Source of the DNA: Bacteroidota bacterium
GTDB lineage: Bacteria > Bacteroidota > Bacteroidia > Bacteroidales > NBLH01
Assembly (NCBI GenBank): GCA_025361565.1
Contig: JANYKN010000081.1
Location: 13,353 to 77,352 of the forward strand
Length of the DNA: 64,000 nt
Direction of reading: 5' to 3'
This document shows, one piece after another, positions 1-64,000 of the stretch (the first letter of the stretch is position 1; the number at the start of each line of letters is the position of its first letter). The position numbers and the translations under genes were made by a program. Below the pieces are notes generated by a model that worked only from the letters and a program-made list of their open reading frames with translations, was not told the DNA's origin and did no database searches.

Positions 1-2736
1 TGCTATACATCTTTCAACCGCAAACATGCCGAAGAAGTAAAAATGATTTGGAATATTGAAATACAAATTGGTTTATGCTTGTTTGACTGCATGGTAGGAG
101 ATGATATTAAAACCATGGCAAAACAAAGCATTGATCGGGTATTTAAAGGGGAAGCTTTCACGGAAATTCAAATTCAGCCAGGCTTTGAAATTTATTACGA
201 ATTAAACTGGAACCCTATTTGGTTAAATCAGGAAATTGTAGGTGTAACTGTATTTATCAAAGATATTACCGAAAGAAAAAAATCTGAATTAATCCTTAAA
301 GAAAGCGAAAGAAAGCTAAGGGAAGCGCAGGAAATGGCGAACCTGGGTTTTTGGAGCTGGAACATTAATACAGGAGAAGTTGAATGGTCCGATGAAGTGT
401 TTAAAATATTTGGATTGGATCCGAATGAATTTACCCCACAAATTGATTCAATACTCGAACTATCGCCCTGGCCGGAAGATAATCAGCGCGACCGGGAATT
501 AATAAATCGGGCAGTGGAAGATCACTCACAAGGATCTTATGAACAAAAATTCCTTCGCCCTGATAAAAGTATCGGATATTATTACTCAACCTTTGAAGGC
601 CGGTATGATGAAAACAACAAGCTTATTTCCATTGTTGGGACTGTACTTGATATCACCGAACGTAAGTCAAATGAAATCAAATTAAAAAATGCACTTACCG
701 AAGCTCAACGATTCCGAGAAGCATTGGATTATGTTTCAGCTTTTATTTACATTAAAGACACCAATTTCTGTTATCAATATGCAAACAAAGCAACCCTCGA
801 ATTGTTCCATTGCCCTTCCGAGGAACTAGCTGGCAGCAAAGACAGTCGATTTTTTCCGCCCGATATTATAAAAAGGCTACACGAAGTTGATACCCGTGCT
901 TTTAATGGAGAACAAACCAATGAAGAAATAGTGGTTAATGAACTTGATGGAACCCAGCGAATCTATCTCGATATTAAAACCCCAATTTACGAAAATGAGA
1001 ACGGACGGATCATTGGTTTATTGGGCATTTCAACCGACATAACCCAAATAAAACTTGCCGAAGAAAAAGTAAAAAAAATAGGAAAACATTACCAGGCTTT
1101 AATTGAAAATGCTCCTGATGGAATTGTTTTAATCAATAAAGAAGTGAGATTTGCATTCATAAGCCCATCAGCAAAAAGAATGTTTGGATACGAAAATTCC
1201 GATATACCTGGTAGTCCCAATGAATATACACATCCTGATGACTTACCGGAAGTACTTTCTATTTTAAATGAAATCATACAAAACCCACAGTATATCCCTA
1301 CCATTCAATATCGCTTTCGCAATAAAAACGGAAAATGGAAATGGATAGAAAGCACATTCACCAACCTTCTTTCCGATCCAAATGTAGATGCGATTGTAAT
1401 CAATTTCAGGGATATCGACAATCGTAAAATTGCAGAGGCAAAACTTCAGGAAAGTGAAGAAAAATACAGAATGATTGCTGATAATACCGACGATTGGATC
1501 TATTGGGTAAAACCAGATGGAAATTTTCAATACATTTCTCCTTCGTGCGAAAGAGTTACAGGTTATTCAGCTGAAGAATTTACCAACAATCCAAAACTGA
1601 TAGATGAAATTATCTATGCCGAGGATAAAAAATTGCAAGAAAGTCATCATAAAAAGGTTTCCGAAAAAAAGGTCCCTGATAATCTTGAATTTCGTATTGT
1701 CACTAAGAATGGAGAGATACAGTGGATTAACCACTCATGCAGTCCAATTTATAATAGCGAAGGTGAATATGTTGGAAGGAGAGGGACCAATAGAAATATA
1801 ACCGAGCGGCGGAGGGCAGAAGAAAAAGAACATATGGCATTAAGCAGGCTTCGGCGTTTTGTTGATTCAAGTATAGTTGGCATCGTGATTGCTCAGTCGG
1901 ACGGAAAAATAGTTGAAACCAATGATTATTATTTAAATATGCTTGGATATACCCGTCAGGAATTTGAAGCCGGAATGCTTGACTGGAGGTCAATTACTCC
2001 AAAAGAATGGCTACCTGTTGATGAAAAAGCAATTCAGGAATTGAACGAAAGTGGTATTTCTGAACCATACGAAAAAGAGTATTTTCATAGGAATGGTGAA
2101 CGGATTGTGGTGCTGATTGCCGATGCTTTGTTGCCTGGCCCAGAAGAACAAATTGCCGCATTTGTTCTGGATATTACATCCCGAAAGCAAACAGAACAAG
2201 ATTTGATTGAAAACAATTCGAGACTTGAACTTGCCATGCAGGCTGCAAATATGGCTTGGTGGGAAATGGAAATGGCAAGTGGAAATGTAATTTTTAATAA
2301 AAGAAAAGCCGAAATGTTGGGTTATCCATCAGAAAAATTCAAGCATTACACCGATTTTATGAAGCTTGTGCATCCGGAAGATTACGAAAATACAATGAAT
2401 GCAATGTGCTTGCATCTTACCGGAATAGCCGAAAAGTATGAAACCGAATACAGGATTATGACCAATGTAGGTGAATATAAATGGTTCTATGACTTGGGAT
2501 CAGTTGTTAAAAAATATCCGGATGGAAAGCCACTTTTAATCACTGGGCTTGTACTTGATATCAGCAAACGCAAAATGGCTGAAGAAAGAATTTTAAACCA
2601 ACTATCGGAATTGCAGCGCTGGCAAAAAGTATCACTGGGCAGGGAAGACAGGAGTAGGGAACTGAAACGGGAAGTAAATGAATTGTTGGTTCTACTCGGA
2701 AAAGAAATTAAATATACCAGCCAAGAAGATAAATAA
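1..2736 (+). CDS. Multi-PAS domain sensor protein with no catalytic output domain in the visible part (5'-truncated by window edge)
   Basis: Frame is open from base 1 (CYTSFNRKHAEEVKM...). Repeated PAS/PAC units end in DITERK/DISKRK. The C-terminus is a helix (LSELQRWQKVSLGREDRSRELKREVNELL) with no HisKA, GGDEF or REC. Confidence 0.85.
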   Translation, partial: CYTSFNRKHAEEVKMIWNIEIQIGLCLFDCMVGDDIKTMAKQSIDRVFKGEAFTEIQIQPGFEIYYELNWNPIWLNQEIVGVTVFIKDITERKKSELILKESERKLREAQEMANLGFWSWNINTGEVEWSDEVFKIFGLDPNEFTPQIDSILELSPWPEDNQRDRELINRAVEDHSQGSYEQKFLRPDKSIGYYYSTFEGRYDENNKLISIVGTVLDITERKSNEIKLKNALTEAQRFREALDYVSAFIYIKDTNFCYQYANKATLELFHCPSEELAGSKDSRFFPPDIIKRLHEVDTRAFNGEQTNEEIVVNELDGTQRIYLDIKTPIYENENGRIIGLLGISTDITQIKLAEEKVKKIGKHYQALIENAPDGIVLINKEVRFAFISPSAKRMFGYENSDIPGSPNEYTHPDDLPEVLSILNEIIQNPQYIPTIQYRFRNKNGKWKWIESTFTNLLSDPNVDAIVINFRDIDNRKIAEAKLQESEEKYRMIADNTDDWIYWVKPDGNFQYISPSCERVTGYSAEEFTNNPKLIDEIIYAEDKKLQESHHKKVSEKKVPDNLEFRIVTKNGEIQWINHSCSPIYNSEGEYVGRRGTNRNITERRRAEEKEHMALSRLRRFVDSSIVGIVIAQSDGKIVETNDYYLNMLGYTRQEFEAGMLDWRSITPKEWLPVDEKAIQELNESGISEPYEKEYFHRNGERIVVLIADALLPGPEEQIAAFVLDITSRKQTEQDLIENNSRLELAMQAANMAWWEMEMASGNVIFNKRKAEMLGYPSEKFKHYTDFMKLVHPEDYENTMNAMCLHLTGIAEKYETEYRIMTNVGEYKWFYDLGSVVKKYPDGKPLLITGLVLDISKRKMAEERILNQLSELQRWQKVSLGREDRSRELKREVNELLVLLGKEIKYTSQEDK

Positions 2737-2745
2737 TTGGACGAA

Positions 2746-2982
2746 ACCCTCCATGTGGTTGCAAACCCTTGGAGTGTTTGAGTTGAATACCCTCCAAGTG
2801 GCTATAAACCCTTGGAGTGGTTGGAGACCCTCCAAGCGGTTGCAATTCTTTGAAGTGGTTGGGTAACTCGAACATCTTAGTATTATAGTAAAAACAAGAA
2901 AACCACTTCGAGGGTCGGAAATGACCACTCGAAGGTCTTAGAACCGAAACCCTCCAAGCGGTTTAAAACCTTTGAAGTGGTT
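2746..2982. repeat. Cluster of five 34-36 bp imperfect palindromic REP-like repeats
   Basis: Units at 2746-2779, 2789-2822, 2827-2860 and 2949-2982 (consensus ACCCTCCAAGYGGTT-N3-AACCYTTGRAGTGGTT), plus an inverted variant at 2901-2936. Confidence 0.85.
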
Positions 2983-3010
2983 GAATTAACAGATTTAAAT
3001 ACAAAATTAT

Positions 3011-6000
3011 ATGATACTAGATATACGCACCATAATAATAATTCTGGGAATTACACATCTGATGCAAGTATTGGTTTTTTATCACCAATTCAAGGTCAAT
3101 AAAGCTTTTAAAGGTATTGGATGGTGGTTACTTTGGAGCGCGGCTGAATCAATTGGATTTGGAGCTATGGTTCTGCGCAACATTCCTTCTTTGCTAAATA
3201 CCGTAATTGTTATTCAAAATGTGATGATTGTTGGTGGAGCCATTTTCATTTATTTTGGAGTTAGGCGTTTTTGTAATAAAACATTAAACCTGAAGTTGAT
3301 AATTCCTGTCTTTTCGCTTTTTCTAATTGGCCTTTTATATTATCTTTTTGTTCAAAATAATATACAAATCCGTTCAATCATTATCAGTTCTGTGCTAGCT
3401 ATAATAGCTTTCATAACTGCATATAGCTTGTATACTGATACATCCAAATCCAATAAAACGGCTGCAAATTTCAACGCAATGATATTTCTGGTTCACGGTA
3501 GCATTTTTTTAATTCGGGCGCTAATGGCAATTGTAGGAAATGGGATTTGGAATATTTTTGAGCCAAACCTCTTTAACATCCTGGCTTATTTTGATGCACT
3601 AATAGTTAGCCTCCTGTGGACTTTTGGTTTTATTATTATGCTAAATCAACGCTTGAATGCCGGCATGTTTGAAGCCAAAGAAGATTTACGGTTAATTTTC
3701 AATACTAGTCCCGATGCAGCGGTAATTTCGCGTCTCGAAGATGGATTAATCGTTGATGTCAATGAAGGGTATTCAACCATATTAGGTTACAATCGCAGAG
3801 AGGTAATTGGAAAAACTGCAGAAGAGATGAATATCTGGAAAAACAGTGAGGACAGAAACAATTTTGTAAATCTAATAAAAAAGCAAGGATATTGCGAAAA
3901 TTACGAGGCTAATATTGTACTAAAAAACGGTGATCATATCACTGCTTTAATATCGGCAAAACGAATTAGTTTACAAGGAATACCACACATTATAAGCATT
4001 ACACGAAACATTACCGAGCGTAAAAGCATGGAGCTGGAATTGAAGGAAAGCGAATTACGGTTCCGCTTATTATTTGAGAACATGGAAGAAGGAGTGGCAA
4101 TTCATGAAATGATTTATAACGACAAAGGAATTGCCATTGATTACCGGATTCTTATTATGAATAATGCTTTTTCAAAACATACTAATATTCCCGTTGAAAA
4201 AGCGTTGGGAGCCCTTGCCACTGAATTGTACCAAGTTAAGCCTGCTCCTTATTTAGAAATTTACAACAAAGTAGTTGTCAGTGGAAACTCGTTCCATTTT
4301 GAAACCAATTTTGATCCACTGAATAAGTATTTTGACATATCGGTTATTTACACAAAACCTGGCCACTTTGCAACCCTTTTTAAAGATATCACTTCGCGTA
4401 AACAAAAAGAAGCTGAGATAAACGGCTTGCTTCAATCATCAGAAAACTCACGCAAAAATCTTCTGAGCATTCTCGAAGATCAGATGATGGCGCAAGAATC
4501 GTTGAGTATCAGCGAGGCAAGGTACAAAAGTTTATTAACAAATCTCGAAGCAGGCATTATTGTTCATGCGCCAGATACTTCAATTATTATGAGTAACCAA
4601 CGAGCATCGCAACTATTGGGCCTAAGCAGTGATCAAATGAAAGGCAAACTGGCAATTGATCCTGACTGGATGTTTGTTACTGAAAACAAAGTCCCATTTC
4701 AACCCGATGAATATCCAGTTAACCAAGTCATCAAAAAAAGAGAACCAATCCGAAATTATATTTTGGGGGTTATTAGGCCGGCTAATAAAGATTTGGTCTG
4801 GTTAACAGTTAGTGGCTTTCCTGTTTTTGACAATGATGGTGAAATTACTGAAATATTAATCAGTTTTATTGAAATTACAGCACGTATAAAGGCTGAAGAA
4901 AAACTGCGTGAATCTGAAAAGACATTTTCTGAAATGTTTCAAAAGAGCCCGGTTACCATTTTGTTATCAATACCTTTTGAAGGAACCGTTTTAGACGTGA
5001 ATGAAGCTTTTTTAAATGAGATGGGTTATAGCCGCGACGAAGTTATGGGACACACTACCTTGGAACTTGGTCTGTTTGAGGATCCCGTTGAAAGGCAGGT
5101 TTTGGTTGATATTTTAAAGGAAAAAGGGCATGTTTATGGATTTGAATGCCGATTTCGCACAAAGAATGGAAGAATAATGACAGGATTACTTTCCATTGTC
5201 TTTATTAAAATCAGAGGGGCAATTTGTCAATTAAGCACTGTTATTGATATCAACGACAGAAAACTTATTGAAGAAGAATTGGTTAACACCAATATTTTCC
5301 TCAGAACTTTGATAAATGCAATCCCTACACCTGTTTACTATAAAAACGAAGAATGTATTTATACCGGTGTAAACAAAGCATTCGAAGATTTCTTTGGAAA
5401 ATCTGCTGACCAGATAAAAGGTAAAACAGTATTTGATATCATGCCAATTGAAATTGCCCAGAACTATCACAACAAAGACTTGGAACTTTTTACTCAATCC
5501 GGTTCGCAAATTTATGAAGGTAAGGTTATCAGCGTCAACAGTCAAATCCATGATGTTGTTTTTCATAAAGCAGCTATCCATGATTCATCAGGAAAAATCC
5601 AGGGTTTAATTGGAGTAGTATTGGATATCACTGAAAGAAAGCTTTCGGAAATTAATCTCCTTAAAAGCGAAGAACGATATAGATCAACCCTTGACAATAT
5701 GATGGAAGGCTGTCAGATAATTGATTTCGACTTTAAATATATTTATCTTAATCAAGCTGCTGTAAATCATGCCAAGATGGACAAAGAGCTCTTGCTTAAC
5801 CAATCAATGCTCGAAGTTTATCCCCAAATTGCTGATACTGAATTGTACAGGATGGTTAAATCCTCGATGGAAAACAAGAAATCATATTATCTTGAAAATG
5901 AGTTCATATATAACAACGGACAAAAAGCGTGGTTTGAACTCTCAATACAACCGGTAAATGAAGGTGTTTTTATTTTATCAATCGATATTACCAACCGAAA

Positions 6001-7258
6001 ACAAACAGAACTTGCATTACAGAAGAACACGGAAAGATTACAAACGCTTCACATTATCGATAAAGCTATTCTACTTGCAATTGAATCACCTGAAGAAATT
6101 ATAAAAACTGCAATTCAATATACCTACAAATTACTCAATTGCAAACATGCTTCAGTTGATATTTTTGACATAGGAAAATTGGAAGTTAAAAAATATACTG
6201 AAGATAAGAACCTCAATAATGTAAAAGTAGTAATAAGGAAATTGCCCGAAAAAGCTTTGGAAAAAATCGAAATACTTGGAAAAGGGACAATGGAAACAGT
6301 TGAAGATGTTGCAAAATCCAATTCGTTCATCGATATAAGTTCTATTCACCAAATAAAAGGTATTCAATCCTTTATGAACGTGCCACTTCTTTCAGCCCAA
6401 AGGTTGTATGGCTTTTTAAGTATTGGTTGGGACTATCCAAAAAAATTCACTGCTGAAGAAATAGAGGTTTCAGGCGAAATGGCAAGTCAGTTAACTATTG
6501 CAATTGAGCAAGCCAGCCTGTTGAACGAAACAAAAAATTATGCCGTAAGACTCGAAAAGCGTGTCCGCGACAGAACCAAACAATTGGTAATTGCCAATAA
6601 AGAACTGGAGTCGTTTGCTTATTCTGTTTCGCACGATTTGAGAGCGCCATTGCGCCACATCGATGGGTTTGCACAAATGTTAAAAAATGAATTACAGACC
6701 GAATCGGAAGATATTTTGCACTTTTTGGATATCATCAGTTCTTCATCCACAAAAATGGGGACAATGATAGATTCTTTACTTAATTTTTCGAGATTGGGAC
6801 GAAAAGCACTCCAAAAAACAGAAGTTGATTTGAATAATATTATTTCGCAAATAATCAACCAATCGAAATCGGATGCCATAAATCATAAAACAGAATGGAA
6901 GTGCGATAAATTACCGATTATTTTAGCAGATTACCAATTAATGATGCACGTTTTTGAAAATCTGATATCGAATGCAATCAAGTTCACTTCAAAAAAAGAA
7001 ATTGCGCAAATTGAAATTGGGGTTTTAGACAAAACCGAAAATACCTGTACTATTTTCGTAAAAGATAATGGAGCAGGTTTTGACCCATTGTATGCAGACA
7101 AACTTTTCGGAGTTTTCCAGCGCTTGCACAACACGGAAGAGTTTGAAGGCATAGGTATTGGACTAGCGAACGTTAAGCAAATTATCAAAAAACACGGTGG
7201 AAACATTTGGGCTGAAGGCAAAATCGATGAAGGTGCAACTATTTATATTACCATTTAA
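3011..7258 (+). CDS. Membrane sensor histidine kinase: about 7 TM helices, multiple PAS, GAF, HisKA, HATPase
   Basis: Hydrophobic N-terminal ~210 aa; PAS repeats; H-box ELESFAYSVSHDLRAPLRHI (phytochrome-kinase-like subfamily); N-box NLISNAIKF; DNGAGF and GIGIGLA G-boxes. Confidence 0.92.
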   Translation: MILDIRTIIIILGITHLMQVLVFYHQFKVNKAFKGIGWWLLWSAAESIGFGAMVLRNIPSLLNTVIVIQNVMIVGGAIFIYFGVRRFCNKTLNLKLIIPVFSLFLIGLLYYLFVQNNIQIRSIIISSVLAIIAFITAYSLYTDTSKSNKTAANFNAMIFLVHGSIFLIRALMAIVGNGIWNIFEPNLFNILAYFDALIVSLLWTFGFIIMLNQRLNAGMFEAKEDLRLIFNTSPDAAVISRLEDGLIVDVNEGYSTILGYNRREVIGKTAEEMNIWKNSEDRNNFVNLIKKQGYCENYEANIVLKNGDHITALISAKRISLQGIPHIISITRNITERKSMELELKESELRFRLLFENMEEGVAIHEMIYNDKGIAIDYRILIMNNAFSKHTNIPVEKALGALATELYQVKPAPYLEIYNKVVVSGNSFHFETNFDPLNKYFDISVIYTKPGHFATLFKDITSRKQKEAEINGLLQSSENSRKNLLSILEDQMMAQESLSISEARYKSLLTNLEAGIIVHAPDTSIIMSNQRASQLLGLSSDQMKGKLAIDPDWMFVTENKVPFQPDEYPVNQVIKKREPIRNYILGVIRPANKDLVWLTVSGFPVFDNDGEITEILISFIEITARIKAEEKLRESEKTFSEMFQKSPVTILLSIPFEGTVLDVNEAFLNEMGYSRDEVMGHTTLELGLFEDPVERQVLVDILKEKGHVYGFECRFRTKNGRIMTGLLSIVFIKIRGAICQLSTVIDINDRKLIEEELVNTNIFLRTLINAIPTPVYYKNEECIYTGVNKAFEDFFGKSADQIKGKTVFDIMPIEIAQNYHNKDLELFTQSGSQIYEGKVISVNSQIHDVVFHKAAIHDSSGKIQGLIGVVLDITERKLSEINLLKSEERYRSTLDNMMEGCQIIDFDFKYIYLNQAAVNHAKMDKELLLNQSMLEVYPQIADTELYRMVKSSMENKKSYYLENEFIYNNGQKAWFELSIQPVNEGVFILSIDITNRKQTELALQKNTERLQTLHIIDKAILLAIESPEEIIKTAIQYTYKLLNCKHASVDIFDIGKLEVKKYTEDKNLNNVKVVIRKLPEKALEKIEILGKGTMETVEDVAKSNSFIDISSIHQIKGIQSFMNVPLLSAQRLYGFLSIGWDYPKKFTAEEIEVSGEMASQLTIAIEQASLLNETKNYAVRLEKRVRDRTKQLVIANKELESFAYSVSHDLRAPLRHIDGFAQMLKNELQTESEDILHFLDIISSSSTKMGTMIDSLLNFSRLGRKALQKTEVDLNNIISQIINQSKSDAINHKTEWKCDKLPIILADYQLMMHVFENLISNAIKFTSKKEIAQIEIGVLDKTENTCTIFVKDNGAGFDPLYADKLFGVFQRLHNTEEFEGIGIGLANVKQIIKKHGGNIWAEGKIDEGATIYITI

Positions 7259-7268
7259 AGTAAATAAA

Positions 7269-7700
7269 ATGAAGAAATATCCGCCAATACTATATGCCGA
7301 GGACAGCAAGAATGATGTCGAATTAACCATGTCAGCGCTCAAAAAATGTAATTTACAAAACAAGATTGACGTTGTTTTTGATGGCCATCAAGTTCTGGAT
7401 TATTTGATGTATAAAGGAGATTATGCAAACCGTGAAATTGAAAATCCAATTTTAATTTTACTGGATATCAAAATGCCCAAATTGGATGGAATCGAAACGC
7501 TTAAAATAATCAAGGCCAACTCTGACCTCAAATCTATTCCTGTTGTAATGTTAACTTCTTCTGCAATGGAAAATGACATTGCTGAATCTTATCAGCTTGG
7601 GGTTAATGCATATGTAATAAAACCAATTGGTTTTGAGGAATTTATATTTGCAATAAAGCAGATTGGAGGATTTTGGGCAGTAGTTAATAAAACTGCTTGA
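7269..7700 (+). CDS. Single-domain response regulator, Rcp1-like
   Basis: ILYAEDSKND, LILLDIKMPKLDG, IPVVMLTSS, GVNAYVIKP. ATG 7269 (just after the kinase stop) is preferred over the ORF-track start at 7197. Confidence 0.9.
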   Translation: MKKYPPILYAEDSKNDVELTMSALKKCNLQNKIDVVFDGHQVLDYLMYKGDYANREIENPILILLDIKMPKLDGIETLKIIKANSDLKSIPVVMLTSSAMENDIAESYQLGVNAYVIKPIGFEEFIFAIKQIGGFWAVVNKTA

Positions 7701-7704
7701 AACA

Positions 7705-7790
7705 ATACCACTCCGAGCGGTTGTTTCAACCCTCGGAGTGGTATATGCCAAACTCAACCACTTCGAGGGTTTTCAACCCCACGAAGGGTT
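7705..7790. repeat. Two more copies of the REP-like palindrome between convergent genes
   Basis: ATACCACTCCGAG-cggttgtttcaacc-CTCGGAGTGGTAT (7705-7744) and AACCACTTCGAGGGTTttcAACCCCACGAAGGGTT (7756-7790); same family as 2746-2982. Confidence 0.8.
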
Positions 7791-7797
7791 TCAAAGC

Positions 7798-8904
7798 TTA
7801 TTTTGTAACATCAACAAGTTTATTGATTATAACAAAGGTTACCAATTCTGCAGTATTTCTGGTTTCTGTTTTTTCGAGCAATTTGGCCCTGTGGTTATCA
7901 ACTGTTCTGTTACTGATGAACAACTTTTCGGCTATTTCATTATTTGTCATTCCTTTACATATCAATTCCAAAATTTCCTTTTCACGCTTTGTAATATTCA
8001 CTTTATTTTTAATTTTCTCAGTAAGAGTTTCCTGATCAAACGCAATCAATTGTTGGATGTTAATAATTTCATCAACTGTTTCTTCCTTGCTCAAAGCTAT
8101 CAGGCGTTCAATAATCTCATCAATTTCAGGCGCTCCCGATTGATATTCTCCTTTTGTGGCTTTTTTCTCATCACCAATTGAAACAATACTCCCAATTATG
8201 GATTTATTTGCTTCTATTTCAATCGATTTTCCATAAGTATCAATAAATTTGACTTTCTTTTCTTTATCCAAAACGGAGACTTTGAGCCGCACGGTATTGT
8301 GTATACCTTTTAAACATTGACAGATTTGATTGATTATATTTTTGGTGTCGCCAAGAATAATATCTTTCAATTCCATGTTATTCAACTCATTTTTGTTATA
8401 TCCAACTATTTCTTCAAACTTTTGGTTTGTAAAGGCAAACTTTCCTGAATGATAAATATAGAATCCTGCCAGCGGATTGTTAATAATAGTTTGGTAAATT
8501 TCTTCGTTGGCTTTTTTATACCTATCGTTTTTTTCAAGCCTTTTAAGAACTGTCAATATCAATTCATCCAAATCAATTGGTTTAGTTAAATAATCATCGA
8601 CCCCTAGCAACAAACCTTTTCTGAAATCGAGTGGTTGTGCCCTTGCAGTAAGAAAAATAAATGGGATACAGCTTGTTGAAGGGATTTTTTCCAAAGCTTT
8701 AAAAACTTCATAACCATCCATTTTTGGCATTTCTATGTCGCAGATAATCAGATCGGGAATAACTTGTATGGCCATTTGAACACCTTCGGCACCATCATTT
8801 GCAGTATAAATTTTTGCACCTTCGTAGTTTAAAAAGCTCGATATTTCTTCTAGCAAAGGTGCATAATCATCAATGATTAAAATTTTTTTCTTTTGCATCT
8901 CCAT
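7798..8904 (-). CDS. REC-PAS-LuxR(HTH) response regulator
   Basis: ILIIDD...DLIICDIEMP...DYLTKP; central PAS; C-terminal ITKREKEILELICKGMTNNEIAEKLFISNRTVDNHR. Confidence 0.92.
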   Translation of the reverse strand: MEMQKKKILIIDDYAPLLEEISSFLNYEGAKIYTANDGAEGVQMAIQVIPDLIICDIEMPKMDGYEVFKALEKIPSTSCIPFIFLTARAQPLDFRKGLLLGVDDYLTKPIDLDELILTVLKRLEKNDRYKKANEEIYQTIINNPLAGFYIYHSGKFAFTNQKFEEIVGYNKNELNNMELKDIILGDTKNIINQICQCLKGIHNTVRLKVSVLDKEKKVKFIDTYGKSIEIEANKSIIGSIVSIGDEKKATKGEYQSGAPEIDEIIERLIALSKEETVDEIINIQQLIAFDQETLTEKIKNKVNITKREKEILELICKGMTNNEIAEKLFISNRTVDNHRAKLLEKTETRNTAELVTFVIINKLVDVTK

Positions 8905-8994
8905 AAAGTTAATTCATAAAATCGAAAACATTAAGAAATTCGATATTGGCAGATCCGAACTAAAATACTGCCCTTCAAATATTGTGGCTTTTTA

Positions 8995-9393
8995 CTATAA
9001 ACGAGCTTCATTGTTCAGATACAATTCGCTTTTTTCAATTCTTTTTTTAATTGTGGCTACCAAGTTGTCGGCGGTTACCGGTTTTGTTAGATAATCTTCT
9101 GCACCTAAGTTCATCCCTTTTCTAACATATGCACTATCGCCCAATGCGGATATAAATATAAATGGTATTTTACTGGTTATCGGATCTTTATTTAATTCAA
9201 GATAAAATTCGTATCCATCCAATACGGGCATCATTATATCACTTAGAATTAGATTTGGCAGCTCTTTTTTAACCAATCCTATGGCAATTAATCCGTCGGA
9301 AGCTTCAATTACCTCGAATTTTTCCATTTTCAATATATCGCAAATTTCTGTGCGAAGTCCTTGGTTATCATCAACTACTAATATTTTTTTCAT
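8995..9393 (-). CDS. Single-domain response regulator
   Basis: ILVVDD, LILSDIMMP, FISA, DYLTKP. Confidence 0.9.
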   Translation of the reverse strand: MKKILVVDDNQGLRTEICDILKMEKFEVIEASDGLIAIGLVKKELPNLILSDIMMPVLDGYEFYLELNKDPITSKIPFIFISALGDSAYVRKGMNLGAEDYLTKPVTADNLVATIKKRIEKSELYLNNEARL

Positions 9394-9399
9394 AGTTCT

Positions 9400-10534
9400 T
9401 TATTTTAATGGTAAAAAAACAGTAATCCTTGTGCCTTTGCCCAATTCACTTTCAATCTTGATTTTTCCATTGTGCCGTTCAATGGATTTTTTAACTATGG
9501 CAAGCCCCAAACCTGTTCCTTGTATGGTTCCTACATTGTTCCCTCTCTGAAACGCGGTAAATATAGATTCAAGCTCTTTGTTGTCTATTCCAATTCCTGA
9601 ATCGATCACTTCAACAATTGCCTCAGAATCTGTATTGCTGATGTTGATGTGGATTGGGGCTTTATCATTTGAGAACTTTGAAGCATTTGTCAATAAATTA
9701 ACAAATATATTCTTACCCAATTCTTGATCTACAAATATGCTGCATTCATTTGCGTTTTCGCTTATCTTTATCTCATTTTTATGGTCGGTAGCAAAGCCAA
9801 TTTGTTCTATAATTGGATTGATAAATTCAAGGAATTTGATTTTTATCGGATAAATTTTTGTTTGTTTGGCTTCTGTTTTGCCCAATATCAGAACATCTTC
9901 CAATAATCCAGTCATGTGTTTGACTTGATTTTCAATTTTTTTTCAATTTTAGTTCAATATCGTCCCCGCTCAAACTTTTCCAATATTTACTTAAAAATCC
10001 GGTGGCAAAGTTTATGGTAGCCAGCGGTGTTCTGAATTCATGCGATGCAATTGATATAAAGGCGGATTTCAATACATTCAATTCCTTTTCTTTTTCGAGA
10101 TCTTTTTCCAATCTCAGATTTTCGGCATAAGCTTGGTGAATTTGCCTAAACCTATCAAGCCTTGTGATGGTTTTTATCCTTAACCGCAATTCCCTGCTGT
10201 TAATTGGTTTGGTTATAAAATCGTCGGCTCCCGATTCAATGCCTTCAATCCTTGATTCCTTGTCGTCGAGGGCGGTAACCAAAATAACCGGGATTTCAGC
10301 CAATACTTCATCAGCCCTAATTCTTTTACAAACTTCATATCCGTTCATACCGGGCATCATAATATCCAGCAATATTAAATCAGGTTTATATTTTCTTGTC
10401 ATTTCAAGTGTTTCAATACCATTTGAAGCAAAAAGCAAATTATAATTCTCCTTTATCAAAAGCGCTCCTAGAGTGTCCCTACCATTGGGTTCATCATCTG
10501 CTATTAATATTGTGCTTTTATTTATAGTGCTCAT
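9400..10534 (-). pseudogene. REC-HisKA-HATPase hybrid kinase split by one extra base in an A8 run
   Basis: ORF 9932-10534 carries REC and SHEFRTPL; ORF 9400-9915 carries the HATPase (NLLTNASKF, DSGIGI, GTGLGL). Removing one A from the run at 9936-9943 fuses them (LKKIENQVKHMTGLL). Confidence 0.8.
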
Positions 10535-13500
10535 TTATTTTTATTTATAGATAAGATTTCCTCTATTTTAATAACTAAATTTTTCAAGCTTAGCGGTTTT
10601 TTAATATATTCGTCTATGCCGGCATCAAAACATTTTTGCATATCCTCGGGCATGGCAAGGGCGGTTAAAGCAATTATTGGAACTTTCGCAATCTTCGGGT
10701 TGTCGTTTTTCCTTATTATTTTAGTGGCTTCAATTCCATCAAGTACCGGCATTTGAATATCCATCAGAATAATATCCGGACATTTTTCTTGTGCCAGGCT
10801 AACCGCTTCATTTCCATTACGTGCAACTAGTATTCTATAATTTAGATTTTTTAAATAATCGATTAACATATAAATATTGTTTTCGTTGTCTTCGGCAATT
10901 AAAACAAGCGCTTTATCACCTGCAGGTTCTTTAGCAATCACTGCTTTTTTTACATCGCTTATGGAATTATCATGGGTAGATTGCATCAAATTTCTTTTTT
11001 TCAAATCTTCATCAAAAATTGTAAATGTGGTGAGCGGAAGGGATATGGTGAACGAACTTCCCTGTGCCGGGGTACTTTCTACGGTTACGCATCCTCCATG
11101 CAATTCTGTAAGATTTTTAACCAATGTTAGTCCCAATCCTGTACCTGCATATTCCCTCGACAAGCTGCTGTCTATTTGAATAAAAGGCTTGAACAATTTA
11201 GTTAAACTCTCAGGACGAATTCCAATGCCGGTGTCCCAAACAGTAAAACTTATACTTTCGGCCAATTTATCTTCGCGAACTATTATTCCAATGGATCCAC
11301 CTGCCGGGGTGAATTTTACTGCATTGCTCAGTAAATTAATCAATATTTGTTTCAGTCGCCTTTCATCAGCCATCAAATGTTCGGTTAATGTTTCAACTTG
11401 AAGAGTATACTTAATATTTTTTTTAAGGGCTGCTTGTTTTATAAAATTTAAGCTTAGCTGGCAAATTGAAAGAATCGAAACCTGAAAAATTTCAAGCTCC
11501 ACTTTACCAGCGCTCACTTTGGCAATATCTAGAATATCATTTATCAAATCCAATAAATGCCGGCCACTGTCTTCGATTGTTTTTAATGATTTAAGCTGGG
11601 CATCGTTAATTGGGCCATAAACTTCTTCTTGCAGAACTTCCGACATGCCAAGAATTGCGTTTAGCGGTGTCCTCAACTCATGGCTCATATTGGCCAGAAA
11701 TTCATCTTTCATCCTAACGGCTTTGTACAATTCTGCATTGAGCTGGCTTAAATCTGAAGTACGCTCATCTACCCGTTTGCTCAGCAAAAGCTTTTCTTCT
11801 TTTAATTCTTCTTCAATTTTTTTACGCCGGCTTATATCTAGTTTTAAGGCTATAAAATGCGTTATTTGGTTATTTTTGTCTTTTATTGGCCCTATTATAG
11901 CATCTTCCCAATATAGCTCAGTGTTTTTCTTTTTGTTCAATAATTCGCTTTGCCATATTCCACCATTTTTTATAGTTTCCCAAAGCTCTTTATATTCATT
12001 CAAGTTTGTATGTCCCGATTTCAGGATTGAAGGATTCTTGCCCCGAACCTCTTCGAATGAATAGCCAGTAGATTCGGTAAATTTGGGGTTAATGAACTCA
12101 ATCTTTCCTTCCAAATCGGTAATTACCACAGAAACAGGACTTTGTTCAATACCTTTGGAAAGTTTTATAATCAGTTCATCTTTTTTTTGTCGTTCTGTAA
12201 TGTCGATAACTATTGCCAATAATAGTTTATCTTTGTTCTGTTCAATGATTTGCAAATGGATTTCAACAGGGTAATGGCTTGTATCCTTGCGTTTTATATT
12301 GGCTTCGAAAACAATTTTCCCGTATTCTTTTCTATCAATCGAATTTGTGATTTCGTTCAAAGTGTGCTTGCTGTAATCGAACAATAAATCAAATGCCGAC
12401 AGTTTCAGCAATTCATCTTTCGAATATCCGGTATTATGCACTGCACTTTCATTCACATATTTAATCTGGTTATTGCTTTGATCAACAATATATATTTCGT
12501 TTTGTGTGGCTTCCAAAACATTGAGTAACCTGCTCCGTTCGTTTTCAATGTTCCGTAAATTGGTGATATCTTTATAAATACACATGGTAGAGTCACTTCC
12601 ATCTATATTTTTGATTGGAAAATAAGATGCCAAATAAATGGCAGAGTCAAAAGGGTCGGTGATTTCGCGATGGTAAGTCAGCTTTTGGAAATTATTTGCA
12701 ACTTTGCAGTCTTTACAGGGCATATCCAAACCGAATAAGGCCTGGTGGCAATTATCTATGATATTCCTTTTTTTTGATTTTAGCTTAGCCGCTGGGTTCA
12801 TGTAAGTTATTGTGTTATCGGGCGATTTGATAATTACAATATCTTGGTTGGCCTCAAGCATGGCGCGATACTTTTCTTCACTTTTTTTAAGGGTTTTTTC
12901 CGTTTTTTTCTTTTCGGTAACATCCCTCCAAATGGATCTTGAATGGATAATATGGCCATTCTCGTCACATACTGCCGAATTGGTAAGCGAAACATCGATG
13001 ATACTGCCGTCTTTTTTGATTACTTCCAGTTCTGCACCTTTTAAAAATTTGGTCTTGTTAAAATAAGGGAATAAGATTTCTTTGGCATACTGGATTGATC
13101 CATGCGTATAAAAATTATAGATTTCCTTACCAACAAATTCTTCCCTCGTATATCCCATTTCATTGAGCAATGTTTGGTTGCAATTTGTGACTATTGCGGT
13201 TTTTGGATCAATTGACAAAAACATGTCCGGAGCATGATCATACAAATCTTGGTATTTTGCTTCCGATTTTTTTAAATCTTCAAGTGCTTGGTTTTTCTCG
13301 CCGATCTCTTCTTTTAATTTCATTGCACTGTTTATGGCAGGAACCAGCCTTACCAGTTTATCTTTTAAAATATAATCCCATGCTCCAGATTTAAGGCTTT
13401 TTACGGCTGTTTCTTCATCCAGGTGACCTGTAACCAATAAGAATGGAGTTTCGACGCAAGTGATTTTGACAATTTCCAAAGCTTCAAGCCCATTGAAGTT

Positions 13501-13683
13501 TGGAAGATTATAATCAGATAAAACGATATCCGGTTTAAATTGAGAAAGTTCCTTCGTAAAACTTTCTTTATTATCGGAAATTTTTAACAAATAATCCAAA
13601 TTTGCTTTTTTCAGCTCATAATTAACCAATTCAGCATCAGTTGAATTATCTTCCAGTAATAATATTTTTAAAACGCTTGTCAT
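10531..13683 (-). CDS. Hybrid histidine kinase REC-PAS(x4)-HisKA-HATPase-REC
   Basis: N-terminal REC (LLEDN, SDYNLP); PAS repeats; FLANMSHELRTPLN; NLLSNAVKF; GTGLGL; C-terminal REC (IAEDN, MDIQMP). Confidence 0.93.
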   Translation of the reverse strand: MTSVLKILLLEDNSTDAELVNYELKKANLDYLLKISDNKESFTKELSQFKPDIVLSDYNLPNFNGLEALEIVKITCVETPFLLVTGHLDEETAVKSLKSGAWDYILKDKLVRLVPAINSAMKLKEEIGEKNQALEDLKKSEAKYQDLYDHAPDMFLSIDPKTAIVTNCNQTLLNEMGYTREEFVGKEIYNFYTHGSIQYAKEILFPYFNKTKFLKGAELEVIKKDGSIIDVSLTNSAVCDENGHIIHSRSIWRDVTEKKKTEKTLKKSEEKYRAMLEANQDIVIIKSPDNTITYMNPAAKLKSKKRNIIDNCHQALFGLDMPCKDCKVANNFQKLTYHREITDPFDSAIYLASYFPIKNIDGSDSTMCIYKDITNLRNIENERSRLLNVLEATQNEIYIVDQSNNQIKYVNESAVHNTGYSKDELLKLSAFDLLFDYSKHTLNEITNSIDRKEYGKIVFEANIKRKDTSHYPVEIHLQIIEQNKDKLLLAIVIDITERQKKDELIIKLSKGIEQSPVSVVITDLEGKIEFINPKFTESTGYSFEEVRGKNPSILKSGHTNLNEYKELWETIKNGGIWQSELLNKKKNTELYWEDAIIGPIKDKNNQITHFIALKLDISRRKKIEEELKEEKLLLSKRVDERTSDLSQLNAELYKAVRMKDEFLANMSHELRTPLNAILGMSEVLQEEVYGPINDAQLKSLKTIEDSGRHLLDLINDILDIAKVSAGKVELEIFQVSILSICQLSLNFIKQAALKKNIKYTLQVETLTEHLMADERRLKQILINLLSNAVKFTPAGGSIGIIVREDKLAESISFTVWDTGIGIRPESLTKLFKPFIQIDSSLSREYAGTGLGLTLVKNLTELHGGCVTVESTPAQGSSFTISLPLTTFTIFDEDLKKRNLMQSTHDNSISDVKKAVIAKEPAGDKALVLIAEDNENNIYMLIDYLKNLNYRILVARNGNEAVSLAQEKCPDIILMDIQMPVLDGIEATKIIRKNDNPKIAKVPIIALTALAMPEDMQKCFDAGIDEYIKKPLSLKNLVIKIEEILSINKNK

Positions 13684-13710
13684 TTTACGATGATGTTGTT
13701 GGAAATGAAA

Positions 13711-15297
13711 TCAAATATGTGTCGAGTAATGTTTATGTTTAATCGGTTCAATATAAATCTCTGTTCTGTTTTTAAAACATGGAAATTTGAAAAAAAAGCT
13801 TGAACCTACATCTTTTGATGATTGAAACCAAATTTTACCTCCCAATAATTCAACCAGGGCTTTAGTTATACTTAATCCCAACCCTGTGCCTTCCTTAAAA
13901 CTTTTATCATCAGCCTGCCTGAATGGCTCAAATATGAATTCTTTATCTAATTCCTGAATACCTACACCTGTATCTTTAATATAAAACTCAATTTCATCAT
14001 TTCCAGTTGTCTTAACTATCTTACAACCAAATTCCACAAAACCCTTGTCCGTATATTTAAGACTGTTGATTATCAGATTGTCACATATCTGTACGAATCT
14101 TTTTGGATCTGTTTTTAAGCTGTATTCTTTAAAATCATTTGGAAAAGAAAATTGCAATTCAACTTGTGGATTATCAGTGTAAAGTTTACTTTGTAATTGA
14201 TTTTCTATCAATTGATCAACAATTGGTTTAAGCCTGACAGTTTCAATAAAAAGTTCCAGTTGATTAGATTCAATCTTCGAAATATCAAGCAGATCGTCAA
14301 CAATATGCAACAATTGCTTTCCTGAAGCATTTATAATTTCGGTAAATTGGAGTTTGTTCACTTCCGTCAGGATCCTTTTGTTCAACAAATCCGAATACCC
14401 TTGAATTGCATTCATTGGCGTGCGAATTTCGTGAGATATATTATGTAGAAATGCTGTTTTTAGACGGCTACTTTCTTCTGCCTTATCTTTTGCATGTATC
14501 AGTTCAATTTCAATTTTTTTCCTTTCCGAAATATCTTTGTGCGAACCTGAAATTCGGCATGCTTTGCCTGAGTTGTCATATATTGCTTTTCCCAGTCCCA
14601 AAATCCATCTATAAGAACCGTCCTTACACTTCATCCTAAATTCGGCTTGGTATTGTGGTATTTCCCCATTTAAATGTTTGTGGAATGCCAATAACGTTGC
14701 TTCTTTATCTTCGAGATGAATTAAATTTATCCAGGAGCTACAATTATCATCAAAATCTTGAACATCAAATCCCAACATCGATTTATACCTGGGCGAATAA
14801 TAGCATTCTCCAGTTTTAAGATCCTGGTCCCAAATACCTTCCATAGTTCCATCAACAGCCAACGAAAAGCGTTCCTCGCTCTTTTTTAGTTTTTCCAACG
14901 CCAAAGCTTTTTCTTCTTTTTCTTTTTTCAACTCCAGTGCATTTTTTATTACAATGTCCAAACGCACCAGCCTATCTTTAAGTATATAATCCCAGGCTCC
15001 CAATTTGATTGTTTCAGCTGCAGTTTCTTCGTCCAGATTGCCTGTAACAATTATAAATGGTACCAAAGGGCATTTTTGTTTAACAATTTCAAGCGCATCC
15101 AAACCAGTGAATGACATTAAGTTATAATCCGAAAGCACAATGTCCGGTTTTGAATGATGAACACTTTCGACAAAGGCGATAAGACTTGAAACATGTGTCC
15201 AATTAAAAACCAATCCGCTTTTGACAACTTGCCAATAGATTAATTGGGCATCGTTAAGATTGTCCTCTAACAACAATATATTTAATGATTTGGTCAT
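13711..15297 (-). CDS. REC-PAS-HisKA-HATPase hybrid kinase
   Basis: LLEDN/SDYNL receiver; PAS_3; FLHNISHEIRTPMN; DTGVGI; GTGLGL. Confidence 0.92.
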   Translation of the reverse strand: MTKSLNILLLEDNLNDAQLIYWQVVKSGLVFNWTHVSSLIAFVESVHHSKPDIVLSDYNLMSFTGLDALEIVKQKCPLVPFIIVTGNLDEETAAETIKLGAWDYILKDRLVRLDIVIKNALELKKEKEEKALALEKLKKSEERFSLAVDGTMEGIWDQDLKTGECYYSPRYKSMLGFDVQDFDDNCSSWINLIHLEDKEATLLAFHKHLNGEIPQYQAEFRMKCKDGSYRWILGLGKAIYDNSGKACRISGSHKDISERKKIEIELIHAKDKAEESSRLKTAFLHNISHEIRTPMNAIQGYSDLLNKRILTEVNKLQFTEIINASGKQLLHIVDDLLDISKIESNQLELFIETVRLKPIVDQLIENQLQSKLYTDNPQVELQFSFPNDFKEYSLKTDPKRFVQICDNLIINSLKYTDKGFVEFGCKIVKTTGNDEIEFYIKDTGVGIQELDKEFIFEPFRQADDKSFKEGTGLGLSITKALVELLGGKIWFQSSKDVGSSFFFKFPCFKNRTEIYIEPIKHKHYSTHI

Positions 15298-15465
15298 GAT
15301 GTGTTGTTATTAATTGTTGATTTTCTTGTAATAACTTTGATTTTAATCTTGACAAACATCTCGGAAAATTTCTATACGATTGCAGGTATTTGATGACAAT
15401 TTTCCTAAATTACTAATTTTGTATGATCCATAAAAATTTTATACAAATAATCATACTAAACAAAA

Positions 15466-15897
15466 TCATTTATTTAAATTTTTACTCTGATTGTAAAATA
15501 TTCGTTCATTTCCTCTATTATAAATCCTACCACCAAATTTTAGCTTTTTTTTTACATAATTAGTAAATCCACCATTGTTCAATTCATTGAATTGTAAGAT
15601 TTGTGAATTAAAAAATAAAAAAGAATTCAAATTGTCGTTTCCAATTAAAGTTGCGATTAAAATAAAAGGTATTTTATTGATTAGCGGGCACTTTCTTATC
15701 TCTTTTCGAAATTGAATTCCAGAAAGATGAGGCAATTCCATATTCGCAATTATTAAATCGGGCACTTCCTCAATTGCCAGCTCCCATCCATCCCATCCAT
15801 TTGATGCTTCAATTAAATTGAAGTTTTCCGAAAGAAGAGCTTTCCGAATCTGTTCAACCACAGACTTGTTATTCTCCACAATTAGAATTTTTTTCAT
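15466..15897 (-). CDS. Atypical (pseudo-)receiver domain protein
   Basis: REC fold motifs are present, but the phospho-acceptor position reads DLIIANMELP (Asn) and no KP motif is recognisable. Confidence 0.75.
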   Translation of the reverse strand: MKKILIVENNKSVVEQIRKALLSENFNLIEASNGWDGWELAIEEVPDLIIANMELPHLSGIQFRKEIRKCPLINKIPFILIATLIGNDNLNSFLFFNSQILQFNELNNGGFTNYVKKKLKFGGRIYNRGNERIFYNQSKNLNK

Positions 15898-15961
15898 ATC
15901 GGATAATTTTTAATAATATCCAGAAACAAACCTACCTTTAAGAGTGAATACAATACTATAA

Positions 15962-15969
15962 CAAAGGTA
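15962..15969 (-). promoter_or_regulatory. Bacteroidota -7 promoter element for the minus-strand signalling genes
   Basis: TACCTTTG matches TAnnTTTG, ~65 bp upstream of the 15897 start. Confidence 0.55.
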
Positions 15970-16237
15970 TTTTGATAGTTTGAAATACATTCAGGCAGAT
16001 TTACTTAATAATACAGTCGAAGAGGGAATAGGTGTTTTTACCTAATTGATGAAAAATGCAGAAATTAAACTATTTACCATTGGTTTTTAGATGAATCTAT
16101 TACGCATGGTTAAATACACATATAGCAAAATAACAAAATTTCCAATAAAAATGGGATGCAAGAATATTATGGGGTCAAGCAGATTGGATAGCGTCGAATA
16201 AAAATGATTTGCCACAATGCATGCAAATGCTAAAAAC

Positions 16238-16264
16238 AAAAAAGACATGCATCTCTGCAAGTCT
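16238..16264 (-). terminator. Intrinsic terminator after the tRNA pair
   Basis: Minus strand reads AGACTTGCA-gaga-TGCATGTCT followed by a T run. Confidence 0.6.
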
Positions 16265-16277
16265 CTCATTTTCAGTG

Positions 16278-16352
16278 TCGGGGTGGTAGGATTCGAACCT
16301 ACGACCTCCTGCTCCCAAAGCAGGCGCGCTAACCAAGCTACGCTACACCCCG
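16278..16352 (-). tRNA. tRNA-Pro(UGG), CCA not encoded
   Basis: CGGGGTGTAGCGTAGCTTGGTTAGCGCGCCTGCT-TTGGGA-GCAGGAGGTCGTAGGTTCGAATCCTACCACCCCGA; cloverleaf with TGG anticodon. Confidence 0.96.
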
Positions 16353-16385
16353 ATAATATGTTTTTCAAATCTTTTTCCCTCCACT

Positions 16386-16473
<88 letters not shown>

Positions 16474-16485
16474 GGAAAGGCGATG

Positions 16486-16516
16486 CAAAAGTATAAAATA
16501 GATTGGCATTACCAAA
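16486..16516 (-). promoter_or_regulatory. sigma70 promoter of tRNA-Ser/tRNA-Pro
   Basis: -33 TTTG (16513-16516), 19-nt spacer, -7 TACTTTTG (16486-16493). Confidence 0.75.
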
Positions 16517-16973
16517 ATTTTATGAATAAATATTAAATTAATTAATCGATTCTTCTCAATCTCCAGCAAACTGCTTATAAAATTGTGGAAACTGGGCTAT
16601 TTCTGATTATTATTTGTTACTCAATTTGAACATTTCATTAAATTAGTCGTTCAGATAATTGAAAATATTTCAAATACAACAATAAATAAAATTCATAAAT
16701 TTATTGTTGAGTAATATTTATTAAGACAATTAAGTTCCAAGAACTATAACAAAGTCATTACATCATTGAATTTTCAATGAAATTTTCAAAAAAAAATCAA
16801 TTTAGGCAATAAAGTTTTTTATTAAAATGCTCATCCAATTCGTTTATTAATTTTAATTAATAATCTTTTTTAATTATATTAGGCTCAATTTTAAATGGTA
16901 TATTAGAAAATATTTTTTTATAAATATGTAATGTAATTATTTATCGGTTTTGCAGCCCAATCGACCTAAAACC

Positions 16974-17828
16974 ATGCGCCAACTCAAAATCACAAAACAA
17001 GTAACGAACCGCGAAGCGGCATCACTAGACAAATATCTTCAGGAAATTGGAAAAATTGAACTTCTTACTTCAGATGAAGAAGTTGAACTTGCTCGAAAAA
17101 TCCAACAAAATGATGACCATGCGCTAAATAAGCTGATAAGAGCAAATCTTCGTTTTGTTGTTTCCGTCTCAAAACAATACCAAAATCAAGGCCTAACTCT
17201 TCCCGATTTAATCAATGAAGGGAATATTGGCCTTATAAAAGCAGCCAAGCGGTTCGATGAAACAAAAGGCTTTAAATTTATTTCTTATGCAGTATGGTGG
17301 ATTAGACAATCCATTCTTCAAGCACTGGCCGAACAAGCCAGAATTGTCAGGCTACCTTTAAATAAAATTGGTTCAATCAACAAGATTAATGCTGCTTTTG
17401 CAAAACTTGAACAGGAATTTGAGCGAACACCAACCCCAGAAGAAATAGCTAAAGACCTCGATCTTGAAGTCTTTGATATAAAACACATTATCAATAATAC
17501 TGGTCACCATCTATCTATGGATGCTCCAATTAGTCAGGAAGATGATAATAATCTTTATGATATCATGTTGAGCAAAGATAGTCTCAGCCCGGAAAATGAT
17601 CTGTTAAAAGAATCATTAAACAAGGAAATTGAACGTATTTTATCTACGTTAACTAATCGCGAAGCTGAAATTATTAGACTCTATTATGGTATTAACAATC
17701 GCAATGCCTTAACTTTAGAAGAGATCGGAGAGAAATTCGATCTTACTAGAGAACGTGTTAGGCAAATCAAAGGGAAAGTAATTAAAGTGTTAAAATCACG
17801 CAGTAAAATATTAAGATCTTATCTTTAA
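16974..17828 (+). CDS. rpoD: RpoD/SigA-family sigma70 factor, Bacteroidota type lacking region 1.1 (possibly a paralog of the primary sigma)
   Basis: [45 protein letters not shown]...[12 protein letters not shown] 16974 is preferred as the start. Confidence 0.85.
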
Positions 17829-17893
17829 TCAAAAGAATTTGAATTTCTTTAGATTTTTTATTACTTTCATTTTCAAAATTTAATACAAACAAT

Positions 17894-19000
17894 ATGGGAT
17901 TATTTGATAAAATAAAAGGCGAATTAATTGACATTATTGAATGGCTCGACTCGTCATCCGATACAATGGTTTACCGTTTTGAGCGGAAGGATAATGAAAT
18001 AAAGAACGGTGCTCAACTAACTGTGAGGGAATCACAGGTTGCAGTTTTTATCAATGAAGGTGAAATTGGTGATGTTTTCCCTCCTGGAAGGTATCAGTTA
18101 ACTACTCAAAACCTTCCAATATTAACCACGTTAAAAGGTTGGAAATACGGTTTCAACAGCCCATTTAAAGCTGAAGTATATTTTATTAACACAAAGCGTT
18201 TTACTGATCAAAAGTGGGGCACTCCTAATGTTTTCTATATTCGTGATGCGGATTTTGGAAGAGTTAGCCTTCGCGCTTTTGGAACCTACACTATGAAAGT
18301 AACGGATCCTGTTAAATTCATTAAAGAAGTAGCTGGAACATCGGGTGATTTTACCACCGATCAAATTAAGAATGAAATGCGAAGTCTTATTGTGACCCGT
18401 TTTATTGATGCAATCGGGGAAAGTAAACTGGCTCTTCTTGATTTTGCTCAAAATTATAAAGATTTATCTGACTTCTGTCAACAGAAACTTGGAGGTGAAT
18501 TTTCCGAATATGGACTTGAAATAACGAAATTCCTTATTTCAAGCATCAGTCTTCCTGAAGAACTTCAGAAAAAATTGGATGAAGGTACTGGAATGAATAT
18601 GTTGGGAGATATCAATAAATATGCTCAGATGAAAGGCGCTGATGCAATGAGCAATGCAGCCAATAATCAAAATGGAGGAGGTGGAGTTGAAGGTATGATG
18701 GGAATGGCAATGATGCAGCAAATGATGAATCAGCAAAATCAACAAAATCAACAAAATCAAAAGCAAACAGTAAATAATCCTCCACCCCCTCCTCCTGGTC
18801 TAAACTTTTTTGTTTCAATTGGTGGACAACAAGCAGGACCCTTCGATATGAACACTTTAAAACAGATGATTGCACAAAATCAAATCAATAAGGAAACTTA
18901 TGTCTGGAAAGAGGGGATGCCAAATTGGATGGCTGCAGGTCAGGTTTCTGAAGTTGCCGCATTATTTGGTGCAGTTCCGCCTCCGCCTCCACCTCAATAG
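17894..19000 (+). CDS. SPFH/band-7 domain protein (YdjI-like) with C-terminal GYF_2 (DUF4339) domain
   Basis: LTVRESQVAVF, SPFKAEVYF, KWGT motifs; Q/P-rich linker; GQQAGPF...TYVWKEGMPNW. Confidence 0.85.
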   Translation: MGLFDKIKGELIDIIEWLDSSSDTMVYRFERKDNEIKNGAQLTVRESQVAVFINEGEIGDVFPPGRYQLTTQNLPILTTLKGWKYGFNSPFKAEVYFINTKRFTDQKWGTPNVFYIRDADFGRVSLRAFGTYTMKVTDPVKFIKEVAGTSGDFTTDQIKNEMRSLIVTRFIDAIGESKLALLDFAQNYKDLSDFCQQKLGGEFSEYGLEITKFLISSISLPEELQKKLDEGTGMNMLGDINKYAQMKGADAMSNAANNQNGGGGVEGMMGMAMMQQMMNQQNQQNQQNQKQTVNNPPPPPPGLNFFVSIGGQQAGPFDMNTLKQMIAQNQINKETYVWKEGMPNWMAAGQVSEVAALFGAVPPPPPPQ

Positions 19001-19023
19001 TTAATTATTCACTTCGCCTAATC

Positions 19024-19054
19024 AGAGATTATGAAAATTCATAATCTCTTTTTT
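19024..19054 (+). terminator. Hairpin plus U-tract between the SPFH and zinc-ribbon genes
   Basis: AGAGATTATGAA-aa-TTCATAATCTCT followed by a T run. Confidence 0.6.
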
Positions 19055-19080
19055 CTACCTTTTAATTAATAACTTGATAC

Positions 19081-20190
19081 ATGGAAAATGAACAAAAAAG
19101 CGGCTTTAAACAAGACGAAATAATATGTAACCAATGTGGAGCTAAATTGACATTCCTTCCTGGAACAAATAGTTTAAATTGCCAATTTTGTGGCGCAATT
19201 AATGAAATAAAAATAAAATCAGATGAAGTAATTGAAGAAATTGATTATTTGACATTTATTTCTAATAAAGCTCAAGAAGCTGACACTATTGATGTTCTGA
19301 CGATTAAATGTGAAACTTGTGGAGCACAAACTACATTTGCAGAAAATATTGTAGCCCAAACCTGTGATTTCTGTGACAGTCCTTTGATAGCAGCAAAAGG
19401 GCAAACTTCTAAAATTTTGGAACCTGCATCATTACTAACCTTCAAAGTGACTGAAAAAGAAGGCATAGACAAGTTTAAAACATGGCTTAAAAAGATCTGG
19501 TTTGCACCAAATGACTTAAAAAAATATGCTTATCAAAAAGACAAACTAAGGGGCATGTATCTGCCATATTGGACCTATGATTCAAATACAGTCACTCATT
19601 ATCGTGGCGAAAGGGGAGATGATTATGAAGAGCAAGAAGAATACACAAATGACAAAGGAGAACGTGCAACAAGAACCGTAACCAAAACAAGATGGACTTC
19701 TACAAGTGGAACAGTAAGAGACCACTTTGATGATGTTTTAGTTGTAGCTAGCAAATCACTTCCTGAAAAACATGTATACAATTTGGAGCCATGGGACTTA
19801 AAGGATCTAACTACTTTTGACCAGAAATACCTGGCAGGTTTTAAAGCAGAAAGTTATGGCATTAATGTTCAGGAAGGATTTGAAATTGCGAAAGATATCA
19901 TGGAAGAAACTATAGACAATTCAATTTGTAGTGATATAGGTGGTGATCATCAACGCATTAATTCTAAAGATACTAATTATAATGATATCACTTTCAAACA
20001 TATTTTGTTACCTATATGGTTAAGTGCTTATCGGTACAATAACAAAGTTTATCGCTTTATGATAAATGGGCGTACCGGAGAAGTACAAGGAGAAAGACCA
20101 TACAGTTGGATCAAAATAACATTTGCTGTTTTATCTGCAATTGCAGTAATTTCAACTATAATTTATTTGTATAATAAATACGGTGGATAA
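19081..20190 (+). CDS. Double zinc-ribbon protein with C-terminal TM helix (YdjG-like)
   Basis: CNQCG, CQFCG, CETCG, CDFCD; YLPYWTYD; LLPIW; INGRTGEVQGERP followed by a TM helix. Confidence 0.8.
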   Translation: MENEQKSGFKQDEIICNQCGAKLTFLPGTNSLNCQFCGAINEIKIKSDEVIEEIDYLTFISNKAQEADTIDVLTIKCETCGAQTTFAENIVAQTCDFCDSPLIAAKGQTSKILEPASLLTFKVTEKEGIDKFKTWLKKIWFAPNDLKKYAYQKDKLRGMYLPYWTYDSNTVTHYRGERGDDYEEQEEYTNDKGERATRTVTKTRWTSTSGTVRDHFDDVLVVASKSLPEKHVYNLEPWDLKDLTTFDQKYLAGFKAESYGINVQEGFEIAKDIMEETIDNSICSDIGGDHQRINSKDTNYNDITFKHILLPIWLSAYRYNNKVYRFMINGRTGEVQGERPYSWIKITFAVLSAIAVISTIIYLYNKYGG

Positions 20191-20274
20191 AATTTCCTAC
20201 TGATACTCCCATTTTGTTTTTCAAGCAGAATCTACATAATTCTAACTAGTTTCTGCTTTTTTTAGTCCTTAAAT

Positions 20275-22170
20275 TTAATTCATAAATCGCCAGGAAACCC
20301 CAAATCTAAAAGCGGTTGTATTAATCGGATAATTATTGGTATAATAATAGTATTTGTTCATAACAAATTGATTTGTGATATTTTCGAATTTAAAAAACAT
20401 CAATACTGTTTTTATCCGCATATTCAAAAAAACATTAATTGTTGGATAATCTCCAGTTTCTCTAATTCTCTGTTGATAAAACTGCCCGCTGGCAGGCATA
20501 TATCCAGGTGCGTAAAACCATGAGGTATAATAAAATTCGTAACCCAACTGTGATTCAATTCCGAATTTTTCAAGAAAATTCTGCATATCATAATATGCAG
20601 ATTGATATACAGACCATTCAGGAATACTAATAACTGCATCTTTATTATTAAGTTTCTGGTAAACAATTTTATTAATTATTCTAAAACCGCCCAATTTGAA
20701 GTCTTTTTGAAGTTTAATTGATCGAATTGTCAATAAATCTGAATATTGTTGTGGTAATGATTGGCTATCAAAATAAATATAATTCTGATCTATCCCATAT
20801 GCTAATTCAAGGTTTAATCCTAATTGAGAAATATTGAAACCAACTTTCACCTCTGTATTAATTTTATCTTTAAATTGATTATTCCATTTGAAATGGATTG
20901 AATTATAATTTTGCTCAAAAAGTAATGGTGCTGAATTAGAATGATTGATATTAATATAAAAATCAGTTTCTTGCTTTCCGATTCTCACACCTTTATCAAT
21001 TAACACATTACCATAATAAGAACCACTTTTAAATGCTTTTGTATTGCTTATTTTTGGATAATAAAATCCAACAACAGTAAATGCAAAATTCTTAGTCCTA
21101 GCATCTAGATTAGCAGATAATTTAATATTACTGTAGTGATCATATTTAAAAGTGGAATATATCGAATCTATCTGTGTAAATTTCAATAATTCATGAGTAG
21201 CACCAATAGTAAGCCTACCTTTGAAGTTATCCTTCTTAATCTCTTTAAAAGTCCAGTAAAGGATATTTTCAAATTTATTTACACCAACAGAATCTAATTT
21301 TCCGACAGTTGTAATGTAGGTGTTATTATAATAATTAAAATCCGTTGTATCTTCACCATATCTTCTGTAAGTTTTATCCAAACTAATAATATGATTTAAT
21401 CTACCTGCTTCTTTAAAATTTGTTTCAGTAGTAGTATCATCTATAACAATCTTCTCAGTAAAACCAAATCGATACTGTTGCGAAACAAAAAAGCTTCGCT
21501 TATAATAAACTGATGCTGCAGTTGCTAACAATGGTTCCACCAATTCAGGGGTAGCACTGAGAGTGTCATTCACACCACCACTTTCTTCATTCCCAAACTT
21601 ATTCCGGATGAATGCAGCGTGCATTGAATATTTCTCTCCATGGTAACTTGTGAAAAAATTCATAGAATGCTCGAAGGTTTTCGAACGACGAATTTCACCT
21701 AATGATGAAATCAATTTATAATGAATACCAACATTCCAATATTTATTTATATTCTGAGTAAACAAAGCACTTAATTGATTTTCATTTCTTTTTTTTGTAC
21801 CGGTTGCCCAACTAATATCAAAAAATGGTTTCTTCGCATGATAAAATATTGCATTTTCTTTAGTGAATGTATATGGGTAATAAAGTCTATCGAATACGAA
21901 ATCCGATTGACCAACTGGGATTTCAGAAATAAAAATATTCGATTGCCATGGACTACCAAGATTTCCTAAATAGCTATAACAAATACTTTGCTTTTCAATG
22001 GGATTAAAAATCTGGAAATAATTAACTACAGTATCAAAAGCAATAGGTTCTTCAAGAAAACCATCTACTAGTTTCCAAGCATGTAATTCGTTTTTTATTG
22101 TATCAGATGGCAAGGCAAATGACAAATAGTAACAAGCGATAAGAAAAAAAGTTATTATATACTTTTTCAT
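20275..22170 (-). CDS. Putative outer-membrane porin (Bacteroidota Porin_10-like)
   Basis: Signal peptide; YLGNLGSP; FTQNIN; C-terminal FFKFENI...FRFGVSWRFMN beta-signal. Confidence 0.75.
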   Translation of the reverse strand: MKKYIITFFLIACYYLSFALPSDTIKNELHAWKLVDGFLEEPIAFDTVVNYFQIFNPIEKQSICYSYLGNLGSPWQSNIFISEIPVGQSDFVFDRLYYPYTFTKENAIFYHAKKPFFDISWATGTKKRNENQLSALFTQNINKYWNVGIHYKLISSLGEIRRSKTFEHSMNFFTSYHGEKYSMHAAFIRNKFGNEESGGVNDTLSATPELVEPLLATAASVYYKRSFFVSQQYRFGFTEKIVIDDTTTETNFKEAGRLNHIISLDKTYRRYGEDTTDFNYYNNTYITTVGKLDSVGVNKFENILYWTFKEIKKDNFKGRLTIGATHELLKFTQIDSIYSTFKYDHYSNIKLSANLDARTKNFAFTVVGFYYPKISNTKAFKSGSYYGNVLIDKGVRIGKQETDFYININHSNSAPLLFEQNYNSIHFKWNNQFKDKINTEVKVGFNISQLGLNLELAYGIDQNYIYFDSQSLPQQYSDLLTIRSIKLQKDFKLGGFRIINKIVYQKLNNKDAVISIPEWSVYQSAYYDMQNFLEKFGIESQLGYEFYYTSWFYAPGYMPASGQFYQQRIRETGDYPTINVFLNMRIKTVLMFFKFENITNQFVMNKYYYYTNNYPINTTAFRFGVSWRFMN

Positions 22171-22434
22171 TTATTTTTCAATTTGATAAATATATTTCTG
22201 GAATTATTAAATGGTATTGGACTTAAAATTATAATTGTTTTGAATTATGAAATGTATAAAATTATAATCAAAATGTAAAATCAGTTGATTCAGAGAAATA
22301 AATAACAAAAAATAATTCAAGCATCATCCCTCAGTATTATATGTACATAAGTATGTAAGTGGCCAAGATTTACAAATAAGTATTCATGATGAAAACTTTT
22401 TTCCGACAAATCTAAACAAGTTAACTCAATTAAC

Positions 22435-22462
22435 AAAAAAGGCTGCCCATATAGGCAGCCTT
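22435..22462 (-). terminator. Terminator of the ribosomal superoperon
   Basis: Stem AAGGCTGCC/GGCAGCCTT with a T run on the minus strand, just after rplQ. Confidence 0.8.
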
Positions 22463-22491
22463 CATAATAAAAATTATTTTGTTAAGAATTA

Positions 22492-23025
22492 TTATTCTTT
22501 GGTGTTCAAGTCCTTATCAACTTCTTTTTCTTCTTTAACTTCAGCTTTTTTAACAGCACTTTTAACCTTATCTTTAACCTCTGCAGTTTCAGTTACTGTA
22601 GCCTTTTTCTTTTTCGATCTTCTGCTGGTTGCTTTAGTTTTATCCTCTTTCTGAGAAAGCATATTTTCATTGTAATCCACCAATTCGATAAAACACATAT
22701 CGGCACTATCCCCCAGACGTGTTCCAGTTTTTAATATTCTGGTATATCCTCCAGGACGTGTCCCAATTTTTTGAGAAACTTCTCTAAATAACTCGGTTAC
22801 AGCCTCCTTATTTTTCAGATAACTAAACACAGTTCTTCTAGAATGGGTTGAGTCATCTTTTGATTTGGTAATCAATGGTTCTACATATATCCTGAGCGCT
22901 TTGGCTTTAGCCAAAGTAGTTTCAATTCTCTTATGCATGATCAGGGATGCAGCCATATTCGAAAGCATTGCTTTTCTATGCTCGCTTTTTCTACCTAAAT
23001 GATTGAATTTTTTATTATGTCTCAT
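22492..23025 (-). CDS. rplQ: 50S ribosomal protein L17 with Lys/Glu-rich tail
   Basis: [21 protein letters not shown]...RPGGYTRI. Confidence 0.98.
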
Positions 23026-23030
23026 TCCGA

Positions 23031-24023
23031 TTATTCCTTGTCTAATTTATACTTACTAATATCCATTCCAAAATTCAGGTTCATTACAGAAAGTAAATCA
23101 TCCAACTCTGTTAATGATTTTTTTCCAAAATTTCTGAATTTCAATAAATCGTTTTTGTTAAATACAACTAAATCTCCAAGTGTTTCCACATCAGCAGCTT
23201 TAAGACAATTTAAAGCTCTAACAGATAAATCCATGTCAACCAATTTGGTTTTTAACATTTGTCGCATATGAAGAACTTCTTCATCAAATTCTTCATTTTC
23301 ATAATTTTCTTCAGAGTCAATTGTGATTTTTTCATCAGAAAACAACATGAAATGATAAATTAGAATTTTTGCTGCTTCTTTAAGTGCATCTTTTGGATGT
23401 ATTGAACCATCACTTTGAATTTCAATTACTAGTTTTTCAAAGTCTGTTTTTTGTTCAACCCTGTAATTTTCAACAGAGTACTTCACATTTTTAATTGGTG
23501 TAAAAATTGAATCTATTGCAATAACTCCTAATTCAGAATCATTCTTCTTATTTTCTTCAGCAGGTACATATCCCCTGCCTTTATCAATAGTCAAAGTCAT
23601 TTGAAACTTAACATCAGATTCTAATCTGCAAATTACTAAATTAGGATTTAGAATCTGAAAATTTGTTAAAAATCTGTTTATATCTCCTGCTTTGATAACC
23701 TCTTGTCCTGAAATAGTCATCGATACCACCTCGTGGTTCTCTCCTTCAACTTTTTGCTTTAATCTAATCTGCTTTAAATTGAGGATAATTTCTGTAATAT
23801 CTTCAATTACGCCAGTAAGTGTAGAAAATTCATGATCAACTCCTTCAATTTTTACGGAAGTTATGGCAAATCCTTCCAGTGAAGAAAGCAAAATCCTTCT
23901 TAAAGCATTACCAATTGTAATTCCGTAACCAGGTTCAAGCGGTCTGAATTCAAATGATCCAAATGTTTCATTTGCATCCAGCATGATTACCTTATCCGGT
24001 TTCTGAAAAGCTAAAATTGCCAT
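23031..24023 (-). CDS. rpoA: RNA polymerase alpha subunit
   Basis: [21 protein letters not shown]; LSVRALNCL; RNFGKKSL. Confidence 0.98.
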
Positions 24024-24042
24024 ATATTACTTATTATTTTTA

Positions 24043-24651
24043 TTATTTAGAATAAAGTTCTACTATCAATTGTTCTTTAATATTTTCTGGAATATCAGAA
24101 CGCTCAGGCATATTCAAAAATTTACCAGATAGTATATTCTTATCCCACTCGATCCATGAATATTGAATATGTCTTGAGGATGAAAGGGAATCAGTTATGG
24201 TTTCCAATGATTTTGATTTTTCCCTTATACTAATAATATCTCCTGGTTGAACAAGGTATGATGCAATGTTAACAAGGTCGCCATTTACAGTAATATGTCG
24301 ATGGGATACCAATTGACGGGCACCAGCACGGGTTGGCGAAAGTCCCATTCTATAAACTACATTATCTAATCGACTTTCAAGAAGTTGCAATAATACTTCA
24401 CCCGTAATACCTTTGCTTCTTGAAGCTTTTGCAAATACATTTGCAAATTGTCTTTCTAAAACACCATAAGTATATTTTGCTTTTTGTTTTTCCTTCAATT
24501 GTAATGCATATTCAGAAAGCTTTCTTCTCCGTTTAGTTGCTCCATGCATTCCTGGGGGGTAATTCTTTTTTTCAAGGTATTTATCTGCACCGAAGATTGC
24601 TTCGCCAAATTTCCTTGAAATTCTCGTTTTTGGTCCAATATATCTTGCCAT
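24043..24651 (-). CDS. rpsD: 30S ribosomal protein S4
   Basis: MARYIGP; [11 protein letters not shown]; [10 protein letters not shown]. Confidence 0.98.
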
Positions 24652-24676
24652 TCGATTTTAAATCTAAAATTAATAA

Positions 24677-25066
24677 TTAAACTCTTCTTCTTTTAGGAGG
24701 TCTGCAACCATTATGTGGCATGGGAGTTACGTCCATAATTTCAGATACCTCAATACCATTACTACTAATAGATCTTATTGCAGATTCACGACCATTTCCT
24801 GGACCTTTTACAAAAACTTTAACTTTTCTTAATCCAAGATCATATGCAGTTTTCGAACATTCAGCTGCTGCAACTTGGGCAGCATAAGGTGTGTTTTTTT
24901 TTGACCCTCTAAATCCCATTTTTCCAGCTGATGCCCAAGATATTACTTGACCTTGATTATTAGTCAAGGAAACAATAATATTATTGAATGAAGAATGGAT
25001 GTGCGCCTGACCAACCGCTTCAACTTTTACAACTCGCTTTTTAGAAACTTTTGTTTTCTTAGCCAT
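24677..25066 (-). CDS. rpsK: 30S ribosomal protein S11
   Basis: [14 protein letters not shown]; [18 protein letters not shown]. Confidence 0.98.
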
Positions 25067-25072
25067 ATTTAA

Positions 25073-25453
25073 TTATTTTTTAGTCGCTTTCTTCTTATTT
25101 GCGATAGTTTTTCTGCGTCCTTTTCTGGTACGTGCATTATTTTTTGTAGATTGGCCACGCAATGGTAAACCAACACGATGACGGATACCACGATAACATC
25201 CAATATCCATAAGTCTTTTGATGTTCATTTGAACTTCAGACTTTAGTTCACCTTCAATTTTGTATTCATCATTAATAATGTTCCTGATTTCTGATTTTTG
25301 ATCATCAGTCCAGTCTTTCACTTTAATATTCTTATCGATAGTGGCTTTTTCCAAAACCTTCCTAGCAATATTTCTACCTATACCAAAAATATAGGTTAGA
25401 GCAATTTCTCCGCGTTTATTATCCGGAATATCAACTCCTACTAATCTAGCCAT
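25073..25453 (-). CDS. rpsM: 30S ribosomal protein S13
   Basis: [27 protein letters not shown]. Confidence 0.98.
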
Positions 25454-25480
25454 AAATGTCTATAAGATTAAATTTTAAAA

Positions 25481-25597
25481 TTATCCTTGACGCTGTTTAA
25501 ATTTAGGATTTTTTTTGTTTATCACATAAATCCTACCTTTTCTTTTTACAATCTTACAATCAGCGGTACGCTTTCTAACAGATGTTCTTACTTTCAT
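25481..25597 (-). CDS. rpmJ: 50S ribosomal protein L36 (Zn-free type), not in the ORF track
   Basis: Manual translation [38 protein letters not shown] (38 aa), at the canonical position between infA and rpsM. Confidence 0.97.
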
Positions 25598-25608
25598 CTC
25601 AATAATTA

Positions 25609-25827
25609 TTATTTATATCTAAATGTAATTCTGCCTTTTGTCAAATCATATGGCGACATTTCAACTTTCACCTTATCTCCGGGAAGGATTTTTATATAAT
25701 GCATTCTCATTTTACCTGAAATATGTGCAATTAAAACGTGTCCATTCTCAAGCTCAACTCTAAACATTGCATTTGACAATGCTTCTTTAATCACTCCATC
25801 CTGTTCAATAGATGCCTGTTTGGCCAT
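25609..25827 (-). CDS. infA: Translation initiation factor IF-1
   Basis: [19 protein letters not shown]...[10 protein letters not shown]. Confidence 0.98.
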
Positions 25828-25830
25828 ATA

Positions 25831-26607
25831 TTATTTATTTTTTAAAACTTCTTCTACAAATTCAAATGAAGATAAAATGTCAGCCTTTCCATGATCTACT
25901 GCTATTGTATGTTCAAAATGAGCCGACGGCTTACCATCTTTTGTCCTTATAGTCCAACCGTCGTTGGCTTGAAATATTTCTTTTTTACCCATATTAATCA
26001 TGGGCTCAATTGCCAGAACAAGTCCTTTTTTTAAAACAAGTCCATTTCCTCTTTTTCCATAATTCGGAACTTCAGGTTTTTCATGCAATTTACGTCCAAC
26101 TCCATGTCCTACCATTTCTCTAACTACAGAATACCCATGACTTTCGCAATGATTTTGGACAGCATAGCTAATATCGCCTAATCTATTTCCTTCAATTGCT
26201 TTTTCAATCCCTTTATATAGAGCAGCTTTTGTTACTTCCAGTAATTTCTTTATTTCAGGATCCACTTCACCTATCATATAAGTATAAGCAGAATCACCGT
26301 AGTACTTATTCATTAAAACACCACAATCAACCGATACAATATCGCCTTCTTTCAATAGATATTCAGAAGGGATTCCATGAACTACAGTACTATTTACTGA
26401 AATACATAAAGTATTCGGGTAACCTTGATAACCTAAAAAACCGGGTATACCACCGTTGTCTTTAATGAATTCTTCAGCAATTTGATCGAGTTTTTTGGTT
26501 GAGATTCCGGGACCAATAATGTTAGCTATTTCACCATGCGTTCTGGCTACAAGCATATTACTTTGTCGTAATAACTCAATCTCTTCGGCTGTTTTATAAT
26601 AAATCAT
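25831..26607 (-). CDS. map: Methionine aminopeptidase type I
   Basis: VVHGIP, DCG...GDSA, GHGVG..LHE, AIEPM, SAHFEHT. Confidence 0.97.
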   Translation of the reverse strand: MIYYKTAEEIELLRQSNMLVARTHGEIANIIGPGISTKKLDQIAEEFIKDNGGIPGFLGYQGYPNTLCISVNSTVVHGIPSEYLLKEGDIVSVDCGVLMNKYYGDSAYTYMIGEVDPEIKKLLEVTKAALYKGIEKAIEGNRLGDISYAVQNHCESHGYSVVREMVGHGVGRKLHEKPEVPNYGKRGNGLVLKKGLVLAIEPMINMGKKEIFQANDGWTIRTKDGKPSAHFEHTIAVDHGKADILSSFEFVEEVLKNK

Positions 26608-26625
26608 TAAACAAAGAACCTTTAA

Positions 26626-27960
26626 TTATACAGAAGAAACAGCGCCTGAACGGCCTTTTATTCTTCCTGATTTCATTAATCCATCATAGTGACGCATTAA
26701 TAAATGACTTTCAATTTGTTGTAGGGTGTCAAGTACTACCCCCACTAAGATTAACAATGAAGTACCTCCGAAAAAATGTGCGAATTGATTGTTAACTCCT
26801 GCTATCATCGCAAATGCAGGCATAATAGCCACTAGTGCAAGGAAAATAGACCCAGGCAAAGTAATTCGAGACATTACGGCATCAAGATATTCAACAGTTT
26901 TTCTTCCGGGCTTTATACCTGGAATAAAACCACCATTCTTCTTCATATCGTCAGCCATTTGAGTAGGGTTAATAGTAATTGCTGTATAGAAATATGTAAA
27001 AAGAACAACTAATCCACCAAATACTAAATTATACCAGAAACCAGTCATATCAGCAAATGCTGAAGCGATACCAGTAGTTGTCTCTGTATTAAATTTTGTA
27101 AGCATCAAGGGTATAAACATTAATGCTTGAGCAAAGATTATCGGCATTACACCAGCAGCATTTACTTTTAGGGGAATATATTGTCTAACTCCACCGTATT
27201 GCTTATTACCAACAATTCTTTTTGCATATTGAACAGGAATTCTTCTTGTTCCCTGAACCAACAATATTGTTGCAGTAAAGACAAAGAATAAAATCACAAT
27301 TTCAACAAGAAATGCAACAAGACCTCCTCCTTGCTGTTCAATTCGTGAACCAAATTCAGCAAATATTGAAAAAGGTAATCTTGCTATAATTCCAATCATG
27401 ATTAATAGAGAAATACCATTCCCCACACCTTTATCAGTTATTTTTTCACCCAACCACATTACAAACATTGTACCTGCAACAAGTATAACGACAGATGACA
27501 GCCAAAATATGGTACTATTGGAGACAATTGCTCCATGTGATTGAGCGTTAAGATTAGCCAGATACCCTGGGGCTTGCCCAGCTGTGATTAAAACTGTTAA
27601 ATATCGTGTTATCTGATTGATCTTTTTACGTCCACTTTCACCTTCTTTTTGTAGTCGTTGAAAATAGGGTATTGCCATTCCTAATAACTGAATAACAATA
27701 GAGGCAGAAATATATGGCATAATTCCCAATGCAAATATTGAAGCATTAGAGAAAGCACCTCCTGAGAACATATTTAAAATTCCCATAATTCCGCCTTCGG
27801 TCTGAGACCTAAGATTACCAAGTTGTAGAGGATCAACACCAGGTAAAACGATATGTGCGCCCAAACGGTATACAAGTACAAAACCGATTGTTGCAAAGAT
27901 CCGATTTCGCAGATCCTCAATTTTATAAATATTCCTTAATGTTTCGATTAATCCTTTCAT
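26626..27960 (-). CDS. secY: Preprotein translocase SecY
   Basis: SIFALGIMPYISASI; WLGEKITDKGVGNGISL; GGTSLLILVGV. Confidence 0.98.
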   Translation of the reverse strand: MKGLIETLRNIYKIEDLRNRIFATIGFVLVYRLGAHIVLPGVDPLQLGNLRSQTEGGIMGILNMFSGGAFSNASIFALGIMPYISASIVIQLLGMAIPYFQRLQKEGESGRKKINQITRYLTVLITAGQAPGYLANLNAQSHGAIVSNSTIFWLSSVVILVAGTMFVMWLGEKITDKGVGNGISLLIMIGIIARLPFSIFAEFGSRIEQQGGGLVAFLVEIVILFFVFTATILLVQGTRRIPVQYAKRIVGNKQYGGVRQYIPLKVNAAGVMPIIFAQALMFIPLMLTKFNTETTTGIASAFADMTGFWYNLVFGGLVVLFTYFYTAITINPTQMADDMKKNGGFIPGIKPGRKTVEYLDAVMSRITLPGSIFLALVAIMPAFAMIAGVNNQFAHFFGGTSLLILVGVVLDTLQQIESHLLMRHYDGLMKSGRIKGRSGAVSSV

Positions 27961-27964
27961 CAAC

Positions 27965-28411
27965 TTAAATTTTTACAGCTGTTCCTTTAGCTAATTCAAT
28001 TGCGGCAATGGCAGATTTTGAAAATGCATGTGCCTTAACTTCAATTTTCTTTGTTAGAGTGCCTTTACCTAATACTTTTACTAAATCTTGTTTCTTAATC
28101 ATACCTGCACTCACCATAACTTCGATACCAATGGAATCAAGTCCTTGTTTCTCGGCTAATTCTTGTATTATACCAATATTAATTGCCTTGTATTCTATCC
28201 GGTTAATATTTTTGAATCCAAATTTAGGAACCCTACGCTGTAAAGGCATTTGCCCACCTTCGAAACCAACTTTTTTTGAATATCCTGACCGGGATTTTTG
28301 TCCTTTATGCCCTCTAGTCGACGTACCACCTTTCCCAGAACCTTCACCCCGGGCAATTCGTTTACGCTGTTTAACTGAACCCTCAGCCGGTTTTAAATTA
28401 CTTAAATCCAT
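27965..28411 (-). CDS. rplO: 50S ribosomal protein L15
   Basis: RGHKGQKSRSG; GFEGGQMPL. Confidence 0.98.
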   Translation of the reverse strand: MDLSNLKPAEGSVKQRKRIARGEGSGKGGTSTRGHKGQKSRSGYSKKVGFEGGQMPLQRRVPKFGFKNINRIEYKAINIGIIQELAEKQGLDSIGIEVMVSAGMIKKQDLVKVLGKGTLTKKIEVKAHAFSKSAIAAIELAKGTAVKI

Positions 28412-28432
28412 GATAATTATAATTTATCTTTG

Positions 28433-28612
28433 TTATAATTTTTCAACAATTACTAAATGATTAACTTTGGCAATCATGCCCAATATTTGGGCATTTTCTT
28501 CATGCTCAACAACGCCATTCATTTTCTTAATACCCAAAGCTTCAAGTGTTAATTTTTGTCTTTTGGTACTGCCTATTTTGCTCCTTATTTGTTTTATTTT
28601 AAGCTTTGCCAT
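28433..28612 (-). CDS. rpmD: 50S ribosomal protein L30
   Basis: MAKLKIKQIRSKIG...TLEALG...GMIAKVNHLV; canonical position. Confidence 0.96.
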   Translation of the reverse strand: MAKLKIKQIRSKIGSTKRQKLTLEALGIKKMNGVVEHEENAQILGMIAKVNHLVIVEKL

Positions 28613-28623
28613 TTCCAATTATA

Positions 28624-29139
28624 TTAACCGTTAAAAACTTTTTCCAGAGATACATTACGATGTTGAGCAACTGTCAAAGCATCCCGCATTTCAAGCAATG
28701 CATTCATTGTAGCTTTAACTAAGTTATGAGGATTTGAAGAACCTTTTGATTTAGCCAAAACATCAGTTACACCAACACTTTCTAAGACTGCGCGCATCGC
28801 ACCACCTGCTTTTACACCAGTTCCATGGGATGCTGGTTTCAAAAATACTTTTGCCCCGCAATATTTTGCTTCTTGCTCATGAGGTATTGTACCTTTGTAT
28901 ACAGGAACTTTTACAAGATTCTTTTTAGCATCTTCAACTCCCTTTGCAATAGCAGTAGTTACTTCATTGGCTTTTCCTAAACCATATCCAACAATTCCAT
29001 TCTCATCACCAACAACTACAATAGCTGAAAAACTAAATGTTCGTCCACCTTTTGTAACTTTGGTAACTCTTTTTATTGCAACTAAACGATCCTTTAGTTC
29101 TAAATCGCTGGTTCTAACTTTTCTAATATTTGTTGACAT
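28624..29139 (-). CDS. rpsE: 30S ribosomal protein S5
   Basis: [22 protein letters not shown]. Confidence 0.98.
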
Positions 29140-29145
29140 AAAGTT

Positions 29146-29505
29146 CTAAAATTTTAATCCGTTTTCCCTAGCTGCCTCTGCTAATGATTTTATACGCCCA
29201 TGATATAGATAACCGCCTCTATCAAATACAACACTATTGATTCCTGCTTCAACAGCTTTGCTTGCTATAAGTTTTCCAACCAATGCAGCTTGATCTTTTT
29301 TAGTTATTTCTGTCTTCTCAGAAATATCTTTAACTAATGATGATGCTGCTAGCAAAGTAACTTTATTTACGTCATCGATTATCTGAACGAATATATTTTT
29401 GTTACTACGATAAACAGACATTCTAGGCTTCTCTTCAGTTCCAGAGATTTTTTTTCTGATTCCTAGTTTAATCTTATTTCTTCTTTCTTGTTTAGCTAAA
29501 GCCAT
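29146..29505 (-). CDS. rplR: 50S ribosomal protein L18
   Basis: [14 protein letters not shown]. Confidence 0.98.
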
Positions 29506-29524
29506 AATGTATTATTTTTACATA

Positions 29525-30082
29525 TTAACTACCTGCAGCGGCTTTCCCAGCTTTCCTGCGTAATTGTTCGTCAACAAACTTAATACCCTTTCCTTTGTAA
29601 GGCTCAGGTTTTCTAAATGATCTAATTTTTGCTGCTACGTGTCCCAATAATTGCTTATCCGCACTCCTTAAAGTGATAATTGGATTTGCACGTCGCTCCG
29701 TCAATGTTTCAACTTTTACTTCGATAGGTAATTCTAAATAAATAACATGTGAAAAACCTACTGAAAGTTCTAATACTTGACCTGTTGCAGCAGCCCTATA
29801 TCCTACTCCTACTAATTCCTGCTTAAGTTCAAAGCCTTTTGAAACACCAACAATCATATTGTTCACAAGTGAACGATACAGTCCATGCATGGCTTTATGC
29901 CTTTTTTGTTCTGTTGGACGCTCCAATGTAATGCTATTGTCCTCAATATTAACTTTAATATCTGTATCAATTTTCTGATTTAATTCGCCCAAGGGACCTT
30001 TGGCCTGTAAAACATTGTCTTTGGTTATGCTCACCTTAACCCCCTGCGGAATTTCTATTGGTAATTTTCCTATTCGTGACAT
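29525..30082 (-). CDS. rplF: 50S ribosomal protein L6
   Basis: MSRIGK; RKPEPYKGKGI. Confidence 0.98.
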   Translation of the reverse strand: MSRIGKLPIEIPQGVKVSITKDNVLQAKGPLGELNQKIDTDIKVNIEDNSITLERPTEQKRHKAMHGLYRSLVNNMIVGVSKGFELKQELVGVGYRAAATGQVLELSVGFSHVIYLELPIEVKVETLTERRANPIITLRSADKQLLGHVAAKIRSFRKPEPYKGKGIKFVDEQLRRKAGKAAAGS

Positions 30083-30094
30083 TCCTATAACATA

Positions 30095-30490
30095 TTAATA
30101 TACATAACACATAATTTCACCGCCAACTTTAAGGTCTAATGCTTCTTTATTAGTCATTAATCCTTTTGATGTTGATAAAATTGCAATTCCCAATCCATTA
30201 AGTATTCGAGGTAGTTCATCAGCACCGGCATACTTGCGCAATCCAGGTTTACTTACTCTTTCTATCTTTTTAATAGCCGGCACTTTGCTTTTAGGATGGT
30301 ATTTTAAAGCAATTTTAATAACGCCCTGCTTTTCATCATCAACAAATTTATAACTAAGAATATATCCTTTGTTATGTAAAATTTTTGTCATTTCCTTCTT
30401 TATATTTGAACCAGGTATCTCAACAACTTTGTGCCCAGCCATAACTCCATTTCTAATCCGAGTAAGATAATCTGCAATAGGATCTGTCAT
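30095..30490 (-). CDS. rpsH: 30S ribosomal protein S8
   Basis: MTDPIADYLTRIRN; SKPGLRKY; STSKG. Confidence 0.98.
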   Translation of the reverse strand: MTDPIADYLTRIRNGVMAGHKVVEIPGSNIKKEMTKILHNKGYILSYKFVDDEKQGVIKIALKYHPKSKVPAIKKIERVSKPGLRKYAGADELPRILNGLGIAILSTSKGLMTNKEALDLKVGGEIMCYVY

Positions 30491-30508
30491 TTCTTTTCTA
30501 TTTTATTA

Positions 30509-30778
30509 TTACCAACTTGCTTTTTTAACACCAGGTATTAAACCATAAGCAGCCATTTCACGAAATTGAATTCTGCTAATTCCAAATTGCCTGATGTATC
30601 CTTTTGGACGACCTGTTAGTTTGCATCTGTTATGTAAACGAACAGGAGATGCATTTTTTGGCAATTTTTGCAAACCTATGTAATCACCTTCAGCTTTTAA
30701 TTTAGCCCTTTTCTCAGCAAATCTATCAACTAATTTTTGCCTTTTAACCTCACGGGCTTTTAATGATTCTTTTGCCAT
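30509..30778 (-). CDS. rpsN: 30S ribosomal protein S14 (89 aa, Zn-free form)
   Basis: [14 protein letters not shown]; PGVKKASW. Confidence 0.98.
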
Positions 30779-30782
30779 ACTA

Positions 30783-31337
30783 TTATTTGTTTACATTTTT
30801 AAACGGAATTCCAAATTCTTTCAATAATGCTAAACCTTCTTCATCAGATTTTGCAGAAGTGACAAAAGTAATATTCATTCCAAGCATTTTACTAACTTGA
30901 TCAATATTTATTTCTGGAAAAATGATTTGTTCAAGAACACCCATCGTGTAATTGCCTTTTCCGTCAAATTTATCACTCACACCACGAAAATCTCTAATCC
31001 TTGGAATAGATACAGAAATTAATCTTTCAAGGAACTCATACATCCTTTCGCGACGAAGTGTAACTTTAACACCAATTGGCATCTTTTTTCTCAATTTAAA
31101 ATTGGAAATGTCTTTCTTAGACAATGTAGCAACAGCCTTTTGTCCAGTTATATCAGTCACTTCTTTAAGTGCGATATCCAACAATTTTTTGTCTGCAACA
31201 GCGGCTCCCACACCTTGGTTAATTACTATCTTCTCCAATTTGGGTACCTGCATGATGCTCTTATATCCAAACTCTTTCTGCAAATTTGGTATAATTTCTT
31301 CAGTATATTTCTTTTTAAGATTAGGCGTGTAGTCCAT
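30783..31337 (-). CDS. rplE: 50S ribosomal protein L5
   Basis: [10 protein letters not shown]; PRIRDFRG; FDGKGNY. Confidence 0.98.
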
Positions 31338-31660
31338 TACTTAATCTCCTCATTTGTTTTTTTAGAATATCGCACTAATTTGTTTTCAGCATTTTTTCTT
31401 CTTCCAATCCTAGTTGCAACTCCTTTTGTAGGATCAACCAGCATTAAATTTGAAATATGAATAGGGGCTTCTTTTTTCACAATTCCACCTTGTGTATTGG
31501 TTGAATTTGGTTTTGTATGACGAGAAACCATATTTACTCCTTCAACCAAGGCTTTACTTTTTTCACGGTCAATTTCTAAAACCCTGCCTTTTTGGTTTTT
31601 GTAATCACCTGCGTTTACAATAACCATATCGCCTTTTTTTATATGTAATTTCTTTTGCAT
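31337..31660 (-). CDS. rplX: 50S ribosomal protein L24
   Basis: IKKGDMV; EAPIHISN. Confidence 0.98.
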
Positions 31661-31679
31661 AGGAATAATATTTTCTTAT

Positions 31680-32045
31680 TTATAGAACCTCAGGCGCTAG
31701 TGAAACAATTTTCATATACTTGCTGCGCAGTTCACGGGCAACTGGACCAAAAATTCTAGTACCACGCATTTCGCCAGCATTGTTTAACAAAACAACAGCG
31801 TTGTCGTCAAAACGGATATATGAACCATCAGGTCTTCTTATTTCTTTTTTTGTTCTTACTATAACAGCTTTAGAAACCGAACCTTTTTTAACTTCACTAG
31901 AAGGAATAGCACTTTTTATTGATACCACAACATTATCACCTACTCGTGCGTAACGTTTTTTTGTTCCTCCTAAAACTCGAATGACCAATACTTCTTTAGC
32001 GCCACTATTATCAGCAACTGCTAATCTTGATTCTTGTTGTACCAT
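31680..32045 (-). CDS. rplN: 50S ribosomal protein L14
   Basis: VADNSGAK; [12 protein letters not shown]. Confidence 0.98.
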
Positions 32046-32047
32046 AA

Positions 32048-32305
32048 TTATTTAGCCTTTTCAATAATTTCGACAAGTCGCCAACTTTTATTTTTGCTTA
32101 AATGTCGGGTTTCCATTATTTTAACAAAATCCCCAATATTGCAAATATTTTGCTCGTCGTGTGCCATGAATTTTTTGCTTTTATTGATAAATTTTCCATA
32201 AATTGGATGCTTTACCTTTCTGTTCACAAGAACAACAATGGACTTCTCCATTTTGTTACTTACTACCAATCCTGTACGTTCTTTACGTAAATTTCTATTT
32301 TCCAT
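32048..32305 (-). CDS. rpsQ: 30S ribosomal protein S17
   Basis: [11 protein letters not shown]; HPIYGK; AHDE. Confidence 0.98.
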
Positions 32306-32318
32306 GATCTATCCGTAA

Positions 32319-32519
32319 CTATACTTTATTTTCTAATACCCTTTTTCGCATTTCGGTTTTTAACCGTGCGACCAGTTTCCTGGATTCACCAATTTTATTC
32401 GGGTTATCGAGTGGTGAAATAGTATGATTAAGCTTCATTTTAATCAATAATGCTTTTTCATCTTCGACTTTCTCAATTAACTCTTTTGTGGTTAATTCTT
32501 TTATTTCAGAATTTTTCAT
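32319..32519 (-). CDS. rpmC: 50S ribosomal protein L29
   Basis: Position, size and LDNPNKI..RK.VARLKT motif. Confidence 0.95.
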   Translation of the reverse strand: MKNSEIKELTTKELIEKVEDEKALLIKMKLNHTISPLDNPNKIGESRKLVARLKTEMRKRVLENKV

Positions 32520-32953
32520 TATTCACCAATTAAAGATTCATCAAAATCATGACGTACTATAAACTTTGTAGTGATTGGCAATTTTTGAGCTGCCAACCTT
32601 AATGCTTCTTTCGCAACTTGATAAGAAACTCCTTCCGCTTCAAACAATATTCTTCCGGGTGTAACTCTGGCAACCCATAATTCAGGTGCACCTTTACCTT
32701 TACCCATCCTAACCTCTGCAGGTTTTTTAGTAACCGGCTTATCAGGGAAAATACGAATCCATATTTGTCCTTCCCTTTTCATATGACGAGTAACAGCCTG
32801 TCGAGCAGCTTCAATCTGTCTAGCAGTTATCCATGTAGTCTCTAAAGCTTTAATTCCAAATGAACCGAATGCCAATTGATTACCTCTTTGAGCATTGCCT
32901 TTCATCCGCCCTTTCTGCTGTTTCCTAAATTTTGTCTTCTTTGGTTGTAACAT
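32519..32953 (-). CDS. rplP: 50S ribosomal protein L16
   Basis: [11 protein letters not shown]; RMGKGKG. Confidence 0.98.
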
Positions 32954-32974
32954 AACGCGCTAAAAATTTAAAAT

Positions 32975-33670
32975 CTATTTCCTACGTTTCTTAAAGGTTT
33001 TTTGTCTTGGGTTTTTAGCTCCAAAATTTGGAGACAAATCTCTTTTTCCAAAAACTTCCCCTTTAAAAATCCAAACTTTAATTCCGATTAGGCCAACCTT
33101 TGTATGAGCTTCGGATAAACTGTAATCAATATCTGCCCTAAAAGTATGTAGAGGAATCCGACCTTCTTTATATTTTTCGGATCTTGCCATTTCTGCTCCA
33201 TTTAACCTGCCAGAAATCAAAACTTTGATTCCTTCTGCTCCCATTCTCATAGTGGAAGCGATTGACATTTTTATTGCTCTTCTATAAGCAATGTTGCCTT
33301 CAACCTGACGAGCTATATTAGCTCCAACCAGCACTGCATCAAGTTCAGGTCTTTTTATTTCAAAGATATTGATTTGGACTTCCTTTTTGGTAATTTTCTT
33401 CAACTCTTCTTTCAGTTTGTCAACTTCCTGACCACTTTTCCCAATAATGATTCCTGGTCTAGAGGTATGAACTGTAACTGTGATAAGTTTCAAGGTACGC
33501 TCAATAACTATTTTTGAAACATTTGCTTTAGATAGACGAACATTTAAATAATTTCTTATTTTACTGTCTTCGACTAATTTATTGGCGTATTTATTTCCAC
33601 CAAACCAGTTAGAATCCCAACCTTTTATGATTCCTAACCTATTGCTTATCGGATTTACCTTTTGTCCCAT
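32975..33670 (-). CDS. rpsC: 30S ribosomal protein S3
   Basis: MGQKVNP; [10 protein letters not shown]; [11 protein letters not shown]. Confidence 0.98.
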
Positions 33671-34075
33671 CTACTCTGAAATTTGTTTGCTTTCTAAAAT
33701 AATAGTAACATGATTTGACCTTTTGCGAATTCGATGTGCCCTTCCTTGTGGCGCTGGTCTTAATCTTTTCAACATTCTACCAGAATCTACAAAAACTTCT
33801 TTTACAAAAAGATTTGCATCTTCCATTCGAACTCCTTCATTCTTGATCTGCCAGTTAGAAATTGCCGAAAGAAGTAATTTTTCCAATTTCCTGGAGGCTT
33901 CTTTGGGGCTAAATTTAAGCAGATCAAGTGCACGCTTAACGCCAACACCTCGTACTAAATCTGCAACTAATCGCATTTTCCTAGGTGATGTTGGACAATT
34001 TCTTAAAGCTGCGCTATATTTGGTCTTTTTAGCTTCTTTTATTGCTTCTGCCCGGTTATGTTTTCTTGCTCCCAT
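33671..34075 (-). CDS. rplV: 50S ribosomal protein L22
   Basis: [14 protein letters not shown]; RPAPQGRA. Confidence 0.98.
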
Positions 34076-34106
34076 TTTATATTTTGTTATCTTTTGGAAT
34101 CTTTAA

Positions 34107-34376
34107 TTAACGCTTCTTATTTCCTGCATGTCCCCTAAATATCCTTGTGGGAGCAAATTCGCCTAATTTATGGCCAACCATGTTCTCTGTAACATATACG
34201 GGAATAAATTTATTTCCATTATGAACAGCGATTGTGTGTCCTACAAAATCTGGAGAAATCATCGAAGTCCTTGACCAAGTTTTTATCACTGATTTTTTTC
34301 CTGCTTCGTTCATTGCAAGAACTTTTTTCTCAAGCTTATAACTTATAAATGGACCTTTTTTCAGTGAACGACTCAT
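34107..34376 (-). CDS. rpsS: 30S ribosomal protein S19
   Basis: [10 protein letters not shown]; [13 protein letters not shown]. Confidence 0.98.
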
Positions 34377-34394
34377 ATTTCTAGATATAAAGTA

Positions 34395-35219
34395 TTATTT
34401 CTTTCTTTTTTCAACAATATATTTATTCGATGTTTTCTTCTTAGCCCTGGTTTTAAATCCTTTAGCTAATAAACCTTTTCTTGACCTAGGGTGTCCACCG
34501 GTTGCACGGCCTTCACCACCACCCATTGGATGGTCAACAGGGTTCATGGCAACACCACGTACTCTTGGACGACGGCCTAACCATCTACTTCTACCAGCTT
34601 TACCAGATTTTTCTAGAGCATGATCAGAATTCGAAACAGAACCTATGGTCGCTTTACAAGTTACCAGAATCATTCTGGATTCTCCTGAAGGCATCTTAAT
34701 AATTGCATACTTACCATCCCTTGAAGTTAACTGGGCATAGGTTCCTGCACTTCTAGCAATAACTGCTCCGCCGTTTGGTTGCATTTCAATATTGTGAACA
34801 ACCGTTCCAAGTGGAATATCAGAAAGATATAATGTATTGCCAATTTCCGGTGCAATCCCTTTACCTGAATTCAATTCTTGGCCAACTTTTAAACCATTAG
34901 GAGAAATGATGTATCTTTTCTCCCCATCGGCATAAACAACCAATGCAATTCTTGCAGATCTGTTTGGATCGTACTCTATTGTTTTAACTATTGCAGGAAT
35001 TCCTTCTTTATCCCTAGCAAAATCAACCATTCTGTATTTTCTTTTATGACCACCACCGATATTTCTAACAGTCATTTTACCTGTATCATTTCTACCGCCA
35101 GTGCGTTTTCTAGTTTGCAATAACGATTTTTCAGGTATGTTGGTGGTTATATCATCAAAATTACTTATGATTTTCCCTCTTTGTCCCGGAGTTGTCGGAT
35201 TAATTTTTCGTACAGCCAT
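34395..35219 (-). CDS. rplB: 50S ribosomal protein L2
   Basis: EYDPNRSA; [17 protein letters not shown]. Confidence 0.98.
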
Positions 35220-35224
35220 TTTTC

Positions 35225-35515
35225 TTAAATATTGCTATAAAAATCTATTGTATCCCCTTGAATCAAGGTAATAACTGCTTTTTTAAAGGCATTTTCCGAT
35301 CCATGAACTATACCAGTTTTGGTATATCTCGATTTGGTTTTTCCAGAATAGCGCATTGTATTTACAGATTCTACAGATACGTTATACAAACTCTCTACAG
35401 CTTTTTTAATCTGTATTTTATTTGCATCTTTTGCGACTATGAAGCCAAAACAATTAAGTTTTTCGCTCTGCGCCGTCATTTTTTCAGTGATAATGGGCCT
35501 CAATAAAATTTCCAT
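35225..35515 (-). CDS. rplW: 50S ribosomal protein L23
   Basis: PIITEK; [11 protein letters not shown]; KKAVITL. Confidence 0.97.
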
Positions 35516-35517
35516 TT

Positions 35518-36141
35518 CTAAAATGTTTTTTCTAGAGCATCAATTGAGCTTTCGGCAAAGATTAATGCTTTGGCGTTAATGATGTCATAAGTTGTTAATT
35601 CTGAAATTGTTACAGTCTTAGATCCCTGTAAATTTCTGGATGACAAATATATGTTTTTATTTGCTTCCCCTAAAACTAAAAGTGATTTTTTATCTCCTAA
35701 TTTAAGATTATTTTTAATCTCCTGATACTGTTTAGTTTGAGGAGTTTCAAAATTGAAATCTTCGATAATAAATACTTCTTCAGATAAAGCTTTGTATGTT
35801 AATGCAGATTTTCTGGCAACCAATTTTAGCTTTTTATTCAATTTAAAGCTATAATCTTTTGGTCTAGGACCAAAAACACGTCCACCACCTCTAAATATAG
35901 GATTTTTTATACTTCCAAACCTTGCAGAACCTGTTCCTTTTTGTTTCTTCAACTTTCTGGTACTACCAGCAATTTCAGCCCGTTCCTTCGATTTATGGGT
36001 ACCTTGTCTGTTATTTGCCATGAATTGTTTAACATCCAAATAAATAGCATGATCATTCGGTTCTACCCCAAAAATTGAATCGTTCAGATTAACTTGTCGG
36101 CCAGTATCTTCTCCTTTGATATTATATACTTTCAGTTCCAT
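35518..36141 (-). CDS. rplD: 50S ribosomal protein L4
   Basis: [10 protein letters not shown]; KQKGTGSAR; [10 protein letters not shown]. Confidence 0.98.
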
Positions 36142-36758
36142 TATTTCTCAACAATTAAATATGAACCTTTTGGTCCCGGAACGGAACCTTTAACCACTAA
36201 TAAATTGTTTTCAGTAATTATCTTCATTACTTTTAGGTTGATAACCTTTATTTTGTCACCACCTGTTCTACCAGCCATTCTTATTCCTTTGAAAACTCTT
36301 GAAGGATAAGATGAAGCACCAAGTGAACCAGGAGCTCTCAACCTGTTATGTTGACCATGAGTTGCACCACCAACGCCAGCAAAACCATGTCTTTTAACAA
36401 CACCCTGAAAACCTTTACCTTTACTTACTCCACTAATATCTAAAAAAAGATCATCATTGAAATAATCAACTGTAAGTACATCACCAATTTTCCAATCCTT
36501 AATAAAACCTTTAAGTTCTATCACTTTGTTTTTAGGTGTTGTATTTGCTTTTTTAAAGTGCCCTAACTCAGCTTTAGTTGTATGCTTTTCTTTTTTTTCA
36601 TCGAATGCAAGCTGTATTGCATTATAACCGTCATTTTCAATTGTTTTGATTTGGGTTATTATACAAGGACCTACTTCGATTACAGTGCATGGAATGTTTT
36701 TTCCCTCGGCACTGAATACGGATGTCATTCCGACTTTTTTTCCTATTAAACCTGGCAT
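36141..36758 (-). CDS. rplC: 50S ribosomal protein L3
   Basis: GKKVGMT; [15 protein letters not shown]; KGSVPG. Confidence 0.98.
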
Positions 36759-36777
36759 CTTGAGATTAATTTAAACC

Positions 36778-37083
36778 TTATACTTTTATTTCAACTTCTA
36801 CACCACTAGGCAACTCTAATTTCATCAAAGCATCAATCGTTTTTGGTGTTGAACTATAAATATCGATTAACCGTTTAAACGATGAAAGTTGAAATTGTTC
36901 ACGTGCTTTTTTGTTTACGAAAGGAGATCTTAACACTGTAAAAACCCTGCGATGTGTTGGCAATGGAATTGGCCCACTGACAACTGCGCCTGTTGCTTTT
37001 ACTGTTTTCACAATTTTTTCAGCTGAATTATCTACTAAATTGTGATCGTAAGATTTCAATTTTATTCGAATCTTCTGACTCAT
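36778..37083 (-). CDS. rpsJ: 30S ribosomal protein S10
   Basis: IRIKLKSYD; GPIPLPT. Confidence 0.98.
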
Positions 37084-37094
37084 AAGATTATTTA

Positions 37095-39197
37095 TTATTC
37101 TGTTTTACCGATATTTTTAGCAATAACCTCTTTTGCAATACTCTCTGGCACTGGTGCATAATGTGAGAACTCCATTGTTGAAGTAGCCCGTCCAGATGAA
37201 AGCGTTCTTAAAACTGTAACATATCCAAATTTCTCTGACAATGGTACTTTAGCCTTTATAACCCTTGCATTTCCTTTAGATTCCATGCCCAGTATTTGGC
37301 CTCGACGTTTGTTAAAGTCAGAAATTATATCACCCATATATTCTTCCGGAGTTACTACCTCATCAGCCATAATTGGCTCTAGCAATACAGGCTTGGCTTT
37401 TGCAGCAGCATGTCTAAATGCAAGCTTAGCTGCTAATTCGAAAGATAATTGATCAGAATCGACTGCGTGGTAAGAACCATCCAACAGCGTTACCTTCAAA
37501 CTATCAACTGGATATCCGGCAAGTGGACCATTTGATAATGCTTCTTTGAAACCTTTTTCAATTGGAGCAATATATTCTCTTGGAATATTTCCACCTTTAA
37601 TCTCATCAATAAATTGTAAACCAACATGTCCTTCATCTGCAGGTTCGATACGAACACTTATATCTGCAAATTTTCCACGGCCACCAGTTTGCTTTTTAAA
37701 TACTTCCCTATGTGTAACAATTCCTGTAATAGCTTCTTTATATGCCACTTGTGGAGCACCTTGGTTACATTCTACTTTAAATTCACGCTTTAATCTATCA
37801 AGTAATATTTCCAGGTGAAGTTCTCCCATACCACTAATAATAGTTTGTCCAGTAGCATCATCTGTTTTTATTTTAAAAGTCGGATCTTCTTCTGCTAACT
37901 TATACAATGCTGTACCGAGTTTATCCAAATCTGCCTGAGTTTTTGGCTCAATTGCTACCCCAATAACTGGTTCTGGGAATGTCATTGACTCAAGTATAAT
38001 TTGCTTATCTTCAGTACACAAAGTATCGCCTGTGCGTATATCTTTAAAACCAACTGCTGAACAAATATCCCCTGCATGGATTTCATCCTTAGGGTTTTGT
38101 TTGTTTGCATGCATTTGATATAATCTCGAAATCCGTTCTTTCTTTCTTGTTCTTGGATTGTAAACATACGAACCAGATTGAAGAACACCTGAATATACTC
38201 TTATATAAGCCAGACGCCCTACGTAAGGATCTGTTGCTATTTTAAAAGCTAAAGCCGACAAAGGTTCATTATCCGAAGGTTGTCTAACAACTTGTACTTC
38301 ATCTTTAGGATTAAAACCTTCAATTCCCTCAATATCTAAAGGGCTAGGAAGTAATCCAACAACAGCATCGAGTAATCTTTGAACACCTTTATTTTTAAAC
38401 GCAGAACCACAAAGAACTGGAACAATTTTCATATCAATAACAGCCTTCCTTGTAACTGCCATAAACTCTTCGACAGTAATTGATTCTCTATCCTCAAAAA
38501 ATCTTTCAAGAAAATGATCATCAGATTCAGCAACTGCTTCAACTAATTTTTCGCGCCACTCTTCTACAGTGTCAACTAAATCAGCAGGAATTTCAGTATA
38601 TTCATATCGCATTCCTATTTCAGCATCCTCTTTCCAAACAATTGCTTTTCTTTCAATTAGATCAACCAATCCAATAAAGTTTTCTTCAGCACCTATTGGT
38701 ATTTGAAGTGGAACAGGATTAGCACCTAATTTTTCTTTAATTTCTGATACAACTTTGAAAAAATCAGCCCCATTTCTGTCCATTTTATTGATAAATGCCA
38801 TACGTGGAACTTTGTACTTATCCGCTTGACGCCAAACAGTTTCGCTTTGAGGTTCAACACCGCCAACTGCACAAAAAACTGCAACTGCACCATCTAAAAC
38901 TCTCAATGAACGTTCTACTTCAACAGTAAAGTCAACGTGTCCTGGAGTATCAATAATATTAACTTTATATTCGTCTTCTTTGTATTTCCAAAATGTTGTT
39001 GTTGCTGCGGCAGTTATTGTAATTCCCCGCTCCTGCTCCTGAATCATCCAATCCATTGTAGCAGCACCATCATGTACCTCTCCAAGCTTGTGGGTAACAC
39101 CAGTATAGAAAAGTATTCTCTCGGTTAATGTCGTTTTACCGGCATCAATGTGAGCCATTATCCCAATATTTCTTGTATAATTTAAATCCCTTGCCAT
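37095..39197 (-). CDS. fusA: Elongation factor G (canonical EF-G1)
   Basis: AHIDAGKTT; RGITI; DTPGHVDF; NKMD; located in the str operon. Confidence 0.98.
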
Positions 39198-39215
39198 TTT
39201 TCTTATCTCTCTCTT

Positions 39216-39692
39216 CTAGAATTTAAAGAATGCAAATGCTTTATTGGCCTCTGCCATTCTGTGCATATCTTCTTTTTTCTTGAAGGCACCGCCTTCTTCA
39301 TTATATGCAGCTAAAATTTCAGCTGCCAATTTTTCACCCATGGATTTTCCACTACGTTTACGAGCGAATGTAACCATGTTTTTAATACTAATGGAAACTT
39401 TTCTTTCTGCTCTTATTTCCATAGGAACTTGGAATGTCGCACCACCTACACGGCGACTTTTAACTTCAACCATTGGTGTGATATTTTCTAAAGCTTTTTT
39501 CCAAATATCTAATGGGCTTTTATCAATGTTGGCAGACTTCTCTTTTACAATGTCCAAAGCACTGTAAAAAATATTATATGAAGTATTCTTTTTACCTGAA
39601 ATCATTAAATCATTAACAAACCTGGTAACCAGTGTATCTGTAAATTTAGGATCCGGTAATAAAATCCGCTTTTTTGGTTTTCTTTTTCTCAT
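39216..39692 (-). CDS. rpsG: 30S ribosomal protein S7
   Basis: [15 protein letters not shown]; [10 protein letters not shown]. Confidence 0.98.
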
Positions 39693-39717
39693 TTTATTTC
39701 TAACCTAACGATTTTAA

Positions 39718-40098
39718 CTACTTTTTATCTTTTGGCCTTTTTGTACCGTATTTTGAACGTCTTTGTGTTCTTCCTTCAACACCTGAAGTATCAAGAGCAC
39801 CTCTAATAATGTGATATCTCACACCTGGTAAATCTTTAACACGACCACCCCTAATAAGTACAATCGAGTGCTCCTGTAAATTATGTCCTTCTCCGGGTAT
39901 GTAAGCATTTACTTCTTTTCCATTTGTTAACCTTACTCTTGCAACCTTGCGCATTGCGGAGTTTGGCTTCTTAGGAGTAGTAGTGTATACCCTAACACAC
40001 ACACCTCTTCGTTGAGGACAATTATCTAAGGCTGGAGCTTTACTTTTTTCTACTATTTTTGCTCTTCCTATTCTTACTAATTGCTGAATTGTAGGCAT
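39718..40098 (-). CDS. rpsL: 30S ribosomal protein S12
   Basis: [11 protein letters not shown]; [12 protein letters not shown]. Confidence 0.99.
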
Positions 40099-40142
40099 AA
40101 AGACTATATAATTTGTTGTTTTAATTTGTTAAAATTGGTCTG

Positions 40143-40150
40143 CAAAGGTA
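40143..40150 (-). promoter_or_regulatory. -7 element of the str/S10 superoperon promoter
   Basis: TACCTTTG about 45 bp upstream of rpsL. Confidence 0.7.
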
Positions 40151-40696
40151 AAAGATATTTTCTTTAATACAATAGCAACAAAAAAGATTTTACAATGAAT
40201 TTGCTTGATTATCAAATTGCTTTTTTTTATAATATTATATATCAGTTATTTATACTGTCATTTAATTGATTTTTTTTTTTAATCTTCGGCAATAAAAGTT
40301 CATTTTCTCAGATTTAAGATCTTATTAAATCAACGAATTTATTAGCTTATAAGTTTATGTATAAGCGTATTGGCATACAATTTTTCTATTTATTTATAAA
40401 TGATATCTTTTCTTAAGACTTGTTATGATTTGTCCTATAATCAATCAAATAAAATAACTTGTTATAAATTATTTGCATTCATATTAAGAAAAGTATGTTA
40501 TAGAATATCTAAAATTGAGAAATAATCAACAGAAACAATAGATAATCTATTGATATACAATTATTAATATTATATAATTTTTAACTAAATCTAGAAAATT
40601 CAATTATTTAAAAAAATGAGAAAACGGTTCTGAACGATGAATTAAAAAGATTTTCAGAACACTTAAAGAAGAAGTTGGATGTATGTAAAATTTTAT

Positions 40697-40704
40697 TAAT
40701 TTTG
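40697..40704 (+). promoter_or_regulatory. -7 element of the EF-G2 promoter
   Basis: TAATTTTG about 70 bp upstream of the 40776 start. Confidence 0.55.
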
Positions 40705-40775
40705 ACCGTCACAAATAAGAATACTATTTTAAACTATTGATTTTACTAATATATTAACTACTTAAAAAGGATAGA

Positions 40776-42929
40776 ATGAAAATATACGAAACAAAGGATA
40801 TTCGAAATTTATCGCTTTTAGGCAATGCAGGTTTAGGTAAAACTACATTGGCCGAAGCAATGCTTTTCGAAGGAGGAGTAATTAACAGACGTGGCGAGGT
40901 GAGTCAAAAAAACACGGTATCGGACTACCATGAAATTGAGCACGAGCGACAAGGGTCTGTTTTTTCAACAGTATTATATACTGAATGGCTTGGCAAAAAA
41001 CTCAACATTATTGACACACCTGGTGCAGATGATTTTGTAGGTGGAGTAATTTCAGCATTGCATGTAACTGATACCGGTTTGCTACTTTTAAATGCCCAAC
41101 ATGGTGTTGAAACTGGTACAGAAATAATATGGAGACATGCAGAAAGAATGCATAAACCAATCGTCTTTGTAGTAAATCAGCTTGATCATGATAAAGCTAA
41201 TTTTGAAAAGGCTTTTGAAGATGCAAAACAATCATTCGGAAACAAAGTTACTTTGGTTCAATACCCTATCAATCCAGGGCCCGATTTCAATGCAGTTATT
41301 GATGTACTTTTGATGAAAATGTACAAATGGGGGCCAAACGGAGGAGAGCCTACAATTACAGAAATTCCTGACAGTGAAAAAGAAAAAGCGGCTGAGTATC
41401 ATAATATATTAGTAGAAGCGGCTGCTGAAAATGATGAAACTTTAATGGAGATCTTTTTTGAAAAGGGAAGTCTTTCTGAAGATGAAATGAGGCAAGGAAT
41501 CCGAGTTGGACTAAGGACTCGTGGTTTATTTCCTGTTTTTTGTGTATCTGCAAAAAAAGACATGGGTGTTAGACGATTAATGCAATTTCTTGGCAATGTA
41601 ACACCTGCTCCAAATGATATGCCTGCACCTAAAAATAAAGATGGCAAAGAAATCAAATGTGACCCTTCGGGAAAAACATCCTTGTTTATTTTTAAAAATT
41701 CAATAGAACAGCATCTAGGAGATGTATTATTCTTTAAAGTGATGTCTGGAGAACTTACTGAAGGAATGGATTTAATAAATACAAACAAACAGGGAAAAGA
41801 AAGGGTTTCACAATTATATGCAGTTGCTGGCAAAAACAGAGAAAAAGTTGAAAAATTTGTAGCAGGGGATATTGGAGCAACTGTAAAACTAAAAGAAACA
41901 AAAACTAATCATACGCTAAATGAAAAAGGAGAAGACTGGACTTTTCCCGCCATGGTATTTCCAAACCCTAAATTCAGGATTGCAATTAAAGCAGTGGACG
42001 AAGCAGATGATGAGAAACTAGGTGAAGTTTTACATAGAATGAATGCACAGGATCCGACTGTAATTCTTGAGTATTCAAAAGAATTAAAACAGCTTATTCT
42101 TCATGGACAAGGCGAATTTCATCTAAATACAGTTAAATGGCATTTGGAAAACATTCACAAAATTCAAGTTCAGTTTATTGCTCCTAAAATTCCATATCGT
42201 GAAACTATTACCAAGGCAGCCCCAGCTGATTATCGCCATAAAAAGCAATCAGGTGGCGCAGGCCAATTTGGAGAAGTACATTTGGTAATTGAGCCTCATG
42301 AAGAAGGAAAACCAGAACCATCAAAATATAAATTTGGAGAAAAAGAACTTGCAGTTAATATCAGAGGTAAGGAGGAAATCCCATTGCCATGGGGAGGCAA
42401 ACTGGTATTCTATAATTGCATAGTTGGAGGTGTAATCGATGCCCGTTTTTTACCAGCAATTCTAAAAGGAATAATGGAAAAAATGGAACAGGGACCCTTA
42501 ACAGGTTCTTATGCCCGTGACATTAGAGTTTGCGTATATGATGGAAAAATGCATGCGGTTGATTCAAATGAAATTTCATTTAGACTAGCTGGTGCCAAAG
42601 CCTTTTCAGCAGCGTTTAAAATTGCAGGACCTAAAATTCTTGAACCTATCTATAATGTGGAGGTACTTGTTCCAAGTGACAGAATGGGTGATGTAATGAG
42701 CGATTTGCAAGGAAGAAGGGCGATGATTGAAGGAATGTCGAGCGAAAAAGGTTTTGAAAAACTAAAAGTTAGAGTTCCTTTGGCCGAAATGGGCAAATAC
42801 TCAACAGCTCTCAGTTCATTAACCAATGGCCGTGCTACTTTTACAATGAGTTTTGCCGAGTATGCTTCTGTGCCACACGAAATACAGGAAGGATTACTTA
42901 AAGCATACTCTGAGGAAGAGGAAGAATAA
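40776..42929 (+). CDS. fusA2: Elongation factor G paralog EF-G2
   Basis: Full EF-G architecture (KKQSGGAGQFG, HAVDS, EPIY) with altered G motifs (GNAGLGKTT, DTPGADDF, NQLD) and a domain IV insertion (EPHEEGKPEP...LPWGGKLVF). Confidence 0.9.
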   Translation: MKIYETKDIRNLSLLGNAGLGKTTLAEAMLFEGGVINRRGEVSQKNTVSDYHEIEHERQGSVFSTVLYTEWLGKKLNIIDTPGADDFVGGVISALHVTDTGLLLLNAQHGVETGTEIIWRHAERMHKPIVFVVNQLDHDKANFEKAFEDAKQSFGNKVTLVQYPINPGPDFNAVIDVLLMKMYKWGPNGGEPTITEIPDSEKEKAAEYHNILVEAAAENDETLMEIFFEKGSLSEDEMRQGIRVGLRTRGLFPVFCVSAKKDMGVRRLMQFLGNVTPAPNDMPAPKNKDGKEIKCDPSGKTSLFIFKNSIEQHLGDVLFFKVMSGELTEGMDLINTNKQGKERVSQLYAVAGKNREKVEKFVAGDIGATVKLKETKTNHTLNEKGEDWTFPAMVFPNPKFRIAIKAVDEADDEKLGEVLHRMNAQDPTVILEYSKELKQLILHGQGEFHLNTVKWHLENIHKIQVQFIAPKIPYRETITKAAPADYRHKKQSGGAGQFGEVHLVIEPHEEGKPEPSKYKFGEKELAVNIRGKEEIPLPWGGKLVFYNCIVGGVIDARFLPAILKGIMEKMEQGPLTGSYARDIRVCVYDGKMHAVDSNEISFRLAGAKAFSAAFKIAGPKILEPIYNVEVLVPSDRMGDVMSDLQGRRAMIEGMSSEKGFEKLKVRVPLAEMGKYSTALSSLTNGRATFTMSFAEYASVPHEIQEGLLKAYSEEEEE

Positions 42930-42952
42930 AATCCGAGTTTGGAATATGAATC

Positions 42953-42981
42953 AAGGAGTAAAGAAATTTACTCCTTTTTTT
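42953..42981 (+). terminator. Intrinsic terminator after EF-G2
   Basis: AAGGAGTAAA-gaaa-TTTACTCCTT followed by a T run. Confidence 0.75.
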
Positions 42982-44035
42982 ATTTTTTAGAAGTGTAAAA
43001 ATCAGAAAGATTAAAACTAATAGAGAAATGATTTGAAGCACCAGCCAAATGATAAATTGATTGACCAAAACTCAGCTTGATTTTTGAAATATGAAGGTAA
43101 ATTCCCCACGAAAACCCAACAAGAAATGGACGGGTTGGAACCATCATTTCTTTTCGTCGTTGGTGGTTGTACCCAATCATAACCATAAAGTTTTTTGAAG
43201 GTATAAACTCAGTTCCAAATATGGTGTGCCTGAAAAAATTATCAAAAATATTGAACTCATAATTCTTTTGAGAATTACCTTGATTTGGAGTTGATGTATA
43301 TGAAGGGTTTCCATTTAAATTATATGTCAAATCCCATTTTTGGATATGATGATACAGTATAGAAAAACGGAAAGGTGCATGTTCCAGTTTTCGGCTTACG
43401 CCAATTTGAAGATCAAAAGGCAGTGACTCATAATTGCCTGGATTATAAGGTTTAATCTGAGAGCCTGCATTTTTAAGAACCAAGGCAGCTGAAAACATAC
43501 GGTTGCTTGACTGGTAGTTTAACCCAGCATCAAGAGCTAAACCAAATGAATTATAGGTTTCTAATTGCGAATAAATTGGTTTAAAGTTTACACCCATTGT
43601 CAACATGCTATCGATAATTGACTTTGACCAATAAATATTTAAAGCCAATTCAAAAGCTTTAAATTCTCCTGTTATTTTTCCTGAGGGATCTGCTTTTGTG
43701 AATTTACCATAATTAATATAGTGGATGCCCGCTGCAAAAACCCCAACGTGTTTAAAATCTTTGGCATAGGCAGCATAACCGTAATTTATTCCAGAGAAAT
43801 AATTGACATAATTCAAAACCAGGTTATTGGTCATCGATTTGACCAAGAGCGCAGGATTGTGAAATACTAAGTTCAAATCACCATCAGATATAGAAATATT
43901 CTGACCACCAAGAGCAGCTACCCTTGCTGAATTTGTTAGTTTTAAAAAACCATATGTAGAAGTTCCGCCAATTTGACCTAATACATTGATACATACAATA
44001 ATCAACAATACAGCTAATGAAAGAGTCCTTTTCAA
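42980..44035 (-). CDS. porQ: Type IX secretion system protein PorQ
   Basis: Signal peptide, then QIGG.STYGFLKL.NSARVAALGG, HNPALL, KLEHAPFRFS, GYNHQRRKEM; FadL-like barrel pattern. Confidence 0.85.
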   Translation of the reverse strand: MKRTLSLAVLLIIVCINVLGQIGGTSTYGFLKLTNSARVAALGGQNISISDGDLNLVFHNPALLVKSMTNNLVLNYVNYFSGINYGYAAYAKDFKHVGVFAAGIHYINYGKFTKADPSGKITGEFKAFELALNIYWSKSIIDSMLTMGVNFKPIYSQLETYNSFGLALDAGLNYQSSNRMFSAALVLKNAGSQIKPYNPGNYESLPFDLQIGVSRKLEHAPFRFSILYHHIQKWDLTYNLNGNPSYTSTPNQGNSQKNYEFNIFDNFFRHTIFGTEFIPSKNFMVMIGYNHQRRKEMMVPTRPFLVGFSWGIYLHISKIKLSFGQSIYHLAGASNHFSISFNLSDFYTSKK

Positions 44036-44973
44036 TTTTTCGATATATTATTTTTTAACGGAATAATTACATTTTGAATATGAGCAAGTTTTTTTAATTG
44101 TGATAGAAACAATCCACAAAGTACGATAAAAATTCCAGTAATATTAAGAAAAGATAATTTCTCATTTAATATAAAATATGAAAAAATTGCAGTGAAAACA
44201 GGTATCAAATTAGACATAGAATTGGCTTTAACAATTCCAAGTTCCCTGATTCCGTATGTAAACAAAATAAATGCAAGGGATGAAGCAAATATTGATAGTG
44301 CAATAAGTGGCTCAATTATTTCGAAAGTGATTTTAACACTTCTAAAATGTTCAAAATCGAAATAAAGAAAAAATGGCATAAAAAACAAAATACCAAGCAC
44401 ATTTTGATAGCTAATTATAGAGTAGATATTGTATTTTTTAGCAATATTAACAACAAGAATTGAATAACTTATAGCTGAAAAAACAGCCAATCCCATTAAA
44501 AAAACACCAATAAATGAAACATTGAAAGAAAAATCATCAGTCAAAATAACCAGAACAACACCATTTATTGAAATAATAATTCCAATTATGTTAACGATTT
44601 TCAATTTTTCCTTTAAAAAATACCATGCGGCAATTGGCGAAAAAAGTGGGATGGTTGAAATAAGTACAGAAGATATTGTTGCACTTACATAATTTAAACC
44701 AATTGTTTCACCAATAAAATAAAGAAAAGGCTGAAATAAAGCCAATAAAATGAAAGAGCCAATATCCTTTCGTTTAACTTTTTGCAATCTATTAAATAGA
44801 AATCCGAATACTATCAGAAAAATTGATGAAATAATTAATCTTAACGTAACAATAGTAATTGGTTGATAAAAATGAAGTAATAACTTTGTCCAGATGAAAG
44901 AAAAGCCCCAAAAAATCATTGCAATAAAAATAGCAATATAAGTTATAAATAATTTACGCTTTATTTCGGTCAT
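44032..44973 (-). CDS. DMT/EamA family transporter
   Basis: Ten TM segments; IFWGFSFIWTK; LIPVFTAIFSYFILNE. Confidence 0.9.
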   Translation of the reverse strand: MTEIKRKLFITYIAIFIAMIFWGFSFIWTKLLLHFYQPITIVTLRLIISSIFLIVFGFLFNRLQKVKRKDIGSFILLALFQPFLYFIGETIGLNYVSATISSVLISTIPLFSPIAAWYFLKEKLKIVNIIGIIISINGVVLVILTDDFSFNVSFIGVFLMGLAVFSAISYSILVVNIAKKYNIYSIISYQNVLGILFFMPFFLYFDFEHFRSVKITFEIIEPLIALSIFASSLAFILFTYGIRELGIVKANSMSNLIPVFTAIFSYFILNEKLSFLNITGIFIVLCGLFLSQLKKLAHIQNVIIPLKNNISKN

Positions 44974-45080
44974 TATGCATTATTCTAATTTCAGACTGAC
45001 TTTGATGCTAATTTATTATTCTATTAATATTAAAATACATTTTAAAAATGAAACCATTGTTTCCCTTTTTAAAATGTGCT

Positions 45081-45088
45081 CAAAGATA
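45081..45088 (-). promoter_or_regulatory. -7 element upstream of the DMT-porQ pair
   Basis: TATCTTTG. Confidence 0.5.
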
Positions 45089-45141
45089 TAATATTAAACG
45101 TATTGGGAAAATGATGAAATTTTAGCTATTATTGAATCCAA

Positions 45142-46266
45142 TCAATAAATACTTTTTCTATATAATACATTTCGTTCACTCAGATAATTCATAATATATT
45201 GATAACAAGCAAGATCTTCGCCAATAAATTCAGGCGGGGTAATCCCTATTTTATTGTACTTGCTTTCGAGCAATAAATTTACAGCAGCGGTACAAGTATA
45301 TCCAGTGGTACGAGCCATTGAAATTGTTTTGCTTTCTCTATCATATTTATCGAGTAAATCGTATTGATAGCCAATGGGTTTGCCATTTTCAATTCCTTCA
45401 ACTTTTATACGCATGATGGTATAATCTTCTTCACCTTCTTTCAATTGCCAGATTGGAAAAAGTAGTTTTGCAGTTAAATCAATAGGACGAATAAGCGTTC
45501 CATTTACATCAACTTTGTTGTAAGAGAAGAAACCACTTTCGCGAAGAACCCTAAAATATTCAATAGTACCAGGATATCGAAGTGTTTTTTCAATCATATC
45601 TGGGACCTGAATTGTTTTAAGAATTGTACGCAAACCATCAGAATTCCATGATTCTAAGCTACCTACACCTGGGAAATGAATCAATTCAGCATCGGACAAT
45701 GCTTCCCTTGTAACGATTTGACCATTTTGAATATAGCGTGCAGGACGGATATACTCTTCAATTACATCAATTGGCGAAAAAACTGCTTTATATTCATATG
45801 GCCATACTCTTTCAACAGGGAGGCCTCCAACCAAACATTCAAATTTTTTAACTTCCATTTGTTTGTTGTACCGGCCAAGAATAAGATTGCTCATTCCCGG
45901 GGCAACACCACAATCAACAACAGCAGTAACATTATGCTTTTTAGCCAAATCATCCAATTCAAATGGATCTTCAGGAAAAAAAGCGATATCAACTATGTTC
46001 TTTCCAGATTCGATTACTGTTTTTAGCGTTTGAAAGCCCATAAAACCAGGAACTGCGTTTACAACTATATCTGCATCCTTAATCAGATACCGGATATTTG
46101 CCGGATTCTTCAAATCAGAGTTCACTGCCTCAATGTTTCTCTTATTGGCCAAATAGTCGAGTTCAGCATCACTGATATCGACAGAAACTACCTGGTGAGT
46201 TTTTGCTAAATCAATTGCAATTGCTTTTCCAACACGCCCAGCACCTAAGACTACAATTTTTTTCAT
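45142..46266 (-). CDS. Saccharopine dehydrogenase / lysine 6-dehydrogenase family oxidoreductase
   Basis: Rossmann VLGAGRVG; DCGVAPGMSN; EKTLRYPG; SMARTTGY. Confidence 0.88.
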   Translation of the reverse strand: MKKIVVLGAGRVGKAIAIDLAKTHQVVSVDISDAELDYLANKRNIEAVNSDLKNPANIRYLIKDADIVVNAVPGFMGFQTLKTVIESGKNIVDIAFFPEDPFELDDLAKKHNVTAVVDCGVAPGMSNLILGRYNKQMEVKKFECLVGGLPVERVWPYEYKAVFSPIDVIEEYIRPARYIQNGQIVTREALSDAELIHFPGVGSLESWNSDGLRTILKTIQVPDMIEKTLRYPGTIEYFRVLRESGFFSYNKVDVNGTLIRPIDLTAKLLFPIWQLKEGEEDYTIMRIKVEGIENGKPIGYQYDLLDKYDRESKTISMARTTGYTCTAAVNLLLESKYNKIGITPPEFIGEDLACYQYIMNYLSERNVLYRKSIY

Positions 46267-46421
46267 TCTGGTTTTTTTTGGTTATTATTTAAGGTATATA
46301 ATATAAGGTATATATCATTTAATTAAAAAGTACTTTACGAAAATAATCAAAACAATTTAGAGGGAGGTGAACTTCAACAAATTTATTTGAGAATACTTAA
46401 AATTGTCTTAATCTTTTAAAA

Positions 46422-47870
46422 CTAAAGATGCTCCATTAAATCTTCGATAGAATAACCAGCTTTTAATAAATTCGAAGGACTAAGGATTGACTTGAGTTTG
46501 GATTTTTCAATGAATTTCAATTTATCATTGGCATCAAAAACATCACACGCTGAAATTTTCATGGCATTTGCCAGTTCGGAAGCTTTGTTATAACCAATAT
46601 AAGGAACAAGGGCTGTTGTAATTATTGGACTCCGATAAAGTTTGTCGCTTGAAAGTTTTTGGTTTATAGTAATTTCTGAAAACAAATTATTGAGCAATGA
46701 AATATTAGCAGAAATCAACAACTTTAAGCTTTGAATAATTGAATGACCAATTATAGGAAGGTAGGCATTCAAATCAAGGCATCCCTGAGCAGACAGACTG
46801 GTAATCAATAAATCATTACTATATACCTGATGTGCAATACTTATTACGTATTCGGGAATTACCGGATTTACTTTTGAAGGCATAATGGTACTTCCAAGTT
46901 GCTTTTTTGGTATGCTAAGCTCTTTTTTATCAATCAGATCGGAAGCAAGCAATCGGATGTCATTAACCATTTTTTCGAGGTTGACAGCATGCGACTTTAA
47001 AGTAGCATGGATTTCGACAAATGAATCAAAATTAACTGTTGCATCCTGTAAATTTTCGCCACGGGTTATGGGTAATTTTGTTAGTTCTTGCAGTTCACGA
47101 ACTACTTCCATCATGTAAAAACGGGGAACTGAAATTCCTGTACCGATCGCTGTTCCACCCAAATTCACCACTTTAATACGCTCAAAACATTTAGAAACCC
47201 TCCACCAATCACGTGAAAGAGCATCATTGTATGTACTAAATAGCCTTCCGTAGGATGAAGGCACGGCTTCTTGCATTTGTGTATACGCAATACGCAAGCT
47301 ATCGCGATGTTCTTTTTCAATAGATTCTATGCTGGACCTCAAATTATTTATGGATTGCTCTAAATCAGCAAATAGCCTTATGATGGCGATTCGCAATGCT
47401 GTTGGAATAACATCATTGGTTGACTGAAACACATTTGCATGCTCAATTGGATCTATTAACTGGTAATCGCCTGGCTTTTTCCCTAATAGAATCAGTGCTT
47501 GATTTGCAATAATTTCATTAATGTTTAAATTGATACTTGTACCTGCCCCGCCCTGAATGGCCGGTATTATAAAATCCTCAAAATGTTTTCCTTCGGCAAC
47601 ATCAGATGAAGCACTTACAAGAACATCTAGTACCTCATCACTAATTAATTGAATTGGAATTTTATTATTTGGATATTTACGGTTTATCGCTTTTTTGAAT
47701 TTTTTATAAACCTGATATACTGCCAGTTTAGTTATACCAACTGCCTGATACCACTCCAAATGAAAAACTGAGTCGTTCAAGAAATTATTTTTTGCACGAT
47801 ATGAATGAATACCAAACAATGCATCATCCGGTATTTCAATTTCACCAATAAAATCCCTCTCAACTCGCAT
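46422..47870 (-). CDS. Aspartate ammonia-lyase-like protein (fumarase/aspartase superfamily)
   Basis: QGGAGTS.N.N.NE; QSTNDVIPT; signature GSTIMPSKVNPVIPE. Confidence 0.8.
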   Translation of the reverse strand: MRVERDFIGEIEIPDDALFGIHSYRAKNNFLNDSVFHLEWYQAVGITKLAVYQVYKKFKKAINRKYPNNKIPIQLISDEVLDVLVSASSDVAEGKHFEDFIIPAIQGGAGTSINLNINEIIANQALILLGKKPGDYQLIDPIEHANVFQSTNDVIPTALRIAIIRLFADLEQSINNLRSSIESIEKEHRDSLRIAYTQMQEAVPSSYGRLFSTYNDALSRDWWRVSKCFERIKVVNLGGTAIGTGISVPRFYMMEVVRELQELTKLPITRGENLQDATVNFDSFVEIHATLKSHAVNLEKMVNDIRLLASDLIDKKELSIPKKQLGSTIMPSKVNPVIPEYVISIAHQVYSNDLLITSLSAQGCLDLNAYLPIIGHSIIQSLKLLISANISLLNNLFSEITINQKLSSDKLYRSPIITTALVPYIGYNKASELANAMKISACDVFDANDKLKFIEKSKLKSILSPSNLLKAGYSIEDLMEHL

Positions 47871-47885
47871 TTTTCAATGATTTAC

Positions 47886-49052
47886 TTATCGGCTAATTGG
47901 CTGTGCAAAGGTCTTAACATCTTCTCCCGTAATTACATCCTCACATAAAATAATCAAGCGCTCCAATACATTTCGAAATTCGCGAATATTTCCTGTCCAA
48001 TTAATTTTTTGCAATTCTTTAATTGCATCTTCAGTGACAGTTTTTTGAGGCATTCCATAATCATCGCAAACTAATCCCATAAAATGCTCCGTAAGTAATG
48101 GGATATCTTCCAGTCTTTCGTTAAGTGAAGGTACATGAATTAAGATTACACTTAATCTGTGATATAAATCTTCGCGGAAGTTATTATTTTCAATTTCAGT
48201 CCTTAGATCTTTGTTTGTGGCGGCAATAACTCGAACATCCACTCTAATCTGTTTGTCGCTTCCAACCCGATAAATGGTATTTTCTTGCAAAGCCCTTAAA
48301 ACTTTTGCCTGAGCAGAAAGGCTCATATCGCCAATTTCATCGAGAAGTATTGTTCCGCCATTTGCTTGTTCAAATTTTCCTTTTCGTTGTTTGTGGGCAG
48401 ATGTAAAAGCGCCCTTTTCATGGCCAAACAATTCACTTTCAATAAGTTCTGATGGAATTGCAGCACAGTTTACTTCAACGAATGGATAAGGGGCACGCTG
48501 ACTCTTTTCGTGCATCCATCGAGCTACCAATTCTTTCCCTGTGCCATTGCTGCCGGTAATTAAGACTCGGGCATCGGTTGGTGCAACACGGTCTATCATA
48601 TCTTTAACCTTTTTGATGGCATCAGACTGACCAATCATTTCATATGTTTTGCTAACTTTTCTCTTTAATTTCTGAGTCTCGATAATTAAATCTTTTCTTT
48701 CGAGGGCGTTTCTGATAGTTACAAGTAAGCGATTGAGGTCTAAAGGCTTTTCAATAAAATCATAGGCTCCTTTTTTCAGCGTTTCAACTGCGGTTTCAAC
48801 TGTTGCGTGACCCGAAATCATTATTACAGGAACATCTGGACAAATATCCATTAATTTTTCAACTACTTCTACACCATCCATTTGTGGCATTTTTATATCA
48901 CAAAGAATAATATCGAATTTGTTCTCGGTAGCCATTTCGAGCCCTTCAATCCCATCAGAAGCAGTTTCCACCTGATGATCTTCATATTCAAGGATTTCCT
49001 TTAAGGTATTTCTAATCGGTTTTTCGTCGTCTATAACTAATATCTTTGCCAT
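47886..49052 (-). CDS. REC-AAA+ sigma54-interacting regulator without C-terminal HTH
   Basis: REC; GSNGTGKE; [15 protein letters not shown]; LLDEIG; [10 protein letters not shown]; protein ends right after the AAA+ domain. Confidence 0.9.
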
Positions 49053-49077
49053 GATTCTTATTTTATTCTATTAAAGG

Positions 49078-49085
49078 CAAATATA
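49078..49085 (-). promoter_or_regulatory. -7 element for the regulator-aspartase operon
   Basis: TATATTTG 26 bp upstream of the start. Confidence 0.55.
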
Positions 49086-49537
49086 CTTTTTTCTAAGTAA
49101 AGTATTAAATTTTTCGCATATTAATTTTATAAATCTAGCTTTAAGAACTTTTTTAATGCCTTTATTTTTGATCAATTGTGATGTTTAAAAAAAATCCTGA
49201 TTTTTTTATTCAAAAAAAGTATTGGAATAAAACTTCCATTCAATGAATTAGATTGACAATAAGGATCAAAATAATCATAGAATTAAGACAATTATATCTT
49301 ATTTTATACACAAATTAAAATTTAGCCTGATTTTTGACACATAAAATAGCAATATCCAAATTATCATAAAAATTATCTTTTACCAATAAATCAATAACTA
49401 CAATAAACAAAAATACGAATACGTACAATAAATGATTTTAAATTGATATTTTTTTTTGTAATTTGCTGATTGATTGAATAAACTAATTTATGAACTCACT
49501 CCAAATAATTGCCAATTCTAATAAAAACAGTTCAACA

Positions 49538-51886
49538 ATGAAAACTATTATTTTTCGAATTCTAATTTCTTCATGCTTATTATTAACTGCAATTAATATT
49601 TCTGCTCAAAGCGCTAAAAAATACTATAAAACAGCAAAAGAATTCAGTAAATCAGGCAGTTTTGACGAAGCAATTGAAAATTACACAAAAGCAATTGACC
49701 TTGATCCACAATTTACAAAAGCATACATTGAAAGAGCTTCGGTTTATGAAGAACTTGGTCATCTAACAGAAGCAGCGGAGGATTACAAAACATTGTCAGA
49801 TCTTTTACCCACGGAATATATTTGGCTATATAAAACTGCCTCAATCAATTATATGCTTAATAAATATATTGTAGCTATCACTTTTTTAAATTCAGCATCC
49901 GAACTTGAAGAAAAGGATTCCAAAATATTGGAACTTAAAATGCGATGCGATATTGCATTGAGTAATTTTAAATCAGCATTAACTGATTGCGATGGAGCCA
50001 TTCAATTAAACCCATCAGCTGAAAATTATTATTACCATGGTATCATTCAAAAAAAACTTGAGAACTATCTACTTTCAGAAGCTGATTTTAATGCATCCTT
50101 AAAAGTAGATCCGAATTATATTAACTCTTATATTGGTTTGGGGGTTGTAAAATTAAAGCAGAATAAAACAGAAGATGCCTTATTATCAGTCAATAAGGCA
50201 ATTCAAATAGATAATAAAAATAAGGAAGCATTAATGCTCCGAAGCCAAATCTATAAGAAAAAATCAGAAATTCCATCAGCGATAAATGATTTATCAACTC
50301 TAGTCCAGTTTTATCCTGATGATGAAGAAATTCTTTATCAGCGTGGAATGACTTATTATGACAATAATCAATTCCAGAATGCTTTGGCAGACTTTAGTAA
50401 AGTTTTATTAAAGAATGAGAAAAACAAATCTGCACTTTACAAACGTGGAAATACTTATGAAAAGCTTGGAAAAAATGATGAAGCTTTAAAAGATTACGAA
50501 AAACTTTTGAGTATAAAAATTGCCGGCGATGATTCAACTCAAATTTATAAAATAGCAGCAGAAAAATTGTATGAATTAAATAGAGAGAATGATTCTCCAA
50601 TTATTTCTATTGTTTCTGAAAAGCTTCTTGCAGATAAATCAATTGGAGTTCCTGATAACATTGAGGAAACCCAATTGATAATTAAGGTGAAAGATAAAAA
50701 CAAAATTCAAACACTAATTGTTGATGGCAATAATTTGAGATTTAATGCCGATTCGCTATCATCTGGATTTACTGTAACTATAAATATCAAAAACAAAAAA
50801 AAGATTACCATTGAAAGTGAAGATATTTATAAAAATAAAGCAATATTGGAATTAAAACTGACAAGAAATGAAACAATTCCTCCAACAATTGCAATTCTAA
50901 CACCTTATGTTTCAGAAAAAAACGAAATATTTGTTGATCCTCAAATTCCTGAATTTCTAATTGAAGGAAGAGTTATGGATGATAGTAAAATTGCTTCGAT
51001 TGAAATAAATAGAATACAAGCAAAATTTAATAATACTGAAAATAACCCAAAATTTTCAGTCAAAATTAATCCAACAAATAAGGACCAATTGGAATTTATA
51101 GTTAAAGATATTTATGGAAACGCCGAGGTTAAAACATACAAAATAAACCGAAATGTAGCTGAATTAATTAATAATAACCCAATGGGCAATACTTGGGTGG
51201 TTTTTATCGAAAACACTGAATACAATGCATTTACAAGTGTAAAGGGACCAGAAAAAGACGTTAGCATGATGAAAAGCGCTCTTTCAAAGTATCAAATCAA
51301 CAACATTTTACACAAAAAGAATATGTCCAAACAGCAAATGGAAAAATTCTTTAATACTGAACTTCGCGATCTGGTTCGTGATAATCAGGTAAATTCGATT
51401 CTAATCTGGTATGCCGGTCTAGGAAAATATATTAACGAAAATAGTTATTGGATTCCGACCGATGCAAAAAGAGATAGCGAAATGAGTTATTTTAATATTA
51501 ATTCCTTAAAATCTTCCATGCAAGCTTATACAAAAAATATTACACATACCCTTATTGTAACAGATGCTTGTGAAACAGGGCCATCATTTTATATGTCCAT
51601 GCGATCATTGCCCACTGAGCGGGATTGTAACAATCCAAAAGCTACCAAATTCAAATCATCTCAGGTATTTACTTCAGCTGGATATGGCTTGGCTGATGAA
51701 AACACCCAGTTTACAAAAACATTTGCTAATTCTTTGAATTTTAACAACAATGGCTGCATCCCAATAGATAAAATTGTAATAAAAGTTTCTTCAGTTGTAC
51801 AACAAAATGATAACCAAAAACCGAAATTTGGTAAAATCGCCGGGTTTGAAGATGAAAATGGCACTTTCATTTTCATTAAAAAATAA
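49538..51886 (+). CDS. Exported TPR-repeat / Ig-like / caspase-fold (peptidase C14-like) protein; catalytic His replaced
   Basis: Signal peptide from ATG 49538; about 9 TPRs; two beta-sandwich-like repeats (PIISI...EDIYKN and PTIAI...KDIYGN); C-terminal LIWYAGLG...YWIP.DA...TDACETG. Confidence 0.8.
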   Translation: MKTIIFRILISSCLLLTAINISAQSAKKYYKTAKEFSKSGSFDEAIENYTKAIDLDPQFTKAYIERASVYEELGHLTEAAEDYKTLSDLLPTEYIWLYKTASINYMLNKYIVAITFLNSASELEEKDSKILELKMRCDIALSNFKSALTDCDGAIQLNPSAENYYYHGIIQKKLENYLLSEADFNASLKVDPNYINSYIGLGVVKLKQNKTEDALLSVNKAIQIDNKNKEALMLRSQIYKKKSEIPSAINDLSTLVQFYPDDEEILYQRGMTYYDNNQFQNALADFSKVLLKNEKNKSALYKRGNTYEKLGKNDEALKDYEKLLSIKIAGDDSTQIYKIAAEKLYELNRENDSPIISIVSEKLLADKSIGVPDNIEETQLIIKVKDKNKIQTLIVDGNNLRFNADSLSSGFTVTINIKNKKKITIESEDIYKNKAILELKLTRNETIPPTIAILTPYVSEKNEIFVDPQIPEFLIEGRVMDDSKIASIEINRIQAKFNNTENNPKFSVKINPTNKDQLEFIVKDIYGNAEVKTYKINRNVAELINNNPMGNTWVVFIENTEYNAFTSVKGPEKDVSMMKSALSKYQINNILHKKNMSKQQMEKFFNTELRDLVRDNQVNSILIWYAGLGKYINENSYWIPTDAKRDSEMSYFNINSLKSSMQAYTKNITHTLIVTDACETGPSFYMSMRSLPTERDCNNPKATKFKSSQVFTSAGYGLADENTQFTKTFANSLNFNNNGCIPIDKIVIKVSSVVQQNDNQKPKFGKIAGFEDENGTFIFIKK

Positions 51887-51931
51887 CAATATAAAGTTTG
51901 CACTACTTAATAAACCAAAGTTTAAAATAAA

Positions 51932-54900
51932 ATGGAATTCATTAAATATCAATATTTTAAATTAAAATTTAAACTTCCTTTCCTAGTATTTTTTACAATT
52001 TTAAATGTTGAAGTTTCAATAGGACAACAATATTATTTTGACAATTACAATGTTAAAGAAGGATTGGCTCAATCTACAGTTTATGATGTAATTCAAGACG
52101 CAAAAGGTTATTTATGGATAGGAACTGCAGCAGGTCTTTCGAGATTTAATGGCATACAATTTACCAATTACACCCAAGAAACCGGATTAGCGAAAGATGC
52201 AGTCCAAAAGATATTTCAAGATTCAAATGGCAATTTGTGGTTTGGACATAAAGGTGGTGGATTAAGCCGATTAAAAAATGACAGCATTCAATTTATACAA
52301 CCTGATACTGTTGTAGCCGATATCACTGCGATTGTTGAAGACAATGATGGAAATATTTGGATTGGAACCCATGGATCCGGTGCTTTTAAACTAAAAAACC
52401 CTAATGTAAATTCACTAAAAAATATTGACTATATCCAATATAAAGGTGGCAATGACAAGTTTAACGATTTGGTATTTTCCATCTTAAAAGCTCAAGATGG
52501 AACACTTTATTTTATTGTAGACTGGGCCATAAAGTATTTTGACTCCAAGGAGAAATCATTCAAAAATTACAGTCCTAAAAATTTAACTCAGTTTTATCAA
52601 TTCACATGTATTTACGAAGACCACAGTGGAGATTTATGGTTTGGAACCGTAAATGGTGGCCTTATTAAATCAAACAAAGATGGCACATATTCTATTTTTA
52701 CAGAAAAAAACGGACTAGCTCATAATTTAATAACTTCGATAAAGGAAGATAAAGACAATAATATGTGGATTGGCACCTGGGGTGGAGGTATTAGTCTGAT
52801 TAAAAATAATATAATCACTAATTTTAATCTCGACAATGGTTTACCTGATTTAAAAATACGCTGTATAAAAGAAGATTTTGAAGGAAATATATTGATCGGA
52901 ACCTACGATAATGGACTTTGCGTATTTAAAGGCCAACATTTTATCAATTATTCGGAAAAAGATGGTATAAAAGGCAATCACATTTGGGCTATTCTTGAAG
53001 ATAAGGAGGGTAAATTTTGGTTTGGCACTAACATGGGAATTACCGTTTGTACAAAATCAGGTAATTCATTTACAAATCCGATTTATTATAATGAAGAAAA
53101 CAAAAAAATTTCCGGCAACCTAATTCGGTTTTTAAATGAAGACAAAAATGGGAATATTTGGATTGGCACTGAAAATGCCGGCGTTCTAGAATACCAAAAA
53201 AAAACCAAATCATTTGATTACAGCTTTTTAATTAACGGAAATATTCAGCAAAGCAACATGGTTACTGCCATGGAAATTGACAATAATAACAATTTATGGA
53301 TTGGAACTTCAGATGGATTAATCAATTATGAAATAAATACCGATAAAGTTGCTTTTATAACTACAAAGTATGGAATTGCAGGTAATGATATAAGCGCCTT
53401 ATTTCATGACTCTAACAACCAATTATGGATAGGCTGCATACGAAATGGTCTTACACTTTTCAATGAAAAGGATACTTCCTTCCATATTATAAAAAATGGT
53501 TTTCAATTTACACCAACCTGCATAACCGAATCAACTGATAAAAAAATATGGGTAGGGACGCAAGCAAATGGCGTACTCGTTTTTGAAGGTGCAAGATTGG
53601 TCAGGCAATATAAAATATCAGATGGATTGCTGGCAGATTATATCACCAGTATTATTTCAGGAATCAATGGTGACGTTTATATCGGAACAAGCAGAGGTTT
53701 AAACAAATACAATCAGACTCAGAACCGGATTTTATCATATTCTGAAAAAACCGGATTTATTGGAATTGAAGTAAAAAAAAATGCAAGCTTTAAAGATAAA
53801 GATGGTAATATATGGTTTGGAACAGTTAAAGGTGCAACGCGTGTTGACATATCATATGCTCCGAGTAACAATCTGGAACCTATTACTTTTATTAGCAGGC
53901 TGAGGGTAAACTTAAAAGATACTAAATTATCTCCTAATCTTTTGCTGAAACACACTGAAAACTCTATTATTTTTGATTATACCAGCATTTGTCTTACAGA
54001 TCCTAATGCGGTAGTTTATAAAATAATGCTCGAAGGTGCAGACAAGGATTGGAGACCCGAAACAAATCAAACAACAGCAAGCTATTCAAGCTTACAGCCT
54101 GGCGCTTACACCTTTAAAGTAATTGCTAAAAATAGTTTTGGAATATGGAATTCTGAACCTGCAATTTTTACTTTTACAATTAGGCCTCCGCTTTGGAAGT
54201 CACCTTGGTTTTACATGTTTATTGGTCTTGTTGGATTTTCTTTAATCTTGTTATATATAAAAATCCGGGAAAGTAATTTAGTTAAAGAAAAAAAAGTACT
54301 GGCAGAAAAAGTTGAGGAACGAACTATCGAAATCAGCAAAAAAAACAAAGAACTTGAACTTAAAAACAAAAACATTACTGATAGTATTAAATATGCAAAA
54401 CGCATACAGGATGCAATGCTACCAGATTTGGATTATTTGAAACAAATCATCAATGATTTTTTTATTCTTTATAAACCCAGGGATATTGTAAGTGGTGATT
54501 ATTATTGGGCTACAAAAAAAGGAGAACATCTGATTTTTGCGGCGGCAGATTGCACTGGTCATGGTGTTCCCGGAGCTTTTATGAGCATGTTGGGTATTAC
54601 TGTACTTGACGAAATTGTGAACAAAAAAAACATATTTGATTCAAACCAAATACTTGACGAAATGCGTGAAGCGGTTATTAAATCGCTAAAACAAAAAGGA
54701 TTGCGTGGCGAAGCCCAAGACGGCATGGATCTTTCCCTATGTTCCATCAACACAAAAAATCTGGTAATGCAATATTCTGGAGCTTATAATCCTTTATATA
54801 TTGCAAGAGATGGCGAACTTATACGATATAAAGCCAATCGCATGCCAATTGGGATCTACTACAAAAATACTTCCGGATTTAGCTGCCAAACCATCCAACT

Positions 54901-55129
54901 TCAGAAAAATGATATCATTTATTTATTTTCCGATGGTTATTTGGACCAATTTAGTGAAATGAATGGTGAAAAATTAATGCTGAAAAACTTCAGGCAATAT
55001 CTCTTAGAAACTTGTCATTCACCATTAAATGAGCAAAAAGATTTTCTTGAAAACAAATTAAAAGAATGGCAAGGTAATGCTGAACAAGTAGATGATATTC
55101 TTGTTTTTGGAGTCAGAATTGATTTTTAG
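51932..55129 (+). CDS. Periplasmic beta-propeller (Reg_prop) + Y_Y_Y + TM + SpoIIE/PP2C phosphatase
   Basis: Repeated EDxxGNxWxGT blades; YSSLQPGAYTFKV; PPLWKSPWF TM; ADCTGHGVPGAFMS, DGMD, FSDG, DDI. Confidence 0.92.
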   Translation: MEFIKYQYFKLKFKLPFLVFFTILNVEVSIGQQYYFDNYNVKEGLAQSTVYDVIQDAKGYLWIGTAAGLSRFNGIQFTNYTQETGLAKDAVQKIFQDSNGNLWFGHKGGGLSRLKNDSIQFIQPDTVVADITAIVEDNDGNIWIGTHGSGAFKLKNPNVNSLKNIDYIQYKGGNDKFNDLVFSILKAQDGTLYFIVDWAIKYFDSKEKSFKNYSPKNLTQFYQFTCIYEDHSGDLWFGTVNGGLIKSNKDGTYSIFTEKNGLAHNLITSIKEDKDNNMWIGTWGGGISLIKNNIITNFNLDNGLPDLKIRCIKEDFEGNILIGTYDNGLCVFKGQHFINYSEKDGIKGNHIWAILEDKEGKFWFGTNMGITVCTKSGNSFTNPIYYNEENKKISGNLIRFLNEDKNGNIWIGTENAGVLEYQKKTKSFDYSFLINGNIQQSNMVTAMEIDNNNNLWIGTSDGLINYEINTDKVAFITTKYGIAGNDISALFHDSNNQLWIGCIRNGLTLFNEKDTSFHIIKNGFQFTPTCITESTDKKIWVGTQANGVLVFEGARLVRQYKISDGLLADYITSIISGINGDVYIGTSRGLNKYNQTQNRILSYSEKTGFIGIEVKKNASFKDKDGNIWFGTVKGATRVDISYAPSNNLEPITFISRLRVNLKDTKLSPNLLLKHTENSIIFDYTSICLTDPNAVVYKIMLEGADKDWRPETNQTTASYSSLQPGAYTFKVIAKNSFGIWNSEPAIFTFTIRPPLWKSPWFYMFIGLVGFSLILLYIKIRESNLVKEKKVLAEKVEERTIEISKKNKELELKNKNITDSIKYAKRIQDAMLPDLDYLKQIINDFFILYKPRDIVSGDYYWATKKGEHLIFAAADCTGHGVPGAFMSMLGITVLDEIVNKKNIFDSNQILDEMREAVIKSLKQKGLRGEAQDGMDLSLCSINTKNLVMQYSGAYNPLYIARDGELIRYKANRMPIGIYYKNTSGFSCQTIQLQKNDIIYLFSDGYLDQFSEMNGEKLMLKNFRQYLLETCHSPLNEQKDFLENKLKEWQGNAEQVDDILVFGVRIDF

Positions 55130-55193
55130 CATAAACCGCTTCAAATACATTTATTAAACTCAGATTCTTAAACCTCTAAGAATAAAATAATAT

Positions 55194-55224
55194 TTTGCTC
55201 GTTTCTTATTAGTGTTTAAATTCG
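55194..55224 (+). promoter_or_regulatory. Candidate promoter of the four-gene operon
   Basis: TTTG (55194-55197), 19-nt spacer, TAAATTCG (55217-55224, one mismatch to TAnnTTTG). Confidence 0.5.
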
Positions 55225-55269
55225 TAGAACTATAAAAATGCACATAAATAATTTAAAAACAGAAATGAT

Positions 55270-55920
55270 ATGAAAACATCCAAACAAATCAACACATTGA
55301 ATTTGATAAAGAACACTTTGATTTTAATGGCATTGGCTATGCTTTTAGTTGGCCCGGCAGGCTGTAAACCAAAAAAACCAATCGTAAAAGATGATCCAAA
55401 AGAAAATCAAGATCAGGTAAATGCGCAATTGGTTAAAGCAAAATCAACATTAACAGAACTTTTAAGCCCTGAGTGCACAAAAAGCATTGAAGAAAAAGAA
55501 AAAATTGTTGCCGATATTAAAGCACTTAACCTTAAAGATCAAGGTTTAAATGATTTAATTGCTCAGGTTGAAACCAGCATTGCAAATGAAAAGGAGGCAA
55601 TCCGCATTGCAGATGAAAAAGCAAAAGAAGCTGCCAAACCCGAAAATAAATTACGAAAGTACTTCAAGGATATTGCAAGTGCATCCAGCGATGCTGAAGC
55701 CAATACATTAATTGAAGAAGCAATTGGCATGTTTGTTTCCGATCAGGCTAATGTTCTAATTATTATAAGCCAGGACGAACATATGAAGGATTATGACAAA
55801 CCAACAAAAATCAGAAAATATTTAAATTATCTAAAAGATTCAAAAAGCAACATAAACGATGTTGACCAAATTCATTGGGAAGGTGATAAAATCAAAACTC
55901 TTGAATTGAAGAAGAAATAA
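55270..55920 (+). CDS. Hypothetical lipoprotein: coiled coil plus an unnamed C-terminal domain
   Basis: Hydrophobic signal ending VGPAGC followed by KPKK; helical middle; C-terminal KLRKYF...EANTLIEEAIGMF...IRKYLNYL. Confidence 0.75.
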   Translation: MKTSKQINTLNLIKNTLILMALAMLLVGPAGCKPKKPIVKDDPKENQDQVNAQLVKAKSTLTELLSPECTKSIEEKEKIVADIKALNLKDQGLNDLIAQVETSIANEKEAIRIADEKAKEAAKPENKLRKYFKDIASASSDAEANTLIEEAIGMFVSDQANVLIIISQDEHMKDYDKPTKIRKYLNYLKDSKSNINDVDQIHWEGDKIKTLELKKK

Positions 55921-56028
55921 TCGTTCAAAAAACAATTGCTTATCAAATATTATGAATATAAGATTTTAAATAATTTTCTATATTCATAATGTGCATTAAT
56001 TATCATTAATTCAATTAAATAATTAGAC

Positions 56029-56607
56029 ATGAAAAATATAAAAATGATGCTTGCGATTTTTTTCGTTATCGCATTTTTCCAAAAAATATCAGCGCAGGAT
56101 AATATCAGTCCTGAGCGTAAAGCAGCAATCGATTCTTTAGCTCTTGAAAAAGTTAGGGACCTGAGTAAATACATCAGTATTTTAGGTGATAAAAAAACTC
56201 CATTTTCTGAAGCAAATAGGGTAATTGACAGAGCATTAGAACTCTTTATGCCAGGCAGCATCATGGGTGTATCTTCACTCTACCGTAAAAAAATCACCAA
56301 CTATCCTATTAAGGAATATCTTCAAAGATTAACAAGGCTTAACTACCAAAGTGTAAGCATAACATGGTTTAACATACAGTATGTAAGCGATTTGGTAAAA
56401 CAGCCTGATGGAAGATATGTAGGTGTGATAACGATATTCCAACGTTTTGAAGGAGTTACTAAAGAAGGCTTAAAATATGTTGATGTTACAAAAAAAGACA
56501 TCACTATTTACGTTGAACGCAAACAAACCCAAATTGATGGTATTCCTGTTGGATTCTGGGATGTGCTTCTTGGTGATATCAGAGTTAAAGAAACAACCAA
56601 AGGTTAA
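56029..56607 (+). CDS. Hypothetical exported protein (possibly NTF2-like alpha+beta fold)
   Basis: Signal peptide ISA-QD; DLSKYI...EANRVIDRALELF...IKEYLQRL followed by long beta strands. Confidence 0.75.
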   Translation: MKNIKMMLAIFFVIAFFQKISAQDNISPERKAAIDSLALEKVRDLSKYISILGDKKTPFSEANRVIDRALELFMPGSIMGVSSLYRKKITNYPIKEYLQRLTRLNYQSVSITWFNIQYVSDLVKQPDGRYVGVITIFQRFEGVTKEGLKYVDVTKKDITIYVERKQTQIDGIPVGFWDVLLGDIRVKETTKG

Positions 56608-56624
56608 AATTCTTCCAATTAAAT

Positions 56625-56661
56625 AAAAGCACTATTAAAGCAACTTGCTTATAGTGCTTTT
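56625..56661 (+). terminator. Intra-operon hairpin (terminator or RNA stabiliser)
   Basis: AAAAGCACTAT...ATAGTGCTTTT with a T run. Confidence 0.5.
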
Positions 56662-56682
56662 TATTAAACTAAAACTTAAATT

Positions 56683-57516
56683 ATGTGTAAATTCTTTCTT
56701 TTCGCTATTGTTTTTATTACTCTTCTTGAAAATACTTCTGCACAAATTATCAGCAACAATGGGCAGGAAGACGAAACAACCTTGTATGCCTCCACAAAAC
56801 AGGTTAATCAATTTATAAGGAGATTTAATGGAGAGGAGGATTTACATGGTGTCCGTTTATATCCCAAAGACAAAAAATACAGGGATCCTTCTTTACGAAA
56901 AAGTTATCTTATCAACTTGTTTGACTCAGAAAACAGCAACCTCAAAGCTCAAAAAGATGAATTTATTACTTGTGTCAATTCATCAGGGAAACCACAGTTT
57001 TTCGATTTTTATGGAGAAAACTGGCTTGCAGAGGTTTCATCTAAATTTCTTTATAATGGTAAAGAACAGGATGTTGTTATGTTTTTTAAGCTCGAAAAAG
57101 AAACTGGAGGATATAAATGGTCCTTTGCAAACGTATATGCAAGTTTTTTTGAGCAGGAATTTAATACCAGCCCACCAACCGAGACTAAATTTATTCATCC
57201 TATGAGTCACGAAATTGACTTTATGAGCCTGGATAAAATATTTGAATTCAACCACAAACAAATCGAACATTACGCATACAAGAATTTTGCGCCTGATTAT
57301 TTAAGCCTTTTTTTCCACGAAGTAAAAAAAGGAAATCTTGTTTATCAATCGGTAACTGATGTTAAATTCCATAACTTTCAAATTGAGAACTGGTATTTCG
57401 AAATGCAATATTTCAACAGAAAAGGAGATAATACAGGGTGGTTAATTTCAAACCTGATTAAAATACCTGAAAAAGATAAAGCTTCATTAATTAAATCAAT
57501 CAATCATGAAAACTAA
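56683..57516 (+). CDS. Hypothetical exported protein
   Basis: Signal peptide TSA-Q; 277 aa; its stop overlaps the next start (11-bp overlap). Confidence 0.75.
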   Translation: MCKFFLFAIVFITLLENTSAQIISNNGQEDETTLYASTKQVNQFIRRFNGEEDLHGVRLYPKDKKYRDPSLRKSYLINLFDSENSNLKAQKDEFITCVNSSGKPQFFDFYGENWLAEVSSKFLYNGKEQDVVMFFKLEKETGGYKWSFANVYASFFEQEFNTSPPTETKFIHPMSHEIDFMSLDKIFEFNHKQIEHYAYKNFAPDYLSLFFHEVKKGNLVYQSVTDVKFHNFQIENWYFEMQYFNRKGDNTGWLISNLIKIPEKDKASLIKSINHEN

Positions 57517-60127
57517 TCGCTTCCTCATTTTATGCGCATCTTTTGTTTTGCTTTTTGCATTTATTACAATAGATGCTGATGCTCAAAAAACAAAAACAAC
57601 TACCAAGTCAAAAACTACTACTACTAAAACAAAAACAACAGCAAATAAAACAACAACAAATAAAACGAATACTAAAACAAAGGCTACCGATCCTGTTAAA
57701 GAAGATCCAAAAACCGGAGATGAAGAATATAAAAAACAGGCAGCCGAGCTTATCGATTTTTTAGCAGGAACGCTTAACGCCATCGGGAGTGAAAATACTC
57801 CTGTTTACGAAAAACAAATTATGATCAATGAAAGTTTTAATAAAATTTTTGCTGATGACAAAGTTCAAGTTGAGGACGATTTAGATGAACACCGTGAAAT
57901 ATATGCCTATAAAGATGTTCAGGCATATTTACAGGATGTGGATTTTTTCTTTAAAGATGTTACTTTCAGTTTTAAAATTGAAAGCGTTGAATCAATGAAG
58001 AACCTGGATGGTGAAACCGTTTATAAATTTAAAACAATCAGGCATTTAAAAGGGCTTACCATAGCCAACGATAGTGTTAATTCTATGATTGATCGATACA
58101 TAGAAATTAATTTAAATGAAACAGATCAAAGCATGAAAATTGTGAGCTTGTATACAACCAAGCTTAACGAATCGGCAGAGACTTTAAAATGGTGGGAAGA
58201 CTTATCGCCGGAATGGAAAAATATACTGAAAACAAAGAGCGAAATCAGCGATCCGGTCGATTATACAAAACTGAAATCTGTTTTGAAAATCACAGAACTC
58301 GATCTTTCAAATAATGCCAATATAACAGATTTAAATCCTTTGGTGAAACTTTCCCGGCTTAAACACCTTGATGTCAGTAATACTAAAATAGCTGATTTAT
58401 ATCCTATCCGAAACCTGAACAAATTAGAAGTTTTGGATTGCTCAAACACCGGCGTTTCAAGCATTGAACCATTACAATATGCATCCGGCCTGCAAGATTT
58501 GTTTTTTGATAATACAAAAGTACAAGACATAACTGTTGTTGAAAATTTCAAAAACCTTAAAAAATTAAGCTTTGAAAACACCTCTGTTTCAAATATTGAT
58601 GCTTTAATTGAACTTGATATGCTTGAGGATCTGCGCTTATCAGCAACACTGGTTGATTCACTCGATATTCTTAAAGAATTAAAAAACATCAAACATTTAA
58701 AAGCAAATTCAATTCCAATAAAATCATTAAGCGGAATTGAAAATCTAAACGGATTGGTACAAATTAGTTTTTCTTCAACTCAGGTACAGGATATTAGCCT
58801 CCTAAGTAAATTTGACAACCTTGAAGTAGTCTATTTTGACAATACAGGCATTAAATCGCTGGCAGCTTTGGCGAATAACAAAAAACTTGAAAAAATATAT
58901 TGTAACAATAGTGGGATAAATGCTGCAATTGCCGGAGATTTCATCAAAACTCATCCAAAATGTCTTGTTATTTATAATTCGGATTTGTTAAAAAAATGGT
59001 GGGAAGCAATGACTCCCGAATGGAAGCAGGTTTTCAATTCGCAATTGAAAACGGATAAACCAACAGTCGAACAATTACACCAACTCACTCTTATTCAAGA
59101 GCTAAATATTGAAGGGAAAACAGCTATTACGAGCCTCGAACCAGTAAGCAAATTCACTAGTTTGAAAACCTTGAATATTTCAGGAACATCAGTAAGCGAT
59201 TTATCTCCAATTCAGAATCTTATTGATTTACAATCCTTTGATTGCTCAAAAACTAAAATAATAAAACTTGATGATTTGGCCAGTTTGAAGAGATTGGAAT
59301 CTTTTAATTGCTCTAATACTGGGGTTACGCAGCTTACTCCACTCGCAACTTGCGATAATTTGGAATTGATCGGTGCTGAAAACACTCAAATTTCTAATTT
59401 AAATGGATTAGAAAAACTGGGCAGGCTTAAAAAGATTTTTGCAAATAATACCGTCCTGACTAAAGAAGCCGTCTCTATATTTAAAAAAGCGAATCCTGTA
59501 TGTTTGGTCATATACAGGACGGAAGAATTAAATAAATGGTGGGGATTGGTTGAAGACGATTGGAAAAAAATATTCAAAAGATATGTTGATTATGCCGACC
59601 CACCAACAGGCGAACAATTACACCAAATTACAGTACTCAAAGAAATTGATGTAAAAGATCAAACCGAAATTAAAGGTTTGAAACCATTGGAAATGCTTGA
59701 AGATTTGGAAGTTTTAAAATTTACAGATACTCGTGTAAATGATTTGGTATCGATTAAAGGATTAACAAATTTAAAAGAGTTGGTTTGTCCAAAAAATCCG
59801 ATTTCATCACTTGATGCAATAAGTGGTTCTAAAAATCTTGAAGCTTTGGATTGTTCAAGTACCGAAATATCAGATTTAACACCTTTGACCAGTTTAACAA
59901 ATTTAAAAGTTCTAAAAATATCTGGCACTAAAGTGCGTAGCCTAAAATCCCTAAGTGGGCTTAAGTCATTGGCACTCCTTGATATTTCAGGAACAAAAGT
60001 GTTGCTTGTAAATCCGATATCAGAGCTTGGCAACCTTAAAGTACTTAAATGTTACAATACAAAAATTCCTAAATTTTTAATGAAGAAATTTAAGGAAGCA
60101 AATCCAAAATGTGAGGTAGTTGAATAA
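57506..60127 (+). CDS. Exported leucine-rich-repeat protein with N-terminal unnamed domain and three capped LRR modules
   Basis: Signal peptide ADA-Q; T/K linker; 22-aa internalin-like repeats (e.g. LKHLDVSNTKIADLYPIRNLNK). Confidence 0.88.
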   Translation: MKTNRFLILCASFVLLFAFITIDADAQKTKTTTKSKTTTTKTKTTANKTTTNKTNTKTKATDPVKEDPKTGDEEYKKQAAELIDFLAGTLNAIGSENTPVYEKQIMINESFNKIFADDKVQVEDDLDEHREIYAYKDVQAYLQDVDFFFKDVTFSFKIESVESMKNLDGETVYKFKTIRHLKGLTIANDSVNSMIDRYIEINLNETDQSMKIVSLYTTKLNESAETLKWWEDLSPEWKNILKTKSEISDPVDYTKLKSVLKITELDLSNNANITDLNPLVKLSRLKHLDVSNTKIADLYPIRNLNKLEVLDCSNTGVSSIEPLQYASGLQDLFFDNTKVQDITVVENFKNLKKLSFENTSVSNIDALIELDMLEDLRLSATLVDSLDILKELKNIKHLKANSIPIKSLSGIENLNGLVQISFSSTQVQDISLLSKFDNLEVVYFDNTGIKSLAALANNKKLEKIYCNNSGINAAIAGDFIKTHPKCLVIYNSDLLKKWWEAMTPEWKQVFNSQLKTDKPTVEQLHQLTLIQELNIEGKTAITSLEPVSKFTSLKTLNISGTSVSDLSPIQNLIDLQSFDCSKTKIIKLDDLASLKRLESFNCSNTGVTQLTPLATCDNLELIGAENTQISNLNGLEKLGRLKKIFANNTVLTKEAVSIFKKANPVCLVIYRTEELNKWWGLVEDDWKKIFKRYVDYADPPTGEQLHQITVLKEIDVKDQTEIKGLKPLEMLEDLEVLKFTDTRVNDLVSIKGLTNLKELVCPKNPISSLDAISGSKNLEALDCSSTEISDLTPLTSLTNLKVLKISGTKVRSLKSLSGLKSLALLDISGTKVLLVNPISELGNLKVLKCYNTKIPKFLMKKFKEANPKCEVVE

Positions 60128-60144
60128 AAATTCAAATTACAGCA

Positions 60145-60176
60145 TAAAAAAAGCCGGCTTTAACCGGCTTTTTTTA
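60145..60176. terminator. Bidirectional intrinsic terminator
   Basis: AAAAAAAGCCGG-ctttaa-CCGGCTTTTTTT between the convergent LRR gene and tRNA-His. Confidence 0.85.
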
Positions 60177-60181
60177 TTTAG

Positions 60182-60256
60182 GGTGGATGATGGGGTTTGA
60201 ACCCACGACCCTCGGAACCACAATCCGATGCTCTAACCAACTGAGCTACAACCACC
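60182..60256 (-). tRNA. tRNA-His(GUG) with encoded G-1
   Basis: GGTGGTTGTAGCTCAGTTGGTTAGAGCATCGGATT-GTG-GTTCCGAGGGTCGTGGGTTCAAACCCCATCATCCACC. Confidence 0.95.
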
Positions 60257-60268
60257 ATTTAAGGAGCG

Positions 60269-60301
60269 CAAAGGTAATAATTTTTTTAGTACTTGAGCAA
60301 A
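60269..60301 (-). promoter_or_regulatory. tRNA-His promoter
   Basis: -33 TTTG (60298-60301), 21-nt spacer, -7 TACCTTTG (60269-60276). Confidence 0.7.
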
Positions 60302-60744
60302 TTATTTATAAAAAAATCATTGCTCTTATTTCTTGGCAATTCCCTTTCATCAAGCTATCTTGTCAAACTTGATAAATTTCAATCTTTTTTGGATTTAACT
60401 TTCGATGCAATGCAAGTTGTAAATAGCGAATATCCTGATTTAGTAACCGTTAATGTCAGCCAATAATCATATTTTAATGTATAAATAACTTCTTAAACTT
60501 ACAATTAAGAAGTTATTTTCATTTATATATTATGGGACTCTTTATGTAAATTTTGGCAATTGTATCATGGAATAAATATTTATCAAAAAAAGGAATAACT
60601 TGATAATATTTTGGATTTGACCATAGATAATCTTTGTTATCTTTCGTTTTTACAATAAAAATAATTGAAATTTCGTTTTATTCAGAAATTTTTAATGATT
60701 AATATATTTAGTCGGATTTATTGTCAAACTTAAATTTTAAAGCA

Positions 60745-61539
60745 ATGAAAATTAATTATTTAATTACTCTATTGTTCTTATTTACTTTATTTTCTTGCCA
60801 AAAACAAGAGATGAATGAGAATCAAACAAATCAATCAATTAACAGCAAGGTAAATGTCAGACTTACTGATGCTCCTGCGGATTATGAGGCAGTTTGGATC
60901 GACATCCAGGGTATTGAATTCAACCTTTCTACAAGTGACGGAGAAGGCAAATGGATTTCGCTCGATAGCATTAATAAAGGTTTATACAATCTTCTCGACT
61001 TTAGCAATGGTAAAGACACTTTGCTTGTTTCCACTGATTTAGATTCAGGATATATTTCACAAATCAGGTTAATACTTGGAGATAATAACAGCATAGTTAC
61101 TTCCGAGGGAACCTTTGATCTGAATGTACCTTCTGGCTCAACTTCAGGATTAAAAATAAATTTACACGAAACATTTGATTTAGGAGTTATCAAAAATATT
61201 TGGATTGATTTTGATGCTTCCAAGTCAATTGTAAAAACCGGTAATGGAAAATTTCTGTTAAAACCTGTACTAAGAGCTTTTACTAAAGTTGTTGGTGGTG
61301 CAATAAAAGGCTATGTAAATCCAAAAGAATCTTTACCCTCCGTTTTTGCAATTTTAGGAACTGACACAATAGGCACAAAGGCTGATACAAGTGGATATTA
61401 TTACATTGGTGGACTTCCAATCGGATTTTATTCTGTAAAATTTGATCCAATTGACCCGTATCTTGATTTGGTTATTGACAGCGTTCAAGTTAAAAGTGGA
61501 ATGGAAACAGACCTAGATACCATAACTATCAATAAATAA
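60745..61539 (+). CDS. DUF4382-domain lipoprotein with C-terminal carboxypeptidase-regulatory-like domain
   Basis: Lipobox LFSC; VRLTDAP; SQIRLILG; DFDASKS; LKPVLR. Confidence 0.85.
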   Translation: MKINYLITLLFLFTLFSCQKQEMNENQTNQSINSKVNVRLTDAPADYEAVWIDIQGIEFNLSTSDGEGKWISLDSINKGLYNLLDFSNGKDTLLVSTDLDSGYISQIRLILGDNNSIVTSEGTFDLNVPSGSTSGLKINLHETFDLGVIKNIWIDFDASKSIVKTGNGKFLLKPVLRAFTKVVGGAIKGYVNPKESLPSVFAILGTDTIGTKADTSGYYYIGGLPIGFYSVKFDPIDPYLDLVIDSVQVKSGMETDLDTITINK

Positions 61540-61548
61540 ATTTCAAAT

Positions 61549-61592
61549 AAAAAGAACTTCTTTAAAAGCAAATTGAAGGAGTTCTTTTTTTT
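61549..61592. terminator. Bidirectional terminator
   Basis: AAAAAGAACTTC...GGAGTTCTTTTT between convergent genes. Confidence 0.65.
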
Positions 61593-61617
61593 CGTTCAAC
61601 AAGCAGAGCCTGCCAAA

Positions 61618-63111
61618 CTAAATCCCCAGCAATTTATCAAAATCTTGAGTCAGCGAAACCCCTTTCTCAAAATCAAATAAAGTCAATTCCCTTATCGTGT
61701 AATAGTATTTCCAATAGGAATATAGGGCATTTAGGTAATTGGTATTTGCATTATCTTGCCTGTTAAGTATCAGGCTTAAAGTGGGAACATCTACTTTGCC
61801 AATTAAAAAACGTTGTTTTGTAGTTTCATATGCTTGTTTAGCTACATCGCGTGTTTCAAGTGCATTTTTGACCAATTTAAATTGCATGTTAAAATCAATT
61901 ACATCTATCATAACCATTTGCCTGAAATCGATAGCAGCTTGCTCGCTAGTAGCATCAACAACATCCAGGTTTCGCTTTGCCATATTGTACTTGCCTTTAT
62001 TTTGGCCCCAATCCAAAATAGGTATTGTAAAGCCAATCATAAATCTTTGTTGGTCAAGTGGATTTTGGTATGCCTGTGCAAATTCAGCATTTTGTTGATT
62101 GAGTCCAACGCTTGCATTCAAATATGCATTGAACCTGTTTTCGCGTTTGGTTTGTTCCAAATTCATTGCTGCTTCTAATTGCTTCTGTTTATAATCAAGC
62201 AAATCCGGATTATTTTCTTCGGCATATTGAAGTACCTGCATATATTCAATTTGAAAATCAGAGAGTTCGTCAGGTACTGTTAATTCAACCGATGAATATT
62301 CAGGCAAACTTAAAAATGAAGTAAAGCTAAATTGAGATTTTTTAAGGTTTTTTTCTGCAATGGCCAATGCATTTTCAGCATTTAGCACATCAACTTTCAA
62401 ACTAAGTACATCAGATTGTGAAATGCTAGCTATTGCCAATCGACTTTTGCCGATATTATAAAGGGTATCTGAGTTTGCTTTATTGAATTGAGCTATTTCC
62501 AACTGCTTCTGAGCTAACAAGAGCATAAAATAATTATCGACCAATTGTTTTGCAATTGTTTCATTGGCTTTTACAAGTTCTTTTTGGGCTTTTTCATACT
62601 TCAAAGGTTCTATTTTCTTTTGCCATTTAAATGTATTGAACCCGAATAACTTTTGACTAAACCCAATACGAATCGGCACTGTTGAAAATTGTGTGTATCC
62701 ATTATCTCCAAAATCATTAAGATAGCCAAATTCGGAATCAGCATAAATTGTACCGCCGGTTATAGGTAAATTCTGTGTTAATGATACATTTGCATATGAG
62801 TAAACATTTTGTTGTTGCTTATATTCGTCAATATCCAATGTTGAATTGTACCTTTTGACTAAGGCACGATTATAATCAATTGGAATAGTATTTAATACGA
62901 GCTGTGGCAGTTTCTGTGCAATATAGGTTCGATATTCCCAATAACCTGCCAAATAAAGATTTTTAGCTTTAAAAACAGCCAAAGAACTATCTGTTGCCAA
63001 TCGAATTGCATCTTTTAAATTTAGTCTCTTTACATTTTGAGCCTCAAGTTTTTGAAATGAAAATATTGCCAATGAAATAACCAAAACTATTGTTAAAAAG
63101 AATTTATGCAT
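61618..63111 (-). CDS. TolC-family outer membrane efflux protein
   Basis: Signal peptide; long coiled coils; IPILDWG; RFLIGK; LTLFDF end; typical Bacteroidota TolC pattern. Confidence 0.88.
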   Translation of the reverse strand: MHKFFLTIVLVISLAIFSFQKLEAQNVKRLNLKDAIRLATDSSLAVFKAKNLYLAGYWEYRTYIAQKLPQLVLNTIPIDYNRALVKRYNSTLDIDEYKQQQNVYSYANVSLTQNLPITGGTIYADSEFGYLNDFGDNGYTQFSTVPIRIGFSQKLFGFNTFKWQKKIEPLKYEKAQKELVKANETIAKQLVDNYFMLLLAQKQLEIAQFNKANSDTLYNIGKSRLAIASISQSDVLSLKVDVLNAENALAIAEKNLKKSQFSFTSFLSLPEYSSVELTVPDELSDFQIEYMQVLQYAEENNPDLLDYKQKQLEAAMNLEQTKRENRFNAYLNASVGLNQQNAEFAQAYQNPLDQQRFMIGFTIPILDWGQNKGKYNMAKRNLDVVDATSEQAAIDFRQMVMIDVIDFNMQFKLVKNALETRDVAKQAYETTKQRFLIGKVDVPTLSLILNRQDNANTNYLNALYSYWKYYYTIRELTLFDFEKGVSLTQDFDKLLGI

Positions 63112-63260
63112 TATCCAGCTAATCTTATAAATTAAATACTAATACAAACTAACAAATTGTTTAACTATTCCACTGAATTAATATCATATGACAGTATGAT
63201 TATTGTCAAATAATAGTAAAACTATTGTGTCAATAATACTCCCAATGGATTTATTGATAT

Positions 63261-63725
63261 TTATAAATCAACGATATCATATTCCTTTCCAATATTAAAA
63301 AATTTCTCCATGTACATCCATTCCCAATACTTAATGCGATCTGAATCTAGTAAATGAACTAGTAGGTTTTTATCAAAATCCAAACCATATCTACTAAGTT
63401 TAAAATCCTTATCAAGGATAACATTAAAACCCTTATTCTCAAATCTTTTAACTGATTCCTCATGGTTATTAGGGAAAACAATATATTTCTTGACATTTTT
63501 AAATTCTTTTTTCAAAACAATTTCCTCAACAAATTTCAGTGTTCTATCTTCACATGATCCACAACTCCCTGTCACAATGATAATTATTGTTTCACCTCTA
63601 ATATTAATTTTTTGAACTTCATCCAAATATCCTGTTAATTGTTCAATATATGGAAAGTTTGACTCTTTCGAACAATTTGACAAAACAAATAGGAATAAAC
63701 AAAAAATTACAAATGTATTTTTCAT
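63261..63725 (-). CDS. Hypothetical exported/lipoprotein with CxxC (thioredoxin-like?)
   Basis: Signal ending LSNC; IIIVTGSCGSCE. Confidence 0.6.
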   Translation of the reverse strand: MKNTFVIFCLFLFVLSNCSKESNFPYIEQLTGYLDEVQKINIRGETIIIIVTGSCGSCEDRTLKFVEEIVLKKEFKNVKKYIVFPNNHEESVKRFENKGFNVILDKDFKLSRYGLDFDKNLLVHLLDSDRIKYWEWMYMEKFFNIGKEYDIVDL

Positions 63726-64000
63726 AACACTTTTACTTTAAATATTTCAAATTTCATTTTGTTTTCTTCAATTTTTTTTGATTGAGGATGTGAAGGACTA
63801 ATATATAGGCCTTTCTCTGTAACGAACCAAGTATTAATCATAAAACAATAATCCGGGAATTTTATTTTTTTTAAGATTTGAAAACCATCATTATAAATTT
63901 CTAAGTATAGTGGTTTATCTAACATACTATTATAATATTTATCCGAAATTTTTATTGGAATACCTTCCCAAACAAATCTATAATATACATTCCTCCATTT
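63722..64000 (-). CDS. DUF4221-like beta-propeller protein, C-terminal part (truncated by window edge)
   Basis: Frame is open to base 64000 (KWRNVYYRF...FVTEKGLYIS.SHP...ENKMKF). Confidence 0.65.
   Translation of the reverse strand, partial: KWRNVYYRFVWEGIPIKISDKYYNSMLDKPLYLEIYNDGFQILKKIKFPDYCFMINTWFVTEKGLYISPSHPQSKKIEENKMKFEIFKVKVL

Follow-up and report, generated by a model that had tools for sequence, protein, structure and literature searches.

The window, the whole 64,000-nucleotide stretch of Bacteroidota DNA that was analysed, carries four co-oriented genes, g1 to g4. Their open reading frames on the plus strand occupy 55270-60127, as the preliminary description had placed them (Table 1). 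The g3 and g4 reading frames overlap by 11 nt. The genes have the structure of an operon, with median gaps in related loci of 6 nt between g1 and g2, 83.5 nt between g2 and g3, and -11 nt between g3 and g4, and a single terminator after g4. The terminator proposed at 60145 proved to be real: a perfect hairpin begins 18 nt past the g4 stop codon. A sigma-70 scan, whose model does not extend to Bacteroidota promoters, had no entry at 55194-55224, where a candidate promoter had been marked.

Table 1. The four genes, their domains and the neighbouring features, in window positions
Feature	Position	Strand	Description and basis
Membrane sensor phosphatase	51932..55129	+	Reg_prop propeller, Y_Y_Y, SpoIIE/PP2C-type (Pfam); context gene upstream of g1
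g1	55270..55920	+	216 aa, lipoprotein; ORF
g1 C-terminal domain (g1C), residues 118-216	55621..55917	+	related to helical N-terminal half of g2 domain
g2	56029..56607	+	192 aa, exported, predicted NTF2-like protein; ORF and model
g3	56683..57516	+	277 aa, exported; ORF
g4	57506..60127	+	873 aa, exported LRR protein; ORF
g4 N-terminal domain (g4N), residues about 68-216	57707..58153	+	predicted NTF2-like; model, Foldseek, VIA-align, hhalign
Three LRR modules of g4, residues about 222-492, 493-672, 673-873	58169..60124	+	motifs, Pfam stretches
Two-way intrinsic terminator hairpin	60145-60176	no strand	perfect, A7/T7 arms; between g4 and tRNA-His
tRNA-His	60181-60255	-	convergent with g4

A gene-neighbourhood survey showed that synteny is kept: of 80 related genome loci, 71 have g1, g2, g3 and g4 side by side. 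A contig end interrupts five of the nine that lack the full set. L018, L039, L078 and L083 have ample DNA, yet one or two members are missing beside g2, indicating that the four-gene set is not obligatory in cis. The order of the four genes is stable across bacterial orders, among housekeeping neighbours and outside any mobile-element context. Flanking genes are variable, the largest flank cluster comprising 15 loci. These observations support the four genes as a conserved, self-contained cassette.

Export signals were assessed by eye from the sequence, and they bear out the earlier reading that all four proteins are exported and that g1 is a lipoprotein. The hydrophobic N-terminus of g1 is followed by a lipobox cysteine, Cys32, which is invariant in an alignment of 65 homologues. 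The N-termini of g2, g3 and g4 are also hydrophobic and are followed by Ala-Gln, the Gln being invariant in both the g2 and the g3 alignments; this cleavage context agrees with the Bacteroidetes Q-rule (PMC5837995). In surface lipoproteins of Bacteroidota the lipidated Cys is followed directly by an acidic export signal, K-(D/E)2 or Q-A-(D/E)2 (PMC5080379). The signal in the form described there is absent after the g1 Cys, which opens a basic stretch, Cys-Lys-Pro-Lys-Lys, and only 1 of 54 lipobox-bearing g1 homologues has Asp or Glu at +2 to +5. The T9SS C-terminal sorting domain was not found in g4 at E≤0.1 with the Pfam model Por_Secre_tail, which does recognise this domain in gene neighbours at other loci.

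A pattern of about 60 residues had been drawn by eye across g1, g2 and g4N. Pairwise BLASTP among the three segments gave nothing significant (E 0.47, 0.08 and 0.64), and hhalign with shallow profiles gave weak matches (P 2e-4, 0.07 and 0.1). Against a deep profile of the g2 family the pattern became significant, in the same register as originally drawn, with g1C matching at Prob 94.8% (E 4.9e-8, 68 columns) and g4N at Prob 72.6% (E 3.2e-5, 129 columns). The g1C HMM matched 59 of 150 g2-family representatives at E≤1e-3 and none of the reversed or shuffled sequences. These profile results show that the pattern reflects real remote homology. No profile link joined g3 to g1C, g2 or g4N, and g3 appears to be unrelated to them. 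The profile alignment paired g1 122-193 with g2 39-107, which is the three-helix half of the domain only, and supports a g1 that carries about the helical half of an NTF2-like domain. This g1C contains an invariant Asp-Tyr-Asp-x-Pro loop at residues 174-178; upstream of it, the middle part of g1 is helical.

Structure models assigned the fold. The AlphaFold2 model of g2 (pLDDT 94.2) shows three helices (28-53, 59-70 and 94-103) together with four long strands. VIA-align superposed it on 3rob_A with Z 14.7 (rmsd 2.3, 129 residues aligned) and returned 171 chains at Z≥8, among which the 50 listed are all NTF2-like folds. The model of g4 residues 66-250 (pLDDT 85.6) has the same order of elements as g2; it matched NTF2-like chains in Foldseek at E 1.5e-4 and gave Z 14.0 to 3soy_A and 13.9 to 3rob_A. 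The top structural neighbours are common to both models. Thus g2 and g4N are predicted to form NTF2-like alpha+beta cones, with three helices on a curved antiparallel sheet. The paralogous NTF2-like domains suggested earlier stand for g2 and g4N by folds and profiles, and for g1 over about the helical half. Pfam and NCBIfam hold no family for g1, g2, g3 or the g4 N-terminus, and no curated family matched 10 distant g2-family proteins.

Complex prediction covered one protein pair, g1C with g2. The three runs gave ipSAE values, which are the model's own confidence, of 0.87, 0.78 and 0.77 (median 0.78), compared with 0.00 for the best control. Of 80 solved complexes 58 attain the pass mark, as do 2 of 110 mismatched pairs. 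At least 85% of contacts were common to the runs, with pLDDT of 91-92 for g1C and at least 90 for the partner. Of the six invariant residues in g1C, five fall within the predicted interface (hypergeometric p 0.003), an enrichment that is not independent of the model, which used the same alignments that define conservation. On the g2 side, invariant residues were not enriched at the interface (16 of its 30 residues are invariant, p 0.24). A natural g1-g2 fusion that omits the g2 signal peptide, P0123, was found as a single protein on one contig, and a search for longer forms of g1 gave no hit. The prediction supports binding of g1C to g2, and this pair is the part of the previously proposed hetero-oligomer that is supported, by the controlled prediction and the natural fusion.

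g3 has 909 homologues, none with a name, and matched no Pfam, NCBIfam or PDB profile; a His-Pro-x-Ser-His-Glu motif (172-177) and His230 are invariant. g4 runs from the signal peptide through a Thr/Lys-rich linker and the NTF2-like domain to three LRR modules. Its identity as an LRR protein was confirmed by Pfam LRR_4 (E 2.7e-48 in 7 stretches), together with LRR_14 and LRR_8, all above cut-offs. Each module starts with a Trp-Trp helix (229, 498 and 678), the first of which is present in the model of residues 66-250, and Asn-Pro-x-Cys ends the last two modules (663 and 866). Assignment to the class 1 internalins InlA, InlH and InlK was rejected, at 26-151 bits against NCBIfam cut-offs of 1050-1600. 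The LRR type is nevertheless that of class 1 internalins and NEAT-LRR proteins (LRR_4, with local internalin-model matches). g4 differs from such bacterial surface proteins in having no wall anchor or sorting domain and in combining three modules with an NTF2-like head.

This four-gene unit represents the LRR-armed branch of a broader family of Bacteroidota cassettes, newly recognised here, that consist of a g2-like gene, a g3-like gene and a gene for an NTF2-headed solenoid protein whose arm is TPR or LRR. Of 73 metagenome loci with enough room, 60 have a g3-like gene after the g2-like gene, and a large ORF comes next in 29 of 34. The 29 large products include 21 TPR and 4 LRR proteins, and the N-termini of the TPR proteins matched g4N at Prob 98.1% (E 9.4e-14).

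In our preferred reading, to which we give an even chance, the four genes encode a periplasmic, lipid-anchored scaffold whose core is joined by g3 and the g4 head and bears an LRR binding arm. The g1 lipoprotein would be the anchor, its C-terminal half-domain clamping g2 through the invariant Asp-Tyr-Asp-x-Pro loop. NTF2-like domains frequently pair with one another, and g3 and the NTF2-like head of g4 would join the g1-g2 core. The three LRR modules may act as a long arm that binds partners, and the wider family keeps its g2-like, g3-like and NTF2-headed components while exchanging the arm between TPR and LRR. The interpretation in the preliminary description thus survives in part, namely in the conserved cassette, the shared domain, the predicted g1C-g2 binding and the novelty of the system.

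Two known assemblies resemble such a scaffold. Nxf1/TAP (Mex67) combines LRRs and an NTF2-like domain in one chain and pairs with the small NTF2-like Nxt1/p15 (Mtr2). The cassette likewise has LRRs with an NTF2-like head in g4 and a small NTF2-like g2; a g2-g4N pairing would be the putative equivalent. The Nxf1-Nxt1 NTF2 pair (6ihj_B) is a structural neighbour, with Z 11.4 to g2 and 11.0 to g4N. However, Nxf1 belongs to eukaryotic nuclear mRNA export, common descent beyond the fold is not indicated, and the cassette has in addition the lipoprotein g1 and g3. VirB8-type domains are NTF2-like periplasmic assembly scaffolds of type IV secretion; TraM (3wz3) appeared among the structural neighbours at Z 11.0 and 10.1, and CagV (6iqt) at Z 10.2. 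Those proteins are anchored by an inner-membrane helix and encoded in secretion gene clusters, whereas no such genes flank the cassette.

The neighbours of the wider family raise the possibility that the cassette is an extracytoplasmic sensor for Ser/Thr phospho-signalling, in which the arm binds a ligand and the NTF2 core relays to a membrane Hanks-type kinase or PP2C phosphatase, as in a split receptor kinase. Where at least 1200 nt extend past the solenoid gene, as they do in 21 TPR-type loci, a PP2C gene is present in 9 (directly adjoining in 6), a protein kinase gene in 8 and either one in 11. The Pfam domains were present in all cluster members, 9 of 9 and 13 of 13, and in one representative of each enzyme a single hydrophobic span follows the catalytic domain. 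The window itself has a SpoIIE/PP2C-type membrane phosphatase whose propeller is large and periplasmic; its gene lies on the same strand and ends 140 nt before g1. This gene adjoins the unit in 5 of 10 same-genus loci (L002, L003, L006, L007 and L010) as well as in L013 and L016, the genome loci closest to the window. The link in LRR-type loci is nonetheless local: L013 and L016, the closest by identity, account for the 2 such phosphatases among 57 Pfam-tested upstream neighbours, the remainder being unrelated housekeeping genes, and 10 of the 21 TPR-type loci have neither enzyme. The C-terminal part of four kinases aligned with the full length of g1C, but weakly and not significantly (P 0.018). 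On balance we regard the sensor reading as unlikely. A broader version seems more doubtful still: a widespread periplasmic recognition system in which a fixed core (a g2-like NTF2 protein, g3 and an NTF2-headed protein) with swappable arms reports, in many lineages, to membrane Ser/Thr kinases and PP2C phosphatases. The system would be a bacterial, multi-protein counterpart of an LRR receptor kinase. Within the LRR branch, g1 would then occupy a docking place perhaps taken elsewhere by the outer domain of the kinase. If so, the cassette may offer Ser/Thr phospho-signalling in bacteria a new route of input.

The NTF2-like cones might instead be the working parts, with g2 and perhaps g4N binding or converting a small envelope molecule (a lipid, glycan fragment or cofactor) that the other proteins position or deliver. 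g2 is the most conserved member, with a median identity of 68% over 80 loci compared with 35-47% for its partners. This is about the conservation of core machinery across bacterial orders and would fit a ligand pocket or enzyme. Lys55, Tyr97, Tyr106, Asp127, Tyr130, Gln138, Tyr150, Asp152 and Lys156 are near-invariant in the broad family; those of these polar and aromatic residues that lie on strands of the AlphaFold2 model fall at alternate positions. Most of the nearest folds belong to enzymes and binders of small molecules: LinA, scytalone-dehydratase-like and ketosteroid-isomerase-like proteins, SnoaL cyclases and iota-carbonic anhydrase. Superposition of the g2 and g4N models on members of the superfamily (3rob, LinA 3a76, scytalone-dehydratase-like 3ef8, 3soy and the CaMKII hub) covers 122-130 residues, with Z of 12-14.7 and rmsd of 2.0-2.5. 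The identity is, however, 5-11%, and none of the superfamily's families in Pfam or NCBIfam gives a match. The cassette domains also differ in being exported, in their longer hairpins and in the roughly half domain of g1. A common fold does not show function, many NTF2-like domains serve interaction only (CaMKII hub, Nxf1-Nxt1 and TraM/CagV, all in the same match lists), and the sequences from g1 to g4N match no curated enzyme family in Pfam or NCBIfam. We therefore consider this small-molecule role improbable.

A surface role fares worse. A surface adhesin resembling internalins or BspA, displayed with the help of the small proteins, would fit the matches of the g4 LRR region to NCBIfam models of internalin type (E 6e-44 to 2e-37), but these score 129-151 bits against family cut-offs of 1050-1600 bits. 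With no T9SS sorting domain in g4, no surface-export signal at the g1 Cys and carriers that are mostly free-living Bacteroidota of sediment, soil and water, an adhesin is very improbable. Some defence systems use LRR and TPR sensors, but an anti-phage or anti-predator system is scarcely credible here, as none of the four proteins matched a PADLOC-DB 2.0 family at E≤0.01, the PHROGs match was confined to the LRR region, every protein is exported, and the stable gene order and neighbours described above speak against it. The adhesion or defence role offered in the preliminary description was thus not borne out. The same three results, no PADLOC match, no T9SS domain in g4 and no surface-export signal in g1, suggest that the cassette proteins are periplasmic rather than on the surface.

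Curated families, solved structures searched by sequence and the literature yielded nothing describing the four-gene system, in line with the earlier view that it is undescribed. A scaffold that combines a fixed core with an LRR or TPR arm open to exchange would be a novel design for envelope protein complexes in Bacteroidota. For three of the four proteins the families, though common, have no curated name. The g2 family has 4789 near-length relatives and, at 50% identity, 1051 clusters; a relative is present in at least 585 species genomes, and cultured carriers include Rapidithrix thailandica JCM 23209 and Agaribacillus aureus BMA12.

The four genes described earlier as one co-oriented unit for exported proteins were recovered as plus-strand ORFs at 55270–60127, with an 11-nt overlap between g3 and the LRR gene g4. 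The proposed terminator at 60145 was likewise found, as a perfect hairpin with A7/T7 arms that separates g4 from the convergent tRNA-His gene. A sigma-70 promoter scan, which is not a model of Bacteroidota promoters, returned sites not above those in shuffled sequence and none at the suggested 55194–55224. A 61-aa ORF at 60187–60372 (+) overlies tRNA-His, which is encoded on the minus strand, and was rejected as spurious. With the two genes upstream, a TPR protein and a sensor phosphatase, g1–g4 form a run of six plus-strand genes from 49490 to 60127.

Features of the window and of kinase genes at related loci (likeness of the kinase tails to g1C not significant)
Feature	Sequence	Coordinates	Strand	Description
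Exported TPR protein	Window	49490–51886	+	798 aa, N-terminal TPR repeats (Pfam)
Sensor phosphatase	Window	51932–55129	+	1065-aa membrane protein; Reg_prop propeller, Y_Y_Y, SpoIIE/PP2C-type phosphatase domain
g1	Window	55270–55920	+	Lipoprotein, 216 aa, ORF
g2	Window	56029–56607	+	192 aa, ORF
g3	Window	56683–57516	+	277 aa, ORF
g4	Window	57506–60127	+	LRR protein, 873 aa, ORF
Terminator	Window	60145–60176		Hairpin
tRNA-His	Window	60181–60255	−	Convergent with g4
Kinase, g1C-like tail	L115	4159–5517
Kinase, g1C-like tail	L115	6156–7667
Kinase, g1C-like tail	L141	14998–16473
Kinase, g1C-like tail	L160	2277–4691

The preliminary description had also drawn, by eye, a pattern of about 60 residues shared by three of the proteins. 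Pairwise BLASTP among g1, g2, g3 and the g4 N-terminal domain (g4N, residues about 68–216) was not significant, and the three shared segments gave E values of 0.47, 0.08 and 0.64. Shallow profiles of 64–79 orthologues gave weak hhalign signals (P 2e-4 for g2 with the g1 C-terminal domain, g1C, residues 118–216; 0.07 for g2–g4N; 0.1 for g1C–g4N), which fell in the register of that pattern. Searching 1.84 billion cluster representatives with the g2 profile returned 1051 proteins at E ≤ 1e-3, and 142 diverse members from the 150 listed were aligned as a deep g2-family profile. Against it, g1C and g4N scored Prob 94.8% (E 4.9e-8, 68 columns) and 72.6% (E 3.2e-5, 129 columns) in hhalign, respectively, and g3 gave no score. 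HMMs of g1C and g4N matched 59 and 16 of the 150 listed representatives at E ≤ 1e-3, respectively, with 0 reversed and 0 shuffled control matches for g1C and 0 reversed and 1 shuffled for g4N. With these deep-profile matches and controls near zero, the homology of g1C, g2 and g4N is real, despite the BLASTP null. Neither the whole of g3 nor either half showed a relation to g1C, g4N or the g2 family, and the two halves did not resemble each other.

Predicted models of g2 (pLDDT 94.2, pTM 0.83) and g4 66–250 (pLDDT 85.6, pTM 0.77) each contained three helices and four long strands. For g2 and g4N, Foldseek returned NTF2-like chains at E 7.6e-4 and 1.5e-4, respectively. VIA-align placed g2 on 3rob_A (Z 14.7, rmsd 2.3, 129 aligned) and g4N on 3soy_A (Z 14.0, rmsd 2.0, 122 aligned), with 3rob, 3a76, 3ef8 and 3soy heading both lists. 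Since both methods returned NTF2-like chains, the earlier guess of an NTF2-like fold was right for g2 and g4N; g1 has just the half of the domain that holds the three helices, and a short tail comes after it.

Complex prediction with g2 (25–192) and g1 (118–216) gave ipSAE values of 0.87, 0.78 and 0.77 (median 0.78; best control 0.00). Of reference pairs, 58 of 80 solved complexes attain the pass mark, as do 2 of 110 mismatched ones. Contacts agreed among runs by at least 85%, and partner pLDDT was at least 90. The predicted interface joins g1 173–178, an invariant Asp-Tyr-Asp-x-Pro loop, to g2 175–179 and the first helix of g2. It includes five of the six invariant residues of g1C (p 0.003), an enrichment that is not independent evidence because the model saw the same alignments; invariant g2 residues were not enriched there (16/30, p 0.24). 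One homologous protein, P0123 (469 aa), is a g1–g2 fusion with a linker in place of the g2 signal peptide; it was seen once, on one contig. A dedicated search found no longer or fused g1 forms, weak evidence by the tool's own rating. The prediction supports, and does not show, g1–g2 binding. The earlier observation was thus confirmed and its interpretation as an envelope complex partly supported: both the NTF2-like homology and the predicted g1–g2 contact stand, and the full complex, the ligand-binding arm and any physiological role are inferred.

Conservation of the gene order was examined in 80 related loci, where g1 occurred in 79, g3 in 76, g4 in 71 and the complete set in 71. Five of the nine incomplete loci stop at a contig edge; the other four have room yet lack members (L018 and L039 hold g1 and g2 only, L078 g2 and g3, and L083 is without g4). 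Median identity to the window was 68% for g2, 47% for g3, 37% for g1 and 35% for g4. The flanks were variable, with a largest flank cluster of 15 loci and upstream neighbors ranging from MutS to nucleoside phosphorylase. A one-genome-per-species scan confirmed at least 585 relatives among at least 599 candidates, whose record titles included Bacteroidales, Lentimicrobium, Cytophagales, Cyclobacteriaceae, Flammeovirgaceae, Rapidithrix, Agaribacillus and others. The spread was patchy: g2 was present in 10 of 11 same-genus genomes and in 6 of 29 further families in the order. An even sample of the phylum, comprising 401 near-complete genomes, contained it in 8, of which 7 belong to one family. 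In the window's own genome, g2 itself is the single member of its family. A same-genus genome carries a distant g2-like gene (207 aa, L093 6889–7512) that stands alone in another neighborhood, without a g3 or solenoid gene. Among sequencing runs listed as containing the unit there were none of RNA, and the four of DNA belong to one study and may represent the source sample.

A second g2-like gene in genome G424 was the entry to a parallel cassette, encoding a 435-aa protein that is g2-like in its C-terminal domain, a homologue of g3 (E 9e-36) and, last, a 949-aa protein that consists of TPR apart from an N-terminus matching g4N (E 5e-9). In genome G408, adjoining g2-like and g3-like genes lie beside a TPR protein, which is unrelated to the one encoded upstream in the window. 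A metagenome scan with 32 long-form proteins as queries returned 80 loci. The g2-like gene was present in 78, a g3-like gene came next in 60 of the 73 with at least 600 nt downstream, and a large ORF followed in 29 of the 34 with at least 2400 nt beyond the g3-like gene. These 29 ORFs comprised 21 TPR, 4 LRR (3 of them orthologues of the window type), 3 without a family match and 1 BatD-like. Over their first 270 residues, the 21 TPR proteins matched both g4N (Prob 98.1%, E 9.4e-14) and the g2 family (Prob 94.0%). Because of this gene order and these N-termini, the conserved core comprises a g2-like protein, g3 and a solenoid protein with an NTF2 head, whose arm varies. In this metagenome scan, significant g1C matches outside the g2-like gene were confined to window-type (LRR) loci; weak ones (E 3e-5 to 5e-5) were seen in L103 and two long forms of the TPR type, in each case inside the locus's own g2-like gene. 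One TPR-type locus encodes two large proteins with NTF2 heads (L122 8312–11347 and 12303–15212), which suggests that the arm gene is duplicable. In six metagenome loci (e.g., L148 9222–10532), an OmpA-family protein with carboxypeptidase-regulatory-like and OmpA domains occupies the usual g3 place after the g2-like gene. The cassette would form a periplasmic scaffold, tethered by the lipoprotein and bearing an exchangeable binding arm; this is the most likely reading, in which our confidence is about even.

Signaling enzymes were frequent beside the TPR-type cassettes. Among 21 such loci with room, 9 had a PP2C gene, 8 a protein-kinase gene and 11 either; the Pfam domains were confirmed in 9 of 9 and 13 of 13 cluster members. 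In the one representative read per enzyme type, the catalytic domain is followed by one membrane span. In the window, the sensor phosphatase, with its periplasmic propeller, ends 140 nt upstream of the cassette on the same strand, and the 798-aa TPR protein, whose C-terminal third looks caspase-like by eye, lies 45 nt upstream of the phosphatase. Only close relatives keep this phosphatase: it occurs at 5 of 10 same-genus loci and accounts for 2 of the 57 upstream neighbors tested. Ser/Thr kinases beside TPR-type cassettes carry an end domain of about 100 aa that aligns with full-length g1C, not significantly (hhalign P 0.018), and this likeness is only a lead. With these neighbors on one side and their restricted occurrence on the other, a sensor for Ser/Thr signaling is possible and, in our judgment, doubtful.

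A ligand-binding or catalytic role of the NTF2-like cones, a fold returned for two of the proteins, is a second alternative, slightly less probable than the signaling one. Sequence and profile searches of the PDB with g2, g4N and g3 gave no meaningful relative, with best E values of 0.57 and 0.027 for the first two and no match for g3. Separately, g3 residues 172–177 are an invariant His-Pro-x-Ser-His-Glu, joined by His230, in 70 LRR-type orthologues. Any metal or catalytic site of g3 would be specific to the LRR branch, because the motif reads Asn-Pro-Ser-Asn-His-Asn in the TPR-type paralogue of L095.

Export of all four proteins, as first described, was borne out by reading the sequences. 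The hydrophobic N-terminus of g1 runs up to Cys32, which is invariant in 65 homologues; the residues after it are basic, with Asp/Glu at +2 to +5 in 1 of 54 lipobox-bearing homologues. The Bacteroidota surface-export signal, K-(D/E)2 or Q-A-(D/E)2 directly after Cys (PMC5080379), is absent from g1, so the lipoprotein probably faces the periplasm. In g2, g3 and g4, hydrophobic N-termini are followed by Ala-Gln, with Gln invariant in the g2 and g3 alignments; this context fits the Bacteroidetes Q-rule, which applies to signal peptidase I substrates (PMC5837995). Pfam gave g4 no type IX sorting domain and found LRR models in it (LRR_4 E 2.7e-48); taken with the probable location of g1, surface adhesion is unlikely. 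Matches of g4 to NCBIfam internalin models were far under family cutoffs, and that assignment was rejected. Defense we also regard as unlikely: PADLOC returned nothing for any of the four proteins, and the LRR part of g4 was the sole PHROGs match.

No family match was found for g1, g2 or g3 in Pfam or NCBIfam, and the clusters recovered from the ESM Atlas were all unnamed and from Bacteroidota, except that one for g2 bears the automatic name NTF2 family. Literature on NTF2-like/LRR proteins, lipoproteins, periplasm, operons and Bacteroidetes, as far as its accessible text goes, yielded no paper on such a cassette. Of 4789 near-length g2 relatives, the 120 listed had no Pfam domain on record, and the listed relatives were named "hypothetical protein" except for two. 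These, P0031 and P0042, bear one source's label [quoted passage not shown], which is without support from sequence or model and is probably a carried-over misannotation. Downstream in the window, 60721–61539 (+) encodes a DUF4382 protein that resembles a lipoprotein and has a weak carboxypeptidase-regulatory-like tail, and whose adjacency to the cassette is not kept in other loci.
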